Source: Octopus vulgaris (Eukaryota). Taken from it: 64,000 nt of DNA. The DNA is taken from positions 41,292,001 through 41,356,000 of the forward strand of contig OX597830.1 in the NCBI GenBank assembly GCA_951406725.2. Direction: 5' to 3'. The translations under genes were made by a program, and so were the position numbers. Shown here piece after piece: positions 1-64,000 of the stretch. Numbering within the stretch: the first letter of the stretch is position 1; each line of letters begins with the position of its first letter. The notes under the pieces were generated by a model. That model had not been told where the DNA came from. It saw only the letters and a program-made list of their open reading frames with translations, and did not search any database.

Positions 1-801
1 TGTATGAAGCAGATATAATAGCAGAAGTAGTGATTAAATATGGTATCATGTGACATCCGGCATCAGCAAAAGTGGTCAACATTAGCCAGAGAGGAGTGGA
101 GTGGGGGTGTTTGTTTAGGAAAGCTTTAGTGTAATTTTTGGAATTTCTATTGTTAGCATTATGTATGTAATATCTGTCTGTCTGTCTGTCTAGTGTATAT
201 GTACACTGTTATTAAATAATATATGTAATTCCTATCAAATGTGTTGGGTGCCACTTTCTTTTGTTCGTTACTCAGTCATATACTCTCACATATGCCCACA
301 CACACAGACACATAGAAAAATTAAGAATTGCAGTTGACCAAATTGCTAAGGGGTCAGTTTATTTAATTTATCAAAGGGTCAGGTTGACATTATGTCCTCA
401 GCGCTCTACTCCATCCTTAACAAAGACATTTAATTCTTACTGGACCCTGCTTTACCAAGTTGTCTGTGGGTGCAATTCTATGGCACTACTCAACAGAGTA
501 AAAAGTGAAATCATCAAGATAGTCACCATTTTATCCATTCTTCTATTTTAGCATCAATTTATGTCCTCCTGCTGCTTGTAATACTTTTGTTTTTTGCTCA
601 ACATATTCTTACATGACCTCACCATTTCTTTCTTTAGCTTTTTTTAATCTTCTTTCCTTATCTCCTCCCTTGATACCTTCCTTTGTTAGTGCACATTTTC
701 AAATTTTTTTCCTTATTCAGCACTCCTTCCTTATTAGCATTGTGTTTACCTATGATTGATGATTGGTGCATTATGAATGGTGCATTATGATTGGTGCACA
801 G

Positions 802-1419
802 TTTACCTTTTTAGCATTCAGATTACTCTGTCAAATGCAATTCATATTTATTTGCATCATTTTGAATTAATCATGAATTTTATCCTAACTTCAATATTTC
901 AATGATGTTATTGTTTATATTACAATGACATTGTAGAGTAGGTGTGAGAGGCAGATCTTGCCAGATTGGACATAAAAGGAGTGGAATGTTTGGGCCTGAT
1001 ATGGCCAATTTAACCCTTTAGCATTCAGATTATTCTGTCAAATGAAATGCTTATTTATTCACATTCATCATCATTATCATCATCATCATTTAACATCTGC
1101 TTTCCTTGCTGGCATGAGTTAGACGATTTGACATGGAGCTGACTAGATTCCAGTTGTCTGTTGTGGCATGGTTTCTACAGCTTTATGCCCTTCTTAATGT
1201 CAACCACTTTACGGAGTATGCTGGGGGCTTTTTACGTACCATTGGCATGTTTTGATTTAATCTGCATTATCTCATATCTTTAAGATCTCGATGATGGGAT
1301 TATTTACATGTGGAGTGACATTGCAGGGCAGGTGTGAAAGGCCAAATCTAGCTGTTTTGTACATAAAACTGGTAGAATATTTTGGCCAGATATGGCTGGT
1401 TTAAATGCTAAAGTGTTAA
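802..1419. mobile_element. Two copies of a TTAA-flanked (piggyBac-like) MITE; the second is interrupted by a SINE tail
   Basis: TTAA(1010-1013) CCCTTTAGCATT ... AATGCTAAAGTG TTAA(1416-1419); 802-1009 is a similar copy. Confidence 0.65.
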
Positions 1420-3492
1420 AGATAAAGTCTTCAGTACCATCCCAGTGATGCAATGGATTATGGAACTTAATATTATCACTAGAGATGGCTGATTCAGGGT
1501 TTGACTTTAACCCTTTTGTTACTATATTTTTGCTGAAATATGATGTCATTACTTCAGTTAATTTTCAAAATAATGAAAAAAATATCTAAGTAACTTTGTC
1601 ATTATTAAACTGATGTTTAGAACATGTAATCACAGGTAGATTAGTGTCAAAAGGGTGGAAATAAGGTAGGAGTTTTAGAAAAAATATATTCCAATTAATT
1701 TGTTAATGAGAAGTGTCCAATGTTAACAAATATTATTTGTTATGGTCCACATGTTTCTTGAATATTTCCTATATTAATAGAAAAGGCAAAGATAATATAG
1801 AAGTAGGTTGAATAGCTTGTTTTGTCATATATACGTATAATGACTGTTGGTGGGAAGAGGGGTCAAAAAATATCCATAAAAAATAAGGATTTGCCTTACA
1901 GTTCGTATCATCACAAAGTCTGGTGTCTTGTAAGGACATGGGAAGTCTTAAATATAAGAAAATTTTTTATTTTTTTATTTTTAGCAAAGTTATTTTGGGA
2001 AAAAAATAAGAATAAATATAAGGAAAACTAGACCTTGTATTTGAGAATGTATAATATTTGGATTTTGTGTTCAAATCTCATGATGGAAGGGAAGGTCAAA
2101 CTTTACCTTCTGGGACATAGAAAAAAAAATGAAGTGGGTGGAATGTTGAAAGAAGCTGCAGAGTATCTGACCAAATGTGATTTTTGAGAGCTGGTACTCA
2201 AGTTTCATGACATTAAGTAGATGAGAAATAAATCTTCCACTGGATTGGATGCCAGTCCATTGCAGATATCTTTCCCCAGATAATGTAATAGTCATTTTGA
2301 AAGCTAAGTGAACTAAGGCAATCTAATATTAAGTGTACTACCAATGTACATTATGAAATGCTTGAAATGGAATTGAACCTGTGACTTATGAGTTAGTTAT
2401 CCAGTACCTTATCCACATAGCTACCCTCATTTTTTTTTTATCCGGTTTTATCTTTGTTCATTCTGAGTTAAATACTTCACTTGTGTGATCATCTTTGCTT
2501 TTCATCCATTCAGGGTCGATGGTATAAGTTAGCACATCACCACTAACATATTGGTGTTGATTGGGAATCAGTTGACTGCACCTGCCTCCACCTGTATAAA
2601 ATATTGACCAAAGAAATCAATATTTCCTATAAAAGAATTCTTGTGAGTTTGCCAAGGCTGCTCTAAATAATTCAGATATTTCTTTTCATTGTATAACAAT
2701 TCTGATTGACTGTCATCTGACGAAGGATTTTACTTTGAGTAATCTGATAGAATTCATAGCAGCATTAGCCTGCTTTAATTAATCTTTTCAAAGACCTCCA
2801 CCACTGCATGAATTACAATCAGTTTAAATGCTCGTCTAACTGGCTTGCTGCAAATATTTCCAATTTGTTAATTGATGCTGTATCAACTCTCTCATAAGAT
2901 TTCATTAACCGTATCAGTGTATCTCTTACAACAGAGTGAAGTGTTAAATTATTATTGATATTCAATTTACATTGATTTTACTTCTCATATCTTGATTCAA
3001 GACAAACATGATGGAATTTTCTTTGTGAATTCTTGAAACATTTCAACTAATTTTCCTGTCAGTTTCTTTTTTTCTCTCTCTCTCTCTCTTTTCTCTATTA
3101 TTATTTTTTTTGTTATTGTTTTGTTACATTTTTTTTTACTAAATTATGTAATTTTTTTTTAATTACTCTCCTTCATAGCTCTTTCTCACACTGCTTTCTC
3201 TCCACCATCTTCTCTGCCCCCACCCACCCACCCACCCATCCGATATTAATATTGATTTCTCTTACATTGGCATAAGGTCATAAATTTATAGGTGTGTGAG
3301 GTGAGGGGAGAGGGAGAGGGTATAAATGAATACATTAACACTCCGTATATCACTGGTACTTATTCGTTCAGAGTCAGGATTAAAGGGCAAAGTTAGTATA
3401 ATATATTATTAATGGTCTTATAGCAGCTATAACTAAAAAAAGACAAAAGAAAAAAAACCATAATCTTCCTCGCATCACCCACTTTCTCCACA

Positions 3493-3495
3493 TAT

Positions 3496-3548
<53 letters not shown>

Positions 3549-3575
3549 TTGCTGTTGTTACAACTACTATTATTA
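3493..3575. repeat. (ACT)n microsatellite
   Basis: Direct reading. Confidence 0.95.
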
Positions 3576-4044
3576 CTTTTACTGATAAATATTATGATTT
3601 GTATCATTGCTTACAAGGCTGAGGAGGGGTAAATATTGAATCAAATCTCTAACGGCAATTAACTCGTACTTACCTTATTGGCCCCAGGAAATAGGAAAAT
3701 CAACTGAATTAACATGGTGTTTGAACTCAGGATATATGCTGACATAACTAAATACGCACATATAAATACTTGAATGGTGATAGGCTGTGCTTGAGAAGAC
3801 CTTCCACCACAGCTCGTCTTTTTCTTAACAGCCCTTCTTCCATCAATCTTCTCCATTACCCTGTTTCCTTCCCCCGCTTCCCTTTCTACTGAAATGACAG
3901 TCTCTGTGCCCAATTCATTCATTCCCTGTCTCTAATCATCTGTCACACTATTCTTATATTCTCATCCTTTGTGCACTGACCTACCCATCCACCATTTCTG
4001 CTCCTTCATCATATCTTTTATATTCACCTTGTACTTTGACATCA

Positions 4045-4150
<106 letters not shown>

Positions 4151-4234
4151 GGTGGATAAGCCATGTATTCACCTCTTCTGCAAGACACCTGCTCCTGATC
4201 CTCTATCTTAGTTTCTTATCTCTCCATTCTATAC

Positions 4235-4583
4235 CCCACTCAGTCAGGTAACCTCCTTCGGTCATTAATGACCTTGGGATTGCACCTAGAAAGTTACCCT
4301 CCGAGGCACAAGCCTGGGCAAGGTTGTTTATTGAAGACCAGCAGGTGTCCAGGCATACCACACCCCCTCTCCACACCACTGATGTTATCCTAGGGAAAGG
4401 CAAAGGCTGATACAGCCCGGCATCTGTGATGTCGCAACTCATTTCTACAGCTGAGTGAACAGGAGCAATGTGAAATAAAGTGTTTTGCTCAAGAACACAA
4501 CTTATAGCCTGCTCCAGGAATTGAACTTACAACCGCACGATCATAAGCTCAACGCTCTAATCACTGAGCCATGTGCCTTCACA
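4235..4583 (-). mobile_element. Family E tRNA-derived SINE (plus-strand relative at 34652-34975)
   Basis: Minus strand head gtgaaggcacatggctcagtgattagagcg; internal tgtgcctcggaggg.aactttctag shared with ~34930. Confidence 0.75.
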
Positions 4584-5254
4584 AGATCCCTCAGTTGAGC
4601 TGATACTTGGTACTCTTGCTGATGCTGGTATCACATAAAAAAACTTTTGGTACACTCTGTGAAATGGTTGGTTGGCATTAAGAAGAGTATCCAGCTGTAG
4701 AAACCATGTTAAATCAGACTGGAGTCTGGTGCAGCCCCATCAGCTTGCCAGCTCTCATCAAACCATCCAACCTATGCCAGCATGGACAACAGACATTAAA
4801 TGATGATGATGATGATGTAAACACATTTTTTTAAAATACCATATTTTTTATTTGTAACTGGAACATCGGAAGGCATAGACGATAATGGCATAAACTTGCA
4901 GAGTTTCGTTCTTGTCATCTAAGTCCTTTTAATTCTTTAAAAGTCCATTTAATTCTTTAAGCTTCTCACCCTAATATGTCAGTGCTAATTACCTTATTGA
5001 GTGCTTTGTTTGAACTAGCTCTTGTTTACCCCGAATAAAAGTTCCTTTATTTTTAATCTTTATTTATTTATTTTGATCCCCACCTTTTTTTACAGTGCTT
5101 TTACTAGTTTTCATTGTTGTTTTTAAGAGTAGTTGACAGCTTTGGTTAATTTGTTACTAATTAGCAGTGCTGTATCAACTCTATTAAATTGGTTCCATAT
5201 TTGATTAAACCAGTGTGTGTGTGTGTGCATGTGTTTCTGTATATATATTTGTAC

Positions 5255-5305
<51 letters not shown>

Positions 5306-5818
5306 GTATTTATAAGTATATGTGTGTGTGTGCTTGTATGTATAGATGTGTGTATGTGTGTGTGTGCTTGTATGTATAGATGTGTGTATGTGTGTGTGTG
5401 GCAAGTGTATTGCTACTGCTTATTTCATGAAGCCAAGAAGTAGGTAAAGAACTGGCTTAGGCCATGCTGTTTGTTGCCTGCAATTTGATTTATTTCAGTT
5501 CAGGAATTGTACTGCTCACTTCTAGCTCTAATTATTTTTTATTAGGTAATCACTTCAGGAAGTACATGCTTCATAGAGTAGAGGGGTGTGCTAAGATTCC
5601 AGACCCCATAAAACCTAGTCTGCAAACCAGATTAGATTCTCTGCAAAGTCATTTCACTTGACTTTAGTTCTTTGAGCAGTGATTTCCAGCCTTAGTCACT
5701 TTCATGGAAAAGGATCTAACTTGACAAACTCTAACCAGCAAGGAAATTTTCTATATGGTTCCTCAATCTGCTAGAAATAGCAACTCAAGTCTAGATAGAT
5801 AGACAGATAGACAGACAG

Positions 5819-5879
<61 letters not shown>

Positions 5880-7018
5880 CAGATAGATAGATAGATAGAT
5901 AAATAGAGAGAGAGATAGACAAGACAGAAAGATAGACAGGACTGATAGATAGATAGATAGATAGACAGATAGATAGATAGATTCAATCAGTGCTGTTTTA
6001 CATAAGTAACCAAAATAAGGGTTCCATTCATCTAGCTGTAAATAGACACCACACAATTGGTAATAGACCATTGATGTAATTTGTGACATCCTTGTTAAAT
6101 ATTAGCATAACAAGTGGAATTCTGCTCCTTCTGTGGTTATGTGTGCATATAAAATAGACTTGCTACATACACATACATACATACATTTACATACACACAT
6201 ATAACACAAAGTGCATCATGCCAAATCATAAAGTAACATTATTACACAAGCACTAAAATCAAAAAGTGGCTTATTTAATAACAAATCAGAAACTTGTGAA
6301 CCTGAAAACAAACTTCAAATGTTCAGTGTGACTTAAAAATTCAATTGTAATTGTCAAAGTTATAAACTTAATGACTTCAACTGTTATATGGCCATACAGG
6401 CACAACACTTTTTCACAGGTTCGCCATGCATTTATAACAAACAATTGCAAAATACTATGTGACACAATACAAAGCTAGACAGGAAAACATTAGTGAACAA
6501 TACATTCACACTTTATTGAATTCCCCACAAAAATAGAAAATTATTGATACAAGAACTACTAATACCATAGCTCAATGCTCAACTAAATACTTGGAAAATG
6601 TACACATAACACAAACACAATAAACATATCGGATAATACATAAATCTAACACTAACATTTCCTATTTCGAATTGTGTAATTAAAGTCTACACAAATCTTT
6701 GCAGTAAAGTCTCTACAAAATACATTTGTATTTGTAAAAGAATGAATTCCATATTACATGACCAACAATACTTCACATCCTGAAGATGTGGTTGAGAAAG
6801 TCTAGAAATATTTGCTGATGAGTTTAGAATCATTAATGCTTCAAACAAACTGCAAAAGGCATATACAAAATATGAAAAATACCTTAATATAAAAGACAAA
6901 AATTAGAATGTAGTCTTGGTTTCACTACATTGTGTGTGTGTGTGTGTATAGATATATATACACATACATATATGTATGTGTGTGCATATATCCATCTATC
7001 TATCTATCTATCTATCTA

Positions 7019-7056
<38 letters not shown>

Positions 7057-7413
7057 TACACAGGCACTCATACACACACACATACATACATACACATTTG
7101 CCTGAAGATCTTGTGCACCTACAGGTGAAACTCAGAGTAGCAAGAGACTCACTCAATCAAAATAAAATATTGATTTCTATGATGTTATTGAGTACTCTTT
7201 TTTTCTTCTGAAAATTACTATGAAATGGATATAAAATACACACACACACGCAAACATATATAGCCTATACATGTGTGTATGTGTTGATGATATTTGTCCA
7301 ATTTTTGATATTATAAAGAAATAGCCAGAAGATTACATAAATTCAAACACTCACCCACACAAACAAAGCATCCACTCACAAACACAACAAACACATGCAC
7401 ACTTCCACAAACA

Positions 7414-7474
<61 letters not shown>

Positions 7475-7812
7475 CTCTCTTGTGTAATGAAGCGTAGCAT
7501 TTACTAACAGACTTTTACTAATGTACTTTGGATATTGTTCTTATTGTTACTGTTATTGCCATCTTCAAAGGAATTTAACTATTTTAGTTCTTCTTTGATC
7601 ATAATGTAACCACTACCACCACCATTTTTACCACCACACCCTGCCTCTTCCCCAAAGTATTGATACTTTGTCAGACTTCTCATACTCTCAGCACATGCAT
7701 ACACAAATATACACGCACATACACATATTATATATATATCATTTGTATTTTATATATATATATATATATATAATAATTATGTATATATCATATATATTAT
7801 ATGTATATATCA

Positions 7813-7863
<51 letters not shown>

Positions 7864-8379
7864 ATATACATGTTGTATATATTATATGTATGTGTGTGTA
7901 TTGAAAAGTTGCTGTTTCAAATGAGACTGTGGAACAGAAAACCTTTGCTCTACTTACCAACTGATGTTGGTAACATTAATGGAGTAAATTTCAGTCGTCT
8001 TCTGATGATCTGGTATGCAGGGTGATTATGCTACTGTCTGTAACAATGGCTGCATAATATACTAATACACACAAGTGAAACACATGTAAAGATTATGTAA
8101 CCTATGATGAAATAATAACAAATATTCTGTGATGTGCGTATATTAAGTATGATACATAGATATCTATATTATTCTAATACTGCCTCTACTCCATATACTA
8201 GACTTTTATTCAGCTGGGTGAATATTTGCAGTATCAGTCAATGCTTCATTCATTGTTTCTTACAAATCGGGTGTGACAAATATATAGGTAGGTGGCAGGC
8301 TATAAGTACACATGGTCATGATTCAGGTGTTGGCTTTCATGGTTTCAGTGTTGGTCATTTTTTTTTAGTTTGTTCTCAA

Positions 8380-8920
8380 TCTTATCTTGTTCTTGATCTG
8401 TTATTTTGACCAATTTCAGTCTCATTTTGATCTTTGTCTGGTTTTTTTCTTCATCTCATCTCATTCTTTTCTTCATCAAGCCTCAGCCTTTTCTTGGTCC
8501 ATTTTCAGCTTTTCTTTGATTTACTCCTCGTCTTCTTTATGTTGAACTTTTCTTCGTTTTAGTCTTATTTGATTTGGTCTCAGTTTTGAACTGTTCTTCA
8601 TCTGGTTTTTGTTTCGGTCTTTATTGATCTAGTCTCAGCCTTATTTTAGTCTTTTTTTTGCTCTTCATTTTCTGTTAGTCTTGTCTTTGTCTCATATCAG
8701 TCTTTCCTTGTTCTAGTCTAGGACTTCTCTTTTGGCCTTTTCTTGGCATCATTTTTTTTTCCTTTTTTCCCTTGATCTCAATCTTTATATTTTTCTAGTT
8801 CCTATATTTTCTTGTTGTCAGTTTATTCTTGGTCTAGCCTCAGCCCTTCCCTGGTGCTAGTCTTTTCTTGGTCACATCTCATTTTTTTCTATCTGGTCTG
8901 TCTTACCTTGGTCATGGGTT
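8380..8920. repeat. Degenerate pyrimidine-rich short-period repeat (tcttggtct-like)
   Basis: Strong T/C strand skew with recurring tcttg(g/a)tct and tctcagc motifs. Confidence 0.5.
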
Positions 8921-8927
8921 TTCTATG

Positions 8928-8965
<38 letters not shown>

Positions 8966-10098
8966 GCAATAAGCACCATTCATGCGTAGGTCATTGCCTG
9001 TGCTGGTAGCACGTAAAAAGCACCATCCAAACATGGCTGATGCCAGTGCTGCCTGTATGGCTCCTGTGCCAGTGGCACATAAAAAGCACCCACTACACTC
9101 TCGTAGTGGTTGGCATTAGGAAGAGCATCCAGCTGTTGAAGCATTGCCAGATCAGATTGGAGCCTGGTGCAGCCTCCTGGCTTCCCAGTCCCCAGTCAAA
9201 CCACCCAACCCATGCCAGCATGGAAAACAGACTTTAAACAATAATAATGATGATGATATGCAGCAGGCTTCCATGCAGTTTCAGTCAACAAGATTCATTC
9301 ACAAAGCATTGGTCATCTCAAGGCTCTAGTAGAAGACACTTGCTCAAAGTGCCATGCAGTGGGACAGAACCCAAAACCATGTGATTGCAAAGTCATGCCT
9401 ACATGGGTATAAATTACATTACATTGTTCAACTAATTCATATTGGTGTTATTTTGGTCAGCCAATGATTCTGCGTGTATTTCCCTCCCAGACGTGATCAA
9501 CTTCTCTGTTATTCTTTCAAAAATTGATTATTGCTTTTGTTCTTTTCATTTATCGGTCAAATGTTATTTTGCATTATTTATGTATTTATGTTGTTTTGTA
9601 AATCCTTGAAGTTAAATAAATGTATATGTATACACACACACACATACACACATGCACAGAGACATTCATGTGCAGTTGTGTGAGTATGTGTGTATCTCTC
9701 CCTTCACTCCACCTCTCTCTCTATATATATGTGTGTGTGTGTGTATGCACACATGTGTGTGTGTAGTGGTGAGAGAAAGAGAGGGAAGTGAATGAGTTAT
9801 GTTGCTTTTGATTTATGTCTTGTCTGTAAACTTTAGTTTTCATCTGCTCAACATCTCACTTGCTTAACTCACTTTAGTCTTGCTGTGTGTTTGTGTTGTG
9901 GCTCTATGTGTTCATCTGTAGGCTTTGTATCTACCTAGATGTATACACATAAAATACATGTATTCTCCCCTGTAATGTGTGTCTGTGTGTATGTATATGT
10001 ATGTCTATATATATGATATAATGATAAACTTATTGTATACAGGGCTCAGGTGCACTATGTATATGCGTATATAAGCATGTGTGTATGTATACATACAT

Positions 10099-10135
<37 letters not shown>

Positions 10136-10143
<8 letters not shown>

Positions 10144-10330
10144 GGGCATTACTAAACATAAATGCCTCACACTAGGAGGGGCTCTTACAGTCAAAACTAC
10201 CATTTATGTATAGTAATGCCCTTAATATAAATAAATGTATTTAAGAGGATTAATTGATGGATTTTTCCCTTATGAGATTTTTCATGCTAACTACTTGATA
10301 GATTCTTATAAAGATTTTATCCTATTTTTC

Positions 10331-10333
<3 letters not shown>
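10136..10333. mobile_element. Short fold-back with tail inside (TA)n
   Basis: tatattaagggcattactaaacataaatg (10136-10164) is the inverse of catttatgtatagtaatgcccttaatata (10201-10229); ~100-bp tail; (TA)n on both sides. Confidence 0.6.
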
Positions 10334-10387
<54 letters not shown>

Positions 10388-10634
10388 GTAAAAATGGCTA
10401 TGCATATTGACATATGTACAAAGGAGTATACAAATATTCTTATATTTATACACCTAGGCAGACACCTAGACAAGGCTGTGGTTCATGACTTTACCTTACA
10501 ACCATGCTGTGTTTGGTTTGATCCCGACAGCACACTAGATTCTTCTTCTGATTCTATTTGCATATCATGGCTAATATATGAAACAGTTCTACTCTGTGAT
10601 AACCTCTACCATTTGTTATAGAGAATCTATCATT

Positions 10635-10888
10635 TTTTTTATTCTTTTACTTGTTTCAGTTCTAAGACTGTTGCCATGCTGGAGCACTGTCTTAATTTTT
10701 TAATCAAATGAATCGACCCCAGTACTTGTTTTTTAAAATCCTGGTACTTATTCTACCAGTCTCTTTGGCCGAACCAGTAAGTTATGGGGACATAAACACA
10801 CCAACACCAGTTGCCAAGCGGTGGTAGTGGTGGAGGTGGTGGTGGGCAAACACCAAACATAAATACAAAGACACACAGACAAACAAGC

Positions 10889-10957
<69 letters not shown>

Positions 10958-11125
10958 TGTATGTACGTATGTATATATAATGGGCTTCTTTCAGTTTCTG
11001 TGTACAAAATCCACTCAGAAGGCTTTAGTCAGCCCAAGGCTATAGGAGAAGACACTTGCCTAAGGTGCCACACTGTGGGACTGAACCCAGAAACATGTGG
11101 TTGGGAAGCAAGCTTCATACCACAG
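10635..11125 (-). mobile_element. Family B SINE, minus strand (others ~9260-9400, 25390-25785, 59800-60150, 62150-62460 minus; 23825-23970, 62915-63075 plus)
   Basis: Reverse complement of the family B consensus (cttctttcagtttc...gaagacacttgcc.aaggtgccac..tgggactgaacc). Confidence 0.8.
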
Positions 11126-12479
11126 ACCCACCCTGCAAGGTTCCTCCTATGTGTGGATGTATTGTCAGAAATTATGTCTGTTCAAGTCAGCTTAGGTATG
11201 GTGGCATGAACATCACTGAATCTACCAACTGTTGGTTGATGCCCAAGTCTTCCCAGGCAATCCTCTAAACAATATATATATATATATCCTTGTGTGTGTA
11301 TGTGTGTGTGTTACTGTTTCCTTGCCTCAACATTGTGTAAGAGTTGTAAGCAAATATCACTGTCGTGTTAGCAGTGTCAGTCATTTCCAATATGCCAGGA
11401 AAACATGTCTGGTTTTCATGGGGAAATATTACTTTACTTGGAAACAAGTGGGGGTTGGCAACAGGAAAGGCATCTGACCATAGAAAATCTGCCTCAATTT
11501 CAATCCAATCCATGCTGGTATGAAAAAATGGACATTAAAACAGTAATACACTGAATTGGAAAGAGTTGAATGGGCATAGAGCAAAAGCAAGCAGTTTAAA
11601 GGATATGAAATCGTCAAACCTTAAGTCAACAGCATTATAACCCTGTCAACTGAATCTTGTAATGGTCCTGTTGTATATTAATCTCCATTTAAGATTATTT
11701 GGGTTACAGGAGTTACAGCATTGTTTACATTCCTTGGTTATTAACTTCAAAGTATTTTTGTGGAAGGAAAAACAAATACCTTTGTTGTATGTACTTGTGA
11801 AAAATTCTGATTTGAAATTGTGTGTTGAGTCTTAGAAAGTGACATTGAGGTCAAATCATACTGTTTAAAACAGATACACATACACACACATTCACTTTTA
11901 TTGTCACTTTTATTGTATTGTTTTTACAATAGACATTTGACAGGAATTTCGGTTGTGTTTCTGGGCAGGACATTTGTTGTATACTAAGCTCAATTCATCT
12001 ATCTGTCAAGAAAAGTTACCTGTGATAAAAGATTTATCTCTCGTTGTCTTTTCAATGCCTTAAGACCAATACTTATCTGCAACTCTTAAAAGCCCTTTGA
12101 AGTCTCAGAAGTATTTTTCTTATTGGCATCTACCAACTGAAGTATTTATGGTTTGTGTTTTATTATTGACACTGTACAGTGTTCTAGGACAAAAGAAATG
12201 TATTTTACTCTAACTTAGCTCAATCTATCTAGCTGTAAAGGTGTAATATAAGCTGACACAGTAAACTACAGGAGTAGTTAGTTTGAAAAGCTGAGTTCTA
12301 GGTTTCCTGCTGAAGGTAATTCTTGAACTCATATTTACAGTCCCTGTTCATGGCAGCGTTTTTTTATTTCTTTCTTTCTTTTTTAATAGTTTAGTGTAGA
12401 AGAAGGGACTCTTTTTAAAGTCTCTGCTTACTTTCCAAGACAATTGATGTCAGTGTGATAAATATTCTTACTGGAAAAC

Positions 12480-13320
12480 AATTACAGAACTACAGGAAAA
12501 AAGACCTTGAGCAGAGAGGAATGTAGAAATGGTTGACATTCAGGGGAGGAAATTTCGGACATCTTGATTGTTGTGTGGGACTGCATTAGGATGTAAACAC
12601 ACTATGGCTGATGGGAGGAGGATAGTTGAATGAGTCAGGTAGTGGGGATGCAAGATCAGCCAACCAGCTAGTTGCAGGAAGCAGAGGCCACTGAAGTAGT
12701 GGTAGAAAGAGCAATGAGAGGAGACATGTAGCACATCTGTGGATTAGATGTGCTATATATTTGTGAGTGACTGTGAGCAGGGTTAGGAGGTGGCACATCT
12801 TTGTGCCAGATGTTAACACATGTTTGTGAGTGATTCCATGCTAATCCACCAAGTGGCCCTTTTCGGGAGATGCAATCCAAATTACTGGTGCATGCAGTAA
12901 TAACACCAATCCAGACATGGGAGCTCTATTCCATTGCTATAGGATTTTAGTATTTGATCTGGTTATGGCTTATGAGTAATGTTTACTGCACAGTAGACTG
13001 TTCAACATTATAGTTGTCACACACACAGGTAAAACAATTAAATAGACAAAAATCATCTTCACTTCCAGAACATACTCAAGTCTTCAAATAGGAAGAAGGA
13101 GGTTATTGGAAATATTTTTACAGAAGTTGAATCGTGTTTACATCATGAGTTGATTAGCTGTGCAATTTTAGACATTTTGTTTGAAGTTGCTGCAGCAACC
13201 AGCATTCGACTGTGAAGTCAGTTCTTTTGACTGTAATTGCTTGGAGCTGGTTGTGCTGAGGTGTCTCCTTGGTGAAGAAAAGAAGGATGGAGGTGTACAA
13301 AACAATTGTGAATGCCTGAG
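12480..13320 (-). mobile_element. Decayed LINE RT fragment
   Basis: Minus strand contains ME*SSHVWIG (MEYxSHVW motif) near 12906-12935 and GDTS...SNY near 13230-13275. Confidence 0.5.
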
Positions 13321-14351
13321 TTAATAAAAGTTAATAAAACATTGAAGCAATGGTCCACAACTTTAACTACTCAACTATTCTAATGGAATAATGGTAATGT
13401 TGTTAGTGGAATTAAAATTGGCTTTATAAAGTCAACTATAATGATAATGTTAGTGGTGGTGGTCGTTGTTGTAGTAGTAGTAGTAGTAGTAGTAGTAGTG
13501 ATAGCAATTATGAGGGCATAAGGATGGTGGTGACGACAGTAAAATATTTATAATACACAGTTACTGCTTGTTTGCTAATGTAAAAACGTTTTAAGAGGTC
13601 TGTTCAATTGCACAAGTTATTGAGAATATTTTAATGCAGTCTTTATTCCTATATTAAAAAAAAAATAAAGAATTGCTTTTGCATAATTTTTTATTTATTC
13701 TTTTATTAAGCATTACGGACGTCACATGTATGCAAGTGCTGTTCAAAATACCTGACTACTTGAGTGATATTACTTCTTTTGTTTCGTCTGTGTGTCCTTG
13801 CATTACAAGTACTACGCATCCTCAAAAATATTTAGTATTACAAACACAACACACACACACACACACACATATAAAACTGAGAGTTTTTCTTTTTCATTTT
13901 TTGCATCTCATCTTTTACTGGTTGTATGTTTACTTGTTATTAAAGTTAAATCACGATAATTTTTCTCTTAATTAACTCTCTTTAGCTGAAAAAGTGTTGT
14001 TGTTGTTCTTGTTCTTGTTGTTATTTTAGATTTCTATAAAGCAGAGTAAAATTGCATTAAAAACTATGTCAATGTAAACATAACAGATTTTTGCTTTCTC
14101 TTACAAAACTCCAATGTCCAGGCGAGGCATGATGAAAAGAAATTTTTAACATTTGTCTCCCCTTTTCTCAGTGCACCTATTTTTCTAATCGGTCTTTCAT
14201 CTCGATCAAGAGTCTTTAATCGCTATCAGGCTGTCGATCATTTGGTACCAGGCCTTACAGAAAGAATAAATTGCTATTTCATTGACTATCACAGACTGCA
14301 AGATGTTTTTGAATTATATATGTTTTATACATATAAATAAATATATATATA

Positions 14352-14506
14352 GGCATAGGAGTGGCCTGTGGTAAGTAGCTTGCTTACCAACTACATGGTT
14401 CCAGGTTCAGTCCTACTGCGTGACACCTTGGGCAAGTGTCTTCTGCTTTAGGCTCAGGCCGATCAAAGACTTGTGAGTGGATTTGTGGACGGAAACTGAA
14501 AGAAGC

Positions 14507-14567
<61 letters not shown>

Positions 14568-14900
14568 CCAGCCGAAATTGCAAAGATAATCTGGAACTCG
14601 ACTGAGGATAAAAAGCTCTGAATGACTCATCCTTATTTTCTTTGTATCGTCTGTCTGGATGTTTTGCATTCTTGTCCCATTTTTGTATTATATATATATA
14701 TATGTATGTATGTATGTTTGTGTGTCTATGTTTGTCTCCGACACCATCGCTTGACAACCGATGTTGGTGTGTTAACTTAGTGGTTCAGCAAAAAGAGATG
14801 GGTAGAATAAGTACTAGGCTTACAAAGAATAGGTCCTGAGGTTGATCTGTGGCATGGCCACAATCAAAATGACTGAAAAGAAAAAAAGAATAAAAGAATA
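14352..14900 (+). mobile_element. Family B SINE with a 120-bp insert in its (TA)n tract
   Basis: Same consensus as 61419-61795; extra segment at 14566-14688. Confidence 0.8.
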
Positions 14901-15324
14901 TATGTGTGTGTGTTATATGTATATATGTGTGTATGTATTGTGAAGGCACATGGCTTAGTAGTTAGTGTTTTCAGTTTGTAATTGTAAAGTCATGAGTTCA
15001 ATTCCGGACAGCATATTGTGTCTTTGATGCTGCAGTTCAGTCAACTGACAAAAGTGAGTTGTTGTACGGCCTTATTACATTCTGTGTCACACTAAATCTC
15101 TCTAAAAGCTACTTTAAGGATATGCATGTCTGTAGAGTTTTTTTCAAACACTTACACATTAATTTCACAAACAGGCTGTTCCATTGATCGGATCAGCTGG
15201 AACCCTCATCGTCATAAATGATGGAATGCCAGTTTTATATATATATGTACTATAAATGTAATAATTAATTTATATAGCATGCACATATAGTGTTTTGTTA
15301 TGCATGTGACACCCACCTACCCAC

Positions 15325-15393
15325 CCCAGTCTGTGCAAAAAAATTCTTGCATGAAACCAATCCATGGTTCAAAAAATGGTTGGGGATCCACTG
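15325..15393. mobile_element. hAT/Charlie-like terminal fragment
   Basis: ccagtctgtgcaaaaaaattcttgcatgaaaccaatccatggttcaaaaaatggttggggatccactg resembles the MER1/Charlie end (...aaaaaggttggggaccactg). Confidence 0.55.
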
Positions 15394-15502
15394 ATTTAGA
15401 GGAGAAAAGTTTCAGTGGAAATTATTATTGATATTGTTTCATTGTCTCTTCTTTTTCTATGTTCTTCTTCTCAATATTAATGTCATTTTTATTTCGTTCC
15501 AG

Positions 15503-18500
15503 ATACCAAACCTCGCAAGAGATCAAAGAGTAAAGTTCACCCCAGTCCATACGATGGAATATTAGTGTCTCAACTCTTAGCTGAACGAGACCAACTTAAA
15601 CTGGCATCGTCTTTAAACTCAACCGTATTAGCTAATAAAACTGCTGGTGTTAACAATATTACTTCTCAGTCATCAACTCCACAACAGCCACCTTCTAATC
15701 ACAATTCTGAAACTGCTCAGCCAACTTCACCTCCAGCTGACATCATTAAATCTCCTGTTTTTATTACGATACAACAGAACACTAGTGAACAACAGAACGG
15801 TAGTGAGCAACAGCCTCTGTTACAGACTGATGCACTAAAAGAGACATGTAAAAAACTGTTTATGTCAGTCGATCAAACTGATGAAGTAGGTTCTCTCAAC
15901 TGCCATGGTTCAAGTAAATTAGACTTTAGTCCAGATCATACGCATCCAAACAACATTCAAAGTCCAGTTCTTAATCTTCAAAGTCAGTCAGCATTTGCTG
16001 CGTTAGGCATTCAGCCCAGTCCTCTCACTATCCAAACTGTCTTTCCATCTGATCAGTTTAAGAACCAACTGTTTCTACAACCATCTCCTCTTACGCCTCT
16101 AACTGCTGGACATCCTGCTTTTACTCCATATCAGAACCAAGCTGGAGCAGCTGCTGCCGCTGCTGCTGCTGCTCTCAACTTCCAGCTGTCTGGAAATACA
16201 GTTCTCACCACTCCTGCTGGCTTCTATCCTCAGCTCAATCAGACCAATTCCATGCTATTCCACATGCAGACAATTGGAAACCAAAAGTTTGCATCCCCTT
16301 TAATAACACAAAATTCTTTGCAAGATGGTATTTATACAGGCAATATCTTGAGTCAGTTGTATTCTCCAGTTAGTGACACGGTAGCATCAGAGACTGTTAA
16401 GAACGGTAAGGTAAAAAGAATGCGTTCTAAAAGAGAAAAGAAAAAATACAATAGTATATCAGAACATAAGGGCACATGTAACAAAAAACACAAACTGCTT
16501 TCTCAAGCAAGTCCTCCTAGCAAATATATACCGGCTTCATTTATCGACAATCCTGTTGGCTACCTTGCTCAACAGACTGAAATCGTAAATGGCTCTATTG
16601 CTTCATCTGCAAGAACAGAACAGTTGGTAGAGCCTGCTCAGGAAGTTCTAGGATCACCACATAAACAAGGAATAACTAACTGGAAAGAACCAAATGGTAA
16701 CATATGGGTTCATACTGAGCAACAATCTCCTACTTCTGTTTTCAACTCTTCTTCACTTCCTCAGAATTCATCAACCAGTTCATGTAAAGCCGTTCTACAA
16801 AAAACTTCCAAATCATCTTCTTCACCTTCTGCTGATCATCCAAAAGTATTATCACCAAGGGAAAAAGTATCTATATCTTCACCTAATTCAAATGAAAAAT
16901 CTGAAATTCTTACTAAATCTCCTGACACTGTTAAAAACAGCTCGTTGTTAAACGCTTCTTTGCTGAACTCATCTGGTGCAGTGATTAATGCATGTTCTAC
17001 ATCAAGTTCAGTGCCAGGAACTGACAGTTCTTTAGCCATGTCATCTGCAACCACTAAAAGTCCTTCAAAATCAAAAATCAGTTCTGGCTCTGGAAAATCT
17101 AGTTCATCTCATCAGAATCATGTGAGTGCAGCAACGACAACACAAAATGCTAACAAAAAGTTAAAACATGTACACAAGTCAAGAACGCGCCCAAACATTC
17201 TGTCTAAAGCAACAACAACAACATCAGCATCAGTACCAACAACTGCTGCAAACCCAACAAATAGCACTTGTCAAACATTAGCACAATTTACAATCAGTCC
17301 AAACATCAATTCTACATCAAGTATATCACCTAACTGCTTACAACAAATTCTAAATCACAGCGGGGAATTCCCTGCAAGTAATCTTTTATCAGCTGCTGCA
17401 CGGGCCCAGCTATCACGACCTCCTGCTCCATCCATCAATGTACTTTTGGGGCAGCAGATTATAGGATCACCTCAGATTAATCAGCCCTTGCAATTAAATG
17501 TCAACCTTTCTCCTACATCTACTAACTACACTATGCCATCCAGCATTTCAACAACTTCTGCCTCAAAACTGCCCTGTGCAATAGGAACTTGTTTTGGCCT
17601 TACTCCTGGACAGAATACACCCTTATTGTTTCAACAGGCTGGAACGTCTGCTAATAATGGAATTACCGGTGGCACTGGACTTTCACACAATCTCACTGCT
17701 GCTGCAGCTGCCTTGACCAATTTGCAGCAGAACTCCATCTCAAGTGTGATTGGTCAGTCAACATCTACATCTGCTGCACCATCCCCTGGTACTTTTACTG
17801 GTACATTTCAGACGATGCTTTCATCTCCAAATCACAAAGTAACAATACCAACAGTGACCAGCAATCGCAAGGACAGCACTGCACAGACTGTGCCATTACC
17901 AACATCAGATAACCCCACAGTGAAGCAAGGAGAATGCCAACAAAGAAATAAAAATTGTTCAAAAGAAAACAGTCCTAATTTCACCAAAGTAGCAATAGAA
18001 GACCTGCCTGAGAAGTTGTTATCTAGTTTAGATAATAACGTCTTACCAAATATGGCTCAGTGCATCAATCCCCAATTGACAAACCTCGGAGTTAATCTCA
18101 TGAACAATCAATTTCCTTTTGTTGCTATGAATGCACCGATGCCACCTATGTCCTTACCTATGGTATCAGCTGTAACCAACACCCTAACTCATCTGATTCC
18201 TGCTGTTGGTATCTCACAAACATCTCTAAACCATTCTCCCATAATGCAAGTTGTTGGAACCTTAGGTAACCAATCTGGTGCCAACCCACTTCTGATAGCC
18301 AGTCCTCTGCCTGTAAATGGCTCCAGTCATCAACAAATAGGAATGCTTCATTCCCAGCTCTCTGACAATCTGACCCCAGATTCCAGTAGCCAGCCCCAGA
18401 AACTATTGACAAGTCCACAGGTGCCAACTAGTACAACAGCTTGCATTGTTTCAAACATCAAAGAGAATTCTTCTAACATGTGCCAGTCCGCGTGCGTTGC

Positions 18501-20236
18501 TGACTCTGTTTCTCCTATACAAAATAAATCTGCACCACAGAAGGCCTACTCAGACAGTGCACTTTCTTGTGCAACCAACTGCCCCATCCACACAAAATTA
18601 TCCAATTGCAACAGAACACCAACTGTAGATAAAACAAGTCCAACTGTTGCAAACAACTTATCTCAGTTTTCAACAGCTCAGTTTGTTGTTGTCCCCAACA
18701 TGCAGATGCCTTTGTTACAAATCCTCGGTACAGGAATACCTACTGAGTACAATAAAATCAACTTCTCAGCAACTCCATTCTTAAACCCTGCCATGGACCT
18801 ACCGACGCTATTAAGTCCTAATCATGGCAACAGTTTTGAGAACAGCAGCAATATATATAGTTTATCAGCAAACTGGGGGGGTTTAGGAAACACCAATATG
18901 TCGGTGCCACTTCAAGCCGTTCACCTACAACAGCAGCTGCTTCACATGAGTCAGTTGAACCAAACTATACAGGGGGAGTCCACTTTCTACTTGGATAAAG
19001 CAACAGCTGACACACTTACCAACTCTGACACATCAGATAACTTTGAAGAGGTTTGCTCTTTAGTTAGCCCCTGTTTGCAAGAAACTGTTGATACCAATGG
19101 TGCTGGTAAATTGGTATGTTTGAGGAAAATAGAAGATTCTTTAGATGCTGTTACTCCAGATTATAGCAGTATAGATGTCTCGGGAGGACACAGAAACGAA
19201 TTATCCGCAACATTAAAGCCGTCCATGGCTCATCAAAAAGAGCTGACTGATACAGCATCAGTTCCAAATGACATCTCAGAAGATGCGCCAACACCCAGCT
19301 CTTCACTTTCTGAAGCATCTTTATCATGTGGCCTTGATAGAAGTTTCCCTGTTAGTATACAGGAGAGGGGAAGCAAGTCTCCATCTCCTGTTTCTCTGCC
19401 CTATGATAATAGCTATCAATCCACTAAACATTCATCAGATATGCAAGTGCTCTCTTCTACCCTCTGCTCTTGGAGCAATCATATTTCTGAAAGTGGAACT
19501 AATAACTGTGTTAGTCAGATGCAGGAACCTTCTCAAATAACCTTGTTACAATCTTCTGCAGTGGATGGTGCTGTTGTTGAAATGTCAGACAAAAAACAAA
19601 CTCCACATCATGGTGTGCAATCTAAGAACATTGAAATATCTGACCAAATCGCCAACAGCGAAATCAGGTTTGAACCTACAGACTGCCAAGAATCCAATGA
19701 AAATAAAAATTTGGATGATTTACTAAAAAATGGCCCCTCTCATGTATTTATGAAGAATTTTTCCTCAACAGAAGAGGAGGATGACCAAACAACCTGCAGT
19801 TATTCAGAAGATTCTCTTTCTAACCGTTCCCCTGAAAATAGCCAGGCTGCAACTCAAAGCTCAGATGAACCTCCGCTTAACAAATTGAATTCTTACAACA
19901 ATTCTTCAACTCTTAACAATAACCAAGAGTCGGAGAATTGTTTACAGAAATCTAAATTGGATGATGAAAAAACCATCGATGACTTTTGTTTTGATAAAGT
20001 CAGCAGTTCTAACGATGCAGTAGTTAAGTCTCCACCAGAAAATCAGATTTCATGTTCTTTGGAAACTGAAAACAAAGTGTTAACTGCTACTGTTGCTGCT
20101 GACAACTACAAACAGAAAGCCATCAATGAGTTTTTCTCAACAACAAAACCCAATTTAGCAACTCATCAAACAGATACTATAGTTCGCCGAGGAATGAAAC
20201 GGCTTAGAGAACACTGTAGAAATCACATATTTGATG
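15503..20236 (+). CDS. MBD5: Large 4734-bp internal coding exon of an MBD5/6-like protein (low-complexity S/T/Q/P-rich middle region)
   Basis: Open frame over 4.7 kb. Acceptor ttttatttcgttccAG at 15501-15502 and donor GATG|GTAAGA at 20237, phase 1 at both ends. Contains EFPASNLLSAAARAQL, which matches the FPASxLLSAAA(K/R)AQL motif I recall from vertebrate MBD5/6, and splices in frame to the PWWP exons. Confidence 0.9.
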
Positions 20237-20243
20237 GTAAGAC

Positions 20244-20278
<35 letters not shown>

Positions 20279-20300
20279 CATAGTCATTGTTATTATTATT

Positions 20301-21030
20301 AAGGTAGTGAGCTGCCAGAACCATTATCATGCCAGTTAAAATGCTTAGCGGCATTTCATCCATCTTTATGTTCTGAGTTCAAATTCTGCCAAGGTCATCT
20401 TTACCTTTCATCCTTTCAATGTTGATGAAATAAGCTCCAGTTGAGCAGTGGGTCGATGAAATTGACTGGCCCCAAGTTGGCAGAATCATTAGCATGTTGG
20501 ATAAATTGTTTAAGGGCATTTCATTTGTCTTTGTTCTGAATTTAAATTCCACTGAGGTGGACTTTGTCTTTCAACCTTTCAGGGTCAATAAAATAAGTAC
20601 CAGTTGAGTACTGGGGTCGATGTAATCAATTAGTCCCCTCCTCCAAAATTTCAGGTCTTGTGCCTTCAGTAGAAAGGATTATTATTATTATTATTTATTG
20701 TCTTTGTATAGCTTCTAATGCTGGAGATATGTTACGGTGCCAGCAGTGAACTAAGGTAGTACCCCTTAGTTTTTGAGCACCATCTGGAATATTCAAGCAG
20801 TTCCACCATTATTGCAACCCCTATTTGTCCTTATTATTATTATTATTATTATTATTAAAATGGCAATCTTGCAGAATTGTTAGCATGCTAGACAAAATTC
20901 TTAGCAGCATTTTGTCCTTCCTTACATTCTGAGTTCAAATTCCACCGAGGTTGGCTTTGCTTTTCATCCTTTTGTTGTCGATAAAATAAGAACCAGTTAA
21001 GCACTGGGGTCAATGTAATTAACTAATCCC
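20301..21030 (+). mobile_element. Three family A SINE copies
   Basis: Same consensus as 45221-45437; (TTA)n tails. Confidence 0.8.
20694..20831 (-). mobile_element. Decayed R4/Dong-like 3' end in a (TTA)n tract
   Basis: Minus strand GQIGVAIMVE / GTA*IFQMVLKN*, resembling GTARILRxVL; flanked by (TTA)n on both sides. Confidence 0.55.
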
Positions 21031-21384
21031 CAGTTATTATTTTTATAATTGTTATTGTTCCTGTTATTGTTAAATTGTAAAACTGGTGGAGCACCGGACA
21101 GAATGCTTTGTTTGTGTTATGTTCAGAACTGAAATTTAACCCCACTTTTGTTTGTCTTTCTTTGAAGGTTGTTAAAATAAGATGTTCTAGTGATGTTCTA
21201 TGGACAATATAAAAAAAAAAAGACCTCACAAGCTATTTTGTCCAACACTCACATTTCTACAAATGCTCTACCTTTAATAACATAGGTACAAGACCAGATA
21301 GTTGGGGCAGTAGATTTGAACTCTAGACCCATAAGTTTGCAGTTCAGTACTGTATACAATCAATAATGTGTCTATAAGAGAGTC

Positions 21385-22140
21385 TCTGTGCATTTACTTC
21401 ACCATTTATTTTCATAGGGACCATTTATTCTGCATTTACTTTACCATTTATTTTCATAGGGATCACATATGCTAGATTTTCACTTTTATAACCATAAAAT
21501 CTCATTTTATAACAATGTGAACTGACTTTTTAACAATATGGCCCCTATTTTAGGACCACAAGGCCCCATTTTTTAACAACATGAACTTATTTTGAAACAT
21601 TATCGCCCCCAATTTTAAAACAATATCACATTTCCTAATGACATCTTTATACCTGCATGGCCCTTTTTATTACCACCTAACTCCAATATACAACAAACTG
21701 TGAGGCTCATAATTTATAACAGTGTTTCCATTATTTAAACATCCATTTCCTTTAATCACACCTCATGGAGCATTGACCATCAGCAACATTTCTCCAGTTC
21801 TTGACTCTGGACTGTCATTTCTGCTTTTCTCCCATTGGAGAATTCTACTTTCCCACAACGCCCGGTCTGGGAATCGAAACCACGATCCTACGACTGTGAA
21901 TGATGTCAATGATGATGATAATGATGATATAGTGTCATTTAAAAGCAACAAGATACTATCGTAAAATATGGCCCAGTATCATCACCACATGTTATAACAC
22001 TATGAGTCCCATTTTATAACAAGACAGCTCCTTTATAACAGCATGGAGCTATTTCATAACATGGTGGTTGCATATCATAACCATAATTATCCCTTTTTTT
22101 TTCTTTTTTTTTTTTTTGACACCATTCTATAACATGAAGC
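21385..22140. repeat. Degenerate ~20-bp minisatellite (cccattttataacaacatg-like)
   Basis: Recurrent attttataac/aacatg units; near-exact 37-bp duplication at 21389-21460. Confidence 0.55.
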
Positions 22141-22619
22141 TCTCTTTAAAGACCAGATGATCTGAACATGACTTTAATGTTAATCAGATACTGAATTTCA
22201 ACTGAAACCATAGAACAAAACATTTTGATATTGGATCTGTTCAATCTGTGCATTGGTCTTAAGCATTTGACTGGCTGCCTCTGCTTCCTCTCTACTACCA
22301 CCACCATCACTATTAGCCTGCTCACAGTTGCTCAATGTCATTACCCCTAATTATATCATTCCCCACAATGATTTTCTGTTGCACTGAGATTAATTAACAA
22401 AAAAATAAATCAAACTTTTTACGAGGCCTAAGCGGTGGCAACTTGCAGAAAGAGAAAAAAGAGACTAGTTATATTATATAGGTCTGATTTGTTTTTGTAT
22501 TTTCTTTTATTTTTTTCCTTCCTTTAGACTTGTTTTCTCCAAAAATGATCCTAACACTTTCCTTGTCTACATGTATGTATGTATGTATGTATGGATTGTT
22601 TGAAGTGATATACAGCTTT

Positions 22620-23065
22620 TATCATCATCATCATCATCATCATCGTTTAATGTCCGCTTTCCACAGTGAACCAGATGGCTGCACCAGACTCCAATCTGAT
22701 CTGGCAGAGTTTTTACAGCTGGATGCCCTTCCTAACGCCAACCACTCCGAGAGTGTAGTGGGTGTTTTTGCGTGCCACCAGCACGAGGGCCAGTCAGGTG
22801 GTACTAGCAACGGCCACGCTCAAATGGTGCTTTTTATGTGTCACCTGTACTGGAGCCAGTCCAGTGGCACTGGCAACAACCTCACTCAAATGTTTTTTCA
22901 CGTGCCACCAGTGCAAGTGCCAGTAAGGCAATGCAGGCAACAATCACACTCGAATGGTGTTTTTAACGTGCTATCGGCATGAAGGCCAGCTTGTTGCTCT
23001 GGCAACGATCTCACTCGTATGGTACTCTTAGTGCTCCGCTAGCATGGATGCCAGTCATCGAATTT
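22620..23065 (-). mobile_element. Family D repeat with (CAT)n tail (others ~1066-1250, 4620-4817, 8970-9257, 33690-33965, 40270-40500, 57600-57775)
   Basis: Shared ttaggaagggcatccagctgtagaaac...ccagcatgga...ttaaatgatgatgat and internal gtggcacgtaaaaagcacc repeats. Confidence 0.75.
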
Positions 23066-23235
23066 GTATATATTAAGAAAAAAGTGGTAGTTAGAATTTT
23101 GGATAAAAATTATTTATTTAGCACTTTTTTTATGAATCTCTCAAAAGAGATGAAAACGCTAAATAAATAATTTTTATAAAAGTTCTGACTACCTTCTTTT
23201 TCATAACACACACACACTCACATACACATGTGCAC

Positions 23236-23266
<31 letters not shown>

Positions 23267-23304
23267 TGTATGTATGTATGTATATATATATATATATATA
23301 TGTG

Positions 23305-23640
23305 TAGGATAGGGTGCTCCGAAAGGGGTCTCAAGGAGTAGCATCCCTGCCTCCTGAGCTTGTTTTCCACTGCATTCTTAAAAATCGTGGTAGAGCCCTT
23401 AGTCTCAGGGCCACTCATGTTTAGAAACTGAGGTTGGGAGTAAGCAAGGGCATGCTCTCTATAGAAAATCCAACCCCCAAAAAGCTTCATGATAGCAAAG
23501 GAGAATGGGCACCAGCCAGCCAGCCAGCCCAAAGGTTGGGGTGGGCTGCACCTGCCTACCTTGGTTGCTATGGCATTGAGGTAGATCCGGCCACCCCTGT
23601 TAACAGGGACAAAACACGGATTTAAAACACTGGATGATGA

Positions 23641-23641
<1 letters not shown>
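23305..23641 (+). mobile_element. GC-rich retroposon-like insert with RTE-like tail
   Basis: Ends ccggccacccctgttaacagggacaaaacacggatttaaaacactggatgatgat; sits between microsatellites. Confidence 0.4.
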
Positions 23642-23706
<65 letters not shown>

Positions 23707-23772
23707 CGTGTATGTATGTGCTAAAACATGAAAATCTTGGACCTTGAGTCACTGTTACTTCTGCTAAATATT

Positions 23773-23803
<31 letters not shown>

Positions 23804-24116
23804 CCATATATTCTATATTAGGTACAGTTGTCGTTGTATGGTGAGAAATTTGCTTCCTTATTACATGGTTCTGGGTTCAACATCTGGTACAAGTGTCTTC
23901 TACTAAGCTCCAGGTTGACCAAACCCTTGTCAGTGGATTTGGTAGACATAACTTGATAGAAGGCTGTCATATTTAATATAATAAATGCGTAAACTAATAT
24001 CTGTGTGTCAGTGTGTCACACTTCGACCGCCCTCTCTCACTATACATTGACATTCCTACTATTGCTCATGGTTAGAGCATCGAAGGTTCAATGCTCTAAC
24101 CACTGAGCCATGCGCC

Positions 24117-24154
<38 letters not shown>

Positions 24155-26274
24155 TAATCATCTGTGTGTGTGTGGATCTAGTAACTTGCACTCATTATGA
24201 GTGACTTTTTGCACTAAGATTACAGATGTAGTGCCTCCCTGTCGTGTGAAAAAGACACAACAGTATGGTGAAGCCATCACTACATCCTGAACATCAACAA
24301 CACTTCAACGATGGATACAACTGCATGAGCAACTGGATGGTCATAACTGCTCCCACCTATGTCACACATGTACACATACACGTACACACACAGATGCACT
24401 CTCGGCAAACCACTTACATGTATATGAGACATTTGGATGCAGCTGCCACATCCATACTCACAAATGCATACACACAGACACACACACCAACGCATCACAA
24501 AATAAGAGAACACAGACAAGCAATAGAAAAAGAATATTACACACACATCATACTTGCTTGTATACATGCACTCTATTAACACTGATATCTCCCAATTTAT
24601 CTCCCTTTTTTTCACTCTTCAACTACTAACCTCACTCGCCAAGGTGGTTCTGACTTTGGCAACTTGTGGTTTTTCCGCTTCTTGATTTCTTTTGTCTATC
24701 CATTTTCCCTTTCTATTCTTTCCCCTTTTTCTTTATCATTCTTCTTTTTCTATATTTCCTTCTTCTCTTTCATTTCCTTTGTGTCCAAAATGTTAAAAGC
24801 ATTTTCATCGTATTTTCCTCAATGTTAAACTAATACCCTACTATTTTTGTTTTAATTTCTGGGTTTTTTTTTCACTGTTTTTTTTTTATGCTGCATTATA
24901 TCCTCCTCTTCATCATCATCACCATCATGTTGATGTCCACATTTCCATTCTTGCACAAGTCAAACAGAATTCATTAATGCAGGTTTTCTATGGTTAGAGA
25001 GACCCTTCTTGTCACCAACCCCCATTTGTTTCCAAGCAAGATGATATTTCCCTGTGACCAGACATGTTTTCAAGGAAAATTAAGAAAGGAAATGACCATG
25101 CAATGTCAAGACCAGGAGACAGTAACACCTCCCCCCACACACACACACACACACACTTAATCACTTGGATACTTATTGTATTAATGCCTACTTTTCAATG
25201 CTTGCATGGATCAGATGAACCTTAGTCAAAGCAGATTTCTTGATACCTACATGCTATTTCTGTTGCCAACCCCAACTTCTTTCCAACTAAGAAAATATTT
25301 CCTTTGTACTTCAAACAACTCAGTGAAACTTTGCAATTAAATGACATTGGTTGGATGACTGGGGACTTTCTGTTTACAAACAGCTATTATCTCTTATTTT
25401 TTACTTGTTTCAGTCATTAGACTGCGTCCATACTGGGGCACTGCCTTGAATTTTTAGTCAAATGAGTTGCCCATATTTTATTATTTTAAAGCCTGGTACT
25501 TAGTCTATCAGTCTCTTTGCCAAACAAACCAAGTTAAGGAACATAAACATACAAACACCAGTTGTTGAGAAGTATAGTGCAGGACAAATGCATGCATATG
25601 CGCACGCACACACACACACACACACATGACAGGCTTCTTTCAGTTTCCATTTACCAAATCTGCTCACTAGGCTCAGGTCAGCCCAGAGCTATAGTAGAAG
25701 ACATTTGCTCGAGGTGCTTTGCAGTGGGACTGAACCCAAGACCACATCGTTGGGAAGCAAGCTTCTTAACCACACAGCCATACTTGTCTTTAAAAAATGA
25801 TGAGGAAGCACATGTTGGATATTAATGTGTCTGTAAACAAAAGACAGGGTGGTCATGGCCAGAACAGCTTTAATCATGAGTTTGCTCACTGAAAACTTGA
25901 GACTAAACAAAAACTCTCAAAATCTCTTTGGGAGAATTAAGAGTCTGTCATTAATTTCCTTACCTCTCTGTCTGACTCCCTCTCTCTCTCTCCCCCTCTT
26001 TCTCTCCCTCGCTCTCTCTCTCACACATACAGTCTTTCTCTCCCACTCTCTCCCCCTCTCTCTCTCTCTCACACACATACAGTCTTTCTCTCCCACTCTC
26101 TCTCTCTCTCTCTCTTATTGAAATGATAAAAATGATAATGTCACTCTGTCTATCAACTCCATACCTCTCTGTTTGTCTGTTTCTCACTCTGTGTGTGTAT
26201 GTGTGTGTCTCTCTCTCTCTCTCTTTTATTGAAATGACAAAACTAATAATGTCACTCCGTCTATCATTTCTTAG

Positions 26275-26435
26275 ATGATGAGGATTCTATGGAAGAGCCT
26301 ATGATGCCAACATATCCAAGAATTTTCAATACTGGAGATTTGGTATGGGGTCAGATCAGAGGCTTTCCGTCGTGGCCTGGTAAACTCATTAACATTAGTG
26401 AGGTGAAGGGAAATCAGAAACCTGAAGCTGGTAAG
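26275..26435 (+). CDS. MBD5: Exon encoding N-terminal half of PWWP domain (DDEDSMEEP...FNTGDLVWGQIRGFPSWPGKL...PEAGK)
   Basis: Acceptor catttcttAG (26273-26274), phase 1 matching the previous exon; donor AAG|GTGAGT, phase 0. GDLVWGQIRGFPSWPGKL is a PWWP signature closely resembling MBD5 GDLVWGQIKGLTSWPGKL (recalled). Confidence 0.93.
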
Positions 26436-26840
26436 GTGAGTCACTCAGTTTTTTTTTCTGACCATGCTTTATATATGTAAATATATATATATAAGAGAAA
26501 ATGAGATGGCAAAGGAATAAATGATTATCTTATGAACTTCATTAACTTGCAGGTGTTTCTACTATAAGAAAAGGTGTTATTCAGGCACTCATGAGCCCAT
26601 TACACTTTGTAGCAGAGACCACTGCACTTAGTAACAACTCTGAGCCCATTACACCTTGTAGCAGAAACAGCTGTAAGCTAATGAAGTTCATAGGATAATC
26701 ATTTATTCCTTTATCATTTTTTTTTCTTATTACTGTTCTATACTCAGCCAACACTTTGTTCTGAAACAAACACATATTGAGTTCTACACCAAGTTATTAG
26801 TCTCACTATGCCTAAGTGAAATATTAAAAACATGTTTTAC

Positions 26841-26897
<57 letters not shown>

Positions 26898-27455
26898 GTC
26901 AAACCAAAGAGTGATATTTTAGAATCATTTAATATGTATGTTTCCGGTTTGCGTGATATATGATAGGAAATGCGTCCATTACGGAAGATCATTCTCAGTT
27001 AAAAACATTTCCAGTTGATGGAAATAGTTCATTATATAAAGTTAGAACAGTTACACATCAGCTACTGTATGTATGTGTATGTACGTATATATGTATGGAT
27101 GTGTGTGTGTATTCTTAAGCAAGAATATCATTGATAGTGACTTTGAAGTTTTGGCCAGTTAAGCCATTGTCAGACTGCAGTCAAATGATGACTTAACTGG
27201 CCAAAACTAAAGTAATACCTCAGATTGACGTAAAAGTATTTTCAGTATAACTGAACAGGAAAACAAATGTTAATTCATATATATATATAAATCTTTGTTA
27301 AATAAAATGAGACAACAAAGTCAAGGCTGTGAGGAAATGGTTGAATAAAAGGAAATAGTAGAGTTCAATATAAGGAGTTATTTTGGAAAAGGAAGCAAAT
27401 AAGGAGTATGCAGGGAAATAGGAGAATGAATGTAGAAATTAAAATAAGTATTATG

Positions 27456-27493
<38 letters not shown>

Positions 27494-27872
27494 GTGGAGG
27501 CGCAATGGCCCAGTAGTTAGGGTAGCAGACTCACAATCATAGTATCATAGTTTCAATTCCCAGGGTGGGCGTTGTGAGTGTTTATTAACCAAGAACACCT
27601 AAAGCTCCATGAGGCTCCGGCAGTGGGTAGAGATGAACCCTGCTGTATTCTTTCACCACAACTTATATATTTTTTCCTGTTTCTGTTGTATCTGAATTTC
27701 AAAGGGTCAACCTTGTCACACTCTGTGTCACCCTGAATCTCCCCGAGAACTATGTTAAGGGTACATGTGTCTGTGGAGTGCTCAGCCACTTGTACGTTAA
27801 TTTCACAAGCCGGCTGTTCTGTTGATCGGATCAACTGGAATCCTCGTCATCGTAACCAACAGAGTGCCACAA
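27494..27872 (+). mobile_element. Family C tRNA-derived SINE (related: 14940-15232; similar head at 42752-42990)
   Basis: ggaggcgcaatggcccagtagttaggg A-box and gtttcaattccc B-box; 3' part matches 15070-15232. Confidence 0.75.
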
Positions 27873-27894
27873 AATATATATAAATGTGTGTGTG

Positions 27895-27935
<41 letters not shown>

Positions 27936-27994
27936 GTATATTTTAAAATTTGTTGGGTTTTATGGGATACCTTTTCATAAATTCACATAACACA

Positions 27995-28135
<141 letters not shown>

Positions 28136-28353
28136 AATGTATGTATATGTATGCACACGTACCCAATGTCAGTGTGTCATAACATAGTGACTGTGTCATG
28201 GCAGAAATTACATGGAGGCCATTTTGACATTAACTTGTTTTTAACTCATTATTTATTTATGTAGTATATTTTGACTGAGGAGTGACAGAGGTAGGGATGG
28301 AAGGAGGCTCGGAAGGCTTTGTGGGGTGGGGGTGGAGATTGTGATTCACTTTT

Positions 28354-28387
<34 letters not shown>

Positions 28388-29355
28388 TAATAATAATAAT
28401 ACTAACAACAACGATAACAATCCAGCTGCTTGATTAAATAACATGTCACATAGTTAACCATTTCTTAATTCTCTGTTAACTGTATTGATGTTCTCAGCAT
28501 CACAGTCAATTGGTTTTCACTTCAGACACCAACCACCACCACCACCACCATGCGCACACATTGTTAGACAAATGAAACATACTATTCCATACTCTTTCAC
28601 TGCCTTGTTTTCTCTAGAATTCTTCAAATTTAGCTGCTATAATGATTCCAGGAGTGTTATTTTAATGTCTGTTATGTTTTGGTTAAAATTCTTTCTTTCC
28701 TTTCTTCTCTTTTCAACTTTAATTCCCTAGTTCCAATATTCTTTTTTTTTTTTTTCCTTTCCTACAAGGTTTCTGCTTTCTCCCAAGTCAACTTCCCAGA
28801 TCTTTTTTCTTTGCATTTTGAATATTTTACAACTATTTTAGATTTTGTTTTTTTTTTGCTTTTTACTTTTCCCCTTCTTGTGTTTTGTCATTTTATTTGG
28901 ATTCTCTTTAATTTTTTTCTTTTTTTTTCATTCAATTTAAAAAACAAAAATAAAAAAAAAAACAAGGCAAAATAAAACAGGAAAAAAAAAATTCAGTCTG
29001 GATTTTTTCCAATTGTCACGCCCAAATGGAATTCTCATGTCTTCACCGTTCTTAACCAATGTAGTAAATTTCTGCCAACAGCTAAACTGCTCCATGGTAG
29101 CTAGACTGAAGAAAACTATTGATCTGGTCTTTGGCTATTTCCGGCCAACACACTGCTGACTGTTCATTAATACACGCATTCAAATAGAAGCAGTTGTAAC
29201 ATTAGAGCCTGTGACAGCTAATATTAATGATTTCTCCAACCATTCATTCTATTCAATGCTTGTCAACTAGCAAAATTTTAATACATTTTGACCTTGTCAT
29301 TTATAGCACAACTCACTTCAGTTTTCTATGTACATCACAATCATTTCTGCTGTGC

Positions 29356-29403
<48 letters not shown>

Positions 29404-29502
29404 GCACACACATACATAAGTACATACATACATATATTTGTATGTATATTAGCTATCACTATTTAGCTTGCCAAGTCTTACGACTAACAATGAATTGCTT
29501 GC

Positions 29503-29510
29503 TATTATTA

Positions 29511-29586
<76 letters not shown>

Positions 29587-29608
29587 CATTATTATTATTA
29601 TTATTATT
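29503..29608. repeat. (TTA)n microsatellite
   Basis: Direct reading. Confidence 0.97.
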
Positions 29609-29609
29609 G

Positions 29610-29827
29610 AGGCAGTGAGTTAGTTGACTAGTTAGCACTCCTATCAAATGCTTTATGGCATTTCATCCGTCTTCACATTCTGAGTTCAAATTCCGCCAAG
29701 GTAAAATTTGCCTTTCATCCTTTCAGGGTTGATAAATTTAGTATCAGTGATACACTGGGGGGGGGGGTCAATGTAAGTGACCATCAACCTCCCCCATATT
29801 TCAGACCTTGTGCCTATAATAGAAAAA

Positions 29828-29884
<57 letters not shown>

Positions 29885-30560
29885 GAGACCTATTGAGTCA
29901 AGTAAGTCAGAATCAAAATCAAATCAAATCAATCAAATGGAAATTGTAGTTGTGGCTGATGCCAGTTCCACCTGACTGGCTCCCATGCTGGTGGCACACA
30001 ATAATGTGTGGATTGTTGCCAGTGCTGCCTGACTGGCTCCCCATGTTGGTGGCATGTAAAAAGCACCATCCAAATGTGGACGATGCCAGCCCCCACACTC
30101 CAACTGGCTCCTGTGCCAGTGGCACGTAAAAAGCGCCATCCGAACATGGCCAATGCCAGTGCTGGACACAATATTTAGTTGTATTTGTTCCGTCTTTACA
30201 TTCTGAGTTCAGATTCTGCCAAGGTCAGCTTATCTTTTCACCAGTGAAATTTTGGGGTCAATGTAATCAATTAATCCTCTCCCCCAAATTTCAGGCCTTG
30301 TGCCTATGACAGAAAGGATTATTATTATTATTATTAATATTAAGGTGGTGAGCTGACGGAATCATTAGCATGCTGGATGAAATGTTTAGTGGCATTTCGC
30401 TTGTCGCTACTCCTAGTTTAAATTCCGACGAGATCAACTTTGCTTTGCATCCTTTTGGGGTCGATGAAATAACTACCAGTTGAACATTGGGATCAATGCA
30501 ATTGATTCATTCCTTCCCCTAAAAATTGCTGTCCTTGTGGCAAAATTTGAAACTATTATT
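29610..30560 (+). mobile_element. Cluster of family A SINEs plus a family D fragment
   Basis: ctgagttcaaattcc...ttgcctttcatcc cores at ~29680, ~30200 and ~30420; gtggcacgtaaaaagc repeats at 29950-30170. Confidence 0.75.
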
Positions 30561-32754
30561 GGTTGATACTATTTAAACCCCAGGCAAGCTCTGACTGAAC
30601 AGACCTGTGATCAAGGATGTTTCACCAATGACCACTATATTTTATTTATTTATTTATTTATCTATTTTAGATATGATGTTTATAAGACCACATTGGTCAA
30701 TGTGTTCATTGCAATAAAGTATGATTTGAGGGAAATTAGGTTACTATTTCTAGCAAAATTTTGTGACCATATAGAGTTCTCTGTCATTGCATTAAACTAA
30801 TTTAATGAACATTATTGATGATCAGTCAGATGTAGTTTACTTGTATTTCGGTAATTACTTCAGTTGGTCAGTGCTGTTACTGTTTAGTATTCAATATGGT
30901 ATAATATAGCATGGTAGTTACTATTATTGATGGCCATTGAAATACAGTAAAGTTACAGAAATGTTAGATACAATGTCTAAATGTCTTGTACTATTTAGCT
31001 TTCTTTTTCCTCATTCTGTGTTCAGTTGCTTCTGGTGGTAATTGGTTAATAAAAATAAGCACCTGGAATCTATAGTAGTTGATCTAATTGGTTATATTCA
31101 TCACCATCATCATCCTCATTTCAATGTCCACTTTTCTGTGCTCACAAGGGCTGGATGGAATTCATTGAGGAAAATTTTCTTCAACTGGATGCCCTTTCTG
31201 TTTCCAATTCCCACCTGTTTCCAAGCAAGGTTATAGTTCCCCATGATCAAGCATGTTCTTCACTGAAGATTGGAACTGAAAGACCTCACTTCCATGATGG
31301 TGACACTCATTTACAGCTATCACACAATGTGAAGGCAAAGAGATGGTAAAACACACAGACACACACATATATATTCAACAGGCTTCTTTCAGTTTCCATC
31401 TACCAAACTCACTCACAAGGCTTTATTTGGTCCAAGGTGCTATGAAGTAAGACTGAACTTAGAACCATGTGGTTGGAAAGCTAACCTCTTACCACACACC
31501 ACACCTGTACCTTTATAAATTTGTGAACCTGTACCAATGAAAGAAATCATGATTTTTGCCTAGGGTGGTAGTTTAGCAAAATTGGTAATGCATTAAGCCA
31601 AACGCAATAAATTTTCTCCAATTTAGCACCGTAGGGTCAAAGGGATTGATGGATAACTGAATATTTTGGATATTGGATCATCAGTTTTTAAATTACCATA
31701 GCTCCTTACCAAAATCATTAAAACTCTCTCTCTCTCTCCCTATATATATACATATATATATACATATATAAGTTTTATTATTAATATTCTGAATATAATG
31801 GAAATGAAAGAAATAGGAAGAAATAAAAGTATAATTTAAGTCAAATTGCAGCTTGTGGGACTTTCTGAGTGGCAAACCTAACAAAAATTTACTTTCAATT
31901 TTTTTTTGTTGTGTGTCCCAGCTGATAAAGAGCCATGTCTCATGTGGCCCACTTCTCAAAATAAAAAAAAATGCCTGATTTAAGTAAAGAGCGAGTTTTA
32001 TTTACCAAACGAAATACGGGTAAAATAAAAATGCAGTAAAATAGAATGCTGTACTTCGAGAAGCACCAATCCAATTTAAATACTGTAGAAATTACCGTTT
32101 TTTTTAAATGACTATTAATTAATTAAAACAATTTCTCTTAACTCTAATTAGCAGCACATTTTCTTATATATTTCTTTTCTCGGTGCTAGTTGCTTGAGAA
32201 TTCTGTGTAATTGAATTTCAGGTAAAAGGGAGTTTACTGTACATAGATGCTTTTATTGTCACGGTTAACTTTGTTCTCTATCTTTCTAGAGTTCATAAAA
32301 TAAGTGCCAGTCAGATACTTGGGTTCATATAATTAACTGTTTCTGCCTCGGCAGTGTATAGTCACAAGCAATAGTTGGAAAGAAGCTGGCAGAATCATTA
32401 GCATGCTGGGGAAAATGCTTAACAGCATTTCCTCCATTTTCACATTCTGAGTTCAAATTCCACCGAGGTTGACTTTGCCTTTCATTCTTTCAGGGTCAAT
32501 AAATTAAGTACCAGTGAAATACTGGGGTCAGTGAAATCGAGTTAGTCCCTCCCCCGAGATTTCAGGCCTTGTGCCTTTAGTAGAAAGGGTTATTTACCAA
32601 TCACAAAAGCCATTAACCATCTTCATGCATGTTATTGACCATTGTGATATAGCATGTGGCTCAATGTTATTGGTCAGTTTAGTATAGCTACATGATTATT
32701 ATTGTTGCTATGGTTACGCTATTATTGGCAAATGTGATATAGCTATGTGGTCAA

Positions 32755-33240
32755 TACAGTTCTATATTTAAGAGATGAGGAATTATGTACATTATTTACA
32801 TTTGTCGGATATTTGTTTGTTATTAACACAACGTTTCGGCTGATATACCCTCAAGCCTCCATCAGGTGTCTTGGGGAAATTTCGAACCTGGGTTCTCATT
32901 CCTAAGGTATTTTTCAATGTTATCCTTATTATTATTCAGGTCACTGCCTGGAATCAAACTTGGAATCTTGGGGTTGTAGTCTGCGCTCTTAACCACTATG
33001 CCCATGGGCATATGACGTAGTGGTTAAGAGCGCAGGCTACTAACCCCAAGATTCCAAGTTTGATTCCAGGCAGTGACCTGAATAATAATAAGGATAACAT
33101 CGAAAAATACTTTAGGAATGAGAACCCAAGTTTGAAATTTCCCCAAGACACCTGATGAAGACTGGAGAGTAAATCAGCTGAAATGTTGTGTTAACAAGAA
33201 ACAAGATGAGGACAAATATCCGTCAAATGTAAATAATGTA
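32755..33240. mobile_element. Palindromic element: head-to-head tRNA-like heads, each followed by a hammerhead motif
   Basis: 32788-33004 pairs with 33005-33240 around TATGCCCA|TGGGCATA. tRNA-like head at 33006-33078 (A-box TAGTGGTTAAG, B-box GTTTGATTCC). Hammerhead motifs at 33147-33192 (+) and 32825-32870 (-). Confidence 0.8.
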
Positions 33241-34297
33241 AATAATAATATGTGGTCAGTGTTATTGATCATTGTGATACAGTTGTGTGATATATTACTG
33301 CTATGAGTCAATACAACTTTGGTAATTTCTGTTACTGGTCAGTATGATATGTTAGCGCCATGTTATTCTTGTTACTGATCACTACATTATGTCTATAGCT
33401 TTTATCTTCTGGCAGAACCGTAAGCATGCAAGGTGAAATGCGTAGCCGTATTTTGTCTGCCATTACGTTCTGGGTTCAAATTCCGCCGAGGTCGACTTTG
33501 CCTTTCATCCTTTCGGGGTCAATAAATTAAGTACTGGGGTCGATGTAATCGACTTAATCCGTTTGTCTGTCTTTGTTTGTCCCCTCTGTGTTTAGCCCTT
33601 TGTGGGTAGTAAAGAAATATATCTTAGACCCATCCTCCACAGCAGAGGTGTTAATGTCGCTCCCCCTGCTAAAGAGGATTATCCTGCAAGAGCCCTGTGC
33701 CAGTGTCACATAAAAGCCACCTGTGCTGGTGCCTTGTAATAGCGCTTGTGCCAGCACCATGTAAAAGGGTCCATGTTGATGCCACATAAAAAGCACCCAG
33801 TACACTCTGTAAAATGGTTCATGTTAGGAAAGGCATCCAGCCATTGAAACTATGCAAAAACAGACAACTGGAGCCTGGTGCTGTTCTCCAGTTTGGCAGC
33901 TCTGGTCAAACTATCCGTACCAGCATGGAAAATCGATATTAAATGATGATGATGATGATGATGATGGTGGTGATTTTTTATATTAATTATTTATTTTACT
34001 CAGGACAGTGAGTTAGCAGAACCATTAGCACTCAGGACAAAATACATAATGGCATTTCATTTGTCTTTTATGTTCTCAGTTCAAATTCTACCAAGGGCAA
34101 TTTCGCCTTTCATCCTCTTGGGAGTCAATAAAAACCAGTCTCAATTGAGCACAGGGTGATGTTATCAACAAGTCCTCTACCCCAAAATTTCAGGCCTCAG
34201 GCCTACAGCAGAAATAATTAATTATTCGTTTACTAATCCTTTGATTAATTAGTTAAGTAATGTCTTTATTAATTAATTTATCATGTTATATTTTCAG

Positions 34298-34410
34298 CTT
34301 TGGGTGGAATGGTTTGGTGATCATACTTTTACTCAGGTTGAACCAGAAAAACTGAAGACTTTGTCAGAAGGTTTAGAAGCACATCACCGTGCACGGAAAA
34401 AATATAGAAA
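34298..34410 (+). CDS. MBD5: Exon encoding PWWP C-terminal part (LWVEWFGDHTFTQVEPEKLKTLSEGLEAHHRARKKYR)
   Basis: Acceptor atattttcAG (34296-34297), phase 0; donor AA|GTATGT at 34411, phase 2. VEPEKLKTLSEGLEA resembles MBD5 VEPEKLKTLTEGLEA (recalled). Confidence 0.93.
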
Positions 34411-34979
34411 GTATGTATTTTTATCTCTTTTTCTCTTTAATCTTTTACTTGTTTCGGTCATTAGACTGCGGCCATGCTGGGGCACCACCTTGAAGAATTT
34501 TAGTTGAATAAAACAACCCCAGTCATTATTCTTTTAAGCCTGGTATTTATTCTATCATTGTCTTTTTGCTGAACCACTAAGTTATGGGGACATAAGCACA
34601 CCAATGTCAGTTTGTCAAGTGGTGGTGGGGGGAAAACACACACACATATATGTGAAGGCATATGATGGGTCAGTGGTTAGAGTGTTGGGCTTACAATCAT
34701 GAGGTTGTGAGTTCAATTCCCAGACAAGACTGTGTGTTGTATTCTTGAGCAAAACACTTTACTTCACATTGCTCCACTTCACTCAGCTGTAACGAGTTGT
34801 GACGTCATTGGTGCCACAAGCTGTATCAGCCTTTGCCTTTCTCCTGGATAACATCTGTGACGTGGAGGTGGGGGCGGCTGTTATGCATGGGCAACTGCTG
34901 ATCTTGCATAAACAACCTTGCCTGGACTTGTGCCTCGGAGGGGAACTTTCTAGATTCAATCCCATTGTCATCAATACTG

Positions 34980-35013
34980 TTACCACCACCATCACTACCA
35001 CTACCATCAATCC

Positions 35014-35060
<47 letters not shown>

Positions 35061-35165
35061 CCATCATCATCACCATCCATCCATCTTCCCCATCATTATT
35101 ACTACCGCCATCATCATCATCAACATCATCATAACTACCACCATTATCATCATCATCATCATTGT
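34980..35165. repeat. (CAT)n/(CAC)n compound microsatellite
   Basis: Direct reading. Confidence 0.93.
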
Positions 35166-35789
35166 TACTGCAAATATTATTTAATCCACAAAACCCTTTG
35201 AGATATGTACTTAGGGTCCAATATTCCAATTGTTTATCCAATCAGCCATTTTGTCTCTACTCTATCATCATCATCATCATCATCATCTATGGCATCATTA
35301 TTAGTAGTGCTGTTGTTGTTGTTATTAATATTTAAACCTCCATTCCCCTCGTACACATCTCCCTTCCCTCTGTGCTGGAAAAAAAAAAATTGGATTGACC
35401 AATTAACCTCATTTTGTGTTGTCATCATTACCATCATCATCATCAGCAGCAGCAGCAGCAGCAATAATTTAATATTTCCATGTAGGCATGAATAGACAAT
35501 GCATCCAATTTATCTATCTGTGTGTGTGAGAGAGAGAGAGAAGCTGTATAAGTGAGATTAAGGTCTCATAAGAAAACTGGTGTTGGGGGAGTGGTGTCAG
35601 TGATGAGATAGGGATGGCAGTCATCATCATTATCATCAGTCATTAATACAGTGTGTAGTAAGATTAAGAGAGTATATTTTCACATCAGACTGATATAATA
35701 ATGATTATTATGATAATAATAATAATAGTAGTAGTAGTAGTAGTAGTGAGGTTATTATATAAAGCGCTCAGGTGCACTATAAACTGCAT

Positions 35790-35826
<37 letters not shown>

Positions 35827-36060
35827 TGATAAATAAATAGGTACTTTTAGTCAAGAGACATACATAAAATAGAATAAAAGAAAGAAAAGAAACCTGCTTT
35901 TCGGAAACATTATGAAAGTAGAACCTGCTCAGGGCATTTGCAGGGATTGAGTGTGTGTGTACACACACACACACTGCTGGCGCCAAAACTGTAGAACTAA
36001 TAATACAGTTAGTATTGACAATATATTATCATCATTATTATTATTATTATTATTATTATT

Positions 36061-36268
36061 AAGGCGGTGAGCTGGCAGAATCGTTAGTCCTCCGAGCAAA
36101 ATGCTCAGCAGTATTTCGTCTGCTGCTATGTTCTGAGTTCAAATTCCACACTATTCCTTTCAACTTTTTGAGTTCAATAAATTGAGAACCAGTTGCATAC
36201 TGGGGTCGATCTACTTAATTGGCTCCCTCCCCCAAAATTTCATGCCATGTGCCTATAGTAGAAAAGAT
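36061..36268 (+). mobile_element. Family A SINE (other copies ~32385-32590, 33410-33620, 34003-34215, 40878-41090, 57868-58075; minus-strand copies 43540-43930)
   Basis: aaggcggtgagctggcagaatcgttag head, B-box GAGTTCAAATTCC, (TTA)n tail. Confidence 0.8.
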
Positions 36269-36460
36269 TATTATTATTCTTATGATTGTTATTGTCATTA
36301 TCATTATTATTACAATGAATGTGTACATTATCCTGTAACCCATGTCCACCTTGTACGCACTTTACATGCTTCTTTGTTTTTACATCATTGATTAAAGTGT
36401 GGTAGGAAGAGGGGACAGTTGCTTACTTCTATCTGTTTCTGCATGTGTGTGTGTGTGTTA

Positions 36461-36997
36461 TTAGTTCAAAACAGCATTCTATATTATATACTTAATACAA
36501 GTACACTGTTGAATGCCTGGAAAGTGAGGTATTCATCTCAAGAAAACATACTTTATAGATGTACAGCATTAAAAAGCAGAGAAATATATCAGTAGCAAGC
36601 ATAAAATATCCAGCAGCAGTGTTGGAATTGCTAAATATGTATTTCTGCTTTTTTGAGCATCATCAATAGCAAGCATCCAAGAAAAACCACATGCTAAAAC
36701 AAATTAAATTCTACTGATATAGAAAAGTAGTTATTAGCATATCATTGGTATTGCTATTTGCCAACAGGTTGGGTAAAAATTTGTTATTAGCAATGGAAGC
36801 AGCATTAGTCCAAAATAGCATTCTGTATATCATACTTAACACAGATATACTGCTGAAAGCCTAGAAACTGCAGAATCTGTCTCAAGAAAGCATCTCTTAT
36901 GGACATATAGTGTTAAAAAAAAAACACAGAAATTTACAAGTTGTAAATGAAGAGTCTGGCAGTGTTGATAGAATTGCTAAATACATTTTTCTGCTTC
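36461..36997 (+). repeat. Diverged tandem duplication, ~345-bp period
   Basis: ttagttcaaaacagcattctatatt...gaattgctaaatatgtatttctgctt (36461-36652) resembles ttagtccaaaatagcattctgtat...gaattgctaaatacatttttctgctt (36806-36997). Confidence 0.7.
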
Positions 36998-37497
36998 TTT
37001 GTGTATATACACACACATCATCATCATCATCATCTTGCTGCAACCGAAATGTATCACACAATGCTGCACCAGGAATCTCTGCCTCTCGTTAGTTTCAATT
37101 CCATATTGTGCATCTGTGCCAGTAACATTGATCTATTGATTGTTGAGTGGTCTTTGTCTTCTATTTGGGTGAGAAAGTCCCCAAAATATAGCATCTTAAT
37201 ATGATTTGTTGCTCACCACAATAGCAATGGCTAGCAAAACCTCTCCTGCATTGAGCAATAATACTAGAGACGAGTGGAATGTGTCCTTAAATTTCCTCTT
37301 TGATCTTGTGTTCATGTCTTCATTTTCTGCTTAAATCGTATAAATTGTTATCTACATTTGTTTTTATAATTCTTGAATAATAAATGTTTACTGACATGTC
37401 TTTTTTTTTTCTTTTTTCTTTCCCCCTCCTCCCGCTATCTCTTTTTCTCTTTCTCTCATCCTCTTTTCCCCCTCCATTCTCCCCACCTGTATCTCAG

Positions 37498-37639
37498 AGG
37501 GAGGAAAATGAACTCTCATTTAGAAGCTGCTATTCAGGAAGCAATGATGGAATTGGATCATCAAAATGTTTCTGAAACAGATGGAAAAAACTTTCCAGTT
37601 AATAAAGGAAGAGCAGTGAAGAAACGGAAAACTCGGTGA
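37498..37639 (+). CDS. MBD5: Terminal coding exon (KGRKMNSHLEAAIQEAMMELD...AVKKRKTR*)
   Basis: Long polypyrimidine tract then ctcAG (37496-37497); phase 2 completes AA|A Lys; TGA at 37637-37639. HLEAAIQEAMMELD resembles MBD5 HLEAAIHEAMSELD (recalled); basic NLS-like C-terminus. Confidence 0.92.
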
Positions 37640-38845
37640 TGTTGAATTGCAAATTACAGCACTACTGTGATAAAAATGCTTATCAGAAGCAGGAGCTACA
37701 CCCCTGGTGGCTATTTTCGTTGTTTGTTTTTGTTTTTTTTTCCATCTTTATATATTTTTTTGTAAATGTGAGCAAGGCCCCCTCACACTGTATAGACTTG
37801 GTTATAAGCAAATACAGGGGGTTAAATAAAAAATAAAAAAGAAAAAAAAAGAAAATATGGTGTGGAAAGCCATTTGAAACTTTTATGGTAAAAGAAGTGA
37901 CTGTGAACAATGGTATAGTTCTTTTATTTAGCATTATTATTCTACCGAAAGGCCACATGTTTACAAAAAAAAAATATATTATTAAAAAAAAGTAAAGATC
38001 TATTGTTATTATAGAGATGAACTCAGTTCTGTGTACTGGATCATAACTTGCTTGTTACTTTTTCTCTCTTTGTTTATTTGTTTGTTCTTTTTTTTTTTTT
38101 TTGGTCTGCCACCCCATTCCCAACCACCACCACCACCACCTCCACAAAAAAAAATTCATTATTGTTCTATATCACTTTTTTTTTTTTTGGAATCTCCTTC
38201 ATTCTTTGGGCTCTTTTTTTTTTTTACCATTTCAAAATCTGTGACTACACCTCCCCCATCCCTTTCCTTAAATAAGGAACAAAAAAAAAAACCCAAAATT
38301 CTATATCTGCCACCCTTACACTTCCTCTTCTCCTTCTTCTCCTTCTCCCTCCTACAAAAATTTTTATTACAGGAGAGTATATTAGTTCTCTAGAGAGGCT
38401 GTGATTTTCCTCAAATCTACCTCTTAAAAACGCATTAGAAGACATGACTATATCAGAAAAGTCAGTTTGAAAAAGAATTTCCTTAATAATAGCAAAAGCA
38501 ACAATAAACTCATTCATATATATATGTATATATATACATGCATATGCATATATGTATATGTATATATATATATATAAATTATATATATTCTTACATATGT
38601 ATATATGTACATATATACATATATGTATGTATATGAAAGAGAGAGAGAGAGAGATTGTATTAAAAATATTTATACATTTACCTATATATATATATATATA
38701 TCCTATATAAAAATATCATATATATATATATATATGTATATTGTGTGTGTGTATATATATATATATATATACACACATATATAAATTGTATAAATATATT
38801 GATATATATACATACACATTTATATATATATATATATATTGTGTA

Positions 38846-38895
<50 letters not shown>

Positions 38896-39377
38896 TTGCT
38901 GAAAGTTATCCTAGAGGGAAACAATTCATTCATTGATACTGTCATCATTTAAGCTACGTTTGCTATGGACAAGGGAGGCAATTGGGCAATATTTAACTTG
39001 GTAGCTGGTGAAGAACTCCACACAAAAATATTAAGCATTCTAATTCTTTCTTTGTTTTTAGCCAGACTATATTGTTTTTCTCTCTAATACAACAATTGTA
39101 ATCTTGTTGAGATTTATTTATTTTAGTTTTTTATTTAAATTATATTACTTTATATATAATAATAATGAGCTTATTGTAACTAGTGCATAGATGCACTACA
39201 ATATTACAATATTATCATAAAATTATTACAATATATCTTGTTGCATATAATTATTAGAATAATATGTAATATTTATTAAATATTAATATGACATTTTCTT
39301 CAATATATGATCGTCTCATAAAAGTATATTATTCTTTTTTTATTCTATATATATACATGTATATACATGTGTGTGTA

Positions 39378-39419
<42 letters not shown>

Positions 39420-40150
39420 TACATACATGCACATACATACACACAGATATATATATGTATATATATATATACTTACACTCTCAAGATTTCAATCTAAAAT
39501 TATCTTTTTAAATTTTCTTGCACATTTAAAAAAAAATTATTCTTTTTCTCATTCCACACAATTTTTTTCTTCTTTTCACATTTCAAAAGCTAAGTTTCAC
39601 AGTTACATAAATTTTTACCTATTACTTCCATAAATTTTACCCTTACAAATTACATATTAAAATGCCATAACTTTAAAATTAAAATTAATGATTTCTTCAC
39701 TGCGTTATATATCCGGACTATATCAAAAACTAAATTTTCAAGAAAAGGAAAAAAAAGGGAAAGGACAGAAAAATTTTTTTTTTAATGCAAATACAAATTG
39801 TTGTTCTTTATATAATAAAAAAAAAAGTATGCCTTGTAGAAATGGTAAAAAAAAGTTCTGGTTTTAATAATGGAATTCATGTCTCCATATTTCACTATAA
39901 ATCTGAAGGCAGAGATTAGCAAAGCATTTTAATTTATTCTACAAATTTTCTAGATTTTTATCTGAGTGATAATAACAAGAACCATTTGAGTAATAGCAAA
40001 AAAAAATGCAAAAAAAAAGACATTTGTTGCATTTAATTTGATCCACAATTTTGAACATGCATATTAAATATTCAACTAATAAGCAATAAATACTTTTGTT
40101 TTTAAAATGCATTATTAGTTATCAATTAAAAGATAGATGATATTAATTAT
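37640..40150 (+). other. Probable 3' UTR of the MBD5-like gene (end uncertain)
   Basis: Follows the stop codon; about 2.5 kb with no recognisable SINEs, unlike the flanking introns; AU-rich with several AATAAA (e.g. ~37824, ~40085). Confidence 0.4.
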
Positions 40151-41087
40151 TTTTATTTATTTTAATTAGCTGAATATAAAACTTTAGCAAATTTTTAGGA
40201 TGTTTTTGAATGTCACACTATGTCTGTGTCCAAAATCTAAGGAAACTTTATAGATGCACCATTGTCATCATCTTTGTCATCATCATTGTTATTTAACATT
40301 CATGTTCCATGCTGGTATGGGTTGGACACTTGTAACGAATGAGTCCAATGACTGCATTGTGCTCCACTGTCTGCTTGGCATGGTTTCTACAGCTGAATGC
40401 CCCTGCTAACAGCAACCACTTTTCAATGTGTACTGGCTGCTTTTATCAATCTACCAGCACTCCTCGTGAGGTTACCATTCAGTTTGCAAGACTACAGACC
40501 CTGAGAGATGCAGCTTTATGTTTGGAGAAGGAACCACTGCAGAACAAATTTCTTGCTGATATGTATAACGTATATAAATCTGTGTGTGTGTGTGCCTGTG
40601 TGTCTGTATGTGTGTATATATATATATCATGATTTTCATATGGTAACATTAACATCAGATTTTAAAAACAAATTTCACTCTACATACATTATGTGCTAAG
40701 TACTTTCTGTTTAGGAGTATTTATGTCTTTTACTGCTAACAGATTTTTATCATTACAAGTGTATTAGAATTTTAACTTTTATAGGCCTCACTCGTCAGTT
40801 AAGAAACTTGGGGCAAAGAAATGTTGAATACCCAGTTCTTCTACATGTTGTTGTTGTTATTATTAGTATTATTATTTGGGCAGTGATCTGGTAGAATCAT
40901 TAGTGCACTGGGCAAAATGCTTAGTGGCATTTTGTCCGTCTTTATGTTCTGAGTTCAAATTTTGCCAAGGTCGACTTTGCCTTTCATCCTTTCGTAGTTG
41001 ATAAAATAAGTACCAGTTCAGTACTGGTCAGTGTAATCGACTATATCCCTCCCCCAAATTTCAGGCCTTGTGACTTTAGTAGAAAGG

Positions 41088-41121
<34 letters not shown>

Positions 41122-41822
41122 GTGGAATATGTATTAGTATATTCAAACTTGAGAAAATTTTACTCAACACAAAAAGCAGAATGAAATTATTGTAGCTAGC
41201 TGAAAATTTACAATTCTAACTTATTTTCACTGTTTTCTCCAATAAAGATTAAAAGGAGATTAAATTTAGTAAGAAAAATATGAGGAGTTCAACAAACATT
41301 ATGTGCCTGCTTATCTATTTATGTATATGCTTATAGAATTGTGTGTGTGTGTGTGTATCTAAATATATAATGTAGGTTCTGATTGGATAGAAAATCAGTT
41401 ATTTGTCAATGCAACACTTAACTCAAACTCCTGGCCCTCCACACTCTCAAATTGGAACCATGGAGAAAATTGAAAGTCCAGTGCTGCACAAACTCCAGGT
41501 ACATCACTGGTAAAAAACAGTGTGTGAGTCTTATGAAGAGCAACACGTAACACAAGTAAGAATGCATGTCTTGATGCTCGTCTGATGAAGTGCCACTCCA
41601 ATATAATCAACTACACATTGTATAACTTTTCACATGGAATCATTTCTGTGCAATGTGGTTAAAAATGGAGGGGTACTGAAACAATTGTAACAAATAATTA
41701 AGATATGCTAAATTCATTCTTCAACTTTTAGAGAACAACAAAATATTTACTGATGGTGGGATTCAATACATTAATAGAGTAAAATTTATTGATTAAATAT
41801 ATATCTATATATATATAATATA

Positions 41823-41880
<58 letters not shown>

Positions 41881-42443
41881 AGAGAGAGAGAGAGATACAC
41901 ACATGCATATATATACATATTTATGTACATACATACATATTATATGCTTACTTATATATATGTATGTATGTGTGTGTATATATACAAACATACATATCAT
42001 GATGATGCTGTACACATATATACACTCTCTCTAGTTATTGTAATTACTTTAAATTTCATAAAGTGATGTTTTATATTCAGCTGAAGTTAAATTCAGCCAT
42101 TAACTCATTCCATTAATTATTATTAAAACAAAAAGACAAAAACAAAAAAAATACCAGTTTTCCTTTTTACATCCTTTACAAGTAATAAATAACACAATTT
42201 CCTTGTAGTTTTATTCTTCAAATCTTTTCATTTTAAGCTTCTTTAAGTATTTCAGTTTTGAGAAAGTATAATGACTGCCTGCTTAGGATGATATAACAAT
42301 GAATTCAGAAATTAGTACAAAAAAATGTTAATAGTTTCTGCTATTGAATAGTTTTGTCATCTAATATTTTATTTTCTGATCCACCAGAGTGATGGACTAT
42401 TCCACAAAAATTTGTGGTTTTGATGTCATTCCAATTAAAACTT

Positions 42444-42477
<34 letters not shown>

Positions 42478-42751
42478 TGTTTCAGTTGGCAATGAACCAC
42501 AACAAACCCATACAAACAGTAAAGAAAAAAATCTGGATGTAAAATGATGATGGTAAGATGATGATGATGATGATGATGATGACGGCTAAAATAATAATAA
42601 TTATCATTTCTAACTTTCGCACAATGTCCCAAATTACATGATAGGTGTGCAGTATAATATGTGTGTGTGTGTTTATGTTGTTTTGAAATGGTGGATCCTG
42701 AAGCAGATATAGCTATAAATATTAGTGTGTTAATATTGATTAAAAAAAGTG

Positions 42752-42990
42752 GGGGCGCATGGCTTAGTGGTTAAGGTGTCAGCACCATGATCGTAAGATT
42801 GTGGTTTCGATTCCTGGACCGGGTGATGCGTTGTGTTCTTGAGCAAAACACTTCATTTCATGTTGCTCCAGTCCACTCAGCTGGCAAAAATGAGTAACGC
42901 TGTGATGGACTGGCCTCCCTTCCAGCTGGGGAACACATACGTCATAGAAACCGGGCCCATGAGCCTGGCTAGGCTTTAAAAGGGCGCATT
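42752..42990 (+). mobile_element. Young tRNA-derived SINE
   Basis: ggggcgcatggcttagtggttaagg A-box, ggtttcgattcc B-box, gttcttgagcaaaacactt core; CpG-rich. Confidence 0.75.
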
Positions 42991-43363
42991 TATTTTATTA
43001 TTATTATTAAAAAGCCTTTGAATAGAAAAAGTCAAAGGACATTCATAGGACACTATTATTTATAGCTTTATCTGCTTCAAGATCTACTATTCTAAAAAAT
43101 ATTTCACATACTCTTTAAGTTTATAAAATCTTACGATGTCAATTATATATCTATCTCTCTGTCTATCTATCTACATTATTGTCTCTGGTATTTGGTAGGT
43201 CTTTATTATTTCTATCAACCTATATGAAGATGGAAGCCAAAGTTGATGTCAACTGAATTGGAACATAGAACATAAATGGATGTACCTAAATTTTACTAGA
43301 CATTCCATCTAACACTCTGCTGTATCAGCCATTCACCACCCTCATAATAATAATAATAATAAT

Positions 43364-43528
43364 AAGAGGGAAAAGGTATAAAACCCAGTTTAATACAGCT
43401 CCAGAAAACAGTGTTATTAGGGACAGCTAGAATACTTAGGAGGGTTCTTGGCATCTAAGGTTACTTATTGTAGCCCAATGTTAGGAATTTTTCTTTTCCA
43501 ACAGTCTAATCTGTTGAGTGTGTATGAA
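43364..43528 (+). mobile_element. 5'-truncated R4/Dong-like (RLE) non-LTR retrotransposon 3' end in a (TAA)n tract
   Basis: Translates GIKPSLIQLQKTVLLGTARILRRVLGI* (stop 43456-43458), the LQKxxLLGTARILR C-terminus typical of R4/Dong; (TAA)n on both flanks. Confidence 0.8.
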
Positions 43529-43982
43529 ATAATAATAATGATGCTTTCAGATTTTGGTACAAGGCCAGCAATTTTGAGGGCGGGATTAAGTCAATTAGAT
43601 CAACCCCAGTGCTCAAATCGAGTCTGAAAGAATGAAAGGTAAAGACAACCCTAGTATTATTTGGATTCAGAACGTGAAGATGTACAAAATACTGTCGAGC
43701 AATTTGTCCGGGATGCTAACAAATCTGCTGGCTCAAACATAACAACAACAATCCTTTCTACTGAAGGCACAAGGCCTCAGATTTGTTAGAAGGGGACTAG
43801 TTGATTACATCGACCCTGAAAAGAGGAAAAGCAAAGTTGGCCTCAGCAGAATTTGAACTCAGAACGTAGCAACAGACAAAATACCGCTAAGCATTTACGT
43901 CCATTTACACTAACGATTCTGCCACCTAGCTACTTTCTTAATAATAATAAGAAGAAGAATGATGTTAATAATAATAATAATA

Positions 43983-44013
<31 letters not shown>

Positions 44014-44022
44014 TTATTATCA

Positions 44023-44056
<34 letters not shown>

Positions 44057-44440
44057 CATTGTTGTTGTTATTATTATTATGTCTTTTAACTGTATTTATG
44101 TTATTTATTTTTCTAAAGTTAGTATTTATCTGAAGGTCTTTGTGCAGCAGAGGGCATTTCAAATAGGCTACAATATAACACCAAGTGCATTATTAAGCAT
44201 TTAACTGAGGTGTGATCTAAAGTTATGTTTCTAAATATCAATATACAGGCACTCCTCACATTATGGAAACAAACACTAAGATTTTCATGAATGCAAAGTT
44301 CATAATTAGAAGCCTATATTTCTTTGACTTCCATTTTTACTTAATGTAGAGAAGTCTATGAAATTTTCAAGAACATAATACCTTTTTGTAATACAGGAAT
44401 GTATGCATTAGATATTATCATTATTATTATTATTATTATT

Positions 44441-45437
44441 GCTAGGATGCCAGACAAAATGCTTAATGGCATTTTGTCCATCTTAATGTTCTGAGCTGAA
44501 ATTCTGCTGAAGCCAATTTTGTCTTTTAACTTTTCAGGGTCAATAAAATAAGTACCAGTTATGCTCTGGGGTCAATGGAAGTGACTTACCATCCCCACTC
44601 CACCCCCGCCTGATATTTCTGACCCTGTGCCAAAATTTGAAACCATTGTTATTATTATTATTATTGAGGTGGCAAGTTGGCAGAGTTGTTAGCATGCCGA
44701 GCGAAATGTTTGATGGCATTTCGTTTGTCACTACATTCTGAGTTCAAATTTTGCTGAGGTCGACTTTGCCTTTCATCCATTCGGGGTTGATAAATTAAGT
44801 ACCAGTGAAGCACTGGGGTTGACTTAATCGACTGTTCCCCTCCCCACAAATTTCAGGCCTTTAGTAAAAAGGATTATTATTTTTATAAAAGCAGTGAGCT
44901 GGCAGAATCGTTAGCACACCAGGCAAAATGCTTAGTGGTAGTCCGTCTGGCTTTATGTTCTGAGTTCAAATTCCCCAACGTCGACTTTGATTATTATAGC
45001 TGATAGAATTGTTACTATGCTGGGGAAAATGCTTAATGGTATTTCATCTGTCTCTATGTTCTGAGTTCAAAATCCACTGAGGTTGACTTTGCCTTTCATC
45101 CATTCAGTATAAGTATCAGTTGCACACTGGGGTTGATGTAATCAACTTTCCCCCTCCCTCAAAATTTCAGGCCTTGTGCCTATAGCTGGAAAGATTATTC
45201 TTATTCTTCTTCTTATTATTAGGCAGCAAGCTGGCAGAATCGTCAGTACGCCGGGCGAAATGCTTAGCAGTATTTCGTCTCCCACTACATTCTGAGTTCA
45301 AATTCCGCTGAGGTCGACTTTGCCTTTCATCCTTTCGGAGTCATTAAATTAAGTACCAGTGAAACACTGGGGTCGATGTGAGCGACTATCCCCCTCCCTT
45401 CAAATTGCAGGCCTTGTGCTCATAGTAGAAAGGATTA
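44441..45437 (+). mobile_element. Cluster of five head-to-tail tRNA-derived SINEs (family A) separated by (TTA)n
   Basis: Repeated ggc.gtgagctggcagaatcgttagc...ctgagttcaaattccgccgaggtcgactttgcctttcatcctttcggggtcgataaa..agtacc, with A/B boxes and a Meta-domain-like core. Confidence 0.85.
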
Positions 45438-46697
45438 TTATTATTATTAAGTAGTAGTAGTTGTAGTAGTAGTGAGTTAAGGGTATTACAATGTCTTGTT
45501 TTTGTCCCTTGTAGCCCTAATAAAAATGAACATTAATAATCTGTTAATATGAACAGGGGTGGGCATCAATTCAGTTATAGACTTTCCATGCACTACAGGA
45601 ATTGGTTTTGTGCTTTGTCAATCAGTTGAAAACAGCACCAACTGTAATATTAATAATAATAATAACAACAACAACAATAATCTAAAGGACAACAATAAAG
45701 AATATATTTTTTTATTCTTCTTTCTCAACCAATTTATAAGAAATATTTCATGGTTTAAAAAAATGACAACATTTAATGCATTAACCATTGTTTTCTCAGA
45801 ACTTGATATTTTAGCATTTCATCTTCACTTTTGGTTTTTCTATGGGGAGGAGTTTCTTAATATAAGTTGGTCACATATATTTATATTTAGATTAGCTGCA
45901 TGTACATCATGCATTATGGATGGTATTTTTGAATTATTTTTATTTCCAAACAATTCTATTTTCCATGCCAACCAATGTACAATCTGTACAATCTTTTGTA
46001 TGTTTACTTGGTGAGGCTTTTCTCATCTCATCTTCAGCAAATATAGTCAAAGTTATGTTTTGCTGATGAGCTCAGAATAATTCCAAAACATGTCTGAAGT
46101 TGTCTCCCATACTTGCTCGAAAAATCTTTTAAAATATCAATAATATATATTCATTAATTAATACTGTTTTTTTTTTCTTTCCTCACTGTAATATAATTAT
46201 TTCTAGTCTTGTTAGCTTCCTTTTTAATGTACCATGCATTAAATATGCTAACACCAACTTATGTGTATCACGCAATATATTAAGTTATTTACTCCTTTCT
46301 CAGTACCAATATCATAGCAGTGTACTCTTTTTGTGCCCAAGCTTAGGGTTTAAGTGGAAATTTAATGTGTGGCCTTAAAGGAAAGGATGAATAATTTAAG
46401 ATGTATTGCAGTGATAATGATGGAGGTTAAATTAGTATTTTTTTAAATCAGTTGCTTGATATCTACATTATAAGGAACAGATAATTCATTACACATCCTC
46501 TGGGTGTATACATGCTTATTGATAGTGCTTTTTTTGTTTCTTTTTTACTGCTTATATATTTTTTTGTTTTTGTAGATCACAATTTGGAAAAACTATTGAA
46601 ACAGAATTCAGGTGCAGTGTGCATCATAGTATTATTTCTCTTAAGTAAACACTTTATTCGGCTTTAAAAGGAAGTCTTTAAATATAACCATTAGTTA

Positions 46698-46766
<69 letters not shown>

Positions 46767-46959
46767 ATATACATATATATAAGGGTGTGTTATTGGCTGG
46801 ATAATCCAGGAGACATGGATTGTAGCTAATTAGCTTTGTTATAAGTTTGATTCCAATAAAAAATTAATACCATCCCATATATTTAACTCCGAATGCTCAA
46901 TTTCAGCAGTCATTTTGAGAATTGCAAAAATAAAGAGTTACGTGGGTGAAGAATTATAA

Positions 46960-47190
46960 ATCAACCTGCATCATTCTAACTCAGAAGCAGGCTCTTCACT
47001 GAGGATCTGAACAAGTAGATGGCTCATGTTGGTCAGCCACATGCTACATGGTCTCAGCAGATGATAAGGTGTCTCACAGAGTTGGAGACTTGCTGGGACT
47101 ACTTGACAGGTCACCCAGGAGCACCTGGGAATATACCTACAAATGGTGAATGTAGCAAAATGCCTTCCACACCTCACCTCACCTGCATCA
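46960..47190 (+). mobile_element. Probable RTE-type LINE 3' fragment
   Basis: GC-richer island; HVGQPHATWSQQM resembles the RxxGRPxxxW C-terminal motif of RTE elements. Confidence 0.35.
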
Positions 47191-48487
47191 TTGGGAAAAT
47201 AGGATCATTTACTACCTTATTAACAGGTAATCAAGACCGTTATAGATAGTGTTTTATCAACTAATATTTATTGTGTGTATTGATTTGTAGATTATATCTG
47301 GTACTTCATAAATATCTCCCAGAATTTAGTGAATCTGTTCTAATAACTTCTATAGTTTCTTCATTGTTTAAATACATTCTTTCATATGAATTAAGATGAG
47401 ATTGCATGCTAATTATATTCAGAGCTCTTTGTTTTGTTTATTATTAGGTAACAACAGCAAATGCTAAAATATGCAATTTTATTTCTGTGTCATAAGTATA
47501 AGATAAATACTGCTGTATAAAAGCTACTGCTAAACTAAGCTGATTTTTTTTTTTTTTCTGCGCTACTGCCCCCTTCCCCAAACCTATCCCAGTGTGCCTT
47601 AGTGAGGAAATTATTACATGATGACCAAGTTTTATTGCACACAATCACACTAGCTTAAAAACCATCTTAAATTTCATCAAATAATGAAGAGATAAAACAA
47701 AACATGAAGTACTAAAAAATAATAATAATCTTTCATATACATGCAACAATTAAAAATACATACATCTAGATATTGTTTATTCATAAATAAATAAATCGGA
47801 GAGAATTTGCCAGCTACCTTTGATGAAATTTCAGGTTGGGAAGAGGAATGGATTGCATATCTTGAAAAATTAAAAGAATGTCCATAAACTAATAATTTTC
47901 CTTTTTTTTTTTTTCTGTTTATGATTTTATTATTAATATTGTTTTATTCTAAATTTTCCTATCTCTCTCTCTCTTTCTGTCTGTCTGTTTATCTATCTAA
48001 CTATCTATCTCTTGTCCATCTGCTTTGGAAATAATTCATGTATTTTGAAGAAGAAAAAGAAGAAAAATTAAATAATAAATAAATGAAATAAAGTGCTCAA
48101 AGTACTTACAGAAATACTGGCAAGAGTTTCTATAAAATTATACTTGGCGGTAAAAACTAATATTGGTAGCATTCTGTGTTGGTACCTCCACTGTGCTTAC
48201 TTCCCATGTTATTTAATCCTACATTACCATTTGTAGCTGCCAGATCTGCCTTGACTGGGGTTTCTCCACATTCTCCTTGCTTTGTATAATATTATCTCAT
48301 GCATTGTGGTATCTTTGAGGTAAAAAAAAGAGAAAAACAGGATTTTTTTTTTCACTGGAAGCCAACAACATGGTACACACCACCCTAAATAGCAACACAT
48401 GTATCTGTTTGTATTTGTATACATACAAAAGCACACATAACACACACACACACACACATAAAAACTGACAGAAGTAGTATGTATGTG

Positions 48488-48490
<3 letters not shown>

Positions 48491-48535
<45 letters not shown>

Positions 48536-48556
48536 TATGTGTAGACATACACATGC

Positions 48557-48589
<33 letters not shown>

Positions 48590-48658
48590 TATGTGTAGAC
48601 ATACACATGCATATATATATATATATATATTATACATATATATGTGTAGACATACACA

Positions 48659-48708
<50 letters not shown>

Positions 48709-48725
48709 TATATATATATAATATA
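48491..48725. repeat. Compound tandem repeat, 3 x [(TA)n-catatatatgtgtagacatacacatgca]
   Basis: tgtgtagacatacacatgca recurs at ~48538, ~48592 and ~48643. Confidence 0.9.
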
Positions 48726-49119
48726 TTATGCACACATAGACACATACACATATGTACCTGTATATTACAATAATTGCTCCCAGATGCAATAAGTGGCTTT
48801 GTTTATGGACAGAACAGAACCGCAAAGGGTTTCATTAAAGGCTACCAGAACACAGTGTAAGGTTTTGAATTCTCATACCTATTTGTATGTTTTATATTAA
48901 TGATTTTTGTGTGCACACAAATCTACATTAACATAATCCCACTCACTAACACCCCCACACCGACATCTACTCACTAACGCTCACAGATATAATCATATAT
49001 ACATATGTATGTATGTAAGGAATTTATAAATAGGGCCCTTATTATATTATATTTATGTACACACATATATATACATATATATATTTATATATATTCACAC
49101 ATGTATGTGCTTATGTATG

Positions 49120-49157
<38 letters not shown>

Positions 49158-49698
49158 AAAACACACATACATAAATACATACACATGTTCATTTATATAT
49201 ATATGTAGGTATGTATATATATATATATATATATATACATACACACACAAATATACTTATTCTTACAAATTTATATATACGTGTGTGTGTGTGTGCCAAG
49301 AATAATTGTATAAAAATTTAAAGCTTATAAATGATTAAAGTTTTTAATTTTTTTATGTATTTGCATTTTATGTGTAATTATGAGTTGTTATGTGTGTATA
49401 TATATATATAAACATATATATATATATGGAGATCTAACCCTTTTACCATTCTCTACAGGAATTTGGTCTTTTGTAATGGCGTTGTGGTATTTTGCCCAGA
49501 ATTTTTAATTTATCTAGAAGATACCTATTGTTGTATTTTAAACACTGTAAATTCTACTGTGTATATATGTATATATGAGTCAGTTTGTGTGTTTGTTAGT
49601 GTGCATGTGTGTGTGTGTATTCTTTATACAGGTTTAATTTTACCCTTCGGATACTACACACATTCATATATATATATATATATGTATATAATATATAT

Positions 49699-49730
<32 letters not shown>

Positions 49731-50111
49731 GTACACGTGTGTATGTGTGCATGTGTGTGTGAAGAGAATAAAAAATAGACATAACCTAAATAAAATCATT
49801 GCATATATAGTGTGTACAGATTATCACCAAACCTCTTTCGTACTGTTTCATTCTCTGCTTATAACTTCTGTTTCTTCTTCTTCTTCTTCTTCTTCTTCTG
49901 TCTCTCTCTCTCTCATTCTCTTCCTCTCTCTATCTATCTATCTATCTATCAATCCATCTATCTTTCCTTTTTTTACTTATAGGAAAGAGGAAGTAAAAAA
50001 AAAATATGTAAATAATAGTAAAATGATAAGACAATAACCTTGACGACGTTGATGATGATAATAAAGATGATGTTAATGCCGTTGATCATACATACGTATA
50101 TACATACATAT

Positions 50112-50176
<65 letters not shown>

Positions 50177-50665
50177 GAATATAAATGATTGATTTCCTTC
50201 TGTGTTCTCTCATTCCTTCTGTCAATGTTGATAGATAGCAAGCTGTGATTTCCTGGTCAAAGAACTGATTTTGTATTATATTGTTATCTCTCTCTTTGTT
50301 TAACAGACTTTATCCAAATTTCTCTTTCAATCAAGCCTGATCTGGGACTAAAACAAGAACAACAATAACAACAACAAGAATCTATTTTTATTTCTGTGGT
50401 ATCTATTTGCAGCTAAGTGGACTGAGCTTTTTTGAGAGTTAAATACAGAAGAGTATGCACAGCTGTTTCTCCAGTGTGGGTTTTGCTTCAAAAAATGTTA
50501 ACCTCTAGTTCATCTCAGAATAGACAAATAATACAACAAATATTAGTCTTGTTTTATTATTTCGAATCCAATTCATGTAGGGTCAGACCATCATTTATCT
50601 AACAATTATCATAACTAGGCACAAACAAGGCTTTGTGGTTAAAGTTTGTTTTCCAGCTACATGGT

Positions 50666-51000
50666 TTAACTCTTTCAAGCTGGGTGACACAAATAAAGTA
50701 CTCCTTACTTATATCACTTTAATGAGCAGTGATATATAATTCATACCGAAACTTAAAATTCTTTTCGCTATATGGTTGGTAGCTCAAAAAATGTACCACT
50801 TCATCAATCAGCCAATCAGAAACTATCCTTACACCTGGCAGCAATTTCTGTGACACAAATGGAATATTTATTCAGTTGGATCCATTTTGTGCCAAAAGTC
50901 AGTCGACAAAAAAACAAGAGTACAAATTTTTGTTATAAATTTTTGCCCTTCTAGAGTTTTTTTTTTTTTGGCCTATCTATCTTATCCCTGAAAGACTTAA
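50666..51000. mobile_element. TTAA-flanked MITE inserted in a SINE head
   Basis: TTAA CTCTTTCA ... TGAAAGAC TTAA; SINE sequence (tgtggttaaagtttg...acatggtt | ...ccattgtgcagcact) resumes after it. Confidence 0.6.
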
Positions 51001-51673
51001 GCCCCGAATCCATTGTGCAGCACTTTGTGGTGCTTGAGATTGTGCTACAATAGAAGTTGGCACTGCACTGCAGTCTTCTACGATAGCCCAAGGTTGACCA
51101 TATAAGTGGATTTGGTTTATGGAAACTGTAAAAAGTGTGTGTCTTTGTCTTGATATCATGCAATAGATGTAAGCAAGTGTCACAGTCATACAAGCAGTAT
51201 CCTTTATTTATTATCTTCTTTGAAAGCATATCCAACCTTGGAGAAACATTACCTTGCTTGTAAAACAGTTGAGAGTTGGTGACAGGAAAGGCATCCAGCT
51301 AGATATGTGCTTCAACGAATTCCATTTGATCCATACAAGCACTGGAAGAGTGGGAGTTGAATGGAGATGAGAAGATGATAATGATGGTGAACCTTTCCCA
51401 AAAAGGAAGAGTTTGATAAGTTTATTTGCCATGCAGGAGCTAAGGTTTAATGTTTCAAACTTTGCACTTCATCAGAGAATCAGTGAGTCTGAAAAAAAGA
51501 GAAAAAGAAAGTCATTGCTGCTTGGGTTCTATTGTCAAAGTCTCATTTGATTAATTATTGATTCCTAATGTTGGAGTAAGACCTCAAAATCAATTGGGGA
51601 GTATAATCTATAAGACAAATTCAGTATTTGGTTGGTATTTGTGTGTGTGTATATTATATATATATATATATAT

Positions 51674-52199
51674 AATAAAATATTAGGGAATAAATCCAAA
51701 CTTACAGGGAAAAATCAGATTTAGGATTGAATCCAATTTTATAGTAAAATATTATATTATATTAAATTAGAGATAAAACCACTATTAGGCAAATCATACA
51801 ATGAAAAACTTAAGCCAATACATAAGATTAATTAATTTATATTATTTAAATATATATCAAAATTATTAAAAAAGATAATTAGTATAACACTACGATCGTT
51901 TCATGGCTGTCCAATTCTTAAAATTTCGAGTTACAGTCATTCTTCAGGTGGTTTAAATATTTAACTTAGCGAGGTTTAATCGCTAAGTTAAATATTTAAA
52001 CCACCTGAAGAATGACTGTAACTCGAAATTTTAAGAATTGGACAGCCATGAAACGATCGTAGTGTTATACTAATTATCTTTTTTAATAATTTTGATATAT
52101 ATTTAAATAATATAAATTAATTAATCTTATGTATTGGCTTAAGTTTTTCATTGTATGATTTGCCTAATAGTGGTTTTATCTCTAATTTAATATAATATA
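51674..52199. mobile_element. Fold-back element with perfect 220-bp arms and a hammerhead motif in each arm; Penelope-like pLTR-derived
   Basis: 51753-51972 is the reverse complement of 51980-52199 (loop GGTTTAA); unpaired ~80-bp extension on the left; flanked by (TA)n on both sides. Confidence 0.85.
52002..52064 (+). ncRNA. Type I minimal hammerhead ribozyme motif (mirror copy on - strand at 51888-51950)
   Basis: CAC-CTGAAGA-ATGACTGT...ACAGCCAT-GAA-ACGATCGT-A-GTG: intact CUGANGA and GAAA core, helix I CAC/GTG, helix II 7 of 8 bp, palindromic helix III, GUA cleavage triplet. Confidence 0.8.
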
Positions 52200-52494
52200 T
52201 ATATATATGGGTGAGTGGACAGACAGGTAAATGCCACCAACTTCTTGTGCAGCCATCCAGTCCAAAAAATTTCTTCTTTTTAATGCATTGGGTGTTGCTG
52301 GAATGTCAATCTCACTTCTAATAACACCATGTCACCCATCTTGACCAATAGCAGCCCGGTTTCCAGTAACCATCTTGGATTTCCTGCATCTCAAGCCTAC
52401 AAAACTTTAAGCCATGTGGGGCTGAATCAAACTGTTTTAAATAATAATAATACTTATTATTATTATTTTTATTATTTTATACACACATACATTT

Positions 52495-52900
52495 CAGAGA
52501 ATAGAATAAAACAGGAGAATTTGTTTATCTTTTAATTATCGTAAATTTCATAATCTTTACGTGTGTTTCACTAGCCAAAACTAGTATGTCATGCAATAAT
52601 CATTATACAGATGATTGCTACATAACATTCAGATCTTCAGAAAAATTTTATAATTTAATCTACTATTATTTATTAGCATCAGTTAGTTAACTGTGCTAAG
52701 TAAGAACAGTCCTTAGTGCTGTTAACCAGTCAATGCTGGTAGAGAAGAATGGGTTAAATTACTAAATTTTTCGGAAGCTCTTAATGTGATTATGCAATTG
52801 CTTGTATAACTCTCACACTACATACTAGTTTTCACTAGTGAAACACATGTGATTTATGATGACATAATAAAAAGATAGACTAACTCCTCTGTTTCATTGT
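52495..52900. repeat. Diverged inverted repeat (fold-back remnant)
   Basis: gtgtgtttcactagccaaaactagtatgt (~52561) is the inverse of acatactagttttcactagtgaaacacat (~52820); outer arms also align. Confidence 0.6.
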
Positions 52901-53667
52901 GCTGTCAGATATCAATGCATTACACAAAAGTATATAATAGAAAATTACACAACAAAATATGTTTGATACTTGACTGGACTTTGGATATACATGGATCTAC
53001 ATGAAGTTCTAAGCATTGGTTAACCATTATGTTATTTCATTCAAAGTAATATATATCTTAGAGTTATTGCTTCTAGACACAGTGACTATAACAAAATAAG
53101 ACCTCTGACTTTTTGACCTAGAATTGTGTACCCAACCAAGAAGATTAACAATAAACTCTCTTGTCATTTCAAGTATTATTATTGACAAGCTTAGATAATT
53201 GTTACAGCTTTTTGACACCTAGTAGTATTTCTTCCAGCTATTTACATTCCGAGTTCAAATCCTGCTAAGGTTAACGCTGTTTTTCATTCTTTCAGGGTCC
53301 ACAATTTAAAGTGTCTGTCAAATACTGAGGTTGATGTAATCAACTAACCGTCACTCCCTCAAAAAGTTCCTGGGCTTTTTCCCAAGTCAGAAACCATTAT
53401 TATATCATGTTATATTACTTCCTTCACCTACATATGAATGACAAAATTGGTAGAACATCGAACAAAATATATTGTGGTTTTGAGTCATTTATTTAGTTCC
53501 AGGTTCAAATCATACTGAAATCTCTCCGGATTTCTTCCTTCCACATTCAGCAAAATAAGTTGTTAGGAGCCAATATATAGTTGATTACCTCCACTAATTA
53601 ATTGAAACATGTCGACTGTGTATTTGATGAGAACTATGACCACAAAATGGTTAAAAAGGTAGTTGAT

Positions 53668-53900
53668 TTAATCCTTCACTTAGTTTAACCCACCTAAGAA
53701 TGCCCCCGGTTCTGTGATGCAAATTTTATGTCTAATGTGATCGAAATTAAAACCTTCCATCAAGATTTCATGTTAATTTATGTCCCAAACTCCAACTTAA
53801 ATGATGACGAGGATATTTTACTGAATTTGTCATTATTTTCAAACTTAATTGAACCAAACACAGTGTTATTTCAGTAGAAATATGGTAATAAAAGGGTTAA
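53668..53900. mobile_element. TTAA-flanked MITE (related inverted partial copy at ~1507-1657)
   Basis: TTAA tccttc ... aaaggg TTAA; the right end is the reverse complement of ttaacccttttgttactatattt at 1507. Confidence 0.6.
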
Positions 53901-55187
53901 CACCATTGCATAGTATCTTGGGTACCTTTGGCAGAATTCTCCCTACTCCAAGTACTTAAACCAGGTTTCTGGTTTAAGGATACCTCCATTCATCCTACCT
54001 TCGACCTCAAAAGTCCCCTAAAGGGTCATAAGCTCTCCCTTACCTCCTGATTTAGCCCTCTCAGACCTAATCCCCTATGTCTAACTTTACCCTTCACCTG
54101 GGCTCCTGAATAAAAAGATGAATAGTTACACATACAGCTCAAGAGAAATGATTTCAGACAAACAAATGGATAGAATTAGCTGCATCTTCTTTTACTACAT
54201 GTTGTAGTAAAATTCCATTTTACTTGGAATCTGGCTGAAGATGATCTTTAACCTATTCTCACTTTAGCAAGAATACAGCACGACAGGGTTAAAGATAAAG
54301 AAAGAATTTCAAAAATAGACTGTTTTGACTTTATTGTTATTGAGAATGGTTTCCTGAAAATTGTATTATTTTAAGCATAGCTGTTTTCCAAGTTCTCCAT
54401 TTTTGTGATTTTTAAAAAAAAATCAGTTTCTTCTTTATTGAATTATGTATTTTGGTAAATATCTTAATGTTAAAAATTTAGTCATTTTTGTTTTGAATTG
54501 TTTCTTTGCATTTTTGTGTTTGTTTTTTTTTTCTGTTCTACAAGACCTGTATATGTTTGCAAATGTGTGTGTGTAAATGTGTTTTATTTTATATATTCAT
54601 ATTTGTTTATAGAAAATAGATAGATTAGATTATAATGGCAGTGCCCTGGCATGGCCACAGTCTACAGGCTTGAACAAGTAAAAGAGGTAGAAGAAGAGTA
54701 AGAGAAAATACATGGAAGAACTCTGGGTGCTGTGTACAACAAAATTACATTAGATAAAAGGTGACTCAGGGTTAGACAATACATCTGCATACGGGAGTGT
54801 GTATGTGTGTGTCTGTGTATACAGACATTCAGTTGCATATGTGCATGCACACACACAAACACATATGCAAAATAAAACATTTAAAAAGAAGCACTATGAT
54901 CCAGAAACAAAATGTGTACATGTTTAGATTATATATATGTATATATATATATATATAATCGTTTCTAGCACTGTTGTAGATATTCAATCCCAAACTAAGG
55001 TGAACTTATAAACAACAGTTTGTTGGTTTTGGTTTTCACCCATCATTACATTTACTTCATGCAATGATAGCAATCACAAAAACAATAAGAATAGACTGTA
55101 TATGCCATAAGACTTCTAACAGAAAAATGAAGACTGTAGTGGTGAAAGAAGGAGAACGGACTGTAACATTAGCAGTTAATACCCTAT

Positions 55188-55249
<62 letters not shown>

Positions 55250-55627
55250 ATATATATTAATTAAGCCCTTTGCTCCCTAAGGTGCATAGGCCATCAATGA
55301 ATTTTCTACACTGTTCTCAACTCTGAGCTGTCTTTCTTGAGAGAAGCCCTTTCTCACCTGGGTTATATTGGTTTTAGAATTTTTGTCACTGTTTCTCTAA
55401 TTTTGCTTTCTTTTCTAGATAGGGATATTGGTCCTACACAAATCTATTTTTACTTCTGGAATGAGGTGGTCCATATTCACTTGCCCAGCATGGAAAAGGC
55501 CCTAACAGTAGCTTGCAAAGCTTGCAATCAGTTGGCATAGCTCTGAGAGTCATTCAGGCACACAAGCAGCAACAATGCAAAAGAGATTGGATCTTGTATA
55601 TATATATATAGAGAGATAGATAGATGA

Positions 55628-55872
55628 AGATAAAGATAGTTATGGCCAGTTCATAGGGTTACCCTGGGTTTCATGTCCATAAAGCACTTGGCTTCACATA
55701 TGTCTTGTCAGACCCTAAATGACTGGCCATTAGGGTCTGACAAGACGTGTGTTAAGCCAAGTGCTTGATGGAAGCAAAACATTGGGTAACCCTATGAACC
55801 AACCATAACTATCTTTATCTAAGTACTCTAACTTATCGTGTGCTTCACTTTTGGATTTATGATTTACTGACA
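55628..55872. mobile_element. Fold-back element (~90-bp arms) with degenerate hammerhead motif and right-hand tail
   Basis: agataaagatagttatgg...gtcagaccctaa is the inverse of ttagggtctgac...ccataactatctttatct (55628-55820); ends in (TA)n. Confidence 0.65.
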
Positions 55873-55890
55873 TATATATATATATATATA

Positions 55891-56092
55891 GTTAATCCAA
55901 ACAAGAAAGCACAAAAAAACACAACAACGCGAGGACGTGGAACAAATATAGTATTATTGGACGCTCAGGAAAGAAGGAGGGTTTAACGTTTCGAGCGGAG
56001 CTCTTCATCGGAAACATAGGAGAAGGAAAGATCCTGAGAAGGGAAGACAGAAAAAAAAATCGCCAACGGTATACACGTGGTCACATTTTGAA
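55891..56092 (-). mobile_element. Short (TA)n-flanked element carrying the hammerhead above; probable Penelope-like pLTR fragment
   Basis: About 200 bp, CpG-retaining, embedded between two (TA)n tracts. Confidence 0.6.
55981..56015 (-). ncRNA. Type I minimal hammerhead ribozyme motif
   Basis: Minus strand reads GTTT-CCGATGA-A-GAGC-TCC-GCTC-GAA-AC-GT-T-AAAC: helix I GTTT/AAAC, helix II GAGC/GCTC, loopless palindromic helix III ACGT, GUU site. Core is CCGAUGA (U4C variant). Confidence 0.7.
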
Positions 56093-56109
56093 TATATATA
56101 TATATATAT

Positions 56110-57500
56110 AAACTTTCATCTAAACTGCAAAGGCTGCTTCCTAAGTCACCCTCCAGCAAGCTCTTCTCCTTGAGAAACTTGATGAACACTGTATTCTTGC
56201 TTTCATCATCAACAAACTTTCTGACTGTCTGGATCTAAAATCTTGGAAAAAAAAAATTTTTCTGGATCACTAGCTTCTTGTCATATCACAGTATGTACTG
56301 ATGGAGGTCTTTCTTTAACACACATTCTATCAATCCTGGTGTAGGCTTTAGTTTTGCCTTTTATGCTCTTCCTCTTATACATTGATGACCTGGATGTTGC
56401 CACATTCATGACTCGCCCTAACTTTCTGCATCTAAGTGTCCATCTGCAGTGTAAACACCTTACACCAAGTCTGTACTGATTCTATTAACATGGATCTTAT
56501 AAACCTCCTCCAATGTGATCATCAATTTTATCTTCTTTTGCAGCAAAAATAGAGTCACAAATAAAAAAAGTAAATAAATAAGAAATTATCCTACTGCACT
56601 GCACTCGGCCTAAACATGAATGGCACTCAATTGGGACCTTTGCAATCACTTCAAATGCTAAACCTCATTCACTATCTCAAATGTAGCAAGTATTGCATCA
56701 CAAAGATTGGCTTTCTTGTTGAGAACCAGAAAGTACTTCAACCCTTAATGCAACTGTTAACCCTTCTACTAAACCCAGATGAGATCTACACTGGAATACT
56801 GTTCCCAAATGTGAAACAAAATGTTGTTACTGTTCTGTATTTTAGAGATGAAGAATTCTGTACATTATTTACGTTGGAAAGATATGTGTCCTCATCTTGT
56901 TGATTGTTACCACAGTGTTTCGACTGATTTCCTCCCTGGTCTCCATCAGGTGTCCTGGTGGAATTTTGAACCCAGCCCTGGGCATATAGCATAATGGTTA
57001 AGAGTGCGGGTTACTAACCCCAAGTTTCCAAGTTCAATTACAGGCAATGCCTTTAATAATAATAATAATAATAATATCAGCAAAAAATACCTGAGGAATG
57101 AAAACGCAGGGTTGGATCCAAAATTCCTCCAGGACACCTGGTGAAGGCTGGGGAGTAAATGAGCTGAAACGTGATAACAACAAACAAGATGAGGACACAT
57201 CCGTCCTATGTAAAGGTGTTGCTACACAAAAGGCATTTTAGACAGTGTCCAGAGTAAGGCCACTCAACTGATTTGCATGAAGTCACTCACAAACACAATC
57301 CTGTCTCAGATGTCTCCTCTCTTTACCTTTTCTATTGCTTCAACAGTTACCTTTGATCCTTGGATCAGATTGATCTTGTACCACCTCAGACACATGTCTC
57401 TCCTTTGATCATCACCTGTATTGTGTCCATCACCACCACCACTCATGCTAAGCCCTCTACCAACCACCATTCTAGTCCCTTCTCACCAGAGTGTCATCCT
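56110..57500 (+). mobile_element. Decayed LINE (Jockey/CR1-group-like) reverse-transcriptase remnant, split by the 56828-57214 insertion
   Basis: Frameshifted motifs INPGV...MLFLLYIDDL (~56330-56392), TQMRSTLEYCSQM (~56770-56812) and LDSVQSKATQLI (~57238-57274). Confidence 0.65.
56828..57214. mobile_element. Second, more diverged copy of the tRNA-head/hammerhead palindromic element, inserted in a LINE remnant
   Basis: Aligns by eye to 32755-33240 (tttagagatgaagaattctgtacattatttac...; gggcatatagcataatggttaagagtgcggg...; gacacctggtgaaggctg...gctgaaacgt). Left arm lacks the tRNA head. Confidence 0.75.
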
Positions 57501-58274
57501 GGAATTCCTCTATATATATATATGTGCGTGTTTTGTATGTGTATGACCTGTACACTGCAGCAGAAGTGCTAAGATCAGTCCCTCTGGTAGTATAAAACAC
57601 TCATGGCAGTGCCACATAAAAGCACCCAACAAACTCTGTAAAGTGGTTGGGCATTAGGAAGGACACCCAGCTTTAGAAAACATGCCAAATCAGACTGGAG
57701 TTTGGTGCAGCTTACCAGCTCCGGTCAAACTGTCCAACACATACTAGCATGGACAACGAAAATTAATTGATGAAAACACATGTTATTGTATGGAAGGCAA
57801 GACAAATGACAAAAAAAAAACAAAGTGTAAAGAATGTTCACAGTTAATGATATTAAGTTTGCACAAAGCAGTGATCCAGCAGAATCATTAGCACATCAGA
57901 GCAAATACATAGCAGTATTTCATCCACCTTTATATTCTGAGTTCAAATTCAACCAAAGTCAGCATTGCCTTTCAGGGTTGATAAAATAAGTTCAAATTGT
58001 GCACTGGGGTTGCTGTAATCAACTTAGCTCCACCCCAAGCATTAGGCTTTGTGCCTATCATAGAAAAGATTATTAAGTTGGCACTCTAAGAAAGAAAAAA
58101 AGTTAAGTTAAAAGTTAGAGAGTGACAGTATGCTTTGGACATCATCCTTCTTCAGATACGAAGTCCAAGGAAGAGAGGAAAATATTTAAGAATAGAGAGG
58201 AGAGAGTCAAGAGAAAATGCAAGTGGGTAACTCATATCGTCAACCACTGACTAACTGGAAGTGTTAAAGGTACA

Positions 58275-58724
58275 TATATATATATATATTTCGCTTTTGT
58301 ATGTGGTTTGCAAGATTCTTTATATGAATTCGTGTGTTGAAGCATATTTTATTGTGTCTGGGGAGAATCATTCTCTTTTAGTGCTTTATTGATTCAACAC
58401 ACTCACTGGTCTGTTTTCCACTCATTTACTTATTTATTTTTACTAAAATTGTCATTGCATCTTGCAACCTTTTCAGTACTCCTTGACTCTTGTCTGTTCT
58501 TTGGGTCTTCGGTGCCAGGACACCGAAAAACAATACCAAGAATATCAAGACACTGGAAAACAATACCAAGAATGGATAGAGTCAATGACTATCAAAAAGG
58601 TTGCAAGACACAACAAAAATTTTAGTAAAAATAAATAAGTAAATGAGTGGAAATTGGACCGGTGAGTGTGTCAAATTAATAAGACACTAAAAGAGAATGA
58701 CTCTCCTCAGACACAATAATAAAT
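58275..58724. mobile_element. Fold-back element (~170-bp arms) with degenerate hammerhead, (TA)n end and 8-bp target-site duplication
   Basis: Arms ~58345-58515 and ~58520-58725 are inverted; AAGGTACA direct repeat at 58267-58274 and 58725-58732. Confidence 0.7.
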
Positions 58725-58729
58725 AAGGT

Positions 58730-58869
58730 ACAGATAAGGAAATAATTTTATTCTCAAGTGCAGGATAATGCTAATTAATATAGCATGAACAGGATGGATT
58801 GTTTATCCTGTTCATGCTATATTATTAGCATTATGCTACGTTTGAGGACAAAATTATTTCCTTATCTGT
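58730..58869. repeat. Older palindrome (~65-bp arms), interrupted on its left by the preceding element
   Basis: acagataaggaaataatttt...aatatagcatgaacaggat / atcctgttcatgctatatt...aaaattatttccttatctgt. Confidence 0.75.
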
Positions 58870-59389
58870 GTCTTTCAATACATCTCAACACTTCTAAAGC
58901 AAACTTTGTTGACTTTCAACATAAGTTGAATTATATATATATATAGTTATGTATGTATGCACTGAAACACCTAACCAGAGTTCAAGTTCAGTAGTATGTC
59001 CCTCTGTATCGAGTGGAGTATGACACAGGGCAGCAGACCATAGAAGAGGCTAGTGTTTGGAATAAGAGTATTAACAAAATACAGAAAACATAAATAGCTT
59101 TTTGAGTTTTATAAAACATTTATGTATTTCAAGAAATTAATTACCATAATTACATAAATGCTTACTGAAACATTATATAAGAATTGATGTCAGGATGGAC
59201 ACCCAACCATAGAATACTGCTTCCTTAAGTCTTGTCTAACCCATGCAAGCATGGAGAAAAAATATGGGTATGAAATCTTGTATTCATGATGTATTCACAT
59301 ACATAATAGCGGTGCCCCAGCATGGCCACAGCCATGAACTGGAACTAGTAAAAATATATTATGTGTGTATGTATCACCATTACATTCCA

Positions 59390-59625
59390 TACTCTCCAAT
59401 CACTGGCCCATAGATATGCTATCATTTCTCATCCTTCTCTACTGATACAATAACATCTGCTCCTCAGAGCTGCCTGGTCTCCTATTATCTCTGCGTTTAC
59501 CAATATTCCATGTTCTTTCTTACCAGAACACCTTCATTCTGGAACTTCCCCCTTGCCTATATTTTCCAGAAGTCATTAACTTTTAGCTGTTCAAAAGAAA
59601 AAATATCTCTCACATCAATCTCACC
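59390..59625 (+). mobile_element. LINE 3' fragment
   Basis: FFLTRTPSFWNFP resembles the FFPRTxxxWNxLP C-terminal motif of CR1/Jockey-group LINEs. Confidence 0.45.
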
Positions 59626-61418
59626 AGTTTTGGAAGGCCAACAACAGCTCATGGACACAGTTCCTTCCTCCAGACCAATTGTTTGTTTTTTTTTCAAATG
59701 AGGTAATAATGGAATTAAAGGAACTTCTTGTACAATATAACTACAAGTACCTTAGCTTTTCCTGCTATCAAAGGTAATGCTTAGCATTATCTTTTAACCT
59801 TTTACTTGCTTCAGTCATTGGATTGCAGCCACAATCGAAAGTGGGGTACCACCTTGAAGAGTTTAGTTGAGCAAACTGATCTCAGTTCTCCTTTTCTTAA
59901 GCCTGGTATGTGTTCTCTCGGTCTTTTTTTGCCACTCTACTGGGTTATGGGGATGTAAACTAACCAACATGGGTTATCAAGATAAACAAAGACATACACA
60001 TAGATATATACAATGGACTTCTTTTGAATTCCATCTCCCAAGTCCACTCATAAGGCTTTGGTTAACTTGAAGCTATTGTAGAAGACACTTGCCCAAGATG
60101 TCATAGTGAGAGTGAACTTTGGACTGTGTAGTGGAGAAGCAAATGTCACACACATCTTCCCCTATATATGGCTGGTTTGAGTGAATATCACCATTTTTAT
60201 GATGGCCATATTGTCTTGAAAGGTTTTCCTTTTGTTTTGTCTTTTATTTTTACTTTTAAGGGTTAACAATTTCCTGCTGTCCCAAACTTGTTTTTGTTTT
60301 TTAACAAGCTAATGAGAGGACTAAGGGTTTGTCTGTGACCTTTCTAGGCCCTCACAGCCTGGAGAAATTAATGAGGCTGATGCATAGCCTTCATATCAAT
60401 CTTTGTCAAAAAAATATCTAATATTGGTAGGTAAGGTTCCTGAGGGGCTGATAATCCAAATGCCAGCAAATGAGTGAATGAACTCAACTCTGAAAACACC
60501 TAAAACCAGGAAGGTCTGACACACCAACAGTGTGTCAGTCCTACTACCCAATATCCTTCAAGCCATTATAGTACTGGTTCTGTAAGACTATATCCAGTTT
60601 TTCTGTGACTATCAGAGTTGGAAAGGTTCCCTAAATGAATTAATTGCTAACAAAATAACTGTTCGTTGTCTGAATCTTGTTCACCTATCAGGCAAAATAT
60701 AATTAATGTAATTAAAATGGTATTTATATATCAGATGTTTCTCATCTGCTAGTCTATTTTAGTTACAATCTGTCTACCAGTTTTTTTTTTTTATCTCATT
60801 AGCTTCATTTCTAAAAACTAATGATGGATGGTTTCATGTGTGTGTTAGGGGTGGGAAGTAACTGTACAGTTAAATGAAAGGTTAGTAGGCTAGAGTGGTT
60901 GCTTAAAATTATGCATCTGAGAGAAAATTGCTTTGCTGAAAAGTAAAAATATTGTCTCTCTACGTCTTTCTCATCTCAAATCAATCAAAACAACAACAAG
61001 AGCAATCTTAAAGAGAACAAAAATAAGTATGCCTCAAACTTCAAATTTTATAGATGGTGTTCCTATAACATTGTCCGTCTATTTATCTAACTATTTATCA
61101 ACCTGTCCTTTTCTCTCTTTGTATATATATATATATATATATGCATGTGTGTGTTTAGATTCACAAACTACAAAAAAAAGTACTCAATCCGTGTAGTTGA
61201 GTAGATTCATTTGTTCAAAGCTGAAGCTTCTCTCTGTCACCTGTTCTGAATTTTCTGCTTCCAGTTTTTATGGCACTCTGAGAATAGGAAGCAAGATGCT
61301 CCTAGCAAGTAACAAATATGATCCCTAAGTTTCAAATGCATGCATGCACACACACACACACACACACACATACATACATATATTTGTGTGTGTGTATATA
61401 TATATATATATATACACA

Positions 61419-61793
61419 CAGGAGTGGCTCTGTGGTAAGTAGCTTGCTAACCAACCACATGGTTCTGGGTTCAGTCCCACTGCGTGGCATCTTGGGCAAG
61501 TGTCTTCTGCTATAGCCCCAGGCCAACCAATGCCTTGTGAGTGGATTTGGTAGACGGAAACTGAAAGAAGCCTGTCGTATATATGTATATATATGTGTGT
61601 GTGTATGTGTTTGTGTGTCTGTGTTTGTCCCCCTAGCATTGCTTGACAACCGATGCTGGTGTGTTTACGTCCCTGTCACTTAGCAGTTCGGCAAAAGAGA
61701 CTGATAGAATAAGTCCTGGGATCGATTTGCTCGACTAAAGGCAGTGCTCCAGCATGGCCGCAGTCAAATAACTGAAACAAGTAAAAGAGTAAA

Positions 61794-61795
<2 letters not shown>
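61419..61795 (+). mobile_element. Near full-length family B tRNA-derived SINE with an internal (TA/TG)n tract
   Basis: ggagtggctctgtggtaagtagcttgct...gggttcagtcccactgcgtggcatcttgggcaagtgtcttct...ggaaactgaaagaagcc...gactgaaacaagtaaaaga. Confidence 0.85.
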
Positions 61796-61834
<39 letters not shown>

Positions 61835-61836
<2 letters not shown>

Positions 61837-62146
61837 AGGTGTCCCAGAAGTTGTGCACCATCCTGGTTTCTTTTGAAAAAATGCACCTTTATTGATTTCA
61901 AAAACGGCTTTATTGAAATTAATCCTAACAAATGCTCAAATTGAGCACCCTCTGCAATAAAGCACGCATCTTTATGAAACTGTCTTTGACACTCCAAAAG
62001 ATGGAAAGGGTGATCTTTTGGCGCTCACTTGTTATTGCATCTTTCAAATCATCAAGAGTGTGTGGATGATTGTGGTAGGCAATAGATTTGAGATGTCTCC
62101 AAAGGAAATAGACAAGGGGAGTAAGATCTGGGGGTTGGGGTGGCCA
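61835..62146 (-). mobile_element. Tc1/mariner transposase 3' fragment with one TIR
   Basis: Minus strand translates WPPQPPDLTPLVYFLWRHLKSIAYHNHPHTLDDLKDAI, then after a frameshift CFIAEGAQFEHLL. This matches the WPPxSPDLxPLDxxLW...GGHFEHLL pattern; terminus CAAGGTGTCCC resembles CAGGGTGTCC TIRs. Confidence 0.85.
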
Positions 62147-62536
62147 ATCCCTCTATTAACCTGGAACTTATTCTATCAGTCTCTTTTGCTAAACTGCTAA
62201 GTCACAGGGATGTGAACACACCAATACTAGCTGTCAAGCGATGGTGGGGGGGAACAAACACAAATATATACATACATACATATATATATAAATGTATGTA
62301 TATACGATGGGCTTCTTACACTTTCCGTTTACCAAATGCACTCATAAGGCTTTGGTTGGCCTGACACTATAGTGGAAGACACTTGCCTAATGTGCCATGC
62401 AGTGGGGCTGAACCAGAAACCATGTGGTTGGGAAGCAAGCTTTACCTCACAGCCATGCCTTTCTATAACATATATATATATATTTTATTTATCTTATCTA
62501 GTTTCAGCTCACGAGCTGTGGCCATGCTGGGGCACC

Positions 62537-62567
<31 letters not shown>

Positions 62568-63093
62568 GCTTTATAATTAGTTGTGACACTAAGGGGAAAT
62601 TAAAGAACAACAAGAAAAGATTTCAGTTTTAATTTGGCAGTTTCGAAAAATTATGTATTTCTAAAAAAAAAAAAGTACAAGAAAAAGATTATATCAGTAC
62701 ATCATTAAATGGTAAAGATTTAAACTAAATTAGATTAATATTTAGATAAACAAAAGACCTAGGATAATGAACTGGTTTGAACAAAAGATAAACTGATATA
62801 AGTAGCAATTGTAGAATAGATAAGAAATGAAGTAAAAATAGATCTTAGTCTGTATCATTGATGAATATTAATTTGATTGATCAACTACCAGCTCATTAAA
62901 TTTGTGTATCTGTGCTGGTGTGGTTGTGTGGTTAAGTAGCTTGCTCTCCAGGCATGAAGTCCCAAGTTCAGTCCCCACTATGCAACAGCTTGGGAAAGTG
63001 TTTTCTACTTTTACTCTGGGCAGACCAAATTTTTCTGCATGGATTTGGTAGACAGAAACTAAAGAGACTAATTGTGTATATAATATATATATA

Positions 63094-63577
63094 TCTATAT
63101 ATATAAAACTCAACTTGTGTGTCTGTGTGTTTAACTTCCTGGCACATCTCCTCCTAGCCAATAAATCGTAGAACCACTAAAAATGGGTCACTTAAAGTTT
63201 AGGTGAATGAAAATTGAACTGTGCTATTTCTGTTCCGAAATTCATCTCGCAAGTGCAAAAATCGATAATGTGTTTCTTTAGGCCTTATCCCATGCATTGA
63301 ATAGTGAACTTTACTCAGTCAGCTGTTTGATGTGAACTGTGTTCACCACGCGTACAAGCATGCATAAATTGCATGAAAAATAAAAAATCAAGATATAAAA
63401 ACGAATCGCTGTAAACATTGTAGAAATTCGGCAAAGAAATGAATTTTCAGGATGTAGCCTGGAGGGTTTTTTCGTATTAATCGTTTGGACTTTGTGAACA
63501 CATAACAATTGTTTTCATAACATTTTTAACGCTTTGAATTAAATGTGACCATTTTGCAAAGCTGGACAATACTGCTA

Positions 63578-63578
<1 letters not shown>
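63094..63578 (+). mobile_element. Non-autonomous Helitron-like element
   Basis: Starts A|TCTATATATATAAAA and ends CTAG|T with a decayed subterminal hairpin (ccattttgcaaagctgg); AT target, no TSD. These are typical Helitron termini. Confidence 0.7.
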
Positions 63579-63651
<73 letters not shown>

Positions 63652-64000
63652 CAAAATAATAAATAAAACATGCATATATACATACATATATGTACATACC
63701 TACATCTATATGTTTATATACATGCATATATAGGTACAGGACACCAAAAAAACGTCGAACACAATGAGAAATGAAAACATAAAAACAAGACCATGGAAAC
63801 GGACTATTTTCAAACAACGATAAAACAGAGTACAAGACATACAACACAAGGAATATTCCCCTTCTTCAGCTGCCCCTGCTTTGCCTACTCCGTGTTTCGA
63901 AGGTAAGGGCAAGACACAACTTCGTTGAAACAGTCCTTCCCGCAAAGCAAATTAAATAAAATTTGGAATTTTTTGCGGCGGGGTAAAAGTGGTAACAAAA

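Follow-up and report, generated by a model that had tools for sequence, protein, structure and literature searches.

A tRNA(Arg)-like A/B-box module in the terminal repeat of an autonomous Penelope/Poseidon-type element of Octopus vulgaris

INTRODUCTION

EN+ Penelope-like elements (PLEs) have been described as carrying a single ORF of about 840 aa that comprises an RT and, at its C-terminal end, GIY-YIG (PMC3846280; Craig 2021, 10.1101/2021.04.23.441226; PMC2377424, each as far as its accessible parts go). A tail at one end only, representing the next piece of the ORF, is known from the rotifer and Drosophila elements according to the available sections of PMC3846280 and PMC2377424, and the minimal PLE hammerhead is characterized in the accessible text of Cervera & de la Pena 2014 (PMC4209133) by a bulge after position 9, G10.1-C11.1 and a palindromic helix III. 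What initiates the RNA, why copies become inverted and what roles the tail and the hammerhead play are open issues of PLE transposition. In cephalopods, the accessible parts of three papers (PMC6962438, PMC8967140, PMC13282606) report PLEs, SINEs and 235 squid hammerheads without linking them.

Here we describe a fold-back insertion in a stretch of 64,000 nt (hereafter the window), and conclude that each of its arms is almost certainly a terminal repeat (pLTR) of ~270 bp belonging to an autonomous element of Penelope/Poseidon type in the same genome.

RESULTS

A two-armed insertion with head-to-head arms

The fold-back occupies positions 32755-33246 of the window (position 1 is the first letter; all feature coordinates are given in this way). 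A preliminary description, made from the sequence alone, had recognized a fold-back with head-to-head arms, which is real, and had put its length at ~450 bp, which is too short: it measures about 490 bp, and its two arms are 88-94% complementary (MFE z = -37 for the predicted fold versus 100 shuffles). Each arm starts with a tRNA-like head, after which come (AAT)n, some 50 bp in which the parent ORF's ATG lies, a hammerhead motif and about 55 bp, and the left arm only is extended by a further 27 bp, where an unpaired tail of ~30 bp had been correctly noted. The features are as follows.

32744-32753, plus strand: left target-site duplication (TSD), 10 bp, assessed by the family-wide TSD test
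32755-32781, minus strand: one-sided 27-bp tail, equal to the parent ORF sequence 3' of the pLTR in tandem copies
32755-33002, minus strand: left, tail-bearing arm, pLTR unit positions 9-271, 3.9% from the family consensus
32825-32870, minus strand: left copy of the minimal type I hammerhead motif, with a change at core A9
32897-32899, minus strand: ATG, left copy, opening the 835-aa ORF of the parent in tandem copies
32937-33002, minus strand: left tRNA-like head, first 8 nt missing (5'-truncated); B box 32951-32959
32999-33010, no strand: near-palindrome of 12 bp, native to the parent and situated where the two heads meet
33000: G at unit position -6, putative RNA start
33000-33246, plus strand: right, tail-less arm, pLTR unit positions -6 to 244, 5.8% from the consensus
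33006-33080, plus strand: tRNA(Arg)-like head of the right arm, in which the A box spans 33013-33023 and the B box 33058-33066
33081-33097, plus strand: (AAT)n spacer of the right arm, with a private variant common to the left arm
33118-33120, plus strand: ATG of the parent ORF, right copy
33147-33192, plus strand: right copy of the minimal type I hammerhead motif, with damage to helices II and III
After 33187: predicted hammerhead cut site, right copy; motif in frame with the parent ORF
33249-33258, plus strand: right TSD
56828-57214, no strand: another two-armed insertion of the pLTR, older than the first (divergence 16-19%)

The few substitutions noticed earlier in each hammerhead proved to be A9 to G and a helix II mismatch on the left, and two helix II changes and one helix III change on the right; the window copy is a decayed two-armed pLTR insertion, itself dead. 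The flanking word tatgtggtca had been proposed as a possible TSD, which fits the sharing of flanks throughout the family: words of at least 9 nt were common to both flanks in 17 of 47 two-armed insertions versus 19 of 3000 mismatched pairs.

Two other repeats of the window were recorded in passing. Copies of a highly abundant repeat of ~125 bp, which has box-B-like words and is probably a tRNA SINE, flank the fold-back (32386-32511 and 33409-33534), and a near-perfect AT-rich palindrome of about 390 bp at 51780-52140 (centre near 51976), unrelated to the pLTR unit, carries a hammerhead-like word pair on both arms.

The unit is the terminal repeat of a Penelope/Poseidon-type element

An autonomous PLE with RT and GIY-YIG that shares the 3' region, for which a search had been suggested, was found. 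Sequence shared upstream of the head in three copies (L002, L046 and L128) translates as a GIY-YIG C-terminus. A search with this sequence gave 30 ORF-end loci, the query included, and every one of them runs on into the whole unit or a portion of it. Walking 5', the pLTR or the tail was seen to join the ORF body directly in five of the eight longest 5' loci. The parent consensus is a 2,652-bp monomer with the order ORF stop, 29-bp gap, tRNA-like head, (AAT)n, ATG, hammerhead and body; in the tandem consensus, the ORF begins with an ATG at unit position 116, comprises 835 codons and passes through hammerhead, tail, RT and GIY-YIG, and partial-tandem pLTRs with the ORF start inside also occur (for example, L177 and L198). 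The PLE machinery, the pLTR-type minimal hammerhead and the inverted partner had been correctly surmised, the parent being an RT/GIY-YIG element with its own pLTR. The proposed chimaera, a non-autonomous SINE whose 3' end derives from a PLE pLTR, had to be abandoned: the whole unit, head included, is the pLTR of the parent.

The 835-aa consensus ORF carries DKG, YVDD and CCHH-type motifs. A Pfam scan of four fragments gave no significant match; homologues carry PF00078, and two of them also PF01541. Identity of the protein is 75% to P0001 and 56% to P0018. The peptide derived from the hammerhead recurs at the N-terminus of P0018, a distant PLE protein (residues 18-84, 51% over 67 aa), and dual coding of the hammerhead within the ORF may be conserved. 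The RT-EN linker lacks in the consensus the zinc finger that is present in other PLEs of this genome, indicating the Penelope/Poseidon rather than the Neptune/Nematis type, an assignment by the criterion of Craig 2021, as given in the accessible part of that paper.

A GIY-YIG family search returned mostly Neptune-type PLEs with no common 3' end (20 loci), and a pattern search omitting (AAT) returned 25 loci, nearly all of them truncated copies, of which only L128 led to the parent. Beside nine distant metagenome relatives, a regular-expression search saw no convincing A/B box. In one metagenome contig (L206:2387-2430), a PLE-type ORF is followed downstream by a clean minimal hammerhead; no A/B box was found there. 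Among the PLEs of the octopus genome, a Neptune-type family (L061-L080) looks young, many copies keeping a 781-aa open frame with identical scores (e.g. L067, L072), and has tandem repeats in its 3' UTR; two PLE loci (L155 and L169) match at 97% including their flanks, suggesting segmental duplication.

A tRNA-like head and its A and B boxes

The earlier reading of the junction as two head-to-head tRNA-like heads with A and B boxes is upheld: the boxes stand at tRNA spacing and both are perfect in the consensus, and the family head aligns to the genome's own tRNA-Arg(TCG) with z = 8.2, the best of 20 tRNAs that represent few isotypes. As in a tRNA-derived SINE, the tRNA-like head with its A/B boxes forms the 5' end of the unit. 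ARAGORN detected no tRNA in the window and Rfam neither tRNA nor hammerhead in the fold-back region; on a near-consensus copy, the Rfam tRNA model gave only a weak score (10.8 bits, E 8.7). Retroposons derived from tRNA were reportedly described in octopus by Ohshima and Okada in 1994, and the pLTR head may be linked to the Arg-derived octopus retroposons.

Family size and the pairing of arms

The genome contains 5,993 arm candidates, and the presence of an arm in 3 of 40 evenly placed 10-kb stretches corresponds to about 21,000 insertions (95% interval 4,300-61,000). Nearly identical words also turn up in runs that bear three different organism labels. In two-armed insertions, the 3' region is present in both arms. 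An inverted 5'-truncated partner, a one-sided tail and a variable TSD are all found in the family, whose TSDs are imperfect as well as variable and whose ends are ragged and asymmetric. No two-tailed pair was seen among L001-L030; the tail-less arm ends at unit positions 231-245. Such tail-less ends (e.g. window 33226-33246, L002, L006 and L126) often bear an extra copy of a 9-bp unit, which resembles telomerase-type reiteration or slippage at priming.

Comparison of the two arms in 47 pairs showed that the tail-less arm reaches further 5' in 27 (in 15 by >30 nt), the tail arm in 13 (in seven by >30 nt), and that both are similar in seven. Neither arm can thus be a copy of the other in every pair, and RNA was probably the template for both; an origin of the second arm by simple cDNA fold-back alone was rejected, since the tail-less arm is longer by >30 nt in 15/47 pairs. 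Non-CpG variants are common to both arms in 9.5% of cases within pairs versus 3.4% in unpaired arms, and at position 64, over the range covered by both listings, pairs were 8 GG, 8 AA and 0 mixed (P about 2e-5). This within-pair concordance reflects the same source, the same period or conversion, and could also reflect subfamily age.

A step of 5' ends at the head

Genome-wide exact matches to patterns with 24 fixed bases numbered 6,801 at +101, 3,741 at +13, 699 at -32 and 660 at -144 (successive ratios: 0.55, 0.19 and 0.94). The counts drop 5.4-fold at the start of the head and are flat beyond it, indicating that about 80% of the arms that reach the head stop there. When 30 arms were picked solely by their 3' end, one ran into the ORF, 12-13 ended at -16 to +9 and 16-17 at +42 to +143. 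There was no excess of ends between -14 and -10 (339 vs 470 matches, consistent with divergence alone), and the step therefore lies inside -10. Of 51 non-palindromic junctions, 13 have their start between -5 and -8 and none has it between -9 and -24; G(-6) is preceded by a non-parental base in 213 copies. Pol III gives starts of this kind, 13 nt ahead of an A box and on a purine preceded by a pyrimidine. The tRNA-like A/B-box module likely serves as a Pol III promoter, as the preliminary description had inferred, and would set the 5' end of the template RNA.

RNA reads were searched in four of 24 listed runs, at about 6% of each raw run, and showed presence only. In two raw runs (11,558 and 8,759 reads), they cover the unit and the ORF equally from both orientations, and 65-69% of them run on into unrelated sequence, a pattern that fits host read-through. 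Neither a pile-up of read starts or ends at the head or the cut site nor any direct indication of Pol III use was seen in these runs, the strandedness of which is unknown.

Over its 2.9 kb, the sense strand of the parent contains no TTTT, for which synonymous ORF shuffles average 2.9 (P 0.026-0.029, with four bases tested). This deficit is a hint only, because G4 is also absent from the ORF (P 0.30) and A4 is low (P 0.07). Three Neptune-type ORF stretches of the octopus genome contain T4 six or seven times (null 4.8-5.6) and the PLE ORF of L206 16 times (null 17.1). That Pol III might read the whole 2.9-kb element, including the 835-codon ORF, from a captured tRNA-type promoter is rather unlikely.

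The hammerhead motif and the ends of copies

The consensus of 54 aligned arms has every feature of the minimal PLE hammerhead as described in the accessible text of PMC4209133, and it matches the arm consensus put forward earlier, GACAC-CTGATG(A/G)-A-GGCTG-loop-CAGCC-GAA-AC-GT-T-GTGTT with a loopless palindromic helix III. Among 52 arms, the motif is perfect in four and the core intact in nine; Rfam returned no hammerhead match on the window or on a near-perfect copy. The 3' ends of inserted copies lie 45-85 nt beyond the predicted cut site. With a purine in place of the preceding T taken as the sign of a 5' end among the matches, no pile-up was detected at the cut site (179/9,108, 2.0%, vs 93/6,398, 1.5%, at a control site), indicating that cleaved 3' fragments make up at most about 1% of the templates. 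Hammerhead cleavage does not set the ends of inserted copies.

Alternative origins of the head and of the short copies

A somewhat unlikely alternative to a Pol III promoter takes the tRNA-like head and (AAT)n for a passenger, an old SINE or tRNA retrocopy lying in the 3' UTR of an element whose pLTR promoter is of Pol II type, and assigns the step to the Pol II start or to fold-back or self-priming of RT at the 12-bp hairpin. Head and (AAT)n do resemble a tiny SINE, and the Rfam tRNA score is weak, but both boxes are perfect in the consensus. Pol II would agree with D. virilis Penelope, whose promoter, in the accessible part of PMC2377424, is internal and of Pol II type, has Inr and DPE and is the only Penelope promoter tested; TATA-like and Inr-like words also lie upstream of the octopus head, at -36 to -14, yet the Inr-like word shows no excess of ends. 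As for the hairpin, the step coincides with this short native structure, which could stop or redirect RT without any promoter; perfect head-to-head junctions centred on the 12-bp near-palindrome occur at about 340 loci (556 matches, most counted twice), and palindromes at inverted junctions have been ascribed to self-priming (PMC3846280, accessible part). However, simple fold-back cannot produce a tail-less arm that exceeds the tail arm, and the positions of the non-palindromic junctions indicate that RT traverses the entire hairpin before it ends. We therefore favour the head as a promoter over the head as a passenger.

The short copies might instead, in line with the preliminary description, belong to a separate SINE family that is driven by Pol III, has independent master copies and is mobilized in trans by the PLE. 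Short arms starting at the head outnumber ORF-linked arms about 4 to 1, and a solo pLTR, having boxes, hammerhead and tail, could be a source; but the head belongs to the parent at all 30 ORF-end loci, and short and ORF-linked copies have the same consensus, with the position-64 variant at 136:77 in ORF-linked versus 294:207 in head-to-head arms (Fisher p = 0.21). A subfamily difference at position 64 that had appeared at one point was an artefact of selection with the query and disappeared in the genome-wide count. The position-64 subfamily mix of short versus ORF-linked copies across the genome revealed no distinct SINE lineage, so that we regard an independent family as quite improbable. 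A type I hammerhead and long inverted arms would also suit a retrozyme, which was among the first candidates, with tandem units and cleavage-defined circular RNA, or a fold-back DNA transposon or MITE. Both are largely refuted and hardly credible: the copies are dispersed and inverted rather than tandem hammerhead-to-hammerhead units, no excess of ends marks the cut site, and in place of the constant TSDs and terminal inverted repeats of a transposon with no PLE partner there are variable TSDs, ragged and asymmetric ends and an RT/GIY-YIG parent. The terminal repeat of the Penelope/Poseidon-type element, with its head as the probable promoter, is the reading followed below.

DISCUSSION

A scheme for the formation of two-armed copies can be proposed. 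RNA would start at about G(-6), 13 nt upstream of the A box, and the PLE enzyme would nick both strands about 7-13 bp apart. On RNA from one source, cDNA would be primed at each nick, with one priming site in the tail and the other some 30 nt upstream, and both cDNAs would reach the 5' end of the RNA or stop early, after which their 3' ends may join via the native 12-bp near-palindrome or microhomology. The templates could be the first ~275 nt of the full-length RNA or transcripts of solo pLTRs, and in either case the parent would shed SINE-like copies of its own promoter. The hammerhead might act as a recognition or dimer motif, in a non-cleaving role in copy formation.

With about 20,000 insertions and a sharply defined 5' landmark, the family offers evidence, by counting, that RNA of one source was the template for both arms and that copy ends are not set by cleavage, and it points to one base and two boxes. 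If the boxes work, the element would be an autonomous retroelement with an adopted Pol III promoter, a situation deemed unlikely for the autonomous partners of LTR elements (Kojima 2024, PMC10886601, accessible part), and would offer a direct route for a SINE to arise from inside its driver. If full-length Pol III transcription were true, a protein-coding retrotransposon would run on Pol III with its own 5' end as a built-in SINE, which would outnumber the parent several-fold. In practice, short pLTR stumps would probably end up annotated as tRNA SINEs or MITEs, and the family may be catalogued in Repbase, Dfam, SINEBase or the repeat library of PMC13282606.

Comparison with known systems

In the literature searched, which falls short of most subscription papers, no report of a tRNA-type promoter in the pLTR of an autonomous PLE was found. 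The animal non-LTR retrozymes share with the octopus unit the type I hammerhead and a relation to PLE pLTRs, but are tandem, reportedly promoterless and give cleavage-defined circular RNAs, as the accessible portions of PMC7761336 and 10.64898/2026.07.22.740005 describe them; the part of the latter preprint that is accessible makes no mention of tRNA or a promoter. In the SINE-like Sm-alpha/Sj-alpha repeats of Schistosoma (PMC6765202, in its accessible sections), a type I hammerhead comes after a Pol III promoter, as in our reading of the octopus unit, but these repeats are tandem, their hammerhead is canonical and active, and no protein-coding parent is described there. In the TRIMp3 elements Cassandra, Helenus and Ajax, a Pol III promoter derived from a small RNA, possibly by SINE insertion, resides in the terminal repeat; these are non-autonomous LTR elements whose autonomous partners are expected to use Pol II, whereas the octopus repeat belongs to an autonomous PLE (Kojima 2024, PMC10886601, as far as accessible).

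The minimal hammerheads of PLEs, from what is accessible of PMC4209133, have the same core, bulge, G10.1-C11.1, short helix I and loopless palindromic helix III as the octopus motif, with no structural difference, and the octopus motif sits inside a predicted coding frame. With the EN+ PLEs, as portrayed in the accessible parts of PMC3846280, Craig 2021 and PMC2377424, the octopus element has in common the single RT/GIY-YIG ORF, the first codons in the pLTR, a 30-40-bp tail at one end, an inverted 5'-truncated partner, an 8-10-bp TSD and an upstream pLTR holding the promoter, a putative one in octopus. Among PLEs, the inversion, the tail, the TSD and the hammerhead are familiar. The promoters described for EN+ PLEs are of Pol II type, whereas the octopus pLTR begins with a tRNA-like A/B-box module at which most copies stop, and it is this tRNA(Arg)-like module inside the pLTR of an autonomous PLE that makes the element unusual.
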